A DNA stretch of 64,000 nucleotides from NCBI GenBank assembly GCA_963667465.2, contig CAXXDN010000001.1, positions 544,001 to 608,000 of the forward strand, given 5' to 3'. This DNA comes from Dehalococcoidia bacterium. Its GTDB lineage: Bacteria; Chloroflexota; Dehalococcoidia; UBA2979. Shown piece by piece: positions 1 to 64,000 of this stretch (position 1 is the first letter of the stretch; each line of letters begins with the position of its first letter). A program made the position numbers and the translations under genes. Below the pieces are notes generated by a model. That model had not been told where the DNA came from, ran no database searches, and was given only the letters and a program-made list of their open reading frames with translations.

Positions 1-929
1 CGCACGCGTTGCTGACGGGCGGCACGGACGCACAGAAGGAGGAGTGGCTCCCGAAGCTCGCCTCCGGCGAGGTGCTGGTCGCGATCGGCGTGACCGAGCC
101 GGACGTCGGCTCGGACAACGCCAACCTCCAGGTGCGCGCGACGCCGACCGACGTCGACGGCGTGCGCGGCTGGCGCATCAACGGCGCGAAGGCCTGGAGC
201 ACCTTCTCGGGTCGTGCCAACGTGATCTCGATGCTCGTGCGCACGAACCCGAACCCCGAGGCCGCCGGCCGCGGCCTCTCCGTGCTGATCGTTCCCAAGG
301 ACGCGCACTACGGCCACGAATGGACGCAGACCCAGCCCGAGGGCGGCTCGATGAGCGCCACCGCCAACCCGACGCCCGGCTACCGCGGGATGCACTCCTT
401 CACGGTCGCGATCGACAACTACTTCGTGCCGCACGCCAACCTCGTGGGCGAGGACGCCGGGATGGGCCGCGGCTTCGCGCTGCAGATGGGCGGCTTCGCC
501 GTCGGGCGGCTGCAGACCGGCGGGCGTGCCTGCGGCGTCGCGCAGGCAGCGCTGGAGAAGGCCTGCCAGTACGTCACGCAGCGCGAGCAGTTCGGCAAGC
601 CGATCGGCGAGTACCAGCTCACGCAGTTCCGCATCGGCGAGATGGTCGCCCGCCTCGCCGCCGCCCGGCAGCTCACGTACGCCGCGGCCAACGACTTCGA
701 CTCGCGCGGCCTGCCCGCGCCGATGGCGAAGCTGCTTGCCTGCGATGTCGCCGTCGATGTTTCGCAGGCCGCGCAGCAGCTGCACGGTGGCTGGGGCTAC
801 TCCGAAGAAGACCCGATCTCGCGCTACGTCTCCGATGCGCTCGTGCTCCCGATCTTCGAGGGCGTCAAGCCAATCCTCGAGCTCAAGGTCGTCGGTCGCC
901 AGTTGCTCGCGGCTGCCGCCAGCCGGTGA
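1..929 (+). CDS. Acyl-CoA dehydrogenase (5'-truncated by window edge)
   Basis: Motifs GVTEPDVGSD, WRINGAKAW, REQFGKPI, QLHGGWGY and IFEG, typical of acyl-CoA dehydrogenases. Confidence 0.92.
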   Translation, partial: HALLTGGTDAQKEEWLPKLASGEVLVAIGVTEPDVGSDNANLQVRATPTDVDGVRGWRINGAKAWSTFSGRANVISMLVRTNPNPEAAGRGLSVLIVPKDAHYGHEWTQTQPEGGSMSATANPTPGYRGMHSFTVAIDNYFVPHANLVGEDAGMGRGFALQMGGFAVGRLQTGGRACGVAQAALEKACQYVTQREQFGKPIGEYQLTQFRIGEMVARLAAARQLTYAAANDFDSRGLPAPMAKLLACDVAVDVSQAAQQLHGGWGYSEEDPISRYVSDALVLPIFEGVKPILELKVVGRQLLAAAASR

Positions 930-950
930 CATCGGGGTAGGGGGCTACCG

Positions 951-1400
951 ATGCGGATCGCCGTCGCCTCCGATCACGCCGGGTTCGCCTACAAGCAGTC
1001 GATCAGCGCCTTCCTCGCGGGCGAGGGGCACGAGGTGGTGGACTTCGGCACGGACTCGGAGGGGTCGTGCGACTACCCGCTCTTCATCCGTCCCGCCGCC
1101 GAGGCGGTCGGCCGAGGTGAGTGCGAGCGCGGCATCGTCGTCGGCGGATCGGGGAACGGCGAGGCGATCACGGCGAACCGCGTGGCGGGCGTGCGCTGCG
1201 CGCTCTGCTGGAGCGTCGAGTCGGCGGAGCTGGGCCGCCGCCACAACGACGCCAACATGATCTCGATCGGCCAGCGCATGATCAGCGAGGAGACCGCCCT
1301 CGCAATCGTCCGCACCTGGCTCGAGGAGCCGTTCGACGGCGGCCGCCACGCCCGCCGCATCGGGCAGATCGACGCCCCGCCGGCGGGCGCCCCCTCGTGA
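951..1400 (+). CDS. rpiB: Ribose-5-phosphate isomerase B
   Basis: MRIAVASDHAGF, GSGNGE, RRHNDAN and FDGGRHARRI RpiB/LacAB motifs. Confidence 0.95.
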   Translation: MRIAVASDHAGFAYKQSISAFLAGEGHEVVDFGTDSEGSCDYPLFIRPAAEAVGRGECERGIVVGGSGNGEAITANRVAGVRCALCWSVESAELGRRHNDANMISIGQRMISEETALAIVRTWLEEPFDGGRHARRIGQIDAPPAGAPS

Positions 1401-1651
1401 GCGACGAGGGTGCGGCGACGGCGCACGAGCACGGCGAGGAGTGCGACGCGCTCTACCACGAGTGGCGGCGCTACCACGCGGCGGTGATCGACCCGGCGGG
1501 CCGCTACTCCCGCCAGCAGCAGCTGCTCGCGCGCCACGAGCGTGAGCGCTTCGAGCGCCAACTGCGCGCGATCGGCTGCTCGGGCGAGGCGCGCCGCGAG
1601 GCGGAGCGCGACGCCGAGATCGCCGAGCACGGCCACCCGACGCTGGCCTGA
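1397..1651 (+). CDS. Hypothetical protein (84 aa)
   Basis: GTG start overlaps the rpiB stop (GTGA); GC3-rich codons; fills the gap in an apparent operon. Confidence 0.65.
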   Translation: MSDEGAATAHEHGEECDALYHEWRRYHAAVIDPAGRYSRQQQLLARHERERFERQLRAIGCSGEARREAERDAEIAEHGHPTLA

Positions 1652-1665
1652 GCGCGATCGCCCGC

Positions 1666-2616
1666 GTGTCCGAGCCGCGCACTCCCAACCTCCCCGGCTC
1701 CGATGAGTGGCCGACCTGGACGCTGATCGAGCGCGAGCGGCTGGAGGTGGCGCGCGAGGAGCGTCCCTTCCTCGAGGCCGCCGCGGGCCTGGTGACGGAG
1801 TTCGGGGAGCTGGCCGCCCTGCTGGTTCGGGCCTGGTCGCCGCCACCCGAGGACGCCCGGGCGTCCGCGCGCGACGAGGCGATCCTCTGCGCGCTCACGG
1901 TGCGCATCGTGAAGCTGACACGCCGCCTCGCGGCCGAAACCTACGAGGGCCGCGCGGAGCTGCAGCTGCTGCTCGACCGCGAGATCTTCGTCTCCACCTC
2001 GGCGATGGCCTACCTGCTGCGCGGCAGCGGCGAGCGTTTCGAGGCGTTCGTGCGCGACAGCCTGCGCGCCGATCGCGCCGTCTGGCGGCACCTCGACGGA
2101 AACCGCGATCTGCGCGCCGGCGAGGTGCTGCCGATGGAGCAGCGCATGCGCGATCGCCTCGCGCGCTCCTTCGAGCTCGGGGGCGTCGACCCGGAGGAGG
2201 ACGACGAGGCCGAGTCCGGCTGGCCTTCGCTCGACGAGCAACTGGCGGCGATCGGCGAGCCGGCCGCGCACCGCATGCACCAGCTCGGCGCGGACAGTAT
2301 CCACGGCCTCTGGAACGAGCTGCACACCCACCACCTGCGCGCCGGGGAAGCAGCCGCGGGCGATCTCGAACCGCGGCTGGAGTGGACGGCGGCGCAGGTG
2401 CAGCCGCTCACCGCCGTCGCCATCCAGGCGAGTCGTGTGATGGCGGCCTGGTCGCGCCGCATCGGCCACGAGGCAGCCGAGGCGTTCCGCGACAAGTTTC
2501 TGGATCTCGCGGGGCGCGCCGCCCTCGTCGATCGCTTCCACGAGGAGTACCTGGCGCGATCGGAGCGGCCGGGGATGGACGACCTCGCGGGCGGCTCGGA
2601 GGGCGCGGGCGGCTGA
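1666..2616 (+). CDS. Hypothetical helical protein, possibly DUF5677-like
   Basis: 316-aa ORF with normal codon bias; the W-P-S-L..A.IG and SIHG.W pattern recalls DUF5677 (family call is tentative). Confidence 0.6.
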   Translation: MSEPRTPNLPGSDEWPTWTLIERERLEVAREERPFLEAAAGLVTEFGELAALLVRAWSPPPEDARASARDEAILCALTVRIVKLTRRLAAETYEGRAELQLLLDREIFVSTSAMAYLLRGSGERFEAFVRDSLRADRAVWRHLDGNRDLRAGEVLPMEQRMRDRLARSFELGGVDPEEDDEAESGWPSLDEQLAAIGEPAAHRMHQLGADSIHGLWNELHTHHLRAGEAAAGDLEPRLEWTAAQVQPLTAVAIQASRVMAAWSRRIGHEAAEAFRDKFLDLAGRAALVDRFHEEYLARSERPGMDDLAGGSEGAGG

Positions 2617-2623
2617 GCGGCGG

Positions 2624-3130
2624 TTACGCGGGAGGCGTCACCACCGGCGGCGGCCGGGTGGCCACGTAGTCCTCGACGTAGAGCAGGTTGTCGCCGGCGC
2701 GGCGCACGACCTTGAGCAGGTCGTCCATCGTCGAGACCTCCTCAAGTTGCTCGTCGACGAACCACTGGAGGAAGCCGCGCGCGAGGTGATCGCGCTCCTC
2801 GATGGCGAGGTCCATGAGGTCGTCGAACGCCTTCGCGACGCGCAGCTCGGCGTCGAGGGCAAGCTGGACGGCCGCCTCAACAGAGTCGAAGCCTGCGTCG
2901 CCCTGCGGGATGGAGGGCACCTCGGCGACGCCGCCCGCCTCGGTGACGTAGTCGACGATCTTCTGGGCGTGCATCAGTTCCTCGGCGACCTGGGTGCGGA
3001 ACAGGCCGGCGAGCTGCGGGAGCGCCTCGCGGCTGAAGTAGGAGGAGATCATCGTGTACTGGATGGCGGCCCAGTACTCGTTGGCCAGGTGCTCGCTAAG
3101 CGCCTTCGCCATCCGTTCGGAGATCAGCAC
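2624..3130 (-). CDS. ftnA: Ferritin
   Basis: Ferroxidase motifs EELMHAQK and FLQWFVDEQLEE; 168 aa. Confidence 0.92.
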   Translation of the reverse strand: MLISERMAKALSEHLANEYWAAIQYTMISSYFSREALPQLAGLFRTQVAEELMHAQKIVDYVTEAGGVAEVPSIPQGDAGFDSVEAAVQLALDAELRVAKAFDDLMDLAIEERDHLARGFLQWFVDEQLEEVSTMDDLLKVVRRAGDNLLYVEDYVATRPPPVVTPPA

Positions 3131-3211
3131 TGGCGTAGTCCTCTCTGAGTCTATGTGTCTATTTTACCGCTGCGGGGTGCGGAAGACGATTCGAGCTTCC
3201 GCAGCAGGCGC

Positions 3212-3505
3212 TCAGCCCGCCGGGAACAGCTCGCGCGCGCGGTCCGCGAACTGCGGTCCCGTCATGGGGCACCGCACAAGGTCGTCGAACTCATCGGGTG
3301 AGAGTTCAGTCACCTTGAGGAGGGAGCGCTGTACGGACTTGCTCCACTCGCTGTGCGCCTTCGGCATGATGACCCGAAAGAGCTTCCTGCCGTCGAGTGT
3401 GTACCAGCCCGATCGGTGTCTGCTCCCGGAGAGGCGGATTCCCAGCTTTGTCTCGAATGCTCGGCTCAGCGCTCTGGGCGCATAGCTACGGCGCGGACTG
3501 GACAT
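3212..3505 (-). CDS. Putative HicA-like toxin
   Basis: 97-aa basic protein with G-S-R-H..Y..dG..v.mP..H and a C-terminal L-S-x-D-E-F; overlaps the upstream HicB-like gene. Confidence 0.55.
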   Translation of the reverse strand: MSSPRRSYAPRALSRAFETKLGIRLSGSRHRSGWYTLDGRKLFRVIMPKAHSEWSKSVQRSLLKVTELSPDEFDDLVRCPMTGPQFADRARELFPAG

Positions 3506-3842
3506 AGCGACGCAATACTGAGCGCATCACTCGCGTGTTTCGCGTCAACTCGGAGTCGGCAGCAGAGTTCAGGTCATGCCAGACGGTGTGAATCTCCTCG
3601 CGCAGGCTCTCGATGGCCTCGTTCTCGTTGCGGCCCATGCCGTAGAGGCCAGGCTCGATCCAGCGAGCGACCGCGTCGTCTGCGCTCTCCTCGACGAGGA
3701 TCGGAATCGGCTGATGCAGTTCCAGTCCTGGCAACACGGACAACTCGGCGGGGTAGGCGGCCTCGTCAGCGAGATCACGGACCTGGCGTCCGAGGTCCTC
3801 CACCGCGCGTTCGAGTTCGGCCAGCCGTTCCTCGAACGACAT
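3486..3842 (-). CDS. Putative HicB-like antitoxin
   Basis: Acidic protein with LYGMGRNENEAIESLREEI, resembling the HicB G-x-T-x-x-EA motif; likely ATG at 3842. Confidence 0.55.
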   Translation of the reverse strand: MSFEERLAELERAVEDLGRQVRDLADEAAYPAELSVLPGLELHQPIPILVEESADDAVARWIEPGLYGMGRNENEAIESLREEIHTVWHDLNSAADSELTRNTRVMRSVLRRYVQSAP

Positions 3843-4013
3843 CGCCGGCGTGTCCGCGACCCGTGCCTCAGTTGTCACGTTGTGTCTCCAGGCTGTCGGC
3901 AAGCGGTGTGCGCACCATGAGGATCATACGCTCTCGGCAGGTGCGCCGCGTGGCGGGTTACTCGGCGGCCCCTGCCGTTAGGTTGGATGCTCGCACAGCT
4001 GACAAGAGTGTGC

Positions 4014-4229
4014 CTACTGCTCGTAGAGCTTGACCACCCGCACGGCGTCGCCCGCGGCCTCGATGCAGAGGTCGCAGAGGGTGCACTCGTCGAGGTTGGA
4101 CTCGACGGTTTCGAGGCGCTCGCCCTCGAGGGCGAAGATGTCGACGGGGCAGATCTCGGTGAGGCGGGCGCGGAGATCTGCGTCCTGCTGGACGGAGTCG
4201 TCGATGTCGACGCGGATGAACATCGCCAT
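4014..4229 (-). CDS. Small 4Fe-4S ferredoxin
   Basis: ICPVDIF plus CTLCDLC give one cluster's worth of Cys ligands; 2 nt downstream of the SucD-like gene. Confidence 0.85.
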   Translation of the reverse strand: MAMFIRVDIDDSVQQDADLRARLTEICPVDIFALEGERLETVESNLDECTLCDLCIEAAGDAVRVVKLYEQ

Positions 4230-4231
4230 GG

Positions 4232-5149
4232 CTACGCTGTCCCCCCGTCCGAGGCATCCAGTCGTTCGCGCAGCAGCGCCGGAATCTCCTCGATACGTTC
4301 GGCGACGGCGATCCCGGCCGCCTCGAGGCGCGCGATCTTGTCGGCGGTCGTGTCGGCGCGGCCCTCGACGATCGTGCCGGCGTGGCCGAAGCGCATGCCG
4401 GGCATCTCGTCCATGAAGCGCCCCGCCATGAACGCCACCACCGGCAGCCGCGATGCGTGCTCCGCCATATGCGCCGCCAGCTGCGCCTCCATCGGCCCGC
4501 CCGGCTCCGAGTAGATCGCGATGCCCTGCGTCTGCTCGTCCGCCTCGAAGAGCGGCATCAGCTCAGCGTAGGTGGAGCCGATCATCGCGTCGCCGCCGAT
4601 CGAGACAGCGGTCGAGACGCCGAGGCCGGCCTCGGAGAGCGCGTTCGCAATCTCCGTCGTCATCCCGCCGGACCGCGACATCACGCCGACCACGCCGGGC
4701 ACGAAGGCGCGTCGCGTCGCGTCGGCTGCCCCACCGATGCCGCCCATCTTCGACTTGCCCGGCGAGATCACGCCCAGGCAGTTGGGGCCGATGATGCGCG
4801 CGCCCTCCTGCGAGGCGTACTCGATGGCGCGCGCGACCTGCGCGCGCGGGATGCGCTCCGTGACGACGACGATCAGCTTCACGCCCGCCTCGATCGCCTC
4901 GAGCACGGCGTCGGCGGCGAAGGCGGGCGGTACCGCGACGATCGAGCCGTCGACGTGCAGCTGCTCCGTGAGCGCGCGCACGGTGTCCTCGACGGGCACG
5001 CCGTGTACGTCGCGGCCCTTGCGGCCGGGCGTCACGCCGCCCACGACGCGCGCGCCGTAGTCGAGCAGCTCGCGGGTCATCGTCACCGCCTCGCGGCCGG
5101 TGATGCCCTGGATGATGAAGGTGCTGTCGGCGTCGATCAGGATGGACAC
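4232..5149 (-). CDS. sucD: Succinyl-CoA synthetase-family ligase, alpha subunit
   Basis: IIQGITG, GGVTPGRKG, IIGPNC, SRSGGMT and the phospho-His motif FGHAG; GTG start at 5149. Confidence 0.88.
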   Translation of the reverse strand: MSILIDADSTFIIQGITGREAVTMTRELLDYGARVVGGVTPGRKGRDVHGVPVEDTVRALTEQLHVDGSIVAVPPAFAADAVLEAIEAGVKLIVVVTERIPRAQVARAIEYASQEGARIIGPNCLGVISPGKSKMGGIGGAADATRRAFVPGVVGVMSRSGGMTTEIANALSEAGLGVSTAVSIGGDAMIGSTYAELMPLFEADEQTQGIAIYSEPGGPMEAQLAAHMAEHASRLPVVAFMAGRFMDEMPGMRFGHAGTIVEGRADTTADKIARLEAAGIAVAERIEEIPALLRERLDASDGGTA

Positions 5150-5151
5150 GG

Positions 5152-6375
5152 CTACCCGCCCCCATTCCCGGCGGCGGCTGCGGCCTTCTCGACCGCGCGC
5201 TGCGCCGCCTCGTGCATCGAGACGGAGCGGTCCACGTACTCGACGCCGTAGCGCTCGAGGATCTTGACGCCCTCTTCCTCCCACGAGCCGGGGATGCGGA
5301 AGATCGCGATCGCCTCGGCGGGGTCGCGACCGGCCTCGACCACGCCCTTGATCACGCCGCGCGCCATGATGTCGACGCGGGTGTTGGAGACGACGTTCAT
5401 CATCACGGCGATCTTCTCGACGCCGGGCTTGGACATCACCAGCCTGGTCAGCGCCGCCGCCTTTGCGACCGAGGGGTTGCCGCCGATCTCGCAGTAGTTC
5501 GCCGGATCGCCGCCGGCCCCGCGCACGGCGTCGAACAGCGTCAGCGAGCCACCGCCCGCGCCGATGATCAGCCCGAGGTTCCCGCCGAATTCGACGACGC
5601 GGCCGGCGACGCCGCGCGTGTCGGCGGCGTCCACCTGCGCGCCGGCGATCTCGAAGTCCGTCGGCGGGCGCGCCTGGCGCGTGTCCTCCTCGGGAATGCC
5701 GAGCTCGGCGAGGAGCCGTGCGTGCGTGCCGCGCGCCTCCTCCTCCATATCGATGTGCGAGTCGAGGGCGACGAAGGCGCCGCCGGCGAGGCGGCCGATC
5801 GGGTTGATCTCGGCCAGCGTCAGGTCGTACGCGAGGAAGACCTGCACGAGCGCGCCGACGATGCGGCTGAGCCGGTTGAGCTCGTTGCCAGTCACGCCAG
5901 TGCGCGAGACGGCCAGCTTCGCCTCGAAGTCCGAGACGGGGCGCAGGTTGGAGAGGTGCGTGCGCGAGAGGTGCTCCGGGTGCTGCTCGGCGACCTCCTC
6001 GATGTCGATGCCGCCCATGTCGCTGAAGATCACGACCGGGCGGCGCACGGCGGCGTCCCAGGTGACGGCGGCGTAGTACTCCTGCTCGACCGCGCCGCGC
6101 TCCTCGACGAGCACGCCCATCGGCTCCAGCCCGTTGATCTCGATGCCGAGGATCGCCGCGGCGGCCTCGGCGGCTTCCTCGGGCGTATCGGCGAAGCGCA
6201 CGCCGCCCGCCTTCATCCGTCCGCCGCTGAGCACCTGCGATTTGAGTACGACGGGGCCACCGAGGTCGCTCGTGGCTGTGGCGGCTTCCTCGGGGGTGAG
6301 GGCGACGCGGCGCTGCGGCAGCGGCACGCCGTGCCGCGCCAGCAGGTCCTTCGCCTCGTGCTCGTAGAAGCGCAT
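5152..6375 (-). CDS. sucC: Succinyl-CoA synthetase-family ligase, beta (ATP-grasp) subunit
   Basis: EHEAKDLL, KSQVLSGGRMKAGGV, EINP and NYCEIGG; substrate loop is atypical. Confidence 0.85.
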   Translation of the reverse strand: MRFYEHEAKDLLARHGVPLPQRRVALTPEEAATATSDLGGPVVLKSQVLSGGRMKAGGVRFADTPEEAAEAAAAILGIEINGLEPMGVLVEERGAVEQEYYAAVTWDAAVRRPVVIFSDMGGIDIEEVAEQHPEHLSRTHLSNLRPVSDFEAKLAVSRTGVTGNELNRLSRIVGALVQVFLAYDLTLAEINPIGRLAGGAFVALDSHIDMEEEARGTHARLLAELGIPEEDTRQARPPTDFEIAGAQVDAADTRGVAGRVVEFGGNLGLIIGAGGGSLTLFDAVRGAGGDPANYCEIGGNPSVAKAAALTRLVMSKPGVEKIAVMMNVVSNTRVDIMARGVIKGVVEAGRDPAEAIAIFRIPGSWEEEGVKILERYGVEYVDRSVSMHEAAQRAVEKAAAAAGNGGG

Positions 6376-6474
6376 CGGCCGCTCCTCGGGTCTCGCCTCG
6401 CTTCAGCGCGCACTATGCCACGGCGCGGCCTACGGGGGCAGGGGGCGATGCGCGCGGGTATCATCCATCGGGAC

Positions 6475-8904
6475 ATGTCCTCCGAGGGCTCCGGGCGACC
6501 CCTGACATCCGGCGACGAGCCGACTCCGGCTGCGGCATCCGCTGGCGCACTGGCCGGCGTGCTGGTCATCGATGCGAGCGAGGGCGTGGCCGGCGGCTAT
6601 GCCGGGCGGCTGCTCGCTGACCTTGGCGCGGAGGTCGTGAAGGTCGAGCCGCCCGCGGGCGACCGGCTCCGCGCGCTCGGACCGTTCCCCGGCGACCAAC
6701 TCGACCTCGAGGCGGGCGGCCTCCACCTCGCGCTGAACGCCGGCAAGCGCTCGCTGGTGCTGGACCTCGAGTCTCGCGAGGGGCGGGAGCGGCTCCGTGC
6801 GCTGGCCGCGCTGGCCGACATCCTGCTCGAGGGCGCCGGCCCCGGGGTGATGGAGGGCCGGGGCCTCGGCCCCGAGCGGCTGCTCGCGGCCAACCCGCAG
6901 CTGGTCTACGCCTCGCATTCTCCGTTCGGGCTGACCGGACCCTACGCGGGGCGGGTCACGAGCGAGATCGTCGACTGGGCGATGGGCGGCTACCTGTACT
7001 TCGGCGGCGATCCGGGGCGGTCGCCGATCATGGTGCACGGTCACCAGGCGGAGCTGCACGCAGGCATGCAGCTCGCCGCGGGAGCGCTCGCGGCGCTGTG
7101 GCACGCGCGGCGCACGGGCGCCGGGCAACACCTCGAGGCCACCACGATCGAGTCCGTGCTGAATGCGCACGTCTGGCTGACGACGATGTGGACGCACGAG
7201 GGCCTGATCCAGACCCGCGAGCCCTCGCCACTGATTCCCTGCGCCGACGGACACGTGGTCTGGCTGGGGACGCCCAACCTCGACATCTTTGTGCTGATCG
7301 AGCGGCCGGACCTGATCGACGACCCGCGCTGGGCGACGCCCGAGGGCTGGCGCGAGTCCGTGCCGGAGATTCGCGCCCTGCTGGCCGAGTGGGCGGCCGA
7401 CCGTCCACGCGCCGAGATCTGCGAGAAGGGCCAGACGCTGCGGCTGGCCGTCACGCCGGTCAACACCGTCGAGGAGCTCGCGCAGTCGGCGCAGCTCCGG
7501 GCGCGGGGCTGGTGGCGAGAGACGCCGCACCCGGAGCTCGGCGCCCTGCTGCTTCCCGGTCCGCCGTGGCTGCTGTCGGGCACGCCCGCCGGTCCGCGCG
7601 GCGCGGCGCCACGGCTCGCCGCCGACGCCGGGTACGAGCCCCCTCCTCGCGAGCGGGCGACGCCGGGGGCCGCCGACCCGGACGCGCTGCCCCTCGAGGG
7701 CGTCAGGGTCATCGAGGTTACGGGTAACTGGTCGGGACCGCTGGCCGGCCGGCACCTCGGGGACCTCGGGGCGGAGGTGGTGAAGATCGAGCTGGCGCGG
7801 CGGCCCGCCACCCGCGTCAGCCACCCGCCGGGGAACGAGGGCTGGGAGACGTTCTACAACCGCTCCGGCTACTTCAACCTCCTCAACCGCAACAAGCGCG
7901 ACCTCTGCCTCGACCTTGGGACCGAGCGCGGGCGCGAGCTGTTCCTGCGACTCGTCGAGGATGCCGACGTCGTGCTCGAGAACAACAGCGCGCGCGTCTT
8001 CCCGCAGCTCGGCCTCGACTACGAGACGCTCGCGAGGCGCAATCCGCGGATCGTGATGTGCTCGATCGCGGGCTATGGCGCCACCGGCCCGGAGCGCGAT
8101 TACCTCGCGTACGGCTCGAACATCGAGGCCTCCTGCGGGCTGGCGGCGCAGACCGGGTACGGCGACGGGGCTCCGCGCGGCACCAACTCGTACTACGCGG
8201 ATCCGATCACCGGGGCGCACGCCATCGTCGGCATCCTCGCGGCGCTGCACGCCCGCGAGCGCACCGGCCGGGGGCAGCAGCTCGACATGGCGCTCCAGGA
8301 ATCGGGGGCGGCGTTCATGATCGAGTCGATCATGGACTACCGGCTCAACGGCCGGGTCGCGCGCCCTCGCGGGAACCGCTCGACGCGAATCGCGCCGCAG
8401 GGCGTGTACCGCTCGCTCGGGACCGACTGCTGGCTCGCGATCGGCGTCGAGACGGACGAGCAGTGGCGGGCGCTGTGCACGGTGATCGAGCGCCCCGAGC
8501 TCGCCGATCGCTTCCCCATGCTCGAGGACCGGCTCGCCGCCCACAACGAGATCGACGCCGCCATCGAGGGCTGGTCCGGGTCGCGCAATCACAACCGCGC
8601 CACCGAGGCGCTGCAGGAGGCCGGCGTTCCGGCGGGCCCGGTGCTCGCGAACTGGGAGATCGTCAGCGACCCGCACCTCTACGAACGCGGCTACTTCGTC
8701 GACATCGTGCACCCGGACGTCGGGCATCAGCGCTGGGAGGGCTTCCCCTGGCGACTCTCGCGGACCCCGGCGCGCGTCCGCCGGCCCGCCCCGCTGTTCG
8801 CTCAGCACACCGACGAGATCCTCGGCGAGCTGGGGCTCAGCTCCACGGAGATCGCGCGACTGCGCGACGACGGAGTAGTCGGCTACGAGCCGCTGTACGG
8901 CTGA
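6475..8904 (+). CDS. Family III CoA-transferase (CaiB/BaiF), tandem two-domain
   Basis: Two CaiB N-terminal motifs (LADLGAEVVKVEPP..GD..R, LGDLGAEVVKIE) and two N..KR motifs; ATG at 6475. Confidence 0.9.
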   Translation: MSSEGSGRPLTSGDEPTPAAASAGALAGVLVIDASEGVAGGYAGRLLADLGAEVVKVEPPAGDRLRALGPFPGDQLDLEAGGLHLALNAGKRSLVLDLESREGRERLRALAALADILLEGAGPGVMEGRGLGPERLLAANPQLVYASHSPFGLTGPYAGRVTSEIVDWAMGGYLYFGGDPGRSPIMVHGHQAELHAGMQLAAGALAALWHARRTGAGQHLEATTIESVLNAHVWLTTMWTHEGLIQTREPSPLIPCADGHVVWLGTPNLDIFVLIERPDLIDDPRWATPEGWRESVPEIRALLAEWAADRPRAEICEKGQTLRLAVTPVNTVEELAQSAQLRARGWWRETPHPELGALLLPGPPWLLSGTPAGPRGAAPRLAADAGYEPPPRERATPGAADPDALPLEGVRVIEVTGNWSGPLAGRHLGDLGAEVVKIELARRPATRVSHPPGNEGWETFYNRSGYFNLLNRNKRDLCLDLGTERGRELFLRLVEDADVVLENNSARVFPQLGLDYETLARRNPRIVMCSIAGYGATGPERDYLAYGSNIEASCGLAAQTGYGDGAPRGTNSYYADPITGAHAIVGILAALHARERTGRGQQLDMALQESGAAFMIESIMDYRLNGRVARPRGNRSTRIAPQGVYRSLGTDCWLAIGVETDEQWRALCTVIERPELADRFPMLEDRLAAHNEIDAAIEGWSGSRNHNRATEALQEAGVPAGPVLANWEIVSDPHLYERGYFVDIVHPDVGHQRWEGFPWRLSRTPARVRRPAPLFAQHTDEILGELGLSSTEIARLRDDGVVGYEPLYG

Positions 8905-8913
8905 GGCAGGCGG

Positions 8914-9975
8914 CTACTCCAGCCCGTAGGCCTCCGCCAGTTCCGGGTCTTTCGAGGCCAGCAGCTCCGCCAGGTCGAGCATGACGAGCGCCTGCTTGTA
9001 GGTCGCGTCGTCCTGCATCTTGCCGTCCAGCATCACCACGCCCGAGCCGTCGCCCATGTGCTCGACGATGCGCCTGGCGAAGGCGACCTCGTCCGCAGGG
9101 GGGCTGAAGACGCGCTTCGCGATCTCGATCTGGTTCGGGTGCAGCGTCCAGGCGCCGACGCAGCCCATCAGGAAGGCCGCGCGGAACTGATCCTCGCAGG
9201 CCAGCGGGTCCGCGATGTCGCCGAACGGCCCGTAGTAGGGCAGTGCGCCGGCCTCGACGCAGGCGTCGACCATGCGCGCGAGCGTGTAGTGCCAGAGATC
9301 CTGCTGCGCCGTCGGGCGCGGCGCCTCGTCGTCATCGGGCACCGGATCGCTGCGCACCAGGTAGCCGGGGTGACCGCCGCCGACGCGCGTGGTCTTCATC
9401 CGCCGCGAGGCGGCGAGGTCGGCCGGCCCGAGGCTCATGCCCTGCACGCGCGGACTCGCCTGCGCGATCTCCTTGACGTGGTTCACGCCTCCGGCGGTCT
9501 CGAGGACGGCGTGGATCAGGTAGGGCCGCGTCAGCCCGTGCCGCGCTTCCAGCTGCGCGAGCAGCTGATCCGCCCAGTGGATGTCCCACGGCCCGGTGAC
9601 CTTGGGCAGCATGATCACCTCGAGGCGCTCGCCGAGGGCAGCCGTCAGCTCGATCAGGTCGTCCAGCACCCAGGGACTGTCGAGGCTGTTGACGCGCGTC
9701 CACAGCGCCGTCTCCCCGAGGTCGCCGCTCTGGCCGACCTCGATCAGGCCGGCGCGCGCCTCCAGCTTCTTGTCGGACGGGATCGCGTCCTCGAGATTGC
9801 CGACCAGCACGTCGACCTGCGCGGCCATCGACGCGACGCGCGCGCGCATGCGCTCGTTGGAGGGGTCGAAGAAGTGCAGCATCCGCGTCGGCGTGACGGG
9901 AATCTCGTCGGGCGGCGGTGGTGCGCCGAGGGCCAGTGGCTTGCGCCATTCGCGGGGCGTGCGTGTCGCGCTCAT
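8914..9975 (-). CDS. CoA-ester lyase (CitE / malyl-CoA lyase family)
   Basis: [37 protein letters not shown] and GKMQDDAT. Confidence 0.88.
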
Positions 9976-10092
9976 CGGCAGCTCCCGGTGATCCAGACTG
10001 TCGTTCCGTGCAGGCGGCCGGACCCGCCGGCGCGTGCGCAGCCTAGCCGGGGCGGCGACGCCACGCCAGCGCCCGCCGTGCCGCGGCGGCGC

Positions 10093-11016
10093 CTAGCGAT
10101 CGAGGTCGGCGGCGCGGCGGGCGGCGCGCCGGTCGGAGGTTTCCAGGAGGCGGTCGAGCGCGAGCGCGGGCAGCAGGATCGCGGCGCCACCGATCGCCAT
10201 CAGCAACCCGTTGCGGATTGGCCCGCTGGCGAGCGTGTCCATGATCGAGCGCACCTCGTTGCCGATCGCGCCGTCGTCGGCGAGAACGCCGAACAGGAAG
10301 CGGATCAGCAGCGCGCCGAACAGCACGAGCGCGCCCGCGAGCAGGGTCGCGCCGCCGAGGCGGATCAGCCGGCCGAAGCCCACGCCGAGCAGCAGCAGCA
10401 CCGCAGCCAGCGCCGCCGCGACATAACCGAGCGGCGTCACGAACGAGCTCCAGCGATCGTGCTCGCTCGCGCGCAGGCGCACGATCAATTGGTCGAGCAG
10501 CCCCGCGCTCGAGAAGCGCGAAGGCGGCGTGATTGCGCCGTCGGGGTCGCGGAACGCTACGAGCCCCTCCTCGCGGAGGAGCAGCGCGCTGCGCTCCACG
10601 AGCGCTGCGCGCAGCAATCGAAGGTCGAACGCGCCATCGGCGCCCGTCGCCGCCGAGGCCGGGACGGACACGTTCAGCGGGTAGCCGGGCACGTCGATCA
10701 GGCCGCCGGCGAGCGCCTGTTCCTCGAGATTCTCAGCGTGCACCTCGAGCAGGCCGTCGACGCCGGTGAGCACGATCGCGGCGCGGGTGATGGCGGGGAG
10801 GGCGGCCTCGGGGGTGGTGGCCTGCGCGAGGCTGAAGGCGGAGAGCCAGGCGGTGAGCACGACGGCGAGCAGCAGGCCGGCCGCGCCGAAGGCGAAGTCG
10901 CGCAGGCCCGCGGTCGCGTTGAACTCGTCGAAGGGGTCCGGGATCACGTCCCAGGGGCCGCTCCTGCTCACCACCGGCGCCGGCCGCCGGCCGACCGGCG
11001 GATCGAGGCGGCTCAC
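10093..11016 (-). CDS. Hypothetical membrane protein
   Basis: GTG start overlaps the upstream stop; several hydrophobic segments. Confidence 0.7.
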   Translation of the reverse strand: MSRLDPPVGRRPAPVVSRSGPWDVIPDPFDEFNATAGLRDFAFGAAGLLLAVVLTAWLSAFSLAQATTPEAALPAITRAAIVLTGVDGLLEVHAENLEEQALAGGLIDVPGYPLNVSVPASAATGADGAFDLRLLRAALVERSALLLREEGLVAFRDPDGAITPPSRFSSAGLLDQLIVRLRASEHDRWSSFVTPLGYVAAALAAVLLLLGVGFGRLIRLGGATLLAGALVLFGALLIRFLFGVLADDGAIGNEVRSIMDTLASGPIRNGLLMAIGGAAILLPALALDRLLETSDRRAARRAADLDR

Positions 11017-11558
11017 GAGCGTCGCACCAGTCGCGTGCCGGCGATCCAGTCGTGCGGCAGGCGTCCGTGGGGCCGCTCGCGCTTGCGCGCCGCGCTCACG
11101 GCGAGCGACGCCAGCCAGAAGGCGCCGCCTCCGACGGCGATGAGCAAGCCGACGACCAGCGCCAGGACCGGGTGCACCCCCGCCAGCAGCGAGGTGAGCA
11201 ACAGCCAGCCCCAGAGCAGCAGCGAGAGCGGGTGCAGCAGCAGTCGCAGCGCGCGCCTCCAGCGCGGGCCCTCGACGGCGAGGCCGAGCCGCGCCTGCCC
11301 GAACGTCGCGCCGAGGCGGTAGAGGCGGAGCGCCTGCCAGGCCGTCCAGGCGGGCACGATCGCTCCGATCAGCGAGGTGGCGATCAGCGTGTCTCCCGTC
11401 TCCGCGTCGTAGCGACCCGCCGAGCTGCGGATCAGCAGCCAGACGAACGCCACGACCAGCCCGGCCAGCAACAGCAGCAGCAGCGTCGCGGCGTCGATCA
11501 CGACGGCCACCAGCCGCACGAGGCGTCCCGCCCGCTGCTGGCCGCCGACGCTGCTCAT
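11013..11558 (-). CDS. RDD family membrane protein
   Basis: RLVAVVID, GATFGQARLGLAV and HDWIAGTRLV RDD signature. Confidence 0.85.
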   Translation of the reverse strand: MSSVGGQQRAGRLVRLVAVVIDAATLLLLLLAGLVVAFVWLLIRSSAGRYDAETGDTLIATSLIGAIVPAWTAWQALRLYRLGATFGQARLGLAVEGPRWRRALRLLLHPLSLLLWGWLLLTSLLAGVHPVLALVVGLLIAVGGGAFWLASLAVSAARKRERPHGRLPHDWIAGTRLVRRS

Positions 11559-11608
11559 CGCTCCCGACTATACGACGGCGCGCCGTCAACGATTACGCTG
11601 GATACCTG

Positions 11609-12793
11609 GTGAGATCGAGAGTTCAGGCGGCGGCCGGCCGGGTGGCGCGCGGCGCGAGGGCGGCAACGCCCTCGCTCGCGGCATTCGCGACGGGCCTCCT
11701 CGCCGCGCTCCTGCTCTGGAGCGCCCTGTTCGCGCTGCAAGGGGGCGCTGCGCACGATGAGTTCGATGTCGCCCACTTCGCGCGGTGGGAGCTGGGGGCG
11801 CTCACGAACAAGTGGGTCTTCGCCGCGGGCGAGCCGCTGCGCGACGACCCGCCGGCCGACGAGGCAATCGCCGCCTGGTTCGCCCTCCGCGATCGCGACA
11901 GCGACGAGGCGCGGCGCCTCGAGAACGTCGCCGAGGCGGCGATCGAGGGTCGCGTCGACGCGGCGATCCGCGAGCAGGGACTGAGCTTCCCGCTGACGCT
12001 GCCCGGCCCGCTCGCGGTCTGGCCGCCGCTGGACATCGAGTTGACCCCGTCGCCGCACGTGCTGGTCATTTCGCCCCGCACCGCGATCCGGCGCCAGGAG
12101 CAGCGCATCCTGCAACTCGACCTCGGGCTCGAGGAGCTCTACCGGATCGAGCGCGAGGCGGAGGAGCGTGACGACTCGATCGCCGCCTTCGTGGCGCCGA
12201 CGGGCGGCGTCGCGTTCTATCCGGCGATCGTCAGCGACGAGAGCAGCTACCGCGGCGCGGTGAGCACGGCGGCGCACGAATGGGTGCACCACTACCTCAT
12301 CTTCTATCCGCTCGGGCGCGCCTACTTCACCGACGATGACGCGCAGACGATCAACGAGACGGTCGCCAGCCTCGTCGGTTGGGAGTTGCGTGACGCCGTG
12401 CTCGAACGCTTCGGCGACCCCACGCCGTCGCGTGCCTCTACGCCCGCATCCGCCCCGACCGTCGACCGCAGCGAGGTGCTGCGTGAGCTGCGCCTGGAGG
12501 TGGACGCGCTGCTCGAGGAGGGCAAGGTGGAGCAGGCGGAGCGGCGCATGGAGGAGGTGCGGCTGATGCTCGCCGATCACGGCGTCTCGATCCGCCGCAT
12601 CAACCAGGCGTACTTCGCCTGGTACGGGACATACGCCGCGCGTCCGGACGCGGTGGACCCGCTTGGCGGCCAGTTGCGCGAGCTTCGCGAGCGTGCCGGG
12701 TCGCTCGCCCGCTTCCTGGAGCTCGTGCGCGGCGTGACCACGCGCGTGGGCGTCGAGGCGCTGCTCGCGAGCACCGACGAGTCTCCGGGGTAA
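11609..12793 (+). CDS. Membrane-anchored putative zinc metallopeptidase
   Basis: N-terminal TM segment; AHEWVHH (HExxH) with a downstream NETVA glutamate and INQAYF. Confidence 0.7.
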   Translation: MRSRVQAAAGRVARGARAATPSLAAFATGLLAALLLWSALFALQGGAAHDEFDVAHFARWELGALTNKWVFAAGEPLRDDPPADEAIAAWFALRDRDSDEARRLENVAEAAIEGRVDAAIREQGLSFPLTLPGPLAVWPPLDIELTPSPHVLVISPRTAIRRQEQRILQLDLGLEELYRIEREAEERDDSIAAFVAPTGGVAFYPAIVSDESSYRGAVSTAAHEWVHHYLIFYPLGRAYFTDDDAQTINETVASLVGWELRDAVLERFGDPTPSRASTPASAPTVDRSEVLRELRLEVDALLEEGKVEQAERRMEEVRLMLADHGVSIRRINQAYFAWYGTYAARPDAVDPLGGQLRELRERAGSLARFLELVRGVTTRVGVEALLASTDESPG

Positions 12794-12830
12794 CACGCCG
12801 CGCGCGAGGTGGCGACGCGCGGGGCCCCGA

Positions 12831-15800
12831 TCACGGTGCGCCGTTGTCGACGCGCACGCGCACGGTGGCGACGGCATTCCCGAACTGCCCGTCGCTCACG
12901 GTCAGCCGGATCGTGTAGAGGCCATTGTCGTAGCCGGTCGTGTCCCAGTAGGCGATTGCGCCGCTGGTTGCCGGCTCCTCGGAGCGGTGGATCTCTGTCC
13001 AGCTGGCCGGCTCGGTTCCCGCGCCCACGTCCAGGCGCAGCTCCTCGAACCGGCCGGAGGAGGCGAAGCCGTCGATCGGCGCGTTGCCGCCGATCACCTG
13101 GTCCGTGATCGGCCGCGTGATGCGCGCGACGGGTGGGGCGTTGCCGTTGGACGCGGCCTCACCGTTGGCGATCACCACCGGGACGGCGTAGCGCCACCTG
13201 CCCAGTTCCGAGTCTTCCAGCCGCACGCGCAGCGTGTAGGCGCCGTCCGGCAGCTGTGTCGTGTCCCAGCGCGCCAGCACGCCGCCCTCGATTGCCTGTA
13301 CCGAGGCCGCGAAGGCGACCCACGCCGACGGGTTGGTGCCACGCCCCCACTCCACCACGTAGCGCTCGAAGGTGGGGGAGGCCGCGCGCCCGATCACGGC
13401 GACCGATCCGGAAAGCCGCTTGCCCGCGACGGGCGAGGAGACCTGCAGGAGATTCGCGCCGGCTGCACTGTCCAGCGTGGGGGCGAGCAGGTGCAGGACG
13501 CCGTAGCCCCTGGCCCACTCCTCGATGTTGTCCCATTCCTCGATCTCTTCGTCGGGCAGCACCAGCCGCACCTCGCGCCGGATGAAGGCGGGCGGCGTGT
13601 CCTCCGTCGCGCGCAGCCCGGTGCGGGAGTCGATCTCGACCTCTTGCCACCAGGTGTCCTGCAGCTCCTCCAAGTCGTGGGTAGCGAGCACGTCGAACGC
13701 GTAGAGGCCGTTGTAGCGGTGGATCTCGGGGCAGAGCTCGCTGGGCAGGCGGCCGGAGGGCCAGCACAACTCGCGGGACTCGATGCCCGCGGGCTGCACG
13801 AAGTTCTTCGCCTCCAGTCCGTAGTAGTCGTGCGCGTACTCCATGAAATCGCGCCAGGCCTTCCAGGCGATGGTCGTCGAGTAGATGCCCTCGATCGGCG
13901 AGTTGTCCGAGTTGCCTGCCCAGATCCCGGACACGAGGTCGGGCGTATAGCCGAAGGTCCACGTCTCGCCGATCTCCTTCGAGTCCTCGAAGGGCTCGCT
14001 CGTTCCCGTCTTCTTACCGGACGGCCGGTCCTCCAGCTCCAGCGCGCCGCAGCTGCTGAAGATGATGCACTGCGTGTCCGGGTCCGAGATGATCGAGGTC
14101 ACGAGGTAGGCGTAGTTTTCCTCGACCACGCGCCGCTCGACGGGCGCCTGGAAGTCGTACAGCAGAGCGCCCTCGGAGTTGGTGACGCGCAGCAGCGCGA
14201 CGGGGTCGAGCGTGCGCTCGCCGGCGCCGTGCGGCTCCAGCACCTCCTGGCCGCGCATCACGCCGCCGTTGGCCAGCACGCTGTAGGCGTAGGTCAGATC
14301 CTCGAGCGTGATGTCGGCGCCGCCGAGCGTAAGTGCCGGTCCGTAGCCGCGCGGCGAGTCGAGGGTCGTCAGCCCCACCTGACGCATGAGCGTGGTGGTG
14401 TTGCCGACCCCGGCGAACTGGATCGTCTTGAAAGCGGGGATATTCAGCGAGTTGCCGAGGGCGTTCGCGGCGCTGATCGTGCCCGTAAAGAAGTTCGGCG
14501 GACCCGGGTTGGTCGGCTCGAAGAACTCGCCCGTGGCCGGGTCGATCACCTTCGTGGGGACGTCGAGGATACCCGCGCCCGTGCTCCAGCCCCGCATGAA
14601 GGCGGACATGTAGGTGAACGGCTTGAGCGTCGAACCCGGCGAGTTCTCAGCGATCACGTTGTCGTTGCGGCCCTCGATGTCGTCGCGGAAATAGTCGCGG
14701 CTCCCGACGTAGACGAGGATCTGCCCCGTGTGCGGATCGAGGGCGTAGAAGGCGCCGTTGTGGCTCCGGTGCTCGAACTCGTCGGTGGAGATGCGCCGTT
14801 CCAGGATGCGCAGCGCCTCGTGCTGCAGGCCGAGGTCGAGCGTCGTGATCACCTCGAGGCCGTCTTCGTAGAGGGCGCGCTCGCCGAAGCGCAGCGCGAT
14901 CTCCTCCGCGACGCGCCCGAGCACGAAGTGCGGCGCCTCGATGTCGAAGCGGTTGGCCTTGAAGACCAGCTGCTCGCGGCGCGCAGTGTCGGCCTCGGTT
15001 GGCGTGATCAGACCGTGGCGCACCATCAGGTCCAGCACCACGCGCTGCCGGATGATCGAGGCTGTGGGGTTCTCGAGCGGGTTGTAGAGCGCGGGCGACT
15101 GCGGGATGCCGGCGAGCAGCGCCGCCTCCGCCAGCGTCAGCTCGCTCGCCTGCTTCCCGAAGTAGCCCTCGGCGGCGGCCTGGATGCCGACGTAGATGCC
15201 CCCGTAGGAGATCGAGTTGAGGTACCACTCGAGGATCTGGTCCTTCGTGTAGCGCCTCGTCAACTCGATCGCGATCGCGGCCTCCCGCAGCTTGCGCTCG
15301 ACCGTGCGCTCGGATCGCTGTTCCTTCGGGATGTAGACGTTCTTGGCAAGCTGTTGCGTGATCGAGGATCCGCCGGTGCCCCCGAGGAACTCGGTGTCCG
15401 AGAACGGGGTGAAGTTCTCGACGCCGGCGCGGGCAAGACCGCGCACGTTGAGGCCGTTGTTCGTGAAGAAGCTCGCGTCCTCGGTCGCGATCGTCGCGGC
15501 GATCACCCACTCGGAGATCTGGTCGATCGGCACTGGTCGCCGCAGTCCGCCGAACTCGTCGATGAACTCGTAGAGCAGCACGCCGTTGCGGTCGTAGATG
15601 CGCGCGCCACCGCGCGGCAACGAGGCGAGCAGTTCCTCGGGAGGCGCGACGTAGGCGATGAACTCGTCGTATTTCTGCTGGCCGTAGAGCACGCTGCCCG
15701 CCGCCGCGGCGCTGCTCGCGATGAGCAACACGCCGAGCAGGCCAACGAAGAGCAAGAGCACGCGGCTGATGCGGCGGCCGCCACTCGCGGCCGGCGTCTG

Positions 15801-15848
15801 CCGACGCCTGCGGGCGCGCCGTCGCCGCGCGCGCTGGCTGATGGTCAC
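12831..15848 (-). CDS. Class A penicillin-binding protein with C-terminal Ig-like repeats
   Basis: GT51 motifs EDASF, GGSSITQQLAKN, RKLREA, YLN; transpeptidase motifs GSTLK, SLN, KTGT; GTG start at 15848. Confidence 0.92.
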   Translation of the reverse strand: MTISQRARRRRARRRRQTPAASGGRRISRVLLLFVGLLGVLLIASSAAAAGSVLYGQQKYDEFIAYVAPPEELLASLPRGGARIYDRNGVLLYEFIDEFGGLRRPVPIDQISEWVIAATIATEDASFFTNNGLNVRGLARAGVENFTPFSDTEFLGGTGGSSITQQLAKNVYIPKEQRSERTVERKLREAAIAIELTRRYTKDQILEWYLNSISYGGIYVGIQAAAEGYFGKQASELTLAEAALLAGIPQSPALYNPLENPTASIIRQRVVLDLMVRHGLITPTEADTARREQLVFKANRFDIEAPHFVLGRVAEEIALRFGERALYEDGLEVITTLDLGLQHEALRILERRISTDEFEHRSHNGAFYALDPHTGQILVYVGSRDYFRDDIEGRNDNVIAENSPGSTLKPFTYMSAFMRGWSTGAGILDVPTKVIDPATGEFFEPTNPGPPNFFTGTISAANALGNSLNIPAFKTIQFAGVGNTTTLMRQVGLTTLDSPRGYGPALTLGGADITLEDLTYAYSVLANGGVMRGQEVLEPHGAGERTLDPVALLRVTNSEGALLYDFQAPVERRVVEENYAYLVTSIISDPDTQCIIFSSCGALELEDRPSGKKTGTSEPFEDSKEIGETWTFGYTPDLVSGIWAGNSDNSPIEGIYSTTIAWKAWRDFMEYAHDYYGLEAKNFVQPAGIESRELCWPSGRLPSELCPEIHRYNGLYAFDVLATHDLEELQDTWWQEVEIDSRTGLRATEDTPPAFIRREVRLVLPDEEIEEWDNIEEWARGYGVLHLLAPTLDSAAGANLLQVSSPVAGKRLSGSVAVIGRAASPTFERYVVEWGRGTNPSAWVAFAASVQAIEGGVLARWDTTQLPDGAYTLRVRLEDSELGRWRYAVPVVIANGEAASNGNAPPVARITRPITDQVIGGNAPIDGFASSGRFEELRLDVGAGTEPASWTEIHRSEEPATSGAIAYWDTTGYDNGLYTIRLTVSDGQFGNAVATVRVRVDNGAP

Positions 15849-16138
15849 CGGGAGCCCTCGGGCCCACTGTGTCGGATCATGCTGCTCGCAGGTGCGTTCG
15901 CGATCGGGGCGCCTCCTGCCCGCCGCCGAGGCGCGGGCACGACCTCCCGCCAGCCTCGATCGTATCCGCTCGGCTCGCCTCGCCGCCACCGCGGCCGCGC
16001 CCCGGGCGGCGCGCGGATGGTGCGAGCCGCCCGACCGCACATATAGTGCGTACTCATTGGACGAACAGCGGGCGACACGACCCGCCAGGCGCAACCGGCG
16101 CCACTCATCCAGACGTCAGACGGCGCCCGGAGGTTCCC

Positions 16139-16441
16139 GTGGATCTGAGCAGCGACGAGGTCCGCCACATCGCCCGGCTCGCCCGCATCGCGCTCACCGA
16201 CGAGGAGGCGGAGCGCCTTCGCGGCGAGCTGTCGAGCATCCTCGGGCACTGCCAGGCGCTCAGCGCGATCGACACCTCGGGCGTCGCCCCGACGGCGCAG
16301 TCCTTCTCGCTCGTTAACGTCGAGCGCCCGGACGAGGCCCGGCCGTCCGAGCCGGTCTCCGAGGTGCTCGCCAACTCCCCCGCCCGCGAAGGCGACTACA
16401 TCCGCGTGCGCGCGGTCCTCGAACAGGGCCCCGATGGCTGA
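16139..16441 (+). CDS. gatC: Asp/Glu-tRNA amidotransferase subunit C
   Basis: EVRHIARLARI..., LANSPAREGDYIRVRAV; overlaps gatA. Confidence 0.92.
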   Translation: MDLSSDEVRHIARLARIALTDEEAERLRGELSSILGHCQALSAIDTSGVAPTAQSFSLVNVERPDEARPSEPVSEVLANSPAREGDYIRVRAVLEQGPDG

Positions 16442-17942
16442 TTCCGCGCGCTCTCCTGGACCGGCGATCGACCTCGATCGCAGCGCGCACGAGCATGCGG
16501 CGGCGCTGCGCGCGGGCGAGTACAGCGCACGCGCCCTGGCCGAGGCGACGCTCGCGCGTGTGGAGGCGCAGGAGCGCGATCTCAACGCCTACATCCGCGT
16601 CACTCCCGACGAGGCGCTCGCCCAGGCCGACGCCGCGGACGAGCGGCTGCGTGAGGGCGACCTCGCGCCGCTGACCGGCATCCCCGTCGGGGTCAAGGAC
16701 GTCCTCTCCACCCGCGGCGTGGAGACGACCGCCGGCTCGCGCATCCTCGAGGGCTTCACGCCGATCATCGACTGCACCGTCGTCGCGCGGCTGCGCGAGC
16801 AGGGCGCCGTCTTCGTCGGCAAGACCAACCTCGACGAGTTCGCGATGGGTTCCTCGACCGAGCACTCTGGCTACGGCGCGACGCGCAACCCGTGGGATCT
16901 GACGCGCGTGCCGGGCGGATCGTCCGGCGGATCGGCGGCCACCGTCGCCGCCCGAGGCGTGCCGATCGCCCTCGGCACGGACACGGGCGGCTCGATCCGG
17001 CAGCCCGCCGCCCTCACGGGCATCGTCGGCCTCAAGCCCACCTACGGCCGGGTTAGCCGCTACGGCGTGGTCGCCTTCGCCTCCTCGCTCGAGCAGGTCG
17101 GGCCGTTCGCCCGTGACGCGCGCGACGCTGCGACGCTGCTGCAGGCGATCGCCGGGCACGACCCCAACGACGCGACCACCGCCCCGGAGCCCGTCCCCGA
17201 CTACAGCGAGCGCTTCGATCGCGGCCTCGAGGGTCTGCGCGTCGGCGTCCCCGGCGAGGGGCTTGTCGCGGGCCTCGAGGACGGTGTGCGGGAGGCGTTC
17301 GAGCAGGCGGTGACGTTGTTCGAGCGCGAGGGCGCGGTCGTCGATCGGTCCGTCACGCTGCCCTCGCTCGAGGTCGCGCTGTCCGCGTACTACATCATTG
17401 CGCCGGCTGAGGCGTCGGCGAACCTCGCCCGCTACGACGGCGTCAAGTACGGTTATCGCTTCAGGGGCGGCGAAGGCATGTGGGACGAGATGGAACGGAC
17501 CCGCGGCAACGGCTTCGGCGATGAGGTGAAGCGCCGCATCATGATCGGGGCCTACGCGCTCTCGGCCGGCTACTACGACGCCTACTACCGCAAGGCGCAG
17601 CAGGTGAGGACGCTGGTCCGCGCTGAGTTCGGGACCGCCCTCGCGGACAACGACCTGCTGCTCACCCCGACGACGCCGACCGTCGCCTTCCCGCTCGGCG
17701 AGAAGCTCGACGACCCGCTTGCGATGTACCTCAACGACCTGCTGACGATCCCCGTCAACGTCTCCGGCAACCCGGCGGTCAGCATCCCCGGCGGCTTCTC
17801 CGAGGGCCTGCCCGTGGGCATCCAGTTGATCGCCCGGCCGTTCGAGGAGTCGACGCTGCTCGGCGCCGCGCACGCCTGCGAGGCGCTGACCGACTGGAAC
17901 AGGCAGCGACCGCCGCTCGCCGGGATCGGAGTGCCCTCGTGA
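16434..17942 (+). CDS. gatA: Asp/Glu-tRNA amidotransferase subunit A
   Basis: [33 protein letters not shown] and [19 protein letters not shown]. Confidence 0.96.
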
Positions 17943-19174
17943 CGAGTGACGGCCACTCCGGGTTTACCGCCGGCGGGAGCGACGGCCACCAGGCGCGCCG
18001 TGGGCTGCACTCGGAGACGGTCGCCGGCCTCCCGGCCTCCGGCATCCGCCGCTTCTTCGAGCTGCTGGACCGGGCGGAGGGTGTGATCTCGCTGGCCGTC
18101 GGCCAGCCGGACTTCGCAACGCCCGCGCAGATCACCAACGCTGCCGCCGAGGCGATGCTCGCCGGGCACACCGGCTACACCAGCAACTACGGCCTGCCCG
18201 AGCTGCGCGAGATGCTGAGCAGCCAGCTCGAACGCCTCTACGGCGTCCGCTACAACCCGGCCAACGAGCTGATGCTCACCACCGGCGTCTCCGAGGCGCT
18301 CGATATCGCGATGCGCGCCCTCGTCGACCACGACGACGAGGTGCTGACGCCGGAGCCCTGCTACGTCGCCTACCAGCCGGTCGTGCTCATGGCCGGCGCG
18401 CGCTACGTACCCGTGCCGACCTACCCCGATGACGCGTTCATGGTCACCGCCGAGGCGATCGAGGAGCGCATCACCCCGGCCACCAAGGCGATCCTGCTCG
18501 GTTACCCCTCGAACCCCACGGGCGCGGTGCTCGACCGCAAGACGATGGAGGAGATCGCCGCCGTCGCCGAGGCGCACGACCTGTTCGTGATCTCCGATGA
18601 GCTCTACGACCGCCTGACCTACGACGCCGAGCACGTCTGCTTCCCGACGATCGAGGGCATGCACGAGCGCACGATTCTGCTCGGCGGCTTCTCGAAGGCC
18701 TACGCGATGACGGGCTGGCGGCTCGGCTGGGTGGCGGCGCCGCCGCACCTGCTCGAGGCGATGATGAAGATCCACCAGTACGTGATGATGAGCGCCCCCA
18801 CCGCCGCCCAGTACGCCGCCGTCGAGGCGCTCGCCTCGGCCGAGGAGGACGTGCGCGGGATGGTCGCCGAGTACGACCGCCGGCGTCGCATGGTGGTCGC
18901 CCGGCTGCGCGCGATGGGCCTCCCCACGGTGGAGCCGCGCGGCGCCTTTTACGTCTTCCCGGACATCCGCACCACCGGCCTCGACGACCTCGCCTTCGCC
19001 GAGGCGCTGCTCGAGGAGGAGAACGTCGCGATGGTGCCGGGCTCCGCCTTCGGCGAGAGCGGGCGCGGCTTCGTGCGGATCTGCTACGCCGCCGACTACG
19101 ACGACATCGCCGAAGCGATGGACCGCACCGAGCGCTTCGTCGCGAGGCGGGTCGCGGCAGTGGGCCCGAAGTAA
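17939..19174 (+). CDS. Class I/II PLP-dependent aminotransferase
   Basis: GQPDF, PSNPTG, ISDELY and FSKAYAMTGWRLG. Confidence 0.93.
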   Translation: MTSDGHSGFTAGGSDGHQARRGLHSETVAGLPASGIRRFFELLDRAEGVISLAVGQPDFATPAQITNAAAEAMLAGHTGYTSNYGLPELREMLSSQLERLYGVRYNPANELMLTTGVSEALDIAMRALVDHDDEVLTPEPCYVAYQPVVLMAGARYVPVPTYPDDAFMVTAEAIEERITPATKAILLGYPSNPTGAVLDRKTMEEIAAVAEAHDLFVISDELYDRLTYDAEHVCFPTIEGMHERTILLGGFSKAYAMTGWRLGWVAAPPHLLEAMMKIHQYVMMSAPTAAQYAAVEALASAEEDVRGMVAEYDRRRRMVVARLRAMGLPTVEPRGAFYVFPDIRTTGLDDLAFAEALLEEENVAMVPGSAFGESGRGFVRICYAADYDDIAEAMDRTERFVARRVAAVGPK

Positions 19175-19244
19175 CGCCGGTCGTGCGGCGCTGAGCGAGT
19201 CCGCCGCCGGCAGCCCGGACGACCTCGTCCTCTCGATCCGCGAC

Positions 19245-19883
19245 GTGCGCGCGCAACCCGGCGAGGAGCCCGGCGAGCTGGCGCTGGAGATCGACACCTC
19301 GCGCGGCACGATCCTGGCCGCGCTCCGCCCCTGCGAGGGCAAGACCGGCTGCGCCGTCTTCCTCGGCGGCGCGATGGGCGGCGGCGACGGGCCTGCCGAG
19401 GGCGTCTACCTGCGCCTCAGCCGCGAACTGACCGGGATCGGGGTCACCTCGTTGCGTGTCGGCTACCGTGAGCCGGGCGAGTTCGACGAGTGCGTGCTGG
19501 ACGCGCTCGCCGCCTGCTCGTTCCTGCGCGGCATCGGCGCGGAGCGGGCGGTCATCGTCGGGCACTCCTTCGGCGGGGCGGTGGCGATTCGGGCCGGTGA
19601 GCTGGCCCCGCTCGCGAACGCCGTCGCGGCCCTCTCCCCGCAGCGCTTCGGTACGCAGACCGTCGAGCAGCTCGGCAAACCGCTGCTGCTGATCCACGGC
19701 TCCGACGACACCGTGCTGCTACCCCAGGCCTCCGAGGACATCTACGAGCGCGCGCAGCAGCCGAAGCGCCTCGTCATCCTCGAGGGCGGCGGCCACTCCC
19801 TGCGCGAGGTCGCCGCCGACGTCCACACCTTGCTCACCCAGTTCATCAGCGACGCCGCCGGATACCTCGAGGAGCCGGAGTAG
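19245..19883 (+). CDS. Alpha/beta hydrolase
   Basis: GHSFGG nucleophile elbow, LLIHGSDD and GGGH; true start may lie slightly upstream. Confidence 0.85.
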   Translation: MRAQPGEEPGELALEIDTSRGTILAALRPCEGKTGCAVFLGGAMGGGDGPAEGVYLRLSRELTGIGVTSLRVGYREPGEFDECVLDALAACSFLRGIGAERAVIVGHSFGGAVAIRAGELAPLANAVAALSPQRFGTQTVEQLGKPLLLIHGSDDTVLLPQASEDIYERAQQPKRLVILEGGGHSLREVAADVHTLLTQFISDAAGYLEEPE

Positions 19884-19895
19884 GGCGCCGGGCGT

Positions 19896-20309
19896 CTATC
19901 CCCTGAGGAGGGCGACGAACCCCGCCTGTTCGAAGTCCCGGTCGTACGCCAGCGCCTCGCGGAGTCCTCGCTCCTCCATAACCAGGAAGCTGGCGCAGTC
20001 CGTGAGGCTCCACCTCTGGTCCGGCCGGGCTGCGTAGCGCTCGACTGACGCCCGGAATTGCGCGGCGGTCTGCGGAACGATCTCCACGTCCGGGTCTTGC
20101 TCCAGTTCCCGGACCATCTGTACCGCAAGCCCGCGATGGAACGCGCCCGCGCCCGCCATCGCGTTGAGCGCCTCGGTCAGAACCAGTTGTGTCGTGACGA
20201 CAGCCGTCGTTCCCATGCGCTCCGCCACGGCCATCGCCCGCTCGTACAGCGCATCGCGAGGCCTCCAGAGCGCGAGCCAGTAGGCTGCGTCAGCGAAGAC
20301 GGTCGTCAT
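19896..20309 (-). CDS. PIN-domain (VapC-like) toxin
   Basis: VFADAAYW, LTEALN, SLTDCASF and YDRDFEQAGF. Confidence 0.9.
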   Translation of the reverse strand: MTTVFADAAYWLALWRPRDALYERAMAVAERMGTTAVVTTQLVLTEALNAMAGAGAFHRGLAVQMVRELEQDPDVEIVPQTAAQFRASVERYAARPDQRWSLTDCASFLVMEERGLREALAYDRDFEQAGFVALLRG

Positions 20310-20562
20310 GCGCCCTCTTCTTTGGGATGGCCGTAGAGGTAGTGCTTCTTGTTGCGGGCGAGGTCGGTGGGAAGCTCGTCCCGTGCCTCCGGCGGCATGG
20401 TCTTGTGGAGGTCCCTGGCCCGCCTCGCGATGGCGGCCAGTCCTCCGCCCGTCGCGGGCTCATCCTCGATCGACAGCGTCACCTCTGTGCCCTCCTCGAT
20501 GTCGAGGGGCTCCGAGGCGCGAGCACACCGTTGGCGTAGATGGCCTTCACGATGGTCACCAT
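20306..20562 (-). pseudogene. AF2212/DUF104-like antitoxin with a -1 frameshift (probably a sequencing error)
   Basis: MVTIVKAIYANGVLA continues in another frame as EPLDIEEGTEVTLSI...PTDLARNKKHYLYG; one extra C near 20515-20517 restores the ORF; ATGA overlap with the PIN gene. Confidence 0.8.
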
Positions 20563-20680
20563 TGGCTCATCCTCCCGGTACGCGCACTCACCTCTCCTAT
20601 CCTATCGCGCAGCCTCCGTCGGCGTGGTCGCCGCGCCGCAGTGAGTACCCTGGGTGCCTGTCCGCAGCGCCGACTGCCTG

Positions 20681-21424
20681 CTACACGCCCCCGAGCGGCG
20701 CGATCGCCTCGGGCGACGGCACGACGATCCACGTCGCGCGCGCGACCGCGACCGTGTGCCCGCCCGGCGCGAGTAGCGCCGACTCCGCGTGGCGGCGGTT
20801 GCCTTCGACGCCGGTCAGGCGCGCCACGGCGACGTAGTCCTCGCCGGCGCGCACCGGATCGAGGACGCGCGCGGTCATCCGCCCCAGCACGGCGCTCAGG
20901 CGATCGTCGACGTGCGCCCAGCCGGTCGGGCAGTCGATCGCGGCCCAGACGATCGGCTCCGCCACGACGCCGTCCGCGCCCGCGAGGTCGGCCGAGGGCG
21001 TCCATGGTGCGGCGACGACCCCGGAGGCCCCGGGGACGGGGCCCGTGAAGATGCGCAGGCCGTCACCGGCGGCGCGTTCGGGGCCGCAGACGAAGCAGCC
21101 TGGGAACGGATGCTGCTCGAACCCGCGGAAGCGGCTTACCGCCTCGATCGCCTCGGCGGGGCTCACAAGCGGCGGCGCTGCCGGTTCCAGTGAGGTGGGC
21201 GCGGCCTCCGCCACCAGGTGCTCACCGTCGAACAGCAGCGCGCGATCGCCCTCGTGGCGCACCTCCATCGCCCGGTCGAGCGGAGGTGGGCTGCGCAGCG
21301 TCAGCTCGGCCGTGGGCGCGTCGAGCTGACGCGCCAGCAGTGCACAGGTGTAGCCGCCGTTGCCGGACTGCGGTGGGCCGCGAAAGCGCCGGGGGATCAC
21401 GATCGTCGCCGTGCTGCCGGCCAC
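20681..21424 (-). CDS. Double hotdog-fold thioesterase-like protein
   Basis: RFRGPPQSGNGGY, PFPGCFVCG and WAAIDCP. Confidence 0.75.
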   Translation of the reverse strand: MAGSTATIVIPRRFRGPPQSGNGGYTCALLARQLDAPTAELTLRSPPPLDRAMEVRHEGDRALLFDGEHLVAEAAPTSLEPAAPPLVSPAEAIEAVSRFRGFEQHPFPGCFVCGPERAAGDGLRIFTGPVPGASGVVAAPWTPSADLAGADGVVAEPIVWAAIDCPTGWAHVDDRLSAVLGRMTARVLDPVRAGEDYVAVARLTGVEGNRRHAESALLAPGGHTVAVARATWIVVPSPEAIAPLGGV

Positions 21425-21489
21425 CGGGCCCGTCCTTCCTCGTCCGGCGGTCGCGTGAGGAACTCGCGAGCCGTGCGGAGCGCCCGCCG

Positions 21490-22563
21490 TCAGCCGTCGA
21501 GGTAGTTGAGGCCGAGGGCGGAGCGTACGTCCACCATCGTGTCCTGCGCGACAGCGCGCGCGTACTCCGTGCCGCGGGCGAGCGCCGCGCGGACCTCGGC
21601 CGGGTTCGCCTCGTAGTGCGAGCGGCGCTCGCGGATCGGGTCGAGGAAGGTATTGAGTGCTGCCGCGAGCTTGCGCTTCACCTCCACGTCGCCGACGCGC
21701 CCCCCGCGGTAGCGGTCCTTGAGGTCGTCGACCTCCTCGGTGTCGGGGTTGAAGGCGTCGTGGTACATGAAGACCGGGTTGCCCTCGACGTGGCCGGGGT
21801 CGGTGGCGCGCAGCCGTGTCGGGTCCGTGTACATGCGCATCACCTTGCGCTCGACCGTCTCCGCGTCGTCCTTCAGGTCGATCGTGTTCCCCAGCGACTT
21901 GCTCATCTTCGCGTTGCCGTCGATGCCGACGAGGCGCGGCACGCGGCCGACGAGGCCGTCCGGCTCCGGGAAGACGTAGCCAAAGCGGCGGTTGAAGCGG
22001 CGTGCGACCTCGCGCGTCAGCTCGATGTGCGGCAGCTGGTCTTCGCCGACAGGCACGAGGTGCGCGCGCGGCATCAGGATGTTGGCGACCTGCATGATCG
22101 GGTAAGTGAAAAAGGCGACGGGCACGGCCCCGCGCTCGCGCACCACCTGGCGCTTGCCCTCGCGCTCGGCGTCCTCGAAGGACATGCCGCGCTCCTCGAG
22201 CTCGTCCATCTCAGCCTTGAGGGTCGGGTTGCGTTCGAGCCGGCCCATGCCGATGAACCAGCTGAGCAGCGTCGTCAGCTCGGCGTGCTCCGGCACCAGA
22301 CTCTCGATTACGAAGTGCGAGCGGTCCGGGTCGAGCCCGACGGCGAGCCAGTCCGTGGCGACCTCGATGACGGCCTCGCGGACGCGCTCGATGTCGTCGG
22401 CGTGGTCGGAGACCTGGTAGTCGGCGATGAGAAAAAAGCACTCGTACTCGTCCTGGAGCCGGAGCCAGTTCTCGAGCGCGCCCGCGTAGTGCCCGAGGTG
22501 CAGTGCCCCGGTGGGCCGCACCCCGGTCAGGATCCGCTGCTGCTCCTCGCCCGCCTCGCTCAT
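21490..22563 (-). CDS. trpS: Tryptophan--tRNA ligase
   Basis: TGVRPTGALHLGHY, VPVGEDQLPHIE and KMSKS. Confidence 0.96.
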   Translation of the reverse strand: MSEAGEEQQRILTGVRPTGALHLGHYAGALENWLRLQDEYECFFLIADYQVSDHADDIERVREAVIEVATDWLAVGLDPDRSHFVIESLVPEHAELTTLLSWFIGMGRLERNPTLKAEMDELEERGMSFEDAEREGKRQVVRERGAVPVAFFTYPIMQVANILMPRAHLVPVGEDQLPHIELTREVARRFNRRFGYVFPEPDGLVGRVPRLVGIDGNAKMSKSLGNTIDLKDDAETVERKVMRMYTDPTRLRATDPGHVEGNPVFMYHDAFNPDTEEVDDLKDRYRGGRVGDVEVKRKLAAALNTFLDPIRERRSHYEANPAEVRAALARGTEYARAVAQDTMVDVRSALGLNYLDG

Positions 22564-22590
22564 CGCGCCCTGCCTCCTCGCGCGTCGAGG

Positions 22591-22627
22591 GTATCGCGAG
22601 TGGGGGAGGGGGGCGAGGGAGGGGGCG
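22591..22627. repeat. G-rich 37-nt direct repeat, copy 1 (upstream of trpS)
   Basis: gtatcgcgagtgggggaggggggcgagggagggggcg; 35/37 identical to 23344-23380. Confidence 0.85.
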
Positions 22628-22680
22628 AGCCGGTGAACGTCGGTCGCTCTCGCGGGCGGCCGTGATCGCGAAGCGGGAAC

Positions 22681-23316
22681 CTATCCGCCGGGATCGGACC
22701 AGAGCATGCGGCCGTCGGCGTCGGCGAGATCCCGCACTGCGGCATCCGCCGCAGCGAGATCGAAGGCGTCCACGTCGAGCGGGAGGTCGATGAACTCTTC
22801 GGCCCACTCCCTCAGTTCCGCGTCGTGCTCCGGGGAAGGGTTGGTCAACGCCTCGCGCAGCTCGTGGTAGCCGCCGACGCCTCCGCAGTCCTCCGGCGGA
22901 CACGCGCCGCGTCCGGCGATGCAGGCAGGCGCGTCCGGTAGCGATTGCTCGCCGCTCCGGACCGCCACGAGCTCGACGTGGTGTTCCCAGGAGTCACCGA
23001 AGTCGTACTCATAGCGGAGCGTGTCGCGGGGCGCGCGCAGGACATCCGCCACGACCACATCGGACTCATCGGCATAGCCGAGCTCATCGAGGCTGGAGTC
23101 ACCGTACGTGACTCCATCGGGCGTGGTGAACGCATGCAGATGCGAGTTAGCCCAGCCCATGGCGGCCTGGATGACCAGATGGAGGTCGGCGAGCGTGATT
23201 TGGTCCGGGATCACCACGCGCCGCTCGATGTCCGGGTCGGCATCGACAAGGGCGATCAGAATCTCGTACTGCCGATCTGTGCCCTCAGCAGGCGCACCCG
23301 AGTTGTTCGCCGCCAT
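22681..23316 (-). CDS. Plasmid pRiA4b ORF-3 family protein
   Basis: TLADLHLVIQAAMGWANSHLHAF, YEYDFGDSWEH and CPPEDCGG. Confidence 0.9.
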   Translation of the reverse strand: MAANNSGAPAEGTDRQYEILIALVDADPDIERRVVIPDQITLADLHLVIQAAMGWANSHLHAFTTPDGVTYGDSSLDELGYADESDVVVADVLRAPRDTLRYEYDFGDSWEHHVELVAVRSGEQSLPDAPACIAGRGACPPEDCGGVGGYHELREALTNPSPEHDAELREWAEEFIDLPLDVDAFDLAAADAAVRDLADADGRMLWSDPGG

Positions 23317-23343
23317 CACGCTCCTCCTGCACTCACGCGGAGC

Positions 23344-23380
23344 GTATCGCGAGTGCGGGAGGGGGGCGAGGGAGGGGGTG
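23344..23380. repeat. G-rich 37-nt direct repeat, copy 2
   Basis: gtatcgcgagtgcgggaggggggcgagggagggggtg. Confidence 0.85.
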
Positions 23381-23439
23381 CTAGACTGGTTACCGCAGGA
23401 CCGTAGGCGATGCTGGCGGGTGGTCGAGGGGGCGGGAGC

Positions 23440-23742
23440 ATGGTTGCCGAGGCGCCGGAGCAGCTGCGGGAAGCGGCGGTCCAGTACTTCCGCGAGGAGG
23501 AACTGCCGGAAGCCCTGTGGTGGGTCGCCGATCTCAACCCGCTGCAACTGCGTCTCTTCGCAGTCGAGCTTTCGGACACGCTCAAGACCGCGCTGATCAC
23601 CGGCGACAATCTCCCGCTGTGTCGGGTGATCGAGAGCTGGGAAGCCACGGCCGAGGTCATGTCTTCCCCTGAGATGATCGCCGCGCTCACGCGGCCCATC
23701 GACGAGAGCGAGTACGCGCCGCTGTCCGAGTTCACCGAGTGA
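23440..23742 (+). CDS. Putative antitoxin-like acidic protein
   Basis: C-terminal WEATAEVMSSPEMIAAL resembles Phd/YefM-type toxin-binding tails; GGAG RBS before the ATG. Confidence 0.55.
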   Translation: MVAEAPEQLREAAVQYFREEELPEALWWVADLNPLQLRLFAVELSDTLKTALITGDNLPLCRVIESWEATAEVMSSPEMIAALTRPIDESEYAPLSEFTE

Positions 23743-24054
23743 TGCTCCCGGGTCGGCTCCGCCGCCAATCCGCGTGCGGGCCGACGTAGACGACTCGCAC
23801 CCTCCTGCGTTCCTCATCCACGCGAAAAATGAGCCTGCGGCGTCGACTCACGCGCAGTTGGTAGTGGTCCTCGAACGGCGCATTGAGTTGCTTGAGCCTG
23901 CCGGGGATCGGAGTAGTCGGCGTGCGGCTCGCGTAGTCTTGCAGGAAGGCGAGAGTCACCTCCCTCTCACGTTCGTTCCACGATCGGAGTTCCGCCCGGT
24001 CTCGGCGTCGGAGCCGGATCTCGTAGAGGGGTGTTCGGATTCCTCGTCCACCAT
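23732..24054 (-). CDS. RelE/ParE-family toxin, apparent -1 frameshift near 24028-24031
   Basis: LKQLNAPFEDHYQLRVSRRRRLIFRVDEERRRVRVVYVGPH; in-frame upstream YEIRL; ATG at 24054 joins if one C is added to a C4 run. Confidence 0.7.
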
Positions 24055-24059
24055 CGCCC

Positions 24060-25721
24060 CTACATCCGCTCCGGCGCCGAGATGCCCATCAGGCCGAGCG
24101 TGCGGGCGAGGGTGAGGCGGGTGGCCTCGAGGAGCAGGAGGCGCGCGCGGCTCAGCGCCTCGTCGTCGCCGAGCACGCGGCACTGCGTGTAGAAGACGTG
24201 GAAGGACTGCGCCAGCTCCTGCGCGTAGTGCGGGAGGCGGTGCGGCGCCAGCTCCTCGACGACCTCCTCGATCACCTCGGGCAGCAGCAGCAGCTTGCGG
24301 ATCAGCGCCTGCTCCGCCTCGTGCGTCAGCAACGAGGGCTGCGCACCCTCGGCGGACAGTCCCTGCTCGACGGCGTTGCGCAACACCCCGGCGATGCGCG
24401 CGTGCGCGTACTGCACGTAGTAGACCGGGTTGTCGTCCGACTGCCGCTTCGCCAGCTCCAGGTCGAAGTCCATCGCCGACCCGGCCGAGGAGAGCAGGAA
24501 GAAGAAGCGCGCCGCGTCGCGGCCGACCTCGTCGACGACCTCGCGCAGCGTCACGATCTCGCCCGCGCGCTTGGAGAGCGGGACGACCACCCCGTTCCGC
24601 TTGAGCGTCACGAGCTGGTAGAGCAGCACATCCAGCGCGTCGCCGTCGCCGCCCGTCGCCGTCACGCCGGCCTTGACGCGCGAGACGTGGCCCTGGTGGT
24701 CCGCGCCCCAGACGTCGATCACGCGGTCGAAGCCCCGCTCGATGAACTTGTCGTAGTGGTAAGCGATGTCCGTGGCGAAGTAGGTCGGCTGGCCGTCCGA
24801 GCGGATCAGCACGTTGTCCTTCGACTCGCCGAGTTGCGAGGAGGCGAACCAGACCGCGCCCTCGCGCTCGACGACGTGGCCGTCCCCGCGCAGCAGCGAG
24901 AGCACGCGGTCGTAGGGGCCGCCCTCGACCTGCAGCGAGCGCTCGGCGAACCAGCGGTCGTAGCGCACGCCCATCGCCTCGAGGTCCTCGCGGATCTGCT
25001 CGACCATGAGCCGGATGCCCTCGTCGCCGAGCCGGGCGGCGGGCTCCTCGCCCTCGGGGCGGAGGAAGGAGTCGCCGTGCTCGCCCTGAAGGCGGGCGGC
25101 GATCTCGCGCACGTACTCGCCGGGGTAGCCGTTCTCCGGGATCTCCACGTCACGGCCGTAGAGCTGCTGGTAGCGGGCGTAGAGGGTGCGGGCGAAGATC
25201 GCGACCTGCTGGCCGGCGTCGTTGATGTAGTACTCCTCCTCCACCTCGTGCCCGGTCGCGCGCAGCACGGCGGCGAGCGTGGAGCCGATGGCCGCCCCGC
25301 GCCCGTTGCCGACGTGCACCGGCCCGGTCGGGTTGGCGGAGACGTACTCGACCTGCGTCTTGCTGCCGCCGCCGAGGTCGAGTTGCGGCCAGGCCTCGCC
25401 CTCCTCGGCGATGGCGCGCGCCCGGTCGGCGGCCCAGGCGGGGTCGAGGTAGAGGTTAAGGAAGCCGGGCGGGGCGACGCTGACTTCGCCGACGGCGGGG
25501 TGGTCGGGCATGCGCGCGCGCAGCGCCTCGGCGACATCAAGGGCGCGCATGCGGGCGAGGCCCTGGATGCGCAGCGGGAGGTTGGCGGCGAAGTCGCCGT
25601 GCTCGGGGCGCTGGGGGTGCTCGAGTGTGACCTCGGGCGCGGCGAACGCGGGCAGGTCGCCCGCCTCCTGCGCGGCGACGAGCGCTCGTTCGACCAGTTC
25701 CCGCAGCTCTTCGCGAATCAC
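24060..25721 (-). CDS. argS: Arginine--tRNA ligase
   Basis: EYVSANPTGPVHVGNGR, GADHQGH, LSKRAG, YVQYAHAR and APERM. Confidence 0.97.
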   Translation of the reverse strand: MIREELRELVERALVAAQEAGDLPAFAAPEVTLEHPQRPEHGDFAANLPLRIQGLARMRALDVAEALRARMPDHPAVGEVSVAPPGFLNLYLDPAWAADRARAIAEEGEAWPQLDLGGGSKTQVEYVSANPTGPVHVGNGRGAAIGSTLAAVLRATGHEVEEEYYINDAGQQVAIFARTLYARYQQLYGRDVEIPENGYPGEYVREIAARLQGEHGDSFLRPEGEEPAARLGDEGIRLMVEQIREDLEAMGVRYDRWFAERSLQVEGGPYDRVLSLLRGDGHVVEREGAVWFASSQLGESKDNVLIRSDGQPTYFATDIAYHYDKFIERGFDRVIDVWGADHQGHVSRVKAGVTATGGDGDALDVLLYQLVTLKRNGVVVPLSKRAGEIVTLREVVDEVGRDAARFFFLLSSAGSAMDFDLELAKRQSDDNPVYYVQYAHARIAGVLRNAVEQGLSAEGAQPSLLTHEAEQALIRKLLLLPEVIEEVVEELAPHRLPHYAQELAQSFHVFYTQCRVLGDDEALSRARLLLLEATRLTLARTLGLMGISAPERM

Positions 25722-25793
25722 GTCCCGCCCAGTCTAGCGCGCCCCGCGTCGCGCGCGAGGGGTGCGGGCGAGGAGTAGCGGTATACTCGGAGC

Positions 25794-26057
25794 ATGGGTA
25801 CGAACGAGAAGCTGCTGCAACCTCTCGGGTTCCTCGCGTCGCTGCGCAGACTCGTCTCGCGTGCGCCGGCGAGCGTGACCGAGGTGGAGTTGCCTGCAGA
25901 ACAGCTGTCCGGACCGTCTGACCTGCCCGCCGGGTCGCTGCGCGTGCGGGAACAGGGCGCGAGGCTACTTCCGGTGCCTGACTCGGATGGTGTTGGCCCC
26001 CCGGGTCCCTCCGGCATCCCGGCAGGTCCATTGCGCGTCGAGAAGCGCGGGCTATAG
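25794..26057 (+). CDS. Hypothetical protein
   Basis: 87-aa ORF with GGAG RBS and a TATACT upstream; low-complexity tail. Confidence 0.35.
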   Translation: MGTNEKLLQPLGFLASLRRLVSRAPASVTEVELPAEQLSGPSDLPAGSLRVREQGARLLPVPDSDGVGPPGPSGIPAGPLRVEKRGL

Positions 26058-26068
26058 GCGAACTTCAG

Positions 26069-26578
26069 TTACAGCGAGGCGATGATGACCACCGCCACAC
26101 TGGCGGAGATCGCCTCGGCCATGACTGCGTAGGCAAGGTACTTGTAGCGCCTGTTCTTCGTGAGCATCAGTGCGGCATTGCGTTCGACGGAGTGGTACAC
26201 GTGCTCAGCCAGCCACTGCCGAACCGGGCCTTCCCCCCGGTCGGCTGAGAGCACCAGTAAGCGCCGGCTGTCGGGGCCCAGGTGTAGATTCGCCGCCTCC
26301 TGACAGCGGAAGAAGAGCAGCACGGCGCAGAGGAAGACGCCGATCACTACGGCTGCCGGGGCCAGGAGCCACCACGGCTCGCTCACCCCGCCCCACTGGA
26401 ATGTGCTGGCTCCCGAGAAGAGGGCGAGGATCGCGACCGCGAGTGTCAGCGCACGTTCGGCCTTCGCGTCGATGTCCTTGATTGTCTGGAGCTGCTCGTC
26501 AAGGCTCCATATCGCGAATTCGAGGGCAGCGCCGGCGCCCTCGTACTCCACAGCCGGTTGAGGCTCGTCGCTCGCCAA
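26069..26578 (-). CDS. Three-TM membrane protein resembling Pycsar effector (PycTM/DUF5706-like)
   Basis: IKDIDAKAERALTL, two TMs, then TKNRRYKYL and a C-terminal TM; start (TTG 26578) uncertain. Confidence 0.55.
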   Translation of the reverse strand: MASDEPQPAVEYEGAGAALEFAIWSLDEQLQTIKDIDAKAERALTLAVAILALFSGASTFQWGGVSEPWWLLAPAAVVIGVFLCAVLLFFRCQEAANLHLGPDSRRLLVLSADRGEGPVRQWLAEHVYHSVERNAALMLTKNRRYKYLAYAVMAEAISASVAVVIIASL

Positions 26579-26628
26579 CGCTCGGTCCCCCGGCCTGTGT
26601 CGCCCGAGCAGTCTAGCAAGTTTATGTC

Positions 26629-27915
26629 CTACGCCCTGATCACCCCGTCCCGTCGCAGCGCGGCGATCTCCGAGGGCGCAAGGCCTGCCTCGGCGAGCAC
26701 CTCGGAGGTGTGCGCGCCGATCGGCGGGGAGGCGCGCTCGATCGCGGTTGGCGTGGCGGAGAGCTCGACGACGGGGGCGACGACACGCTGCGGGCCGGTC
26801 ACTTCGTGCTCGATCTCGCGCATGTGGGCCGCGGCGACGACCTGCGGCTCGTCGGCGAGTTCCTCGGGGAGCAGGACGGGGGCGATCGGGACGCCCCCCG
26901 CGCCGAGGTCGTCCATCCACTCGGCCGTCGTGCGCTCGGCGAAGCGCGCGGTCATGTAGGTGACCCGCTGGTCGCCGTAGGCAATGCTCGCGGGGTCCGA
27001 GGCGTCGTAGTCCGGGTCGTCGGCGTGGTCGTCCGTGATCTCGAGCGCCTCGCGCACGAGCGCGCGCGTGCGAGGCGTGATCGCGCCGAGCATGATCAGG
27101 CCGCCGTCGGCGGTCTGGTAGGCGTGGCTGAAGCCGCGCAGCGCCGCCGTGTCCGATTGCCGCTGCCCCGCCCGCACCGCGAGGACCTCCTCGTAGCTGC
27201 CGCCGCGCGCGCGGATCGCCTGTACCTCCTCGATCATCGGGTCGCGCGTCACCGCGTCGCTGACCGGCTCGCGCATCACGACGGTGTCCTGGATCGCCAG
27301 CGAGGAGCGCAGCAGCGAGGCCTCGACGCGCTGGCCCTCGCCGGTGCGCTCGCGGTGGAAGAGCGCCGCGAGGATGCCCGCCGCGCCGGAGAAGCCCGCC
27401 GAATAGTCCGCAAACGCGCTGGCGGCGAGGTGCAGCGGTTCGCCCTCGGGACCGACCTTGGCGCCGCCGGCGATGATGCCGGCGTAGGCGGTCATCGTCG
27501 GGTCGGTCGCCGTGCGGTCGCTGAGCGGTCCGCCGTGGCCCCAGCCGGTGATCTCGCAGTAGACGAGGTCCGGGCGCAGCTCGCGCAGCGTCTCGTAGCC
27601 GAGCCCGTAGCGCTCGGCGGCGCCGGGCCGCAGGTTCTGCGTCACCACGTCGAAGTGCGGGACGAGCCGCCGCGCGAGGTCCCTCCCGGCGGGTTGGCCC
27701 AGGTCGATCGCGACGCCGCGCTTGTTGCGGTTGAGCGACTGGAAGCGCTTGCCCTCGTTGGGGACGATCGCGCCCCAGCGGCGGTGCTGGTCGCCGTCCG
27801 GCGGCTCCACCTTGACGACGTCCGCGCCGAGGTCGGCGAGCACGCAGCCGAGGAACGGCGCGGCCACTACCTGCGAGAACTCGAGGACGCGGACGCCCGC
27901 GAGCGGTCCGCTCAC
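26629..27915 (-). CDS. Family III CoA-transferase
   Basis: GVRVLEFSQ, LADLGADVVKVEPPDGD and LNRNKR. Confidence 0.92.
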   Translation of the reverse strand: MSGPLAGVRVLEFSQVVAAPFLGCVLADLGADVVKVEPPDGDQHRRWGAIVPNEGKRFQSLNRNKRGVAIDLGQPAGRDLARRLVPHFDVVTQNLRPGAAERYGLGYETLRELRPDLVYCEITGWGHGGPLSDRTATDPTMTAYAGIIAGGAKVGPEGEPLHLAASAFADYSAGFSGAAGILAALFHRERTGEGQRVEASLLRSSLAIQDTVVMREPVSDAVTRDPMIEEVQAIRARGGSYEEVLAVRAGQRQSDTAALRGFSHAYQTADGGLIMLGAITPRTRALVREALEITDDHADDPDYDASDPASIAYGDQRVTYMTARFAERTTAEWMDDLGAGGVPIAPVLLPEELADEPQVVAAAHMREIEHEVTGPQRVVAPVVELSATPTAIERASPPIGAHTSEVLAEAGLAPSEIAALRRDGVIRA

Positions 27916-28694
27916 GCGCGGCCCTCCTGGCGGCCGCGCCAGGGCTCGTGCTGCTTCGCGCTGCCGCGTGTCTGGTAGAGCATCATCTGGCGGAAGAGGT
28001 CGGCCTGCTCGGTGGCGGCAAGGCCGGCGTCGTAGCCGTAGCGCAGCGACTCGCGCGCCAGGCGCAGCGCCTGCGGCGGGTAGGAGATGATCTCCTGCAT
28101 CGTCTCGCGCGCTGTGGACAGCAATTCGTCCGGTTCGTGCACGGAGACGACGAGGCCGATGCGCTTCGCCTCCTCGGCGCCCACGGGGCGTCCGGTGAGC
28201 GCCATGTGCAGCGCGTTGCCGCGCCCCACGAAGCGCGCGAGGCGCAGCGTGCCGCCGTAGGCGGGCAGGATGCCGAGGCTGGTCTGTGGCAGCCGGAAGT
28301 TCGCCTCGGTACTGGCGAGGATGAAGTCCGTGCAGCAGCACATCAGGCAGCCGACGCCGATCGCGTAGCCGTTGACGGCCGCGATCACGGGCTTCGAGTA
28401 GGCCCCGAGCACGTCGAAGATCGGACTGCCCTGGTGCTCCTCCAGGTAGGACTCGGCGTCGTCTACGTTGTGCGTGGACTCCTCCTTGAGGTCCGCGCCG
28501 GCGCTGAAGGCGCGGCCCGCGCCGGTGAGGATGACGCCGCCCACGTCCGGGTTGGCCTCGGCGGCGATCAGCTCCTCGACGGTGTGCGCGCTGACCTCGC
28601 TGCCCCAGGCGTTGAGGCGCTCGGGGCGGTCGATCGTGACGACGGCGATGCCGTCACTCACCTCGGTGCGTGCGTAGCGGGGCGAGTCGCTCAT
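27912..28694 (-). CDS. Enoyl-CoA hydratase/isomerase family protein
   Basis: DRPERLNA, AFSAGADL and KPVIAAVNGYAIG. Confidence 0.92.
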   Translation of the reverse strand: MSDSPRYARTEVSDGIAVVTIDRPERLNAWGSEVSAHTVEELIAAEANPDVGGVILTGAGRAFSAGADLKEESTHNVDDAESYLEEHQGSPIFDVLGAYSKPVIAAVNGYAIGVGCLMCCCTDFILASTEANFRLPQTSLGILPAYGGTLRLARFVGRGNALHMALTGRPVGAEEAKRIGLVVSVHEPDELLSTARETMQEIISYPPQALRLARESLRYGYDAGLAATEQADLFRQMMLYQTRGSAKQHEPWRGRQEGRA

Positions 28695-29293
28695 GCGTCG
28701 CCTCCCCAGCGCTCCCAGTGCAGCACCTCGTCGATCGGCTTGCGGCCGAGCGGGCCGAAGCGGCCCAGCGGCCAGCCGACCGGGATCGTCGAGCCGATGT
28801 AGACGTCGTCGGGGATGCCGAAGTGGGCCTTGATCTCGGCCTCGGCGCCGGCCTGGAAGGTGGTCATCGCGGCGCCGAGGCCGAGGCCGCGCGCGGCGAG
28901 CAGCAGGTTCTGGGTGGCGGGGAAGATCGTCGACCACATGGTCGCGCGGATTGGATTCTCGGTGTTCGGGTAGGCGTTGCGGATGCAGCAGAAGATCACG
29001 GCCGGCGTCTCGGCGAAGTGCGTGATCAGGTAGCGCACGGCACGCATCATCCGCTCCTGCGTGTCGTCAGCCGGGGTCCGGCTGAACTGGCCCATGCGGC
29101 GCTGCAGGATGTCCGCGAGGAACTGCATGTCCTCGCGGTTGGTGACGACGACGAAGCCCCAGTGCTGCGAGTTGCCCGCCGAGGGCGCGCGCGTCGCCGC
29201 GTGCACGAGCTGCTCGAGCAGCTCGCGCGGTACCGGGTCCGGCTTGAGCCTTCGCATCGCGCGGTTCGTGTCCATCGCCTCGAAGAGGTCCAT
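28691..29293 (-). CDS. Nitroreductase family protein
   Basis: RAMRRLKPDPVP, APSAGNSQHW and QNLLLAARGLGLG. Confidence 0.9.
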   Translation of the reverse strand: MDLFEAMDTNRAMRRLKPDPVPRELLEQLVHAATRAPSAGNSQHWGFVVVTNREDMQFLADILQRRMGQFSRTPADDTQERMMRAVRYLITHFAETPAVIFCCIRNAYPNTENPIRATMWSTIFPATQNLLLAARGLGLGAAMTTFQAGAEAEIKAHFGIPDDVYIGSTIPVGWPLGRFGPLGRKPIDEVLHWERWGGDA

Positions 29294-29348
29294 CGCGGCT
29301 TCCTTCCAGTCGTTGCGTTGGTCAGTCGTTGCGCTGTTCTGTGGGTCG

Positions 29349-30236
29349 CTACCCGCGGTAGGCCTCGATGAAGTTCGTGATCGCGTCGATGTGCTGTTGC
29401 GGCGAGGTGAGGCCGGCGTTCATCGTGTTGAACGAAAGGTGCGTCGCGCCCGCGTCCTCCCAGCTCTCGGCCATCGCGAGTTGCGCGTCGAGGTCGCCGT
29501 CGAGGACGGCGGCGCGGGTGCAGAGCGCGATGGCGTCGGGGTCGCGGCCCGCCTCGCGCGCGTGCTCCCTGATGCGCCCGAAGCGGAAGAGGATGTCGTC
29601 GCGGTTGCGCTCGTGATCGTCGGGGAACTGGTCGCGCGGGATGAAGCCCGAGCCGTAGCGTCCGCAGCGGCGCAGCACGGGGCTGGACATGCCGCCGAAC
29701 CAGAGTGGGATCTCGCGCTCCGGCCGCGGGTTGATGCCGGCGTGGCGCACCGTATCGAAGCGCCCCTCGAAGGTGACGAGCTCCTCGGTCCAGAGCCGCT
29801 GGAGCAGCTCGAGCTGCTCATCGGTGCGGCGGCCGCGGTGGTGGTAGTCCTCGCCCAGCACCTCGAACTCGACCTGGTTCCAGCCAACGCCGACGCCGAG
29901 GATCAGCCGGCCATTGGAGAGCAGGTCGACCTCGGTGACCTGCTTGGCGACGAGGGCGGTCTGGCGCTGCGGCAGGATCAGGATGCCCGTCACCAGGTCG
30001 ATCCGCTGCGTGATCGCCGCCAGGTAGCCGAACAGCACGAACGGCTCGTGGAACATCGACTCGTGCGTGTACGGCCCGATCAGCGTGTGCTTCGAGGGGT
30101 CGGCGCCGATCACGTGGTCGAAGGCGACGAAGAAGTCGTAGCCGAGTTCTTCCGCGGCGACGGCGAAGTCACGGACCGGTCCGGGATCACTGCCGATCTC
30201 CGTCTGTGGGAACACCGCGCCGAGTTGCATCGTCAC
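29349..30236 (-). CDS. LLM-class (probably F420-dependent) oxidoreductase
   Basis: FPQTEIG, DHV, FHEPFVLFGYLA and LPQRQTALVAKQ. Confidence 0.88.
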   Translation of the reverse strand: MTMQLGAVFPQTEIGSDPGPVRDFAVAAEELGYDFFVAFDHVIGADPSKHTLIGPYTHESMFHEPFVLFGYLAAITQRIDLVTGILILPQRQTALVAKQVTEVDLLSNGRLILGVGVGWNQVEFEVLGEDYHHRGRRTDEQLELLQRLWTEELVTFEGRFDTVRHAGINPRPEREIPLWFGGMSSPVLRRCGRYGSGFIPRDQFPDDHERNRDDILFRFGRIREHAREAGRDPDAIALCTRAAVLDGDLDAQLAMAESWEDAGATHLSFNTMNAGLTSPQQHIDAITNFIEAYRG

Positions 30237-30278
30237 CCGCCTTCCGGCTGCCGCGCCCCGGCGGTCGCCTCCGTGGGG

Positions 30279-31958
30279 CTAAGTGTACGCGTCGCCCGCG
30301 CCGGGCAGATCGGCGAGCGAGATGATCGGCGAGGCGTCCTGCGCGGTCAGCGCGTCGATCAGGTACGGCCCCGGTGTGGAGAGCGCCGTTTGCAGCGCCA
30401 CCTCGAACGCCTCGAGGTTCGTGACGCGCTCGCCCTGGCCGCCCATCGCCCGCGCGACGCCGGAGAAGTCGACATCGGAGAAGAGCGAGCGCAGCGGCTG
30501 CTCGCGCCGCGCCTCGATGTGCGTGATCCAGGCGAGCGCGGCGTTGTTGAGCACGATGTAGGTGAGGTCCAGCCCGAGCCGCGCGGCCGTCTCGAACTCG
30601 CTCAGGCAGTAGCCCCAGGCGCCGTCGCCGGTGAGCAGCACCATGCGCCGATCGGCCGGCGTCGCCAGCCGCGCGCCGACCGCGCCGCCGCCGCCCCAGC
30701 CGATGCCGGCGAGGCCGCGCGGCGCGATGAAGGAGCGGGGCCGGCGCACAGGCACGAAGGCCGCGCCCCAGCCGGAGGAGAGCGAGGCGTCGCAGACCAG
30801 CACGTCGTCCTCGCGCAGCGCCTCGCCGAGCACGTCGGCGAGCAGATGCGGCGGGATCGCGCCCGCCGGGTCGGGCTGCGCGGCGCCGCCCTCGCCCTCG
30901 AGCGATTCGAGCCAGTTGGCGCGTGGTGCGCGCCCCTCGAGGGCGTTCGTGATGGCGCTGGCGGTCTCGCGCGCGTCGGCGACGATGCCGAGCGCGACCG
31001 GGCCGGTGCGCCCGATCTCCTCGCCGTCCAGATCGGCGTGGATCACGGCCTGGCCGGGTCCGGGGATCTGCCAGGAGTGCGTGGTCAGCGAGCCGAGCTT
31101 GCAGCCGAGCACCAGCACCACGTCGGCGGCCTGCAGCGCGGCGTTGCCGCGCACGGTGCCGAACTGGCCCGCCGCGCCCGCGGCCAGCGGACTGGTCTCG
31201 TCGATCGTGCCCTTGCCGCTGATCGAGGTGGTGACCGGGATCTGCTGCGCCTCGGCCAGCGCGCGGACGGCCAGCGAGGCGTCGCTGAAGGTCACGCCGC
31301 CACCGGCGAGGATCAGCGGCCGCTCGGCCGCGGCGAGCAGCGCGGCGGCCTGCTCGACGGTCTCGGGCGGCGGCGCGCTGCGGTGGCGCGGGTAGGCGAA
31401 GTCTGCCGGGCTCCAGTCCAGCGGTCCCGGGGGTGGCTCAACCGCCTCGGCGGAGAAGACGTCCTCGGGGATCTCGAGCACCACGGGGCCCGGCCGTCCG
31501 CCGGTCGCGACGCGCAGCGCCTGCGCGAGCACCGGCTCGAGGCTGTCCGCCGTCTCCACGCGGCCGACCCACTTCGTGACCGGGGCGAGCAGCGCCGCCT
31601 GGTCGAGGGCCTGCGAGGCGGCGGCGCGCCGCCTGAGGTGCGCCCGATCGCGGCGGATGTCGGCGACGATCGCGATCACGGGGATCGAGGAGCCGTACGC
31701 CTCGGCGAGGCCGGAGACGAGGTTCGTCGCGCCCGGTCCGACCGTGGCGTCGCAGAAGCCGACGCTGCCCGAGAGCCGCGCGTGAGCGTCGGCGGCGCAG
31801 GCGGCGGCGCGCTCGTCGCGCATCAGCACGTGCTGCAGGCCGGCGTCCTCGACGGCGGCGTAGAAGGGCAGCGTCTGCCCGCCGGGGACGCCGAAGACCG
31901 CGCCGACTTCGCCGGCGGCGAGGATGCGCGCGAGGCGGGCGCCGACGGTCTCGCTCAT
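30279..31958 (-). CDS. Thiamine-diphosphate-dependent enzyme (acetolactate synthase-like)
   Basis: FGVPGGQ, RDE, GPGATN and the TPP motif GDGA...LNN. Confidence 0.9.
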   Translation of the reverse strand: MSETVGARLARILAAGEVGAVFGVPGGQTLPFYAAVEDAGLQHVLMRDERAAACAADAHARLSGSVGFCDATVGPGATNLVSGLAEAYGSSIPVIAIVADIRRDRAHLRRRAAASQALDQAALLAPVTKWVGRVETADSLEPVLAQALRVATGGRPGPVVLEIPEDVFSAEAVEPPPGPLDWSPADFAYPRHRSAPPPETVEQAAALLAAAERPLILAGGGVTFSDASLAVRALAEAQQIPVTTSISGKGTIDETSPLAAGAAGQFGTVRGNAALQAADVVLVLGCKLGSLTTHSWQIPGPGQAVIHADLDGEEIGRTGPVALGIVADARETASAITNALEGRAPRANWLESLEGEGGAAQPDPAGAIPPHLLADVLGEALREDDVLVCDASLSSGWGAAFVPVRRPRSFIAPRGLAGIGWGGGGAVGARLATPADRRMVLLTGDGAWGYCLSEFETAARLGLDLTYIVLNNAALAWITHIEARREQPLRSLFSDVDFSGVARAMGGQGERVTNLEAFEVALQTALSTPGPYLIDALTAQDASPIISLADLPGAGDAYT

Positions 31959-33193
31959 GCGGAGCCTCCATCCGTGGCCGCTGGAGCCGTCGATTCCTCG
32001 AAGCGCTCGGCGCGCGATCGCAGCTCCTCGGGGAGCTCCTGGCCGGCGTCGGCGTAGGCGCGGCGTGCCGCCGCGCCGCCGCGGCTAAAGGCGTGCTCGA
32101 AGCTGCCCTCGAACCAGTCGCGGCTCTGCAGGACGCGCGGCATGTGGCCCTGGAACTGCGGCATCACGTAGCGCGCCAGCAGCTCGTAGCTGCGGAACGT
32201 CGCCTGCGTGTCCGCCCACTCGTGCGCGAGGCAGAGGATCCCGCCGAGGCCGTCCGAGCGCTCCAGCACGCCCTCGATCTGCTCGATCACGTCGTCGGGT
32301 GTGCCGATAGCGAGGCCGCCCTCATCGATCGCCGCGCGCACGTCCAGGCCGGTGGCGCCGAAGGCCTCGCCGAAGGCTTTGCTCTGGTGCTCGTCGGCGA
32401 GGTCGCCGATGTAGGCGCGGCGGCCGTAGCCGTCCTCGACCTCGGCGATCGCCTGCTCGCGGCTGGTCGCGATGTGGATCGGCAGCACCACGCGCCAGGT
32501 CCCGCGGTCGGCCTTATTGCCGGCCTCGGCCGCGGCGTCCTCGACCCAGCCCCAGGTGCGCGTGAAGCCGTCGTGGCTGGCCCCGGCGACGGAGAGCAGG
32601 CCGATGCCGTAGCGGCCGGCCGCCGTCGCGCCCGAGGGCGTGAAGGTGGTGGTGACGGCCACCTCGAGGTGCGGCTTCGTGAAGTTGGGCAGCTGCAGCC
32701 GCGCCTCGTTGAGCGTGAACCAGTCGGTCTCCACCGTGACCGGCTCGTTGCCGCGCAGCAGCCCGAGGATCGCCTCGATCGACTCGTACATCATGCGCCG
32801 CTGCTCGGTCGGGTCGATGCCCAGCATGTAGGCGTCCGAGGTGAGCGCGCCGGGACCGACGCCGAGCATCGCGCGGCCGTGCGTGAGGTGGTCCAGCATC
32901 TGCATCCGGTCGGCGACCAGCAGCGGGTGGTGGTAGGGCAGGCTGAGCACGCCGGTGCCGAGGCGGATGCGGCGCGTACGCTCGGCGGCGGCGGCGATGA
33001 AGGCGACGGGGTCCGCGATCGTCTCCCGCGCGCCGCTGTGATGCTCGCCGATCCAGGCCTCGTCGAAGCCCAGTTCGTCGAGGTGCTCGATCAGCCGCAG
33101 GTTGCGCTGCAGGCCGAGCGTGAGGTTCTCGCCGACCCGATGGAAGGGGGCGAGGAAGATGCCGAACTTCATGTGTTCCGGCCGGTAGGTCAT
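31955..33193 (-). CDS. LLM-class flavin-dependent monooxygenase
   Basis: KFGIFLAPFH, GFDEAWIGEHHS, SLPYHHP and GPGALTSDA. Confidence 0.9.
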   Translation of the reverse strand: MTYRPEHMKFGIFLAPFHRVGENLTLGLQRNLRLIEHLDELGFDEAWIGEHHSGARETIADPVAFIAAAAERTRRIRLGTGVLSLPYHHPLLVADRMQMLDHLTHGRAMLGVGPGALTSDAYMLGIDPTEQRRMMYESIEAILGLLRGNEPVTVETDWFTLNEARLQLPNFTKPHLEVAVTTTFTPSGATAAGRYGIGLLSVAGASHDGFTRTWGWVEDAAAEAGNKADRGTWRVVLPIHIATSREQAIAEVEDGYGRRAYIGDLADEHQSKAFGEAFGATGLDVRAAIDEGGLAIGTPDDVIEQIEGVLERSDGLGGILCLAHEWADTQATFRSYELLARYVMPQFQGHMPRVLQSRDWFEGSFEHAFSRGGAAARRAYADAGQELPEELRSRAERFEESTAPAATDGGSA

Positions 33194-33318
33194 GCCGCCC
33201 GCCTTCCGAATCTGGCTCGCACGCGCATCATAGCCTGCACCGCCGCTACCATCGGCCCCGACACATGACCCGGGGAGCCTGCCCGACCGCGACACGGGCG
33301 AGGGATGGAGGCGAGACG

Positions 33319-34227
33319 ATGCTGCAGCTTGGCGCGCACCTTCCACAGAACGAGTTCGGCGAAGACGTGCCCGCGCTCCGCGACTACGTCATCGGCGCCG
33401 AGGCGATCGGCTACGACTACATGATCATGGGCGAGCACATCCTCAGCCACGATGCCTCGACGCAGGCGCCGCAGACCCGCGAGGAGCCCCGCCCTTACAC
33501 CCCGGACTGGGTCTGGCACGAGCCGATGGTGCTGTTCGGCTACCTCGCGGCGGTCACGGAGCGCATCAAGTTCATGCCCAGCGTCATGGTGCTGCCGATC
33601 CGCCAGGCCACCCTTGTCGCCAAGCAGGCCGCCGAGGTCGACGTGCTCTCCGGCGGCCGTCTGATCCTCGGCATCGGCGTGGGCTGGAGTGGCCTCGAGT
33701 TCGAGGCGATGAACGAGGACTTCCGAACGCGCGGCCGCCGCGCCGAGGAGCAGATCGACCTCATGCGGCGGCTCTGGACCGAGCCGATCGTCGACTACGA
33801 GGGCCGCTTTCACCGCATCCAGGGCGGCGGGCTCAATCCTCGCCCGGCCGCATCGATTCCGATCTGGGCCGGGGGCATGAGCGAGCCGGTGCTCAACCGG
33901 ATCGGCCGCGTCTGCGACGGCTGGAGCATCCAGCGCACCTTCTACACCGAGCTCTCGCCCGAGGACGCCGACGCGCACTTCGCCGAGCGGCTGGAGCAGG
34001 TACACGCGGCTGCGCGTTCGGTCGATCGCGACCCCTCGGAGATCGACCTCGGCGCGGCGATCGACGTGGTCGGGAACACCGTGGAGCAGCAGGTTACGCT
34101 GGCGCGCCAGTGGGAGGCGCGCGGGGCGACGCACCTGGCGCTGCGCACCACCCGCGCGGGCATGGAGGACCTCGACGAGCACCTCGAGGCGCTGCGCGCC
34201 TTCCACGACGCGTACCACGCCGGATAA
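33319..34227 (+). CDS. LLM-class (probably F420-dependent) oxidoreductase
   Basis: Paralogue of 29349-30236 (WHEPMVLFGYLAAVT, RQATLVAKQ); GGAGG RBS. Confidence 0.88.
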   Translation: MLQLGAHLPQNEFGEDVPALRDYVIGAEAIGYDYMIMGEHILSHDASTQAPQTREEPRPYTPDWVWHEPMVLFGYLAAVTERIKFMPSVMVLPIRQATLVAKQAAEVDVLSGGRLILGIGVGWSGLEFEAMNEDFRTRGRRAEEQIDLMRRLWTEPIVDYEGRFHRIQGGGLNPRPAASIPIWAGGMSEPVLNRIGRVCDGWSIQRTFYTELSPEDADAHFAERLEQVHAAARSVDRDPSEIDLGAAIDVVGNTVEQQVTLARQWEARGATHLALRTTRAGMEDLDEHLEALRAFHDAYHAG

Positions 34228-34291
34228 ACACCGGGCGCCTCGCGTGTATCATCCGCGACCGGACGCATAGGACCCGACGGAGGATCGGCAC

Positions 34292-35065
34292 ATGCCCGTC
34301 GCCGAGGTCAACGGCATCGAGCTGTACTACGAGGAGCAGGGCGAGGGCCCCGGCCTCGTATTCCTGCACGGCGCGGCGGGTAACCACATCATCTGGTGGC
34401 AGCAACTACCTGTCTTTCGCGACCGCTTCCGCTGCGTCTCCATCGACCACCGCGGCTTCGGCCGCTCCACGGACCCCGAGGGCGAGAGCGCCGCGCGCTT
34501 CGTCGACGACCTCGAGGCGCTGCTCGACGTGCTCGGCATCGAGCGCACGGCGCTCGTCTCGCAGTCGATGGGCGGGCGCACGGCGCTCGGCTTCGCTGTA
34601 CGCCACCCGGAGCGCGTGAGCGCGCTCGTGCTGGCCGACACCTCGGCCTCGATCGACTGGCCCGAATTCAACGAGGAACTCGAACGCCAGCGCGCCGCGA
34701 TCGGGCTGGCGACCGGCCCGCTGGTGGTGGCGGCGCTCGGGCAGAAGTTCCAGCAGCGCGATCCGGAGCGCGCCTTCCTCTACCGCCAGATCTCCGGCCT
34801 CAACCCGCCTGACGCCGCAGCGACCGCCCGCACCGTCGCGCGGGGCCCGGCCACCCGCGCCGACCTCGACAGCTTCGAGGTGCCGACGCTGCTGATCGTC
34901 GGCACGGACGATCCACTGACGCCGCCCGCCTCGATCCGCCAGCTGCACGAGGCGATACCCGGCTCCGGGTACCGCGAGTTCGCGGACTGCGGCCACTCCG
35001 TCTACTTCGAGGACCCCGAGGGCTTCAACGCCGCCGTCGCGGACTTCCTCGCGCGGCATCCGTAG
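34292..35065 (+). CDS. Alpha/beta hydrolase
   Basis: FLHG, DHRGFGRS, QSMGG and GHSVYFE. Confidence 0.9.
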   Translation: MPVAEVNGIELYYEEQGEGPGLVFLHGAAGNHIIWWQQLPVFRDRFRCVSIDHRGFGRSTDPEGESAARFVDDLEALLDVLGIERTALVSQSMGGRTALGFAVRHPERVSALVLADTSASIDWPEFNEELERQRAAIGLATGPLVVAALGQKFQQRDPERAFLYRQISGLNPPDAAATARTVARGPATRADLDSFEVPTLLIVGTDDPLTPPASIRQLHEAIPGSGYREFADCGHSVYFEDPEGFNAAVADFLARHP

Positions 35066-35087
35066 GAGATCGAGAGGGAGGACACCC

Positions 35088-35929
35088 GTGGGCCTGCTCG
35101 ACGGCAAGAGCGTGCTTGTGACCGGCGCCAGCCGCGGCATCGGCCAGACGATCGCCGAGCACCTCGGTGCGGCGGGCGGCCGCATCGCCTGCGCCGCTCG
35201 CACGCTCGGCGAGGGCGACCACATGCTCGAGGGCTCGCTGGAACGCACCGTCGGCGCGATCCGCGCCGCGGGCGGCGAGGCGACGGCGCTGACGGCCAAC
35301 CTCTCCGAACCGAGGAGTGCGCCGCCCTCGTCGAGCGCGCAGTCGAGGCCTACGGGCCGATCGACGTGCTGGTCAACAACGCCGTGCTTACCTACTTCAC
35401 GCAGCTCGTGGACTACCCGCCGCACCGCTGGATGCGCGCCTTCCAGGTCAACGTCCACGCGCCGTTCCTGCTCTGCCAGGCCGTGTTGCCTTCGATGATC
35501 GAGCGGGGCGGAGGGGCGATCGTGAACATCTCCTCCGGCTCGGCGATCGGGCCGGGGCGCGGGCCGTACCCCGGCCCGTCGCCGAAGGGTCGCGTCGAGT
35601 ACGGCGCGACGAAGGCGGCGCTCGAGCGCTTCACCCAGGGCCTGGCCGAGGAGGTGACGCGCTTCGGCGTCGCCGTCTCCGCCGTCGCGCCCTCGCTGCC
35701 CGTCGCGACACCCGGCACGGTGCTGCACAACGTGATCGCCGAGGGTGACCCGGACTCGGAGCCGGGCAGCCTGATGGCGGAGTGCGTCCTGCTGCTCGCG
35801 ACGGAGCCCGTCGAGCGCGTCGCCGGGCGGGTCTGCTACAGCCAGCAACTGCTCGCTGAGTACGGGCGGCTCGCCAACCCTCGAGGACACATGATCGACG
35901 AGTCCGGATCGGGCTACGCGCAGATCTAG
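35088..35929 (+). pseudogene. SDR oxidoreductase with a -1 frameshift at about 35310 (probably a sequencing error)
   Basis: TGASRGIG in one frame; LVNNA, NISS and YGATK in the next; adding one C at gaac|cgag restores the frame. Confidence 0.85.
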
Positions 35930-35979
35930 GCAGACAGATCCGGACGGATCCGGACGCCGCGTCGCGAAGGAGGCAGGCA

Positions 35980-36870
35980 ATGGACATCCAGCAGGACAGC
36001 GGGCTCTCGGCGCTCTTCGTCTCAACCGAAGAGGAGCGCGTCTGCACGGGCTTCGTCTTCACCGAGGGCCCGGTCTGGATCGCGAGCGACAACTGCCTCG
36101 TCTTCAGCGACATCCACTCCAACCGCACCTACCGCTGGCGGCCGGGCAGCGACAGCGCCGAGGTCTACCGCGAGCCCAGCAACCACGGCAACGGCAACAC
36201 GCTCGACCTCGACGGTAACGTGCTCACCTGCGAGCACTTCGGCCGCCGCGTCGCGAAGACGGCTTACGGAGGCGGCACCGAGACGCTGATCGACTCCTTC
36301 GAGGGCAAGAGCCTGCACAGCCCCAACGACGTCGTCGTGCATAGCTCCGGCGCGGTGTACTTCACCGACCCGGACTACGGCTACAACCGCAACCCCGAGC
36401 CCGTCGCCCGCGAGCTGGACTTCCAGGGCGTCTACCGCGTCGCCCCGGACGGCTCGGTCAGCGTCGTCGAGGACCGGCTCGAGAAGCCGAACGGTCTGAC
36501 CTTCTCGCCCGACGAGTCGCTGCTCTACATCGCGGACTCGAGCGCGCAGCGCAAGGTCTGGCGCTACGAGGTCAACGCGGACGGCAGCCTCGGCGATCGC
36601 ACGCTCTTCGCCGACATGGAACACGACGAGCGCCCGGGCGTCCCGGACGGGATGAAGGTGGACACGGACGGGCGGCTCTGGAGCACGGGCGCGGGCGGCG
36701 TCTGGGTCCTCACTCCCGAGGGCGAGCTTCTCGGCGTCTTCGAAACCGCCGAGCACGCCGCCAACCTCGCCTTCGGCGGCCCGGACTGGTCGACGCTCTA
36801 CCTGACGGCGAACACCTCGGTCTACCGCGTGGAGACCGCAGTCACGGGCATCGCCCCGCACTCCCGCTAG
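35980..36870 (+). CDS. SMP-30/gluconolactonase family protein
   Basis: FTEGPVW, SPND, PNGLTFSPDE and PDGMKVD. Confidence 0.93.
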   Translation: MDIQQDSGLSALFVSTEEERVCTGFVFTEGPVWIASDNCLVFSDIHSNRTYRWRPGSDSAEVYREPSNHGNGNTLDLDGNVLTCEHFGRRVAKTAYGGGTETLIDSFEGKSLHSPNDVVVHSSGAVYFTDPDYGYNRNPEPVARELDFQGVYRVAPDGSVSVVEDRLEKPNGLTFSPDESLLYIADSSAQRKVWRYEVNADGSLGDRTLFADMEHDERPGVPDGMKVDTDGRLWSTGAGGVWVLTPEGELLGVFETAEHAANLAFGGPDWSTLYLTANTSVYRVETAVTGIAPHSR

Positions 36871-36915
36871 CGTCGCTGAGCGGCGGGCTGCGCCCGCTCC
36901 CCCTCACCCCACCCT

Positions 36916-37138
36916 CTCCGGCCGGGGGAGAGGGGGCCGGAGCCGCGCTCGGGGGTCTGTTGCGCCATCGGGACTCCGGCCGGGGGAGAGGGGGCCGGAG
37001 CCGCGCTCGGGGGTCTGTTGCGCCATCGGGACTCCGGCCGGGGGAGAGGGGGCCGGAGCCGCGCTCGGGGGTCTGTTGCGCCATCGGGACTCCGGCCGGG
37101 GGAGAGGGGGCCGGACTGCGCTCGGGGTCTGTTGCGCC
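36916..37138. repeat. 58-nt tandem repeat (3 identical copies plus 1 degenerate)
   Basis: Units start at 36916, 36974, 37032 and 37090; grows out of a CCCTCACCCC..CCCTCTCC..GGAGAGGG REP-like hairpin. Confidence 0.92.
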
Positions 37139-37265
37139 CTGGAACCTCCGAGGGGGCGTGGGGGCGTAGCCCCCGCACAAGAAGAGTCCGAGGAGGGTGG
37201 GTGGGCCAGAGCCGCGCACAGCGCCCGCTCGTCCGGGATGGGGGTGTGATCGGGCGCAGCCCCCG
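37132..37265. repeat. Dispersed intergenic repeat, copy A
   Basis: Colinear similarity to 43657-43790 (gggggcgtgggggc..gccccc, agtccgagg..gggtgggtgggc, cgggatgggg.tgtg, gggcgcagccc). Confidence 0.75.
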
Positions 37266-37268
37266 CGG

Positions 37269-38867
37269 CTAGTCGCAGTCGAGCCAGACGCGGGCGATCT
37301 GGAGGCCGAGGTCGCCGGTGGCGTCGTAGAGGCGGAGGTTGCGCAGCCACGGCTGGTAGACCTCGAAGCGCAGCGCGCCCACCTTCTCGATCCGGTAGGC
37401 CCGCTCCAGCACGCGGTCCCAGATGCGGTGCAGCAGCTCGCGCCGCGCCTCCGGGTCCAGCTCGCGCGACTGGCGCTCCGCCCAGCCGTCGATCTGCGGG
37501 TCGCTGATGCCCCAGCGGTTGAGCGCGCCACCCGTGACCAGCGAGTCATGGAAGTAGGCGTCGGTGGTGAACCCGGCGGGCGCATAGCCGTCGGCGGCCG
37601 CGCCGTAGTCGTTGCCGCTCCAGGCGCGGTTGAAGGCGGCCATGTCCAGCTCGCGCAGCGTCATCGTCACGCCGAGGGCGGCGAATTGCTCGGCGATCCG
37701 CTCGTTGGCGCGCCGGTTCGTGACGTCGTGGTAGTTGCGATAGCGCAGCTCGAACTCGAGCGGCAGCGCGTCGGCCGCCTCGAGCATGCGCTGCGCCTCG
37801 GCCGGGTCGTGGCGCAGCCACGGCCCGAGGGCAGCGCCCTGCGGCTCCTCGTCGAAGGCGAAGATCCAGGGCGTGCTCGGCAGCACCTTCGCGAGGCCCT
37901 CGTGCAGCTCCCCGGCCAGTGCGTCGCGGTCGATCGCAAGCATCAGCGCCTGGCGCACGCGCTCGTCGGCGAAGCGCGCGTCTGCGAGGTCGAGCGCGAT
38001 CCCCCACTGCGAGGCGAACGCCGGCACGAGGTGCAGCCGCGTCTCCGGCAGCTCCTCGATCAGCGCCTGCGCCTCGCTCAGCCGCTCCAGCGGGTTGCTG
38101 ACGTAACCGAACTCACCGCTGCGGAAGCCCTCGAGGCGTCTCAGCGGGTCCGGCTCGATCTCGACATCGAGGCCGTCGAGGAGCACGGGGCCCTCCCAGT
38201 AGTCGGGGTTGCGGCGCAGCCGCAGGCGCTCGCCGGGCGTCGCCTCCTCGAGGATCAGCGGGCCGCTGCCGGCGAGGCCGCGCATGCCCTCGAGCGCGCC
38301 GCTCTCGTGCAGCTCGCGCGGGTAGATGCTGAACGAGCGGCTGCCCAGCGGCAGGTCGAAGTCGGCCTGCGGGCAGCGCAGCGTGATTTGCAGCGTGTGA
38401 TCGTCGAGCGCCTCGCAGTGCTCCATCGCCGCGAGGTAGCCGCGGTGCGCGCCCTCGCGCGCGTAGCGCTCGATCGCCCAGCGCGCGTCCTCGGCGAGGA
38501 GCGGGCGGCCGTCCAGTGGAGGCACGTCCTGCCAGCGCGCCTCGCCGGTGAGCCGGAAGGTGTAGGTCAGCCCGTCAGGCGATCGCTCCCAGGAGCGGGC
38601 CAGCTCCGGCTCCAGCCGCCGCTCGAAGGGATCGAAGGCGGACCCGCCCGCGAAGCGCAGCAGCCGGTTCGCGACCAGGTTGGGCAGCATCAGCGTGCCC
38701 GCGCTGGTCGAGAACGTCGGGTCGAAGGAGACAAGGTCCTGGTGCCAGCCGATGCGCAGCACGCCCCCCTCGAGCGGCTCGCCCGGCGGCTCGTCGAGCA
38801 CGTAGGGCAGTGGCAGGGCCGGGTCGTTGCGCCAGAGCGGCGCGGCGGCTGCAGGCTCGCCGGCTAT
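37269..38867 (-). CDS. ABC transporter substrate-binding protein, family 5 (start uncertain)
   Basis: PELARSWERSPDGLTYTFRL, GSGP, RNPDYW and DERVRQAL; no clear start codon or signal peptide after the upstream gene. Confidence 0.8.
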   Translation of the reverse strand: MAGEPAAAAPLWRNDPALPLPYVLDEPPGEPLEGGVLRIGWHQDLVSFDPTFSTSAGTLMLPNLVANRLLRFAGGSAFDPFERRLEPELARSWERSPDGLTYTFRLTGEARWQDVPPLDGRPLLAEDARWAIERYAREGAHRGYLAAMEHCEALDDHTLQITLRCPQADFDLPLGSRSFSIYPRELHESGALEGMRGLAGSGPLILEEATPGERLRLRRNPDYWEGPVLLDGLDVEIEPDPLRRLEGFRSGEFGYVSNPLERLSEAQALIEELPETRLHLVPAFASQWGIALDLADARFADERVRQALMLAIDRDALAGELHEGLAKVLPSTPWIFAFDEEPQGAALGPWLRHDPAEAQRMLEAADALPLEFELRYRNYHDVTNRRANERIAEQFAALGVTMTLRELDMAAFNRAWSGNDYGAAADGYAPAGFTTDAYFHDSLVTGGALNRWGISDPQIDGWAERQSRELDPEARRELLHRIWDRVLERAYRIEKVGALRFEVYQPWLRNLRLYDATGDLGLQIARVWLDCD

Positions 38868-41314
38868 TCGAGCACCCCCGCCTCCTCGAGGCGCCGCACC
38901 GCCGCCTCGGGCATGCCGAGGTATTCGCCGAGCACCTCGACGTTGTGTGCGCCGAAGACGGGCGAGGGCAGGCGCAGGCTGGGCGGGGCCTCGGAGAGGC
39001 TCCACGCGTTGCCGTTGAGCAGCTCGTCGCCGGGGTAGTCGTCGTGCAGCCGGAAGCGCCGCCGCCGCTCGGCGAGGTGCGGGTCGGTGATCACCTCGCG
39101 GGCATCGAGGACGGGGAATGCCGGGACGCCTGCTGCCTGCAGGGCTGCCGCGAGCTCGCGCTTGTCGTGCGAGCCGGTCCAGGCGTTGATCGCGCGGTCC
39201 AGCTCCGTGCGCGCGGCGATCCGCCCCTCGCGTGTCGCGAAGTCTTCGCGCGCCAGCCAGTCCTCACGGCCGGCGAAGCGGGCGAGGGCGCGCCACTCGG
39301 CTTCCTCGCCGCAGGCGATGGCGATCCACTGGTCCTCGCCGCTGCAGCGGTAGATGCCGTGCGGCGCGAAGTAGCGGTGCGAGTTGCCGACGGGGCCCGC
39401 GCCGCGGCCGTTCCAGCTGTAGTCGATCACCGCCTCGGCGAGTCCCGCGATCCCCGCGTCGCCCTGCGCGAGCTCGATGAACTGGCCGCGCCCCGTGCGG
39501 GCGCGCGAGGCGAGCGCGGCGAGGATCGCGAGCGTCCCGTAGGCGGAGGCGATCGGGTCCAGCTCGGCCGCCTCCTCCATCACCGATCCGTCCTCCGGGT
39601 AACCGTTGAGGCTCTTCATCCCGAACAGCGCGGACAGCGAGGGCCCGTAGGTGATGAGGTCCGCCCACGGCCCGTCGAGGCCCGCCGAGGGCATCGCCAG
39701 CATGATCAGCCGCGGGTGTTCGGCTGTCAGGCGTGCGTAGTCGACACCGAAGGAGCGCATCACCCTCGGCGCGTAGTTGTCGACCACCACGTCGACGGCC
39801 CCGCAGAGGCGCTCGAACAGCGCGAGCCCGCCGGGCTCCGTGAGATCGAGGGCGATCGAGCGGCGGTTGCGCAGGATCCACTCCCAGGCGAGCGGCTCGG
39901 TGGGGTCGAAGCTGCCGGGCACGCCGGAGCCCCAGGGGCGCTTCGTGGTCTGCACCTTCACCACGTCCGCGCCGTAGTCGGCGAGGTAGCGGCTGACCAG
40001 CGGCCCCGCCCAGACCTGGCCGAGGTCGAGCACGCGCAGCCCGGCGAGCGGGCCGTCGGCGGGGTCCGCCGCGCCCGGGAAGTCGGAGGCGGCGGCCGGA
40101 CGCCAGGCGTCGGCGCGCGCGGGTGGCCAGGGCGGCGTGGTCCAGCCCTCGGCGTTCGACTCGTCGAGGCGCGGCGGCGTGCCGGGCGGGATCCAGGGGG
40201 TGCGGGCCAGCCGGTAGGGCGCGCCGGGGACACGCAGCGGCGGTTCGACGCCCGGCGCCTCGACGAGCAGGTCTCGCTCGGCGGCGTAATCGGACTCGCA
40301 GACCTCGGGGACCGTCAGCACGGGCTGGAAGGGGATGCGCTCGCGGCGGGTGATCTCCCACAGCTCGGCCTTCGTCAGCTGCGAGAGGTGGGCGACCATG
40401 TCCTCGCGCAGCACGCGCTGCACCCGCTCCGCCTGCTCGGGATCGAGGTTGCGGCGGACCCGCGCCTCGCCGAGGCCCCGGATCAGCTCGTCTCGTGCCC
40501 ATTCGGGGTTGCCGAGGCCGTCGAGGAACGCGGTCCAGTGCCGGCCCATGTGCGTCATCGTCGAGAGGTGCCCGTCCTTGACGGGGTAAACGCCCCAGAC
40601 GCCGCCGCTCAGGTTCTGCCCGTTCCGTTGCGGGATCGCCTGGCCGAGGTAGGCCACCTGCGGGATGCCGTGCCCCCAGACGGCGACGTTCACCGCCTCG
40701 AGCGCGCTGATGTCGACGAGCTGGCCGCGCCCGCTGCGGTCGCGATGGTGCAGCGCGATCAGCGTCGCCACGGCAGCCTGCACCCCGGCGTGCTGCACGT
40801 CGGCAGCGTCGAGGGGCGCCGTCAGCGGCTCGCGTTGCGGATCGCCGAGGCGGTAGGCGACGCCTGAGCCGCAGTAGGCGAGCAGCGGCGCGCCCTTCCA
40901 CTCCGCGTACGGCCCGCTCTGGCCGAAGGTGGTGACGGCCGTCAGGACCAGCCCCGGGTGCGCCGCGCGCAGGTGCTCCTCGCCGAGGCCCAGCGCCCGC
41001 GCCTCGTGCGGGCGGAAGGAGTGCAGCAGCACGTCGGCGCCGGTGAGCAGCGCGTCGAGGGCGGCGCGGCCGTCCTCGCTCGCCAGGTCGAGGCGCGCCC
41101 CGTCCTTGCCGCCGTTGAGGTAGGTGAACTGGCCGCTGCACTCAGGGTCCGGCTCGTCGCCGGGGAAGGGGCCGTGCTCGCGGATCGCGTCGCCCCCGGG
41201 AGGCTCGATCTTGATGACGGCGGCGCCGAGGTCGCGGAGTTGCTTGCCCGCGTAGGCGATGGCCTTACCTTCGCCGGCCTCGACAACGCGCAGGCCGGCG
41301 ACGGCGCCCGTCAT
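38864..41314 (-). CDS. Family III CoA-transferase, tandem two-domain
   Basis: LRDLGAAVIKIEPPGGD and LAGLRVLDLGQVWAGP..LADYGADVVKV; same architecture as 6475-8904. Confidence 0.9.
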   Translation of the reverse strand: MTGAVAGLRVVEAGEGKAIAYAGKQLRDLGAAVIKIEPPGGDAIREHGPFPGDEPDPECSGQFTYLNGGKDGARLDLASEDGRAALDALLTGADVLLHSFRPHEARALGLGEEHLRAAHPGLVLTAVTTFGQSGPYAEWKGAPLLAYCGSGVAYRLGDPQREPLTAPLDAADVQHAGVQAAVATLIALHHRDRSGRGQLVDISALEAVNVAVWGHGIPQVAYLGQAIPQRNGQNLSGGVWGVYPVKDGHLSTMTHMGRHWTAFLDGLGNPEWARDELIRGLGEARVRRNLDPEQAERVQRVLREDMVAHLSQLTKAELWEITRRERIPFQPVLTVPEVCESDYAAERDLLVEAPGVEPPLRVPGAPYRLARTPWIPPGTPPRLDESNAEGWTTPPWPPARADAWRPAAASDFPGAADPADGPLAGLRVLDLGQVWAGPLVSRYLADYGADVVKVQTTKRPWGSGVPGSFDPTEPLAWEWILRNRRSIALDLTEPGGLALFERLCGAVDVVVDNYAPRVMRSFGVDYARLTAEHPRLIMLAMPSAGLDGPWADLITYGPSLSALFGMKSLNGYPEDGSVMEEAAELDPIASAYGTLAILAALASRARTGRGQFIELAQGDAGIAGLAEAVIDYSWNGRGAGPVGNSHRYFAPHGIYRCSGEDQWIAIACGEEAEWRALARFAGREDWLAREDFATREGRIAARTELDRAINAWTGSHDKRELAAALQAAGVPAFPVLDAREVITDPHLAERRRRFRLHDDYPGDELLNGNAWSLSEAPPSLRLPSPVFGAHNVEVLGEYLGMPEAAVRRLEEAGVLE

Positions 41315-41365
41315 ACCCGGTTGCCCAACTCCTGCCCGATCGCCTCGTCGTTCGCGTACTTCGTG

Positions 41366-42694
41366 CTAGGCGATGTTCGCGAACATCGGGTCGTCCTCGA
41401 TCGAGTACTCGTAGGGCTTGAGGTCCTCGGGCGGGGTCGAGGCGAGGCTGATCGGCACGTCGACCTCGAAGGGGCTCTTGAGGTCGAGTTCCTCGGCCAT
41501 CTCGCGCATGGCGGGGATGACCTTCTCGCCGATCAATTCGATGTTGCGCATGTTGTCGCGGTGGCTGATGTGGCCGTCGGTGGCGTAGAAGCTGACGATG
41601 CCGGGCCGGGTCTGCTCGAGCACCTTGCGCAGCTGGTCGATCGCGTGGTCCGGGTCGCCCATGATCCAGGTCAGGTCGTCCAGGTGCTTCTGCAGCGTCG
41701 CGCCGGTGTCGGCGCCGCCGCCGGCGGAGCGGAGGCCCTTCGCGCCGGTGCGCTGGTTGTTGCGGGCCACGGCGCCGCGCCGCCGCGCGACCGCGGCCGG
41801 CGAGTCCGGCGCGCCCCAGAGGTAGCCCGAGGGCGAACTCCATACCGGGTGGCCGAGGCCGGTGAACTCGCCCGCCATCCACATGAACTCGCGCGCGTTG
41901 CGCATCGCGTGCTCCATCGTGTCCTGCACGTGGAAGTGGATGGTCTGGCCGAAGTTCCAGGTGCCGACCTCGTAGCCCTTCTCGGCGGCGACCTCCTTGT
42001 AGGTGCCCATGATCCGCTTCTGCGCCCGCTCGTCCGTGCCGAGGCCGATGTAGGGGTAGCGGTGGGCTGCCGCCCACTGCACGGTCTCGAGGCTGGAGGT
42101 GCCGGGCACCCAGATGCGCGGGTGCGGCTTCTGGACGGGCAGCGCCCACGGGTTGACGACGCGGAAGTGGTACTGGTCACCCTCCCAGCGGAACGGTCCG
42201 GGCTCGGTCCAGGTCTTGATGATCAGGTCGTGTGCTTCCTCGAGGCGGTCACGGTTGTAGGCGGGGTTTGCGTTCATCGCGAACTGCTCGGTGCCGCCGC
42301 CGCGGATCAGGCCGGGCACGAGGCGGCCCTGCGAGATCATGTCGATCATGCCGAGTTCCTCGGCGGTCGCGACGGGGTTGTCGCGCAGCGGGAGGGGTAC
42401 GCCGAGCAGGACGATCTTCACGTTGTTGGTGACCGCCGCGAGGATCGAGGCCCAGATCTGGATCTGCGGCTGCATGCAGAACGGCGCGTTGTGGTGCTCG
42501 TTGAGCATGATGCCGTCGAAGCCGACCTCGTCGACGAGTTGGTACTCGGCGAGGCGGTCCTGGTAGATCTGGCTGCCCGCGTCGGAGTCGTAGAACTCGT
42601 TGGAGAAGCGGAGCACGGTCAGGCCGTCGCGCTTGCGGGCCTCCTCCTCCGGGTAGGCGGACATCGGCTGCTCGGTGAAGTACATGATGAACAT
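41366..42694 (-). CDS. LLM-class flavin-dependent oxidoreductase
   Basis: GFDGIMLNEHH, MIDMISQGRL and PVQKPHPRIW; ATG at 42694. Confidence 0.9.
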   Translation of the reverse strand: MFIMYFTEQPMSAYPEEEARKRDGLTVLRFSNEFYDSDAGSQIYQDRLAEYQLVDEVGFDGIMLNEHHNAPFCMQPQIQIWASILAAVTNNVKIVLLGVPLPLRDNPVATAEELGMIDMISQGRLVPGLIRGGGTEQFAMNANPAYNRDRLEEAHDLIIKTWTEPGPFRWEGDQYHFRVVNPWALPVQKPHPRIWVPGTSSLETVQWAAAHRYPYIGLGTDERAQKRIMGTYKEVAAEKGYEVGTWNFGQTIHFHVQDTMEHAMRNAREFMWMAGEFTGLGHPVWSSPSGYLWGAPDSPAAVARRRGAVARNNQRTGAKGLRSAGGGADTGATLQKHLDDLTWIMGDPDHAIDQLRKVLEQTRPGIVSFYATDGHISHRDNMRNIELIGEKVIPAMREMAEELDLKSPFEVDVPISLASTPPEDLKPYEYSIEDDPMFANIA

Positions 42695-42882
42695 CGTCGG
42701 ACCCCGTTCGGTGTTCGCCCGCGCCGCCCGCCGGGCCGCGGACCAGGCGCCCGCGCGCCGCTCCGGCGCATCCGGGGGAGCATACCAGCACATCGCCTTC
42801 CGATCGGCGACTGTTGAGCGGACGAGGCGGTGGAGCGTCCCTCGCGCGGTACCCTGTGCGTGGATGCGATTCGGGGTGCGGT

Positions 42883-43140
42883 GTGGCGAGCGTCTGGCAG
42901 CGGTTGCGTCGAGCCGTTGCCGACCGCTTCGTGGGCTTCCACACCGCTTACCTCAACTTCCGCAACTACGATGCGCCGCTGGCGGTGAAGTGGCGGCTCC
43001 TCTGGCGCAACAACTGGATCAAGGCGCGCACCTTTTCGCTGTGCTGCGGCAACCTCGGCGAACCCGGCTGCTGACGGGACTTCGAGGAGCCCCGTGAGGG
43101 CTCGGAAGACCATCACCACGAGCACCCGCACCACCACTAG
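42883..43140 (+). CDS. Candidate selenoprotein, copy 1 (in-frame TGA at 43072-43074)
   Basis: ...SLCCGNLGEPGC-U-RDFEEPREGSEDHHHEHPHHH-TAG; the post-TGA frame is conserved with copy 2; SECIS-like hairpin. Confidence 0.75.
43075..43108 (+). promoter_or_regulatory. Putative SECIS element, copy 1
   Basis: GAGCCC-CGTGA-GGGCTC (43087-43103) 12 nt after the TGA; lower stem CTTC/GAAG. Confidence 0.65.
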
Positions 43141-43170
43141 CGGCGGGTTCGAGGCGCTACCCTGTAGCGG

Positions 43171-43206
43171 CGAGCGGCGGACCGGAGGCGAGCGGCGGAC
43201 CGGAGG
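43171..43206. repeat. 18-nt tandem duplication containing a GGAGG RBS
   Basis: cgagcggcggaccggagg x2. Confidence 0.8.
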
Positions 43207-43214
43207 TGAGCGTG

Positions 43215-43469
43215 GTGAATCCCTGGCAGTGGCTGCGCGGCCTCGTCCTCGGCACTGTGCGGAGCTGGCGCACGACCTACCTCAACTTCCGTGACTACGA
43301 CGCGCCGCTCCTGGTCAAGGTCCGGCTCTTCGCCCGCAACAAGTGGACCATGGCGCGCACGCTCTCGCTGTGTTGCGGCAACCACGGCGAGCCCGGTTGC
43401 TGAAACGACTCCGGTGAGCCCCGTGAGGGCTCGGAGCACCACCACCACGACCACCCGCACGCGCATTAG
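43215..43469 (+). CDS. Candidate selenoprotein, copy 2 (in-frame TGA at 43401-43403)
   Basis: ...SLCCGNHGEPGC-U-NDSGEPREGSEHHHHDHPHAH-TAG; GGAGGT RBS at 43202; start is GTG at 43206, 43212 or 43215. Confidence 0.75.
43404..43436 (+). promoter_or_regulatory. Putative SECIS element, copy 2
   Basis: Identical 17-nt hairpin at 43416-43432, 12 nt after the TGA; lower stem CTCC/GGAG. Confidence 0.65.
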
Positions 43470-43540
43470 CCGGCGTAGCCCGCCGCCCCCGGACGAGCGC
43501 GCCGCTCGACGGTCCGAGGCATCCGACTCATCCGCACCCC

Positions 43541-43592
43541 CTGGATTCCGGCTTTCGCCGGAATGACGGGACGGGGCGAGCCCGGAATGACG
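43541..43592. repeat. REP-like palindrome
   Basis: CTGGATTCCGGC-TTTC-GCCGGAATGACG hairpin with a second CCGGAATGACGG half-copy. Confidence 0.75.
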
Positions 43593-43656
43593 GTTCTGTG
43601 GAGGTATCGAGCGGGGAGCGAGGGCCGGAGGATGCCGAACGCCCTCGAGAGTCGGG

Positions 43657-43790
43657 TGCGCCCTTGATGGTTCCGGGGGGCGTGGGGGCTTCGCCCCCAC
43701 AGAAAGAAAGTCCGAGGGTGGGTGGGCGGGGCCGAGCGGCGCGGAGCGCGTGCTCGCCCGGGATGGGGTGTGGGGGGCGCAGCCCTCCAC
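43657..43790. repeat. Dispersed intergenic repeat, copy B
   Basis: Similar to 37132-37265; followed by a CCCCTCACCCCTACCCTCTC REP-like unit near 43827. Confidence 0.75.
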
Positions 43791-43959
43791 AGCAGACCGC
43801 CGTCGTCGTCGCTGGCCGCGCGGCACCCCCTCACCCCTACCCTCTCGGCAAGGGGAGTAGGGTGCCGGATCGCTCTCGCGGGCCCCGCCGTGTGGCACCG
43901 GCGGGCGGCGTCGTGTAGCGTCCGCCCGCGCCCGATCGCGCGCATCGAGGGGGTACGGG

Positions 43960-45045
43960 ATGAAAGCAGCAGTCTTCCACGGCGTGAACCAGCCGCTCAC
44001 CATCGAGGACATCGACGTCGACGAGCCGCGCGACTACGAGGTGCTGGTGCGCACCGCGGCCGCGGGCGTCTGCCACTCCGAGCTGCACATGATCGAAGGC
44101 CACTCGCCTGTGCCCCCGCCCTCCGTGCTCGGCCACGAGTCCGCAGGCGTCGTCGAGCGCGTCGGCAGCCGCGTGACCTACGTCCAGCCGGGCGACCACG
44201 TGATCGCCCGCGGCACCTTCTGCGGCCACTGCGAGATGTGCCTGACCGGGCACCTCAACGTCTGCACGAACCGTCCCGGCCGCGCCCCGGACGACGCCCC
44301 GGTGATGTCCTGGAACGGTGAGCGCCTCAACCAGTGGGGCTCCAACATCTTCGGCTGGTCGGAGCAGATGCTGCTGCACGAGAACGGCGTGGTGAAGATC
44401 TCGCCGGAGATGCCGCTCGACGCCGCCGCGCTGCTCGGCTGCGCCGTGATCACCGGCTTCGGCGCGGTGATGCGTACCGCGCAGGTCGAGGCCGGCAGCT
44501 CGATCGCGGTCTTTGGCTGCGGCGGCATCGGCCTGTCGGCGATCCAGGGCGGCGCCGTCTCCGGCTGCCAGCGCGTGATCGCCGTCGATCTGCTCGACTC
44601 CAAGCTCGAGGTCGCGCGCGAGTTCGGCGCGACCCACACCGTGAACGGATCGACCGAGGACCCCGTCGCCGCGATCCGCGAGATCGCGGACGGCGAGGGC
44701 GTGCACTACTCGTTCGACGCGATCGGCCTGGCGAGCGTGGCGATGCAGGCGCTCGACTGCCTGCGCCCGCAGGGCACCGCGACGCTGATCGGCGTGATTC
44801 CCGAGGAGACGCCGCTCAACTTCGGCTGGCGGCGGCTGAGCGGCGAAAAGCGGATCCAGGGCTGCATGATGGGCTCGAACCGCTTCCGCATGGACCTGCC
44901 GATGCTCGTGGACCTCTACATGCAGGGCCGGCTCAAGCTCGACGAGATGATCACCACCCGCGGCTCGCTCGAGGACGTCAACGACTTCCTGGAGATCATG
45001 AAGGGCGGCGCCGTCACCCGGCAGGTGATGATGATGGACTCGTAG
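43960..45045 (+). CDS. Zn-dependent alcohol dehydrogenase
   Basis: CHSE, GHE, CGHCEMC..C and GCGGIG. Confidence 0.93.
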   Translation: MKAAVFHGVNQPLTIEDIDVDEPRDYEVLVRTAAAGVCHSELHMIEGHSPVPPPSVLGHESAGVVERVGSRVTYVQPGDHVIARGTFCGHCEMCLTGHLNVCTNRPGRAPDDAPVMSWNGERLNQWGSNIFGWSEQMLLHENGVVKISPEMPLDAAALLGCAVITGFGAVMRTAQVEAGSSIAVFGCGGIGLSAIQGGAVSGCQRVIAVDLLDSKLEVAREFGATHTVNGSTEDPVAAIREIADGEGVHYSFDAIGLASVAMQALDCLRPQGTATLIGVIPEETPLNFGWRRLSGEKRIQGCMMGSNRFRMDLPMLVDLYMQGRLKLDEMITTRGSLEDVNDFLEIMKGGAVTRQVMMMDS

Positions 45046-45220
45046 CGCCCTCGTAGCAGGCTGATCGCCTCGCCCCTGCTCGCGAGCTCCCGGGCGCTGG
45101 CGGGAAGGCTCCGGTCGGTCGCCGTGCCGGAGCTCAGGTCGCGCGCGCTGCTGAGCAGCGCCTCCGGATCGCGGTTGGCCCAGAGGCGCGCCGCCTCCTC
45201 GGCGACGTCGCCCTCGCGGC

Positions 45221-45817
45221 TCACGAGCCTGCGTCCTCCTCGTCGTCGAAGACGAGCGAGGGCTCGTGCACGCCGAGCACGACGATCTCGTCGCCGGCGG
45301 AGATGCGCCCGCCCTCGAGCACGCGTGCGCGAATCCCGCCGCGCCCGACGAGCGCGCGCAGTAGTCCCGGCCGCTCCAGCAGGTCCTGCAAGTAGTTGCA
45401 GGGGTCGCAGGGCAGCATCCCCGCCAGCCGCGCGCCGCCGATGCGGAACTCGAGACCGAGCAGGCCCTGCAGCTGCACACCGCGCGTCACGAGGTTGCGG
45501 CGCAGCAGGTGCGGCTCCAGCGCGAGGTCGTCGGCTGTTTCGGCCTCGATGATCGTGAGTTGCTGCTCGCGCCAGCGCGGGTCGCTCCAGTGGCCGCGGC
45601 GGGTCGCGTAGCGGTCGCCGAGGATTCCGGCGCCGGGCACGACCTCGACCCACTCACGCCGCTGCATCGGCGCGCCGGCCTCGGCCGCCACGAAGATGCC
45701 GATGATGCCCGGCTGGCTCCTGTCCGGTTGGTCGCTGCCCGGTTGGTCGCTGCCCGGTTGGTCGCTGTCCGGCTGATCGTTGTTGGCGCCGGAAGCGCCG
45801 CGTTCGGCGGTAGTCAT
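45221..45817 (-). CDS. MOSC domain protein
   Basis: GILGDRY, RRNLVTRG, PCDPC, GRGGIRA and GGRISAGD; N-terminal DQP[G/D]S repeats. Confidence 0.85.
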   Translation of the reverse strand: MTTAERGASGANNDQPDSDQPGSDQPGSDQPDRSQPGIIGIFVAAEAGAPMQRREWVEVVPGAGILGDRYATRRGHWSDPRWREQQLTIIEAETADDLALEPHLLRRNLVTRGVQLQGLLGLEFRIGGARLAGMLPCDPCNYLQDLLERPGLLRALVGRGGIRARVLEGGRISAGDEIVVLGVHEPSLVFDDEEDAGS

Positions 45818-45884
45818 CGCCGCTCCTTTGCGCCCGCGAATGCTACACCCGCAGCGCTCGTGGGAAGGCGCGGCGAGGCTGCCG

Positions 45885-46835
45885 CTACGGCGAGCCGGAG
45901 GCCGTCTCGCTCGGCGGGTGTTCGCTGTCCTCGGAGTCTCGCAGCTGGCGCAGGAACGACTCGACGTCCTCGACAAGCTCCGGCTCGGCTGGCGCCTCGC
46001 TCGTGTCGATCGAGTCGAGCGCGGGGTGCATGTCGTCGTAGTTCTGCTCGAGGGTCTCGACGAAGCGGGCGAACTCGTCGGAGCGTCCCCGGGCATCCTC
46101 GGCCTCCGCGGACAGCTCCGCGATCTGTTCGTCGTAGACGGCGCTGTCGACCTCGGCGTTGAGCCCCTGGCCGAGCGCCTGGATCAACGCGCGAGCGGCG
46201 AACGGGTGTGGCTCGACGGAGACGTAGAACGGGGCGGCGGCGAGCAGGCTGGAGCTGCTCCAGCCGCGCTCCTCGCAGGCCACGGCCAGCGGCGTCGTGA
46301 TGCCGGCCGGACCCTCGTAGCTCCAGGCCTCCGGCACGAGTCCGAACCGGGCGGCCAGCTGCGCGTCGCGCGAGTAGAGCTGAACGGGGAGCGGGCGCGA
46401 GTGCGGCGTGGCCGCGCGGTAGGCGCCGAGCATCAGCGACTCGCTGACGCCGAAGCGTTCCAGCGGCTCCATGAGGGCCTCGATGAACTCGCGCCAGCGC
46501 AGCTGTGGCTCGGAGCCAACCAGCAGCACGAGGTCGCGCTCGGCGCCCTCAGGGCGCGCGAGGTAGAGCTCGTTGGCGGGCCAGTCGATGGCGCGCACGC
46601 CCGCCTCGGGGCCCTCGCCATCGACGACGCGCACGCGCGGGCGGCGCACGGTGAAGTCGAAGAACGGCTGCGCGTCGACAGACGCGAGGGGCTGGGCTTC
46701 CCAGTGCTCGACCAGCTCGCGGAGCGCCTCGGCGGCGCTGGTGCCCCAGGCGCCACCGAAGCCGGCGATCAAAAGGGGATCGCGCAGCGCGGACGGATCC
46801 GGCAGTTGCTCTTCGTAGCGGACGAGGTCGCTCAT
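45885..46835 (-). CDS. PAC2 (proteasome assembly chaperone) family protein
   Basis: FFDFTVRRP, GSEPQLRW, PHSRP, YEGPAGI and PFYV..P.P. Confidence 0.88.
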   Translation of the reverse strand: MSDLVRYEEQLPDPSALRDPLLIAGFGGAWGTSAAEALRELVEHWEAQPLASVDAQPFFDFTVRRPRVRVVDGEGPEAGVRAIDWPANELYLARPEGAERDLVLLVGSEPQLRWREFIEALMEPLERFGVSESLMLGAYRAATPHSRPLPVQLYSRDAQLAARFGLVPEAWSYEGPAGITTPLAVACEERGWSSSSLLAAAPFYVSVEPHPFAARALIQALGQGLNAEVDSAVYDEQIAELSAEAEDARGRSDEFARFVETLEQNYDDMHPALDSIDTSEAPAEPELVEDVESFLRQLRDSEDSEHPPSETASGSP

Positions 46836-46887
46836 GCCCCGATCCTAGCACTCTCAGGGGGAGAGTGCTAAGGGCTGGTTTGCACCG

Positions 46888-47601
46888 CTACCCCTCGGTC
46901 GTGCGCCGCCCCTGCGCGTACAGGAAAAACTCGGCCGTGGTCCGCACCGCGCAGTCCCAGCCGATCGCAGCCAGCCGCTCGCTCAGCTGCTGCGGCTCGT
47001 AGTAGCGCTTCACGATCTCGAAGCGGCGGCCCCCGGAGACCTCGCGTAGCTCCGTCTCCGCCGCCTCGCCGGCGCCGCTCGCGCCGCTCGAACCCTCGTC
47101 CGACGCGGAGTCGACAAAGAAGATGCGTCCGCCCGGCACGAGCGCCGCGTCGACCAGCGCCCAGAAGGCGTCGAAGCGCTCCTCCGGGACGTGGGAGAGC
47201 CAAAACCCGAAGAACACCTCGTCGTAGCGGCGCTCGGGAGTCCACTCCCAGAGGTCGGCCTGGACGTAGCGCACCCGCTCCGCGCCCAGCCCGGCGGTCT
47301 CGACTCGCGAGCGGCAGCGCTCGAGCATCTCGCTCGAGGCGTCGACGGCGGTGACTTCCTTGGCGCCCTCGGCGAGTTGCTGCGTCCACCAGCCCGTGCC
47401 GCAGGCGATCTCGAGGATGCGGCCGTAGGCGCCGAAGGCGGCGAGGGCGGCGCGCACCTCGTTGGTCTCTGCGATCCAGCGGCTGCGGAACTCGGGCCCG
47501 CGGTCGTGGCGGCCGCTGCGCAGCCACCACTCGTCGTACTCGGGCGCGCGTGCGGAGTAGTAGGCCTTCTGCTCTTCGAGCAGCCGCGAGGCGGCGGTCA
47601 T
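46888..47601 (-). CDS. Class I SAM-dependent methyltransferase
   Basis: YYSARAPEYD, LEIACGTGWWT and FWLSHVP. Confidence 0.9.
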   Translation of the reverse strand: MTAASRLLEEQKAYYSARAPEYDEWWLRSGRHDRGPEFRSRWIAETNEVRAALAAFGAYGRILEIACGTGWWTQQLAEGAKEVTAVDASSEMLERCRSRVETAGLGAERVRYVQADLWEWTPERRYDEVFFGFWLSHVPEERFDAFWALVDAALVPGGRIFFVDSASDEGSSGASGAGEAAETELREVSGGRRFEIVKRYYEPQQLSERLAAIGWDCAVRTTAEFFLYAQGRRTTEG

Positions 47602-47617
47602 CGCTGGCGTGCCCGGG

Positions 47618-48415
47618 TCAGGGCGCGCGCCGCTCGCGCACGGCCTCGACGAGCTGCGGCAGCACCTCGCCGGACGGTCCGCGCAGCGTCACCGTCGCCC
47701 AGTCGCTCAACGCCGTCGGCTCCGGGTCGATCTCGATCAGCGGTACGCCGCGCTGCGCGGCGAGCTGCGGGTAGTAGGCCACGGGGTAGACCACCGCCGA
47801 GGTGCCCGCGAGCATGAACACGTCCGCCCTCGAGGTTTCCAGCTCGCAGCGGTCCAGGTGCGCCGCCGGCACCGGTTCGCCGAAGCCGACGCTGTCCGTC
47901 TTCACGGGGCTGCCGCAGCCGGGCTCCGGGCACCAGGGGGGCAGTGCTTCCGGGTCCACGACGAGGCTGTCCTCGTGCCAGCGGCCGCCGCAGGCGGGGC
48001 AGCGCAGCCAGTAGATGTTGCCGTGCACCTCGGTGAGCGAGGTGGTGCCAGCCTGGCGGTGCAGGTCGTCGCCGTTCTGGGTGATGACGTGGCGCAGGAT
48101 GCCCATCGCCTCGAGCTCGGCCATCGCGTAGTGGCCGGGGTTGGGCTTGGCGGCGTGGAGCTTGTCCAGCAGGTCCTGGATGTCGGGATCGCGCTCGCCG
48201 AAGAGGCGCTCCTTCCACCAGCCCTCGGGGTCGCTGAGGAAGCGCTCGAAGCCGTCGGCGCGCGGCTCGCCGATCTTGGTCCAGAGCCCACTCTTGCCTC
48301 GGAAGGTGGGGACGCCTGATTCGTGCGAAACACCGGCGCCGGTGAGCGCGACCGCGTAGGAGGAACCGGCAAGAAGATCGGCGGCCTGCGCCAACGATCC
48401 GGCAGCGATTGTCAT
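47618..48415 (-). CDS. cobB: NAD-dependent protein deacylase (sirtuin)
   Basis: TGAGVSHESGVPTFRG, ITQN, HG, Zn-binding Cys pairs and GTSAVVYP. Confidence 0.92.
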   Translation of the reverse strand: MTIAAGSLAQAADLLAGSSYAVALTGAGVSHESGVPTFRGKSGLWTKIGEPRADGFERFLSDPEGWWKERLFGERDPDIQDLLDKLHAAKPNPGHYAMAELEAMGILRHVITQNGDDLHRQAGTTSLTEVHGNIYWLRCPACGGRWHEDSLVVDPEALPPWCPEPGCGSPVKTDSVGFGEPVPAAHLDRCELETSRADVFMLAGTSAVVYPVAYYPQLAAQRGVPLIEIDPEPTALSDWATVTLRGPSGEVLPQLVEAVRERRAP

Positions 48416-48614
48416 GGGCGCTATCCTAACTGCTCGGGGCGATCGGCGCACGAGTTGATGTGAGTACTCACATTGATTGCAAAAGCGGAATCAGCACTGC
48501 CGGAATGCTTCGTTTCGCGACGCAAGATCCAGCGGTGCTCTGGATCGATCCATTGGATGCGGGTAGGATATGGTTATTCGGGACATGAACTGTTAACGAA
48601 AGGTGTGTTGGCAC

Positions 48615-48869
48615 GTGGCTATCTTTACCCCGAAAGAAGCATCCGAGGTACTCATTGGACGTGAGCGCGCATCGGCTCATGAACGACAGATGTACGTTGA
48701 GGCGTTGCAGGGCTCCGCTGCAGGCATGATCGAGTTGTCCCGTGGTGAGAAGGCATCCCGCGTCAAGCGCCTGCTTGCCGAGGCATCGAAGGAGACCGGG
48801 ATTCGTGTCCGCTCCACGTGGGAGGACAAGAACCAGAAGGTGCTGCTCTGGAAGCGGGTTGGCAGCTAA
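48615..48869 (+). CDS. Small basic hypothetical protein
   Basis: 84 aa, Lys/Arg-rich; AAAGGT RBS; AT-richer upstream region; followed by a terminator. Confidence 0.7.
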   Translation: MAIFTPKEASEVLIGRERASAHERQMYVEALQGSAAGMIELSRGEKASRVKRLLAEASKETGIRVRSTWEDKNQKVLLWKRVGS

Positions 48870-48925
48870 CTACCGTTCTCCGCGCAGCGGACATCGAGCA
48901 GCGCCCTGACAGGTGCTTGAGACAC

Positions 48926-48966
48926 AAGAAAAGCCGGCCACCAATTGGTGGCCGGCTTTTCTTTGT
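48926..48966. terminator. Bidirectional intrinsic terminator
   Basis: Perfect 38-nt palindrome AAGAAAAGCCGGCCACCAATTGGTGGCCGGCTTTTCTT between convergent genes. Confidence 0.9.
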
Positions 48967-49001
48967 TTCCAGTGGCCCTCCCGGGCCGTGTCCGGAACCC
49001 G

Positions 49002-49787
49002 CTAGCGGCCCTTGAAGACGGGGGTCCGCTTCTCGGCGAAGGCCTTGGCGGCTTCCATCGTGTCGTCCAGCTTGCGAAGGCCGGCCATCGCCTGCGGGAA
49101 GCTGATCTCGGTCTGGTAGGTGTTCGGGCGCGGGCGCGCCATCATCAACTGCTGCTTGGTGACGCGCACGTGCACCGGCGGCAGCCCCGCGATCTCCTCG
49201 GCGAGGTCCATCGCCGTCGACTCCAGCTGGTCGGCCGGGACGACGTGGTTGGCGAGGCCCAGCTCGTACGCGCGCTGCGCGTCGAACTGGTGGCCGCGAA
49301 TCACGATCTCCGAGCCCGGCAGCCAGGGCAGGTTGTTCAGAATCGGGAACAGCGCCGGCCCGATGATGCCCGTCGGGATCTCCGACATCGCGAAGCGCGC
49401 GCCTTCGGCGGCGACGCAGATGTCCGAGGCGCAGACCATGTAGAAGCCGAGGCCCCAGGCCCCGCCCTGCACCGCGGTGATCAGCGGGATGTCGGTCTCA
49501 GGCACGCTGTAGAAGCCGAGGTCGGCGACCGGCTCGTCTGCGCCGACGATGTCGGGGGCGCCACCGGCCTGCTCGCGGATGTCGCGGCCCGCGCAGAAGA
49601 TGCGGCCCTCGCCGGAGAGCACCACCACGCGCACGTCCGGGTCGCTCATCGCCTCGTGCCAGGCACGCCGGCGGTCCCAGCTGATCTGCGCGCCCTGCGC
49701 GTTGAGGCGGTCGGGGCGGTTGAGGATCATCCGGAAGATGTGACCGATCTTCTCGGTCTTCACGAAGGTGTAGTCGGTCATTGGCAT
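49002..49787 (-). CDS. Enoyl-CoA hydratase/isomerase family protein
   Basis: LNRPDRLNA, FCAGRDI and PLITAVQGGAWG. Confidence 0.9.
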   Translation of the reverse strand: MPMTDYTFVKTEKIGHIFRMILNRPDRLNAQGAQISWDRRRAWHEAMSDPDVRVVVLSGEGRIFCAGRDIREQAGGAPDIVGADEPVADLGFYSVPETDIPLITAVQGGAWGLGFYMVCASDICVAAEGARFAMSEIPTGIIGPALFPILNNLPWLPGSEIVIRGHQFDAQRAYELGLANHVVPADQLESTAMDLAEEIAGLPPVHVRVTKQQLMMARPRPNTYQTEISFPQAMAGLRKLDDTMEAAKAFAEKRTPVFKGR

Positions 49788-49956
49788 TCCTTACGCTGTC
49801 CCGTGTCGGCTGGCGGAATCTAGCACATCCTGCGCGCTGGTACGAATGTCCCCCGCGCCGAGCCGCCGTGGGGTTGTCAGCACGGCGGCGGTCGTACCAT
49901 CCTCGCAAGGGCTCGAGGCCGCGCTGAACTTTCAGCGGGCGGCGTGCGGAGGCGAG

Positions 49957-50715
49957 ATGATCAACAAGGTCGTCGGCTCGTTCGACGAAGCCGTGGCGGA
50001 TGTGCCAGCCGGGGCGATGGTCCACTTCGGCGGGTTCGCGAACCCGCACAACACCCCGAACTACCTCTTCGCCGCGCTCGCTCGCCAGGGCGCGGACCAG
50101 CTGACGGGCGTCAGCACCTTCGCCGGCTACGGCGAGGAGGTGCTGCGCGCCCTCACCGAACGGCGCGGCCTCCCCTTTCCGGTCGACGGCTGGGATCTGG
50201 GCCTGATCGCGGGGCTCGGTCGGCTCCGCAAGCTGATCACAAGCTTCCCCAACGGCAACTCGCGCGAGCTGCTCTATCCCTTCGAGCACGTGCTGTGGCG
50301 CGGGGATGCCGAGGTCGAGGTGCTGGGCCAGGGCTCGATCGCGGAGCGCATCCGTTGCGCGCGCGCCGGCATTCCCGCCTTCTACACCCCTGTCGGCGTC
50401 GGCACCTTCGTCGCCGAGGGCAAGGAGGTGCGGGAGTTCGACGGCGTCCCGCACGTCCTCGAGACGGCGCTGAAGGCGGACTTCGCCCTGATCCGCGCGC
50501 ACCGCGCCGACCGCTTCGGCAACCTCGTGTTCCGCGGGCCGCGCACCTTCAACCAGACGATGGCCGGCGCCGCCGGCGTCACCGTCGCCGAGGTCGACGC
50601 GGTCGTCCCCCTCGGCGAGCTCGGTCCCGATGAGATCCACACGCCCGGCGTCTACGTGCAGCGCGTGGTGGTGCGGCCCTCGGTGCCGCTCGACGACTGG
50701 AGGGCGCCCGCATGA
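49957..50715 (+). CDS. 3-oxoacid CoA-transferase subunit A
   Basis: MINKV, GGF, QGSIAERIRCARAGIPAFYTP.GVGT and IHTPGVYV. Confidence 0.92.
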   Translation: MINKVVGSFDEAVADVPAGAMVHFGGFANPHNTPNYLFAALARQGADQLTGVSTFAGYGEEVLRALTERRGLPFPVDGWDLGLIAGLGRLRKLITSFPNGNSRELLYPFEHVLWRGDAEVEVLGQGSIAERIRCARAGIPAFYTPVGVGTFVAEGKEVREFDGVPHVLETALKADFALIRAHRADRFGNLVFRGPRTFNQTMAGAAGVTVAEVDAVVPLGELGPDEIHTPGVYVQRVVVRPSVPLDDWRAPA

Positions 50716-51389
50716 GCGACAGCCCGGAGTTCCTCGACGAGTCCGTGATGGCGATGGTGGCGGCGCGCGACCTGCCGGACGGCGCGGTCGTCAACCTCGG
50801 CCTCGGCCTGCCGCTCGCGATCTCGGACTGCATCCCGCCGGACCGCGAGGTGCTGCTGCACTCGGAGCAAGGCATCCTCGGCTTCGGTCCGCGCGCTGCC
50901 GATCCGTCCGAGGTGGATGTGCTGATCATGAATGCCGGCGGGGAGCCGGTCACGCGCCCGCCGGGCATCTGCTACGTGAGCCACGACGAGTCGTTTGCGA
51001 TGATCCGAGGCGGCCACCTCGATGTCTCCGTGCTGGGCGCGTTGCAGGTTGACCAGGAGGGGAACCTCGCGAACGCCCAGATTCCCGGCAAGCCCGCGCC
51101 CGGCCTGGGCGGCGGCCAGGATCTCGCGACCTGCGCGAAGCAGGTACTGGTGGTCATGCATCATCTCGCCCCCAACGGCGCACCGAAGATCGTGGAGCGC
51201 TGCGACCTGGTGCTGACCGCCCTCGGCTGTGTTGATCGCGTGGTGACGGACGTGGGGCTGTTCGAGATCGCGGACGGGCGCGTCACGCTGCTGGAGTACG
51301 CGCCCGGCTGGACCGTCGAGCAGATCCAGGCGATCACCGGCGCCGAGCTGGCGGTCGCCGAGGATGTACGTGAGATCGTACTGAGATAA
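50712..51389 (+). CDS. 3-oxoacid CoA-transferase subunit B
   Basis: VNLGLGLP, HSEQG (catalytic Glu), IRGGHLD..VLGALQVD and GGGQDL. Confidence 0.92.
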   Translation: MSDSPEFLDESVMAMVAARDLPDGAVVNLGLGLPLAISDCIPPDREVLLHSEQGILGFGPRAADPSEVDVLIMNAGGEPVTRPPGICYVSHDESFAMIRGGHLDVSVLGALQVDQEGNLANAQIPGKPAPGLGGGQDLATCAKQVLVVMHHLAPNGAPKIVERCDLVLTALGCVDRVVTDVGLFEIADGRVTLLEYAPGWTVEQIQAITGAELAVAEDVREIVLR

Positions 51390-51406
51390 GATCGCAAAGA
51401 ACCAGC

Positions 51407-52330
51407 ATGCCGCCGTTCAGAAGGGCCGAACTCGTGATCGATCGCCTGCGCAAGACTCCGCTCGTCCGGGTGGCCGCCCTCGGCGCGACGCTCCTCGTGC
51501 TGCTCGCCGCAGCCTGTGGCGACGACGCGCCCTCCAGGGACGATCCCGACGATTACACCAAGCACGTCGTGCAGGAGGCGATCGACCGTTACGAGGACGA
51601 CGGCCGCCAGGCGGTGATCGACTACTACAACACGGCCGAGAGCGTCGACGGCCAGTGGTACGTCGTCATCGCCGACGAGGAGGGCGTGATCATTTCCCAC
51701 GCGCCGACGCCCGGGAACATCGGGCGGTCGCTCTACGGCGACCTCGGCGTCGACATCACCGGCTACGCCTTCGGACCGCACATGGCTGCGGCGACGGAGA
51801 GCGGCCGCTGGATCAGCTACGTCTTCCTCAACCCGCAGAGCGGCGCGGAGGAGACGAAGCACATGTGGGTGGTGCGCCGCGACGGTCTGCTCTTCGGCTC
51901 AGGCTGGTACGAGGTCACGCCGGACGCCGGCGAGACGCCGCCCTCCCAGGCCCAGCCCGACGTCTACACGAAGTACGTCGTCCAGCAGGCGCTCGACCGC
52001 CTCGACGCGGAGGGGGCGCAGGCGACGATCGACTACTACAACTCCGCCGCGAGCGTGGACGGCCCCTGGTACGTCTTCATCTACGGCGCGGACGGCCTCA
52101 TGGTGGCGCACCCGACCCGGCCGGAGCGGATCGGGACGCACATCCAGGATCGTGAGTGGCGGACCGATGTCACGGGCTACTACTACGGCGACGTGCTCGC
52201 GAGCACTTCGGAGACCGGGCGCTGGCTGACGTACGTCTTCCACAATCCGGCGACCGGCGAGGCGCAGACCAAGCACAGCTGGGTGATCCGGCACAACGGG
52301 ATGCTCTTCGGCTCTGGCTGGTACGAGTAG
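51407..52330 (+). CDS. Lipoprotein with two tandem Cache-like domains
   Basis: Lipobox LAAAC; two ~130-aa repeats (YTK.VV..A, SVDG.WYV, DITGY/DVTGY, GRW..YVF.NP..G, KH.WV.R..G.LFGSGWYE). Confidence 0.8.
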   Translation: MPPFRRAELVIDRLRKTPLVRVAALGATLLVLLAAACGDDAPSRDDPDDYTKHVVQEAIDRYEDDGRQAVIDYYNTAESVDGQWYVVIADEEGVIISHAPTPGNIGRSLYGDLGVDITGYAFGPHMAAATESGRWISYVFLNPQSGAEETKHMWVVRRDGLLFGSGWYEVTPDAGETPPSQAQPDVYTKYVVQQALDRLDAEGAQATIDYYNSAASVDGPWYVFIYGADGLMVAHPTRPERIGTHIQDREWRTDVTGYYYGDVLASTSETGRWLTYVFHNPATGEAQTKHSWVIRHNGMLFGSGWYE

Positions 52331-52346
52331 CGAGGACGCGGCAGCT

Positions 52347-53288
52347 TCAGCGCTGCCCGCGGAACCACTCCACCGTGCGCGCCATGCCCTCCTCCAGGGT
52401 GGTGCGCGGCGTCCAGCCCCAGACTTCGCGGGCGCGTGACGGGTCCAGGTAGATCGCCGCGTGGTCGCCGGGGCGCTCCTCCGCGTACACGGGGGGCTTC
52501 CCGTAGCCCGTGAGCGCGGCCAGCGTGTCGAAGATGCGCTGCGTGGACGTGCCCTCGCCGGTTCCGATGACGCAGGTGGCCGGCTCGCGCCCGGCGGCGC
52601 GCAGGGCGGCCTCGACCACGTCGTCGACGTAGACGTAGTCGCGCTGCTGGCTGCCGTCGCCGAAGATCGTCACCGCCTCGCCGGCGAGCATGCGCGAAGT
52701 GAAGATCGCGACCACGCCGGACTCGCCCGCCGCATCCTGCCCCGGCCCGTAGATGTTGCCCGGCCGCAGCACGGAGAGCTCCAGGCCGAGATGGCGGCAA
52801 AGCGCCCCCAGCTCGTGCTCGGCGGCGATCTTGGAGGCGCCGTAGACCGCGTCCGGCGCAATCGGCGTGTCCTCGTTCGCCGGGAGCGATTGCGGCGCTC
52901 CGTGGAGCGCCCCGCCGGTGGAGAAGAACACGATGCGGCGCGCGCCCGCCTCGGCAGCGGCCTGCGCGACGTGCACGCTGCCCAGCACGTTGGTCAGCAC
53001 GTCCGTCGCCGGGTCGCGCATCGAGACCGGCACCGAGGCCTGCGCCGCGAGGTGGAAGACAACCTCCGGCTGCGCCTCGGCGACGGTCGCGCGAGTGCCG
53101 GCGAGGTCGCGGATGTCGCCGAGGTACTCGCTGACGCCCTCGGGCGGCGGGTCCGCTGCGCCGCCCGGCGAGGCGAGCGAAAGACCGCTGACGCGCCAGC
53201 CGTCGCTGGCGAGCCGCCGCACAAGGTGGCGGCCGACGAAGCCCGACGAGCCGGTAACCAGCGCACTCCCCCGACGTTCCGTGCTCAC
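52347..53288 (-). CDS. NAD-dependent epimerase/dehydratase (GalE-like)
   Basis: TGSSGFVG, HLAAQASV, YGASK, NIYGPGQ and RDYVYVDD. Confidence 0.92.
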   Translation of the reverse strand: MSTERRGSALVTGSSGFVGRHLVRRLASDGWRVSGLSLASPGGAADPPPEGVSEYLGDIRDLAGTRATVAEAQPEVVFHLAAQASVPVSMRDPATDVLTNVLGSVHVAQAAAEAGARRIVFFSTGGALHGAPQSLPANEDTPIAPDAVYGASKIAAEHELGALCRHLGLELSVLRPGNIYGPGQDAAGESGVVAIFTSRMLAGEAVTIFGDGSQQRDYVYVDDVVEAALRAAGREPATCVIGTGEGTSTQRIFDTLAALTGYGKPPVYAEERPGDHAAIYLDPSRAREVWGWTPRTTLEEGMARTVEWFRGQR

Positions 53289-53459
53289 ATGTGCTCCCGG
53301 TCTTCGCGTTCGCCGCGTTCGTGTTCGCGCCGGACGGTCGCTACCCTGTGGGCCGCCGCGGCGTCGAGCCCACTCATCGCGCCCTCTAGCGTCATGGACG
53401 GGACGCGAACAGGGTAGGGTGTCGCGGCGCGGCGCGATGCAGGACGAGAGAGGGCGCGC

Positions 53460-54521
53460 ATGCTCGACGACCCGGCCCTGCGCGATCGCGTGGACCCGAG
53501 CGGCTTCTGGCAGCTGATCGCCGGTCTGCCCCGGCACGCCCGGGCGGCCCGGGCGCTGGGTCGCGACTGCCCGCTGCCCGATGACTTCAGCCGCCCCCGG
53601 CGCGTCGTCATCCTCGCGATGGGCGGGTCGGCGATCGGCGGCGACGTCGTCGCGACGGTCACGGAGCACCTTGGTTCGATACCGGCCGAGGTCGTGCGTG
53701 ACTACGCCGCGCCGCCGGTCGGGGAGGGTGCGTTGCTGGTGGCCTGCTCCTTCTCCGGAGACACGGAGGAGGTGATCTCGGCCTTCTCGGCGCAACTCGG
53801 CGGTCCCGGCATGCGGCTGGCGCTGACGACCGGTGGCCCGCTGGCCGCCATCGCCACGGCTCACGCGGTGCCGCTGATCACGTACGACTTCGAGGGTCCG
53901 CCGCGGACCGCGCTCGGCTACAGCGTGCTCCCGCTCCTGGAGGTGCTGCGCCGCCTCAGTGCGGTGACCCTGGACGACGACGCCATCGAGCGAGCGCTGG
54001 GCGCCCTCGAACGCTGTGGCGAAGTCTGGGGTCCGCAGCAGCCGACGCCGTCGAACACGGCGAAGCAGATCGCGCTGCGGGTGCGTGAGCGGCTGCCCTA
54101 CATCGTCGGCGGCGACGTGCTCGCGGTGGCGGCGCGCCGCTGGGCGGGGCAGCTCGCGGAGAACGCGAAACAGTGGGCCTTCGCCGGCGCGCTGCCGGAG
54201 GCCGACCACAACACGATCGTCGCGCTCGAGCGGCAGCAGGCGGCCTCTGGCGCGCTCCACGTCGTGCTCCTCGATGGTCCGGCCATGGACGCGCGGAACC
54301 GCCGGCGCGTGCAGCTGACCGCCCGGGAACTCGACGCGGCGGGCGTTGCGCACGAGATCGTCGCCATCGAAGCGCAGGACCCGCTGGGCGCGGTCCTCGA
54401 GGCCTGCCAGCTTGGCGACTGGGTGTCGTACTACGTCGCGCTGCTGCACGGCGTGGACCCCTTGCCCACGCCGATCCTCGAGCGCGTGAAGGTCGCGATG
54501 GCCAACGGGGCAGTGGAGTAG
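53460..54521 (+). CDS. Bifunctional phosphoglucose/phosphomannose isomerase (SIS)
   Basis: MGGSAIGG, SFSGDTEE, TTGG, PR.A, ENAK and PEADHN. Confidence 0.88.
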   Translation: MLDDPALRDRVDPSGFWQLIAGLPRHARAARALGRDCPLPDDFSRPRRVVILAMGGSAIGGDVVATVTEHLGSIPAEVVRDYAAPPVGEGALLVACSFSGDTEEVISAFSAQLGGPGMRLALTTGGPLAAIATAHAVPLITYDFEGPPRTALGYSVLPLLEVLRRLSAVTLDDDAIERALGALERCGEVWGPQQPTPSNTAKQIALRVRERLPYIVGGDVLAVAARRWAGQLAENAKQWAFAGALPEADHNTIVALERQQAASGALHVVLLDGPAMDARNRRRVQLTARELDAAGVAHEIVAIEAQDPLGAVLEACQLGDWVSYYVALLHGVDPLPTPILERVKVAMANGAVE

Positions 54522-54728
54522 TCGTTCTCCCCCGCGACGCGCCCCCGGGTCGCGGCCGCTCGCGGCGTGATGGGGGCTGGCACGGCTGGGGCTGGACAAG
54601 TATGGCACTATGCGCGGGAAGGAACCGGGCGTCCTCGCGGCATGGGCGTCCGGAATCTGAATCCATGGGTCTGCCTGTGGCGGGGGTCTGCCTCTGGCGG
54701 GCTGATGCATCGTGCGAGGGGGGCGCGG

Positions 54729-54917
54729 ATGACATCAGAGGCAAGGAATGGGACCGGCACGAGTCACGTCCATCACTGGATGTTGTCCGAGCCTTCGGGT
54801 GGCGAAGTCCCGGGTCGCTGCAAGGGCTGCGGCGAGGAACGCGGATTCCCCGCGAACCCGTCCAACCCGTACTTGCGCGGTCTGGCCAAGAAACGCCCGA
54901 CGGGTCGCCCAAGCTAG
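54729..54917 (+). CDS. Small zinc-ribbon-like protein
   Basis: HVHHWML..P.G..V.GRCKGCGEERGF; 62 aa. Confidence 0.6.
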   Translation: MTSEARNGTGTSHVHHWMLSEPSGGEVPGRCKGCGEERGFPANPSNPYLRGLAKKRPTGRPS

Positions 54918-55210
54918 CGAGCCCGACGCCCGAACGCCCGGAAGTCGCGAGGCGCCCCGGCGCCCTTCGCGGACTCCGTCCCCAAATCGAGGCGCCTCGT
55001 GCGCCTCATCATGCTGCCCTGATCCCACGCCCGACCTTCGCCCCGAAGCGGTCCGTGCTGCGCCCGCTCCTCCTCACCCCCGGCCTCGGATTTGCCGCGC
55101 CGGGCTCCTCACACCCGTCGCTCCCGCATCCCGCCTCCCGTCGCCGCTGCCTCGCACCCGAGCCGGGCTGACCCGGGGCACTCAAACGCCGTAGCGCGCA
55201 CCCGAGGACA

Positions 55211-55286
55211 CCTGCGGCTTACACCCTCGCGAGCACGCGCAACGGCACGCTCTACATCGGCCGCCCGCGCCTGGCGGGACCGCTAG
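55211..55286 (+). pseudogene. GIY-YIG nuclease remnant
   Basis: PAAYTLASTRNGTLYIG, the N-terminus of small GIY-YIG proteins, followed by WRD in another frame. Confidence 0.6.
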
Positions 55287-55355
55287 CGGGAGATCCTGTC
55301 GGGCTGCGACGCAATCCTCGCCGATAGCGTCCGCCGCCGACCCGGCTGGATCCGG

Positions 55356-57686
55356 CTAGTCGAAGCGGAGGGCGCGCGCCCGGATCTCGTCGATGGAGAG
55401 CGCCAGCGCGCCCGGCGCGAGGTCGCCGGGCGTGTAGGTGACGGAGGTGAGCCGGCCGCTGTAGGGGAACGGGCCGTGCCGCTCGTACAGCTCCCACGAG
55501 ACGGGCGACCGCCGGTCGATGCCGATGTTGATGCCCTCGAAGGGCGCGAGCGGATGGAGCTGCACGAGGTCCTCGACCGTGCCGCGCGATTCCCCGTTGA
55601 CCCGAAGCTCGACGGCGCCGCGGTTCCGCGGCAGCGCGGTGAACTCGAACACCACCTCGAGCTCGCCCTCCGGCAGGGCGCCGCCGGCGATCTCCGACAT
55701 CGCGCTGTACCCGTTGTAGACGAAGAAGACCTCGTCACCCTCGACGTAGAGCACGTAGCCGCCGCCCTGCGCGCCGTGCGCGACGATCACGCCCGCGTCG
55801 CCTGCCGCGTAGCGGAAGCGCGAGCTGACCGTGAACGAGCGCCGGCCCGTGAGCTGCAGCGAGCGGTCGCGCTCGAGGGTCGGCGTGCCTGGGTAGATGG
55901 TCAGCGGTTCGGCCAGCAGCTCATCCTCGGGCGGCCGGAGCAACTGCTTCAGGCCGCTGTGGTCGTCGAGCGGGAAGACCTGGTTGTCGAGCGCTGCCCG
56001 TTCCCAGGCGTCGGCCAACTCGCGCAGCTTCTCCGGGTGCTCACCCGCGCGGTCGTGGAGCTCGGTCGGGTCGTCGCGGAGGTCGTAGAGCTCCCACTCC
56101 TCGTCGCTGTAGGGCTCGCCGCGCTGGTGCAGCGTGACCGCGCTCCAGCCGTCGCGGTAGTAGCCACGGTTGCCGACATTCTCGTAGAGCTGCTCCGGGT
56201 GCGCCGAGGCGGCCAACTCGTCCGCGAGGCTCTCCGCGAAGCTCGCGCCGGCCGGCGCGGGCGTGGACTCGTCCTCGGGCTCGGGCGGCGCCTCGGCGCC
56301 GGCCAGTTCGAGGATCGTCGGCAGGAGGTCGGTGACGTGGGCGTACTGCCGCCGCCGCTCGCCGCCGCCGCCGATGCCCTTCGGCCAGGAGATGATGAAC
56401 GGCACCTGGTGGCCGCCGGCATGCGTGGTGCTCTTGTAGAGCCGGAATGGCGTGTTCCCGGCCATCGCCCAGCCGCGCGGATAGTGCGGCCACGACCGCG
56501 GGCCGCCCAGCAGGTCCAGCTTCGCGTAATCGCGGTCGAGGTCGGCCGCGGCCCGCGCGAAGGCGGCCAGGTACTCGGTCGTGCCACTGGTCTCGCCCTC
56601 GCGCGAGGCGCCGTTGTCCGAGGTGAAGATCACCACTGTGTTTTCGCGCTCGCCCAGTTCCTCGAGCGCGGCCATCAGGCGCCCGAAGTTCTGGTCGATG
56701 TTGTCGACCATCGCCGCGTACAGCTCCTCGTAGCGCGCGAACAGTTCCTGCTCGCGGGGGTCGAGCTCGTCCCAGGGGCTCACGGCGTACTCGCGCTCGT
56801 GGTTCCTCGGCGCCAGCGCGGCGTCCTCGGGAATCACGCCGAGCTCGAGCTGGCGCCGGTAGCGCGCCTCGCGCACGGCGTCCCAGCCGCCGTCGAAGAC
56901 GCCCCGGTACTTCGCGATGTCGTCGGGCTTGGCGTGCAGCGGGGCGTGCGGCGCGCCGTGGGCGAAGTAGAGGAGGAACGGCTGGCCCGGGTTCGCCGCC
57001 TTCTGCTCGCGGATCATGCGGATCGCGCGGTCGGTCGCGTCGTCCGTGAAGTAGTAGCCGTCCGGGTAGCGATCGGTCTCGATGCGGGCGTTGTCCACCA
57101 TCAGCTCGTTGGGCATGTGCAGGTTGGTGAACGGGCCGAGGAAGCCGAAGTAGCGGTCGAAGCCGCGCTGCACCGGCCAGGAGTGCATCCGCTGGAAGGG
57201 CGAGAGCGCGGTGTCCTTGGCGAGGTGCCACTTCCCGACCATCATCGTCGCGTAGCCGGCGCCGCGGAGGATCTCGGCCAGCGTCGGCGTGTTCCCGGCG
57301 AGCTCCATCGCGTAGCCGGGGAAACCGGGGTCGGCGTGCGCCACCCAGCCAACACCGACTGCGTGGGAGTTGCGGCCCGTCAGCAGCGCCGCCCGCGTTG
57401 GCGAGCACATCGGCGTGACGTGGAAGTTCGTGTAGCGCAGGCCCTCGGCGGCGAGGCGGTCGAGGTGCGGCGTCTCGATCTCGGAGCCGTAGCAGCCGAG
57501 GTCGGCGAACCCGAGGTCGTCGGCGAGCATGATCACGACGTTCGGGGCGCCCTCGGGCGCCGTGCGGCGCGGCGGCCACCACGACTGCGACGCGGCGATC
57601 GTGCGGCCGATCGTGCCCTGGAATCCCGCGTAGGCACTGGCCCGCGGGCTGGCGTCCTGTTGTGTCCGGAGATCCTCGGTCGTCAT
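55356..57686 (-). CDS. Arylsulfatase
   Basis: [19 protein letters not shown] (formylglycine motif), GKWHL, APHAPLH and SDNG. Confidence 0.95.
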
Positions 57687-58207
57687 GCTCGCCTCCTGTC
57701 GCCGGCCGGAGCCGCCTCGCAGAGACGGCGCAGGCTCCACATTGCCTCCAGGTCACGCTCATTGATCTCGTGGACAAACTGATCGAGCGGTAGCTCCCCG
57801 CGATGGCGGTGGACGCCGTGATGCTCCCAGGCTGGTCCGGCCCACTGCAGCGTCCACAGCAGCTCCTCGCGCAGCGAGGCGAACCCGTAGAGGAGATCGC
57901 GGAACTCCTCGAGGCGGTAGCGGCGCTCGCCCGGCCCCAGGTGCGCGCGGCGCTCCGGGAGCGGAGCGCCGGAGCGGTCGCAGATCGCCTGCACCGCGCG
58001 CAGGTCTTCCGCCTCCGAGTCCCGCAGGAAGCCGACGATCTCGAGGATCGACCAGTCCTCGCGCAGCCCGGCCTCCTGCGGCGGGCGGCGCGTCAGGATC
58101 GACTCGTCGAGTCCCCAGGTGAGTTGCTGGACCTCGTGCGCGACCTCGCGCAGGGCCTTCAGCAGCCAGCGCTGGTTCGAACCGTAACGCCTCGACGAGC
58201 TCGGCAC
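57683..58207 (-). CDS. DinB-like protein
   Basis: [14 protein letters not shown] and GVHRHRGEL; ATGA overlap with the sulfatase; start uncertain. Confidence 0.7.
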
Positions 58208-58325
58208 GGCGCGATCGTTGGCCGTGCCGATCGGCTTGTCAACCGCACTCGGGCGCGGGTGGCGCCGCCCGCGCGTTGACCGCGGGGGCGATCCGGGCGA
58301 GGCTCGCGCACGGGGCCCCAACGAC

Positions 58326-59159
58326 GTGAGCGCGGACTCGCTGCCATACACGGTCCTGATCCTGATCGCCGAACTGGCCGTCGGTTCGCTCGTCTTCGTC
58401 ACCTGGTTCGACGCGCGCGGGATGGTTACGCGCGGCTACGTGCAGACCGGCGCGGCGATCGTCGTGCCCTCTGCCGTGATCGCGTTGCTGATCGCCTTCA
58501 ACCTGGACCCGCAGGCGGGGATCGACGGTTACACGCTGCGCGGCGACACGCTCGAGGGCCTGCGCGTGGTGCTGGTGATCTTCACCGTCGTGGGTGGCGT
58601 GCACCTGGTAGCGGCGTTCACGGAGCGCGCCGCGCTGGCGCGCCTGCTCGGCTGGGGCGGTGGCGCGGTGGGCGTGGTCGCGATCGTGCTGCTTGCGGCG
58701 CTGGTCTCCGCGCCGGCCTGGTCCTACGCCGGTGTGCTGGCCAGCATGCTCGTCTCGGCGCTGGTCCTCGGCGGCTCGCTGATGGCGATGAGCTGGGGGC
58801 ACTGGTACCTGACGAACTCGGGGCTGCCCAAGGAGCCGCTCGAGCAGATGTCGCTGCTGGTCCTCGGGGCGCTGATCGCGCAGGCGCTGCTCATCGTGGC
58901 CGGGGCCGCCGCACCGGTGCGCGAGACGCCGCTGACGCAAGGTGCGTTCGGCGTCTCACTCGGCGAAAACCCGGCCTTCTGGTTCCGCGTCGGCGTGGGT
59001 CTGCTCTTCCCGCTCGTCCTCGCCTGGCTCGCCTGGAAGGCGGCGACGATCCGGGGAATGATGTCCGCCACCGGCTTGCTCTACATCGCCGTCGGCGCGG
59101 TCCTCGCGGGCGAGGTGCTCGCGCGCGGCCTGCTCTTCGCCACCGGCGCCGCCGTCTAG
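58326..59159 (+). CDS. Multi-pass membrane protein
   Basis: About 8 hydrophobic segments; GHWYL and SATGLLY motifs. Confidence 0.75.
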   Translation: MSADSLPYTVLILIAELAVGSLVFVTWFDARGMVTRGYVQTGAAIVVPSAVIALLIAFNLDPQAGIDGYTLRGDTLEGLRVVLVIFTVVGGVHLVAAFTERAALARLLGWGGGAVGVVAIVLLAALVSAPAWSYAGVLASMLVSALVLGGSLMAMSWGHWYLTNSGLPKEPLEQMSLLVLGALIAQALLIVAGAAAPVRETPLTQGAFGVSLGENPAFWFRVGVGLLFPLVLAWLAWKAATIRGMMSATGLLYIAVGAVLAGEVLARGLLFATGAAV

Positions 59160-59377
59160 TCTGTCCTTCGCCCCGGACCACCGCGCGGTCGCACCCTCGA
59201 GGCCTGCTCGTGGGGCATACAATCAGCGGCACGTCCGGCTGCGGATCGGAGGGGCTCCCCTTGGCCGACGCACACGTCGGCAGCGAGCCAGTCCCCCTGC
59301 GGCTCGGCCGTACCGAGGCGACGCGCCCGCGGGACGCCTCCTGCGCACAGGCCGTCGGCGATTCGCGCACGGAGCGG

Positions 59378-59688
59378 ATGGCGCCGGGGGACGGCCGTGC
59401 GCTTGAGCAGCGCTACGACCGCTGGTACATCCTCGTCTACCCGGTCGCGCTGCGCGTCGTGCGCGACCAGCTGCTGGCGGAGGACGTCGTGCAGGCGTGA
59501 ACGGGGTCTCGGCGGGCACGTTCCTGCACGTCGCCCTCGGGCGTCGGGCAGGTGTCCTGATCGAGGTGGGCGTCGCGTTAGCGCCGCGCATCGTGATCGT
59601 CACGCCCACGCAGCCGGACGGGGCGGATGGGCCGCAACCGCCGATCGTGCTGAGCGGCGACTCACGCCCTGACCTGTGCGTCGGGTGA
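59378..59688 (+). pseudogene. Collapsed ECF sigma factor / RskA-like anti-sigma remnant
   Basis: GDGRALEQRYDR..LVYPVALRVVRDQLLAEDVVQ (ECF sigma region 2) stops, then SAGTF...VTP..PDG..GP..PIVLSG (RskA-like C-terminus). Confidence 0.6.
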
Positions 59689-59725
59689 GCCCGCACGCCG
59701 AGCTTGAACCTGCGGGAGGGTCGAC

Positions 59726-60046
59726 ATGGAGGCAGGTAACGTAGTGGCGATGTTCCTCGAGGAGACGCGGTTCACCTCGCGGGAAGAGTGGGAGCAGGCC
59801 TGCGCCGGCGTGTGGGATGACGCGCTGGCGGAGCTGCGGACGAACCCCGGCTTCAAGGGGCTTGCCGCGTTCTGGGCCGATGACGCTACGGCGCGCGGCG
59901 GCGTCATGGGCCTGTGGGATTCGCTGGAGCACCGGCTGCGCTACGAGGCCCGGTCGGCTGGTACCGTGCGCGCGCTCTTCGATCCGTTCTTCACACGCGG
60001 CCCGCGCCGCCCCCGCCTCCACGTCACCAACGCCACGCTGGAGTAA
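59726..60046 (+). CDS. Hypothetical protein, ABM-like dimeric alpha-beta barrel
   Basis: PGFKG and GLWDSLE; GGAGG RBS. Confidence 0.6.
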   Translation: MEAGNVVAMFLEETRFTSREEWEQACAGVWDDALAELRTNPGFKGLAAFWADDATARGGVMGLWDSLEHRLRYEARSAGTVRALFDPFFTRGPRRPRLHVTNATLE

Positions 60047-60071
60047 CCGGGCCGCCCGGCGACGACCAGCG

Positions 60072-61286
60072 CTAGTCCGAAGACGCCGCCGCCGCGCCCT
60101 CCGCGGGCTCGGCGGCAGGTGGTTCGTCCGGCGGCTCGCCGGATGATTCGAGGCCGAAGTGGCGGGCGGCGTGGGACTGGGCGAGGGCAGCGTCCGGGTC
60201 CAGTCCACGGAGACGGCTGTCGGCGTACCAGAAGAGCTCCCGCAGCAGCGCCGTGAGCGGCACGATTACCAGCAGCCCGATGAAGCCGAAGACTGCGCCG
60301 GCAGCGACCAGCAGCAGGATGATGATCGCGGGGTGCAGGTCCACCGCCTGGCTCTGGATGCGCGGCACCAGCAGGTTGTTCTCCAACTGCTGCACCATCA
60401 CGAAGAGCAGCGCTACCCACAGGATCTTCTCCGGGTCCCCGCTTGCCGCCGCCATCAGCAGCGCCGGCAGCGCCCCGATCCATGGCCCGATGATCGGGAT
60501 CAACTCCGTGATGCCCGCGAAGATCGCGAGCGCGATCGATAGCTCCACGTCGATCAGCGTGAGCCCGATGAATGTCAGCACGCCGACCACCGCGCCCAGG
60601 ATGAGTTGCCCGCGCAGGTAGCGGCCGAGCAGGGCGTCGGCAATGCGAACGCTGTTGAAGAGGTCGGGCCGCGCGATGGCCGGCACCGCGGCTCCGAAGT
60701 TGTCCTCGAAGCGGTGGCGGTCACGCAGGGCGTAGAACAGCCAGAAGGGGACGATCGCGAAGCCGAACAGCACCGCGAGCGTCCTGGTCAGAACCGAGAA
60801 CGAGTCCGTCGTGTGGCTCGCGAGCTCGACGCCGATCCGGTCCGCGTTCTCCGCGATGGTCGTGTCGATGCGTTCGCGCACGTTGTCCGGGACGCGCTCG
60901 CGGTACTGGTCGAGCCAGGAGTTGATCTGGTCCTGCGCGCGCTGCCGCAGATCGGGGAACGAGTCGATGAACTCGGTGGCCTGATCGATCGCGACGGGCG
61001 CCACCAGCAGGCCGAGCCCGATCAGGATCGCGAGGATCACGAGGTACACGAGCAGGACGGCGAGGCCCCGCGAGATGACGTTCCTCTCCGGTGTGCCGCC
61101 CGGCAGGAACGAGGCGAGCGAGGCGATGTGGTCCACCGCCGGCGTCAGCACGTAGGCGAGGAGCCCGCCGACCGCGAACGGGAAGAGCGCCCAGCGCGCG
61201 CTCCACGCAATCCAGAGCACCACGCCTACCATCAGCAGCCAGAGCGCAACCCGCACCCGGGGTCTGGTCATGACGTGCTCACTCAC
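60072..61286 (-). CDS. AI-2E family transporter
   Basis: LLAYVLTPAV, YLRGQ, IPIIGPWI, QQLENNLLVP and LHP. Confidence 0.92.
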   Translation of the reverse strand: MSEHVMTRPRVRVALWLLMVGVVLWIAWSARWALFPFAVGGLLAYVLTPAVDHIASLASFLPGGTPERNVISRGLAVLLVYLVILAILIGLGLLVAPVAIDQATEFIDSFPDLRQRAQDQINSWLDQYRERVPDNVRERIDTTIAENADRIGVELASHTTDSFSVLTRTLAVLFGFAIVPFWLFYALRDRHRFEDNFGAAVPAIARPDLFNSVRIADALLGRYLRGQLILGAVVGVLTFIGLTLIDVELSIALAIFAGITELIPIIGPWIGALPALLMAAASGDPEKILWVALLFVMVQQLENNLLVPRIQSQAVDLHPAIIILLLVAAGAVFGFIGLLVIVPLTALLRELFWYADSRLRGLDPDAALAQSHAARHFGLESSGEPPDEPPAAEPAEGAAAASSD

Positions 61287-61464
61287 CCTCGTGCGTCGCT
61301 GGCCCGGCACGGACCGCCGGTCCGTTCGCCCATTGTGCCTGATACGCGCGGCGCAGGGAGACGCTCCAGTGTTCGCGACCATTGGCTCGCCATTGACATC
61401 TCGTGATGCGCGCAAGACGATAGCCGTGGCTGGGCCCCCCGGGGCCCGGTCACGAGGGAACGCG

Positions 61465-61893
61465 ATGGTCTCCAGGCAAACGCTCGAGCGACGAATCGCC
61501 GACAGCGGACGCCGCCTTACCGAACCGCGTCGCCAACTGATCGAGGCGATGCGCAACCTTGGCGACCACTTCACCGCCGACCAGGTCGTGCAGGAAGCTC
61601 CCGGCGTCGGTCGCGCAACCGTGTTCCGGACGATGCGGCTGCTGCAGGAAGTCGGCGTGCTCTGCCAGGTCGTGCTCGATGACGGCGCCGTCGGCTACCG
61701 GCTCACCGACAACGCGCGCCACCACCACCACCTGATCTGCTCCCAGTGCGGCGCCACCGACGATTTCGCGAGCGCCGGTATCGAGGACCAACTCGCCGAG
61801 CTGGGCCGTCAGAGCGGCTTCGACATCCACGGCCACCGGCTCGAGATCTACGGCGTCTGCGCCGCCTGCAACGAGGAGCTCGGCTGCCACTGA
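61465..61893 (+). CDS. zur: Fur-family regulator, probably Zur
   Basis: RLTEPRR, ATVFRT, HHHHLICSQC and GVCAAC; sits upstream of znuAC. Confidence 0.85.
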   Translation: MVSRQTLERRIADSGRRLTEPRRQLIEAMRNLGDHFTADQVVQEAPGVGRATVFRTMRLLQEVGVLCQVVLDDGAVGYRLTDNARHHHHLICSQCGATDDFASAGIEDQLAELGRQSGFDIHGHRLEIYGVCAACNEELGCH

Positions 61894-61949
61894 CGTGACT
61901 GCCGTAAGCCTGGGCGTCCACCCTCCAGACTGATATCCCGGGCTGATAC

Positions 61950-62038
61950 TGATATCCGGTATCTTGCGCGTCTTGCTGATACGGGGTATCGTGCCGCGGA
62001 TCAGCTGAGACGGGGTATCAGGATGATACCGGGTATCA
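61950..62038. promoter_or_regulatory. Four 15-bp palindromic operators (candidate Zur boxes)
   Basis: TGA(T/G)A(C/T)NNGGTATC(A/T/G) at 61950, 61977, 62006 and 62024. Confidence 0.75.
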
Positions 62039-62051
62039 GAAGAGGGTTGTG

Positions 62052-63284
62052 ATGCGTTACCTGTTCCCGCTGCGAGCGTTCTGGACGGCGCTCCTTCTCG
62101 TGCTCGCGCTCGCCGTTGCGGCAGCGTGCACCAGCGATGATGACGATGACGGCGACGGCGCTGCCGGCGGCGAGAGCATGCAGGTGGCCACCGCAGTGGC
62201 CACCCCGGCCGAACCCCTGCAGGTGGTCGCCTCGACCGGCATTATCGCCCACTTCGCCGAGCAGATCGCCGGCGACAACGCAGACGTCGTGTCCGTGATC
62301 CCGCCGGGCGCGGACGCGCACAGCTTCAGCGCCTCCACCACCGACATCCGCAACATCACGGCCGCCGACCTGGTGATCGTCAACGGCTACAACCTCGAGG
62401 AGGGCGCCCTCGCGACCATCTTCGAGCACCTGCCCGAGGACACCCACCTCGTGATCGCCGCCGCGGGGATCTCCCCGCTCGAGGGCGGACACCACGAGGA
62501 GGAGGAAGGCCACGGCGACGAGGACGAAGAGGGCGACCACGGCGACGAGGACGAAGAGGGCGAGGACCACGGCGACGAGGACGAAGAGGGCGAGGACCAC
62601 GGCGACGAGGACGAAGACGGCGACCACGGCGACGAGGACGAAGAGGGCGAGGACCACGGCGACGAGGACGAAGAGGGCGAGGACCACGGCGACGAGGACG
62701 AAGAGGGCGACCACCACGACGAAGAGATCGAGGTCGACGCGGAGCACGAGCTTGCCGTCGCCGATGGCGACCCGCACATGTGGCTCACCGTCTCGAACGC
62801 GATGGTCTACGTGCGCAACATCACGGACGGTCTGGTCGCGGCCGACCCGGCCAACGCGGCCGCCTACCGCGAGCGCGAAGCGGCCTACCTCGGCGAGCTG
62901 CAGGCGCTCGACGAGGAGGTCCGGGCGGCCATCTCCGGTATCCCGCAGGAACGCCGCGTGCTGATCGTCTACCACGACGCGTTCCAGTACTTCGCTGCCG
63001 AGTACGGGCTCGAGCTGGCCGCCGCCGTGCTGCCGGCCAGCCCCTCGCAACAGGCAAGCGCGGCGGCCGTCGCCGAGATCATCGATATCGTCGGCGATCG
63101 CGAGGTCGGCGCGGTGTACCGTGAGCCGCAGTTCGCCGCGGCCGCCCTCGATGCGATCGCCGGGGAGGCGGGCGTGCGTGTGCTGACGCTCTACACGGGC
63201 GCCTTCACGGACGAGGTCGACAGCTACGTCGAGTTGATGCGTGAGAACGCGAAGGCTCTGGTCGACGGGCTCGGCGGAGGGTAA
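62052..63284 (+). CDS. znuA: Zinc ABC transporter substrate-binding lipoprotein with a His/acidic loop
   Basis: Lipobox AAAC; PPGADAHSF, DPHMWL, YHDAFQYF and EPQF. Confidence 0.9.
   Translation: MRYLFPLRAFWTALLLVLALAVAAACTSDDDDDGDGAAGGESMQVATAVATPAEPLQVVASTGIIAHFAEQIAGDNADVVSVIPPGADAHSFSASTTDIRNITAADLVIVNGYNLEEGALATIFEHLPEDTHLVIAAAGISPLEGGHHEEEEGHGDEDEEGDHGDEDEEGEDHGDEDEEGEDHGDEDEDGDHGDEDEEGEDHGDEDEEGEDHGDEDEEGDHHDEEIEVDAEHELAVADGDPHMWLTVSNAMVYVRNITDGLVAADPANAAAYREREAAYLGELQALDEEVRAAISGIPQERRVLIVYHDAFQYFAAEYGLELAAAVLPASPSQQASAAAVAEIIDIVGDREVGAVYREPQFAAAALDAIAGEAGVRVLTLYTGAFTDEVDSYVELMRENAKALVDGLGGG
62511..62711 (+). repeat. Intragenic tandem repeat encoding HGDEDE[E/D]G(E)D x7
   Basis: 27- and 30-nt units starting cacggcgacgaggacgaaga. 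Confidence 0.92.
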
Positions 63285-63312
63285 CGTGCGCGGGCGGGGA
63301 ACGGAGCGACCG

Positions 63313-64000
63313 ATGACGTCTCGCCCCGAGCACGCGCACCATGGACACGACGCCCACGGGCCCGTCGGGCATGAGGATCCGACGCACATCCACGACGCCG
63401 TAGAGCTCGACGGCGCGGGCCATCGGGCCGCGCGCGCGAGGCTGGCGCCGGGACACATGCACGGCCCGCTCGCCCTCGAGGTCAAGGGCCTCTGGGCCGG
63501 CTACCCCGGCAAGCCTCCCGCGCTCGAGGACGTCAGCTTCGTTGTCCCCGAGGGCGAGATGGTCGGTCTCGTCGGACCGAACGGGGCCGGCAAGTCGACG
63601 CTGTTCAAGTCGATTCTCGGCGTCGTGCGGCCGTTGCTCGGCGAGGTGCGCGTCTTCGGGCGCCCCGTCTCGGAGACGCGGGCGGATGTCGCCTATACCC
63701 CGCAGGTCGAGGAGGTCGACTGGGAGTTCCCGGTCAGCGTCCGCGACGTGGTGCTGATGGGCTGCTGGCGCGGGAGCAGCCCGTTCCGCCGCTGGTCGCG
63801 GCAGGACCGCGAGGCCACGGAGGACGCGCTTGAGCGGGTCCAGCTCTCCGATCTCGCCAACCGCCAGGTCGGCGAGCTTTCGGGCGGCCAGCGCCGCCGC
63901 GTGCTGATCGCCCGCTCGATTGCGCGCGGCGCTCGGCTGCTTCTGCTCGACGAGCCCTTCGCCGGCCTTGATGCCGCCGTCGAGCACGACCTGCTCGCGA
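63313..64000 (+). CDS. znuC: Metal (Zn) ABC transporter ATPase, 3'-truncated by window edge
   Basis: GPNGAGKST, VDWEFPVSVRDVV, LSGGQRRR and LLLDEP; His-rich N-terminus. Confidence 0.9.
   Translation, partial: MTSRPEHAHHGHDAHGPVGHEDPTHIHDAVELDGAGHRAARARLAPGHMHGPLALEVKGLWAGYPGKPPALEDVSFVVPEGEMVGLVGPNGAGKSTLFKSILGVVRPLLGEVRVFGRPVSETRADVAYTPQVEEVDWEFPVSVRDVVLMGCWRGSSPFRRWSRQDREATEDALERVQLSDLANRQVGELSGGQRRRVLIARSIARGARLLLLDEPFAGLDAAVEHDLLA

Follow-up and report, generated by a model that had tools for sequence, protein, structure and literature searches.

Tandem genes of a Dehalococcoidia bacterium point to an uncatalogued family of small selenoproteins with a CC-x7-CU centre

The recoding of an in-frame UGA in Escherichia coli fdhF depends on SelB and a SECIS element, for which rules on the spacing from the UGA and on a G/U apical loop have been described. 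Vicinal Cys-Sec or Cys-Cys pairs are familiar from the C-terminal arms of flavoprotein disulfide reductases: large thioredoxin reductases end in GCUG or SCCS and mercuric reductase in Cys-Cys, and the vicinal pair of the family described below resembles these ends. Cys-Sec pairs are also known from SaoC (NF040734, 'Cys-Cys-COOH selenoprotein'), KCU-star/DUF466 (NF033934), MbdU (NF045648) and SaoL (NF040728). Redox functions are ascribed to the majority of catalogued bacterial selenoproteins, and the May 2026 inventory of 119 selenoprotein families also includes, in its Table 1, a selenocysteine (Sec)-containing 'selenobacteriocin' family (PMC13188914). Selenoprotein P of vertebrates has been reported to bind metals (PMC8280497).

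The two genes described here lie in tandem in a 64,000-nucleotide stretch of a Dehalococcoidia genome, referred to as the window in the following (Table 1). An initial annotation, made from the sequence, had noted two paralogous genes that each run through CCGN[L/H]GEPGC to a TGA, stay open for 21 more codons with seven His and close at TAG, and this layout is indeed what the sequence holds. Comparison with homologous sequences leads us to regard them, with a probability of roughly 0.88, as tandem paralogues of an uncatalogued family of small (~50-100 aa) bacterial selenoproteins, in which the UGA after CCGNxGEPGC is the Sec codon. SelB and tRNA-Sec would decode this UGA, aided by a short GU-loop hairpin ~12 nt downstream; gene callers halt at it and leave a 63-aa stub as the annotated product.

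Table 1. Features of the tandem gene pair, in window coordinates
Feature	Position	Strand	Description
TACCCT, TAnnnT-type -10-like hexamer	42852..42857	+	~25 nt upstream of gene 1 (MAFFT of upstream regions)
Gene 1	42883..43140	+	85 codons; GTG start, core ending SLCCGNLGEPGC, predicted Sec, 21-codon tail, TAG
Gene 1 in-frame TGA	43072..43074	+	putatively read as Sec
Gene 1 post-UGA tail	43075..43137	+	RDFEEPREGSEDHHHEHPHHH; hairpin-encoded linker EPREGS, then His-rich end, 7 His
SECIS-like hairpin, gene 1	43080..43108	+	lower stem 43080-83/43105-08, upper stem 43087-92/43098-43103, loop CGUGA 43093-97
Gene 1 terminator TAG	43138-43140	+	
TACCCT, second copy of conserved hexamer	43158..43163	+	upstream of gene 2 (MAFFT)
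18-nt tandem repeat, 2.4 copies	43169..43212	+	intergenic; contains GGAGG preceding gene 2
Gene 2, paralogue	43212..43469	+	85 codons; GTG start (alternative 43206), core ending SLCCGNHGEPGC, predicted Sec, 21-codon tail, TAG
Gene 2 in-frame TGA	43401..43403	+	putatively read as Sec
Gene 2 post-UGA tail	43404..43466	+	NDSGEPREGSEHHHHDHPHAH; linker and His-rich end, 7 His
SECIS-like hairpin, gene 2	43409..43436	+	lower stem 43409-12/43433-36, upper stem 43416-21/43427-32, loop CGUGA 43422-26
Gene 2 terminator TAG	43467-43469	+	

The two products are identical at 47 of 75 positions overall and at 32 of 43 within the core (BLASTP alignment, core counted by hand), the latter figure being the one first given. 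The GTG start of gene 1 is aligned with ATG in two relatives. For gene 2, GTG 43212 is more likely the start than 43206, because homologues begin with MVNPW and a GGAGG lies just upstream; both products would therefore have 85 residues, in line with the ~85 aa originally proposed. The hexamer upstream of gene 1 lies within a block that is conserved across six genomes of the genus (MAFFT), and we infer that TACCCT may be a promoter element; a sigma-70 consensus scan returned no match. One unit of the 18-nt repeat is absent from a related strain. Contigs from three studies (runs X1, X4 and X6) are identical to the window across the part they cover, with X6 ending at 43427, and a strain that is 90-95% identical (X8) keeps both TGAs and has a 9-nt in-frame insertion within the first tail. 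Neither Rfam, at the gathering threshold, nor ARAGORN gave a match within the 64-kb window.

A profile search of 1.84 billion proteins retrieved 438 cluster representatives at E up to 0.001. The family occurs in 17 of the 18 other sampled genomes of the same genus, in 21 of 151 Anaerolineae genomes and in 10 of 201 Acidimicrobiia genomes; it is absent from the inventory of PMC13188914. That the family had not been recognised at the outset agrees with the lack of a Pfam or NCBIfam match: the window proteins (P0001 and P0002) have none in NCBIfam at E up to 1, neither the 63-aa stub nor either of the Cys forms P0043 and P0087 has one there at E up to 0.01, and Pfam-A yielded none at E up to 1. 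The best E-value was 0.7 in a profile search of the PDB and 7 in a Foldseek search of the PDB, for which the query was a low-confidence model. A literature search returned no occurrence of the strings GEPGCU, GEPGCC, CCGNHGEPGC and CCGHPGEPGC, and the 10 of 45 matches to 'pgcu' that were listed are unrelated. We also considered fused or longer forms, and found that the six longer matches all end in ...PGC; four of the five examined read as over-extended ORF calls, and the fifth has a GFO/IDH domain on a 675-nt contig. Identity with the unnamed 78-aa deep-Sep family of an Actinomarina preprint (10.64898/2026.04.03.716425) gained no support, the three ~1.1-Mb genomes of the Acidimicrobiia sample being devoid of a match.

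The simplest alternative is that the TGA is an ordinary stop and the product a protein of 63 aa, with the hairpin serving as a terminator or mRNA-stability element and the His codons being a by-product of CAC-rich sequence. This is how the genes are annotated throughout: 30 of 30 database homologues end exactly at ...GEPGC, and all database entries examined are stubs without a descriptive name. Moreover, these G+C-rich genomes use TGA more often than any other stop, and one locus has TAA at the position in question. The codon usage at this position nevertheless speaks against ordinary termination. The comparison comprised 122 unique homologous loci, which come from Chloroflexota, Actinomycetota and Bacillota. 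GEPGC is followed by TGA in 120 of them, by TAA in one and by TGT in one. TGA thus accounts for 120 of the 121 stop codons found there, compared with 47% at the true terminators of the same 122 ORFs (TGA 57, TAG 49, TAA 16). TAA or TAG as frequent as TGA had been named in the initial annotation as a result that would count against Sec; the ratio found is 120 TGA to one TAA. A six-frame search gave the same picture, with a TGA inside 38 of 40 matches from 61 related genomes. One TGA is also present in each of the 22 strong matches (22/22) from 151 Anaerolineae genomes and of the 10 matches (10/10) from 201 Acidimicrobiia genomes. The single TAA locus (L071) retains the hairpin and the tail frame in a genome with selA; its TAA may have arisen by recent mutation, reflect an error in sequencing or mark a truncated form.

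The reading frame beyond the TGA also speaks against ordinary termination. The open frame of 21 codons to which attention had been drawn is present, but in itself unremarkable at 70.7% G+C; the pattern is non-random because of its in-frame His content, the TGA-specific conservation and the hairpin. In the tails of the relatives, the His fraction falls from 0.188 in frame to 0.015 and 0.011 in the two alternative frames, and this frame-specific enrichment argues against a mere by-product of composition. At least three His are found in 81 of 119 tails. Between close relatives, the tails show synonymous CAC/CAT and GGN substitutions together with in-frame indels. As had been anticipated, homologues thus keep the TGA together with an in-frame, mostly His-rich extension. 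The length of this extension varies from 1 to 43 residues after Sec or Cys across the family. It is rich in His, Asp and Glu in the lineage of the window and in Actinomycetota; Anaerolineae tails are short and mostly free of His, one consisting of only two codons, and some homologues have His-rich N-termini in place of His-rich tails. Since the His tail is not universal, it is not essential to the core function.

Both genes carry an identical GAGCCC-CGTGA-GGGCTC hairpin (43087-43103 and 43416-43432), which begins 12 nt past the TGA and is extended by a 4-bp lower stem; the observation that the same hairpin follows both TGAs therefore stands. A perfect hairpin with GU in its loop is found in 102 of 118 Sec forms (86%), in 2 of 65 Cys forms (3%) and in 85 of 2360 shuffled sequences (3.6%); in 75 of these 102 Sec forms, the distance from the codon to its start is 11-12 nt. 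The expected SECIS is thus matched by a SECIS-like hairpin that is specific to the TGA forms. The 16 of 118 Sec forms that lack it do so under the strict GU-loop rule; most of them show hairpins with a GG-type loop by eye. In all, 86.0% of cells are paired, compared with 71.7% in shuffles, a value that none of 500 shuffles attained. Covariation scores 0.375, compared with 0.139, and both sides change in a compensatory manner in six of seven pairs. As RNAalifold gave no consensus structure for the MAFFT alignment, the analysis relied on a structure specified by hand and on single-sequence folding. Over their full 81 nt, the post-UGA segments of the two genes do not surpass shuffles in folding (z of -1.18 and +0.45). 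No T-run of a terminator was found at the hairpin, which, together with its near absence from Cys forms, leaves ordinary termination very improbable.

If the UGA is a Sec codon, the host must be able to make Sec. The window genome encodes selA (517 bits), selB (299 bits), selD (358 bits) and tRNA-Sec (77 bits), that is, the complete set that the initial annotation proposed to look for, and its selD itself contains one in-frame TGA. Among 32 TGA-bearing relatives, 31 have selA above the cut-off; the remaining one (G053) is an 85% complete genome with selB (369 bits) and tRNA-Sec (66 bits). Five distant carriers all have selA as well. Hence every TGA form tested sits in a Sec-using genome, as the proposed co-occurrence would have it, with related genomes counting as non-independent observations. 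In Anaerolineae, selA is present in 21 of 21 carriers, yet also in 131 of the 151 sampled genomes overall, so that co-occurrence has little power there.

Homologues with Cys aligned to the UGA, the other expected line of evidence, were found in several lineages. By ordinary decoding, the proteins of two clusters (10 and 6 members) run through GEPGC-C into a tail that contains His, and a DNA-pattern scan of metagenomes returned at least 68 unique Cys-form sequences (TGT 43, TGC 25) from at least 80 loci; a metagenome scan with the Cys form P0043 as query confirmed no relative. Many Cys forms end in ...GEPGCC-E or ...GEPGCC-D, which places the vicinal pair beside the C-terminus. For instance, relative G047 reads GEPGC-C-D-stop with a TGT codon, and neither selA, selB nor tRNA-Sec was found above threshold in its genome. 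A rough tree requires at least six switches between Sec and Cys. Cys codons at this exact position, with tails translated by ordinary decoding, are hard to reconcile with a plain stop.

The predicted product is a basic two-helix hairpin followed by a Gly/Pro-rich loop with two vicinal chalcogen pairs (Cys-Cys, x7, Cys-Sec) and a disordered tail. AlphaFold2 places the helices at residues 4-28 and 33-50 and leaves the tail disordered, at low confidence (pLDDT 66.5). In size and layout, with a conserved N-terminal and a Cys-rich C-terminal part, such a protein could also be the precursor of a ribosomally made modified peptide, in which tailoring enzymes process a Cys/Sec-rich core behind a helical leader. 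The 'selenobacteriocin' family offers a precedent, and in one genome a single contig holds three full copies plus a broken one. We consider this reading highly unlikely: at ~200 loci, no radical-SAM enzyme, cyclodehydratase, protease or exporter recurrently adjoins the gene and the contexts vary by lineage, and the supposed core is near-invariant across phyla, whereas such cores usually vary.

No constant gene partner was found around the family. The loci of the window's genus have a luciferase-like monooxygenase and a Zn alcohol dehydrogenase in common, and those of Acidimicrobiia uppS, HlyIII and a TIM-barrel gene. Anaerolineae neighbours vary and include pyruvate kinase, short-chain dehydrogenases, AMP-binding enzymes and a heliorhodopsin; elsewhere, they are unrelated housekeeping genes. 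In three Anaerolineae genomes, genes of ArsP_1-type half-permeases adjoin the family gene, and these permeases are weak matches to the efflux models SaoE and SO_0444 (39-49 bits, at cut-offs of 300-325). One of the three genomes (G070) has three full copies and an ArsR/SmtB metalloregulator nearby, the copies lying 61-113 nt upstream of same-strand genes for membrane proteins, one TspO and two ArsP_1 half-permeases. This arrangement would suit a regulatory upstream ORF, in which selenium-dependent passage of the UGA sets the expression of the downstream gene and the peptide is secondary. Such a role seems very improbable, as the peptide is strongly conserved over three phyla in front of unrelated genes, Cys forms without UGA are common, and the next same-strand gene in the window starts ~490 nt downstream.

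Returning to the selenoprotein reading, the initial annotation had considered a module for metal(loid) binding or redox chemistry plausible. Composition and the neighbours in three related genomes tentatively suggest, at somewhat less than even odds, that the CC-x7-CU centre is a binding site for soft metals or metalloids such as Hg, Cu(I), As(III), Cd or Zn, and that the His tail captures borderline metals. The protein might then act as a cytoplasmic metal(loid) buffer or chaperone.

The main functional alternative retains the selenoprotein and assigns it a redox role, in which the Cys-Sec pair would cycle between selenolate/thiolate and selenenylsulfide, with Cys-Cys as resolving or relay centre. 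The protein would serve as a small thiol/selenol oxidoreductase, scavenge peroxides or electrophiles, or be the substrate of a disulfide reductase. The prevalence of redox functions among catalogued bacterial selenoproteins favours this possibility, as does the C-terminal position of the vicinal pair in many Cys forms. Furthermore, a gene for a dihydrolipoyl-dehydrogenase-like flavoprotein disulfide reductase adjoins the small gene in 17 of 80 Cys-form metagenome loci. These reductase neighbours, however, reflect the synteny of one lineage, because they are mostly 80-100% identical to each other; they are convergently oriented, and no disulfide reductase gene was found beside Sec-form loci or in the window. 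The proteins also have neither a thioredoxin fold nor a CxxC or CxxU motif, and recurrent His-rich tails are better explained by metal binding. We therefore regard a redox role as possible though rather unlikely.

The family would add a widespread selenoprotein to the catalogue. As its database entries are stubs, selenoproteins are likely undercounted in Dehalococcoidia, Anaerolineae and Actinomycetota, several of which are marine or live in association with sponges. Its paired Sec and Cys forms, together with a compact, covarying SECIS, would provide a clean test set for predictors of bacterial SECIS elements and selenoproteins. The two vicinal chalcogen pairs and the His tail suggest a small protein with a newly recognised part in the handling of metal(loid)s or in thiol/selenol redox chemistry, and the protein is short enough for synthesis and direct biochemistry.

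Among the known systems, selenoprotein P is alike in composition only, with Sec/Cys-rich and His-rich stretches, and has no sequence relation to the family; unlike the latter, it is eukaryotic and secreted, contains many Sec residues and has its SECIS in the 3' UTR. The likeness to E. coli fdhF lies in the decoding: an in-frame UGA is followed, inside the frame, by a short G/U-loop hairpin some 11-12 nt on, and selA, selB, selD and tRNA-Sec are present in the window genome. The proteins are unrelated, and here the putative Sec is near the C-terminus, the following sequence being mostly SECIS and variable tail; in some family members, the tail is so short that the hairpin falls beyond the stop codon.

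Judged from a review table and HMM tests, the family has a vicinal Cys-Sec pair in common with SaoC, KCU-star, MbdU and SaoL, and it resembles SaoC and KCU-star in being small with this pair at or near the C-terminus. It differs from all four in its N-terminal domain, in a second CC pair seven residues upstream and in the tail after Sec. The models NF040734, NF033934 and NF045648 gave no match, and no Sao gene neighbourhood was seen around family members. Unlike in SaoC, where the pair forms the C-terminus itself, 1-43 residues follow Sec or Cys here; closest to SaoC are those Cys forms in which the pair is followed by just one Glu or Asp.

The arms of thioredoxin and mercuric reductases, finally, are alike in that a Gly precedes a vicinal Cys-Sec or Cys-Cys pair within a flexible C-terminal stretch, which the Cys forms ending in ...PGCC-E/D mirror. 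In the present family, however, this element belongs to a separate protein, 50-100 aa long, that lacks FAD and NAD domains, and no fused forms were found. As a speculative and rather improbable extension, the family might represent a free-standing Cys-Sec arm: a diffusible carrier, tethered by its helical hairpin, that would take up a soft metal(loid) ion or an electron pair at CC-x7-CU and deliver it to partners, for example ArsP-type permeases or flavoprotein disulfide reductases. The His tail would act as an antenna, and the two diverged copies would serve different partners or metals.

The two small genes in the window form a tandem pair within what is, on well-supported grounds, a real and new selenoprotein family. 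Their in-frame UGA is shown, by comparative evidence, to be recoded to selenocysteine (Sec) through a compact putative SECIS element inside the tail; the decoding mechanism is ordinary. Both genes encode products of 85 residues and share the motif ...SLCCGN[L/H]GEPGC-TGA, after which the frame stays open for 21 codons, seven of them for His. Their cores are identical at 32 of 43 positions, as counted on the alignment, and at 47 of 75 over the whole alignment. The hairpin GAGCCC-CGUGA-GGGCUC, extended by a 4-bp lower stem, lies 12 bases 3' of either TGA and is the same in both genes. The initial annotation, which had described two such paralogs, their His-rich open frames closed by TAG and an identical hairpin after each TGA, is confirmed. 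For gene 2, an alternative start lies at 43206, but the GTG is preferred because homologs begin with MVNPW.

Features of the tandem pair and its flanks (window coordinates)
Feature	Position	Strand	Remarks
Gene 1	GTG 42883 to TAG 43138-43140	+	in-frame TGA 43072-43074
Gene 2	GTG 43212 to TAG 43467-43469	+	in-frame TGA 43401-43403
18-nt tandem repeat, 2.4 copies	43169-43212		between the genes; carries GGAGG ahead of gene 2
TACCCT hexamers	42852-42857 and 43158-43163		ahead of gene 1 and gene 2
Strongly conserved stretch (…CCGCTCCGGCGCATCCGGGGGAGCATACCAGCACA…)	about 42740-42800		between gene 1 and a divergent luciferase-like monooxygenase gene
Gap of about 490 nt	43470-43960		gene 2 to Zn alcohol dehydrogenase gene
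11-mer CGGAATGACGG	43558-43568, 43584-43594		two copies, 26 nt apart, in this gap

Contigs from public sequencing runs of three studies (X1, X4 and X6, the last ending at 43427) are identical to the window over the stretch covered. A strain with 90-95% identity (X8) retains both TGAs and carries a 9-nt in-frame insertion in the first tail; its 18-nt intergenic repeat is one unit short, as it is in four further genomes of the genus. The TACCCT hexamers belong to a conserved block, GC(G/C)(G/C)TACCCTGT, that is found ahead of both genes in six of the genus's genomes. They match the TAnnnT form of a -10 box, an indication that each paralog may have its own promoter. The probable start of the luciferase-like monooxygenase gene lies near 42700 (MFIMYF…) rather than at the first ATG of its ORF, and the conserved stretch between it and gene 1 could be a shared regulatory region. 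The gap downstream of gene 2 is unusually long.

All 30 database homologs are annotated to end exactly at ...GEPGC, a view that searches past the stop do not bear out. In a six-frame search of 61 related genomes that read through stops, 34 had a match; the 40 matches listed contain exactly one TGA in 36 cases, two TGAs in one, TGA and TAA in one, TAA alone in one (genome G047) and no stop in one weak match. When 185,579 species genomes were scanned with a pattern blind to the Sec position, 142 relatives were confirmed, and in the 80 loci kept, TGA follows 84 of 85 motif copies and TAA the remaining one. Among 122 unique pooled sequences, the Sec position is TGA in 120, TAA in one and TGT in one, vs. 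TGA 57, TAG 49 and TAA 16 at the true terminators of the same ORFs. Likewise, one TGA is found in each of 22 strong matches from Anaerolineae (21 of 151 genomes) and in every match from Acidimicrobiia (10 of 201 genomes). The single TAA locus of the scan (L071:4133-4192), from a MAG labelled Pelotomaculum sp. UBA4789, retains the hairpin and a His-containing tail frame in a genome with selA; we read its TAA as a recent mutation or error, but it could also mark a truncated form.

Homologs with Cys aligned to the UGA, the other support that had been anticipated, exist in several lineages. Searching 1.84 billion cluster representatives with a profile returned 438 proteins with an E-value of 0.001 or lower and 140 with 1e-10 or lower. 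Ten were picked from the 150 best listed, namely those whose match fell short of the protein end plus a few long entries, and three of these read GEPGC-C followed by a tail under ordinary decoding; two of the three each represent a cluster, with 10 and 6 sequence-variant members, respectively, drawn from several sources. Another of the ten has Trp at the Sec position and again at the true stop, evidently because a Sec form was gene-called with TGA=Trp. At the DNA level, the pattern CCGxxGEPGCC occurs in at least 120 metagenome stretches, and 80 fetched loci yielded 68 unique Cys-form sequences (TGT 43, TGC 25), including one unlike a family member (L198) and four truncated or disrupted ones. 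Their tails are a single Glu or Asp, or short His-bearing stretches such as EGSSAKHHSHG. In G047, a 90% complete genome of the window's class, the gene reads GEPGC-C-D-stop; no selA was found there, nor selB or tRNA-Sec above threshold. On a FastTree tree of the 44-residue core (188 rows: 120 Sec, 67 Cys, one unlabelled; five poor Cys rows excluded), at least six Sec/Cys changes are needed, a figure that is only indicative because the alignment is so short.

All four components of the Sec machinery that the initial annotation had named are present in the window's own genome (2.97 Mb, 2 contigs, 70.7% G+C): selA (517 bits), selB (299 bits), selD (358 bits) and tRNA-Sec (77 bits). The selD gene (G000:C1:106747-107682, locus L010, outside the window) has one in-frame TGA in an N-terminal ...SCGG-TGA-AGK motif, and SelD is therefore itself a selenoprotein here; the RNA 3' of this UGA forms a longer fold in which one hairpin has a GUG loop. 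Two further matches to the selB model with identical scores (G000:C1:235845-236714 and C1:496878-497747; 191.5 bits, residues 2-262) resemble a duplicated EF-Tu gene. Across genomes, selA exceeds the cut-off in 50 of 61 relatives and in 31 of the 32 with a TGA-type copy, counts that come from kin genomes and hence are not independent observations. In the one exception, G053 (85% complete), both selB (369 bits) and tRNA-Sec (66 bits) are present. All five distant carriers (three Anaerolineae and one each labelled Pelotomaculum and Eubacteriales) have selA, as do all 21 Anaerolineae carriers, but since 131 of the 151 Anaerolineae genomes sampled have it too, co-occurrence there has little power.

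In an alignment of 97 unique post-UGA segments, a 7-bp hairpin helix named by hand has 86.0% of its cells paired vs. 71.7% in shuffles (none of 500 as high) and a covariation score of 0.375 vs. 0.139; both sides change in six of seven pairs, and slid registers all score lower. Stems vary widely (GAGCCC, GGGUCC, GCGCCC, GGCGUC, CACC...), with a nearly invariant G and U in the loop. A strict per-sequence rule (perfect stem of at least 5 pairs, at least 3 of them G-C, GU in the loop, start 8-22 nt past the codon) selects 102 of 118 Sec forms, vs. 2 of 65 Cys forms and 85 of 2360 shuffles; 75 of the 102 start at 11-12 nt, and the 16 failing Sec forms have, by eye, mostly hairpins with GG-type loops. 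Two results count against the SECIS reading: the window's whole 81-nt segments do not exceed shuffles in folding stability (z -1.18 and +0.45), and RNAalifold predicted no structure on the MAFFT alignment. No T-run terminator was found 3' of the hairpins.

Judging by its codon-level signature, the tail is translated. Its His fraction is 0.188 in frame vs. 0.015 and 0.011 in the other two frames, and 81 of 119 tails contain at least three His. Between close relatives, the tails show synonymous substitutions (CAC/CAT, GGN, TCN) as well as in-frame indels, and the hairpin-encoded peptide varies (PREGS, PGAGS, SGSGS, SGPDS) with pairing kept; the His-containing tails of Cys forms are translated without recoding. 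A His-rich tail is not a feature of every member: in Anaerolineae the tails are short, most of them with no His, and one tail has just two codons, so that the hairpin falls 3' of the stop.

On the protein level, an Asn in helix 2, the Cys-Cys-Gly triplet and the Pro-Gly-Cys-Sec stretch are invariant (C54, C55, G56, P61, G62, C63 and Sec64 in gene 2). A low-confidence AlphaFold2 model (68 sequences, pLDDT 66.5) has helices at 4-28 and 33-50, a Cys-rich loop and a disordered tail. The functional center would consist of two vicinal chalcogen pairs, CC-x7-CU. We favor a putative role in soft metal or metalloid binding, at a probability of roughly 0.45, because His/Asp tails have been acquired repeatedly, some members have a His-rich N-terminus and a few neighbors are metal(loid)-related. 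Neighboring genes differ from lineage to lineage without conserved context, and the sole recurring functional hint is that ArsP_1-type half-permease genes adjoin the small gene in three Anaerolineae genomes. One of these three, G070, has three full copies and a broken one within 5 kb of one contig (L159, G070:C9:13000-27000, 4780-10030), each just upstream of a deoxynucleoside kinase, TspO or one of two ArsP_1 half-permease genes: two directly precede the half-permeases and one precedes TspO. An ArsR/SmtB metalloregulator lies nearby (11153-11491). The main alternative, a putative selenenylsulfide redox role, seems to us possible but less probable. A convergent gene for a dihydrolipoyl-dehydrogenase-like flavoprotein disulfide reductase lies beside 17 of 80 Cys-form loci (L229:1070-2032 and 16 others); none was found beside Sec-form loci, and this neighbor looks like synteny of one lineage.

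Neither Pfam nor NCBIfam has a model that matches the window proteins (E threshold 1) or, with the threshold set to 0.01, the 63-residue product ending at the UGA and the Cys forms; the PDB has neither a sequence nor a fold match. Inspection of the longer database hits revealed no genuine fusion or longer form. The family's motif strings are absent from the searchable literature, and the portions seen of deep-Sep (PMC12013277) and BSepDB (PMC13326102) make no mention of such a family. A May 2026 review (PMC13188914, Table 1) lists 119 prokaryotic selenoprotein families, each with a domain identifier, mostly Pfam, TIGRFAM or NCBIfam models, and describes a 'CU' motif in SaoC, SaoL, HgcA, MbdU, KCU-star and a Csac_0668 family; since no model of these 'CU' families matches, the present family is filed under none of them. 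It would share its way of working with the small C-terminal Cys-Sec proteins, but is not a member of that group.
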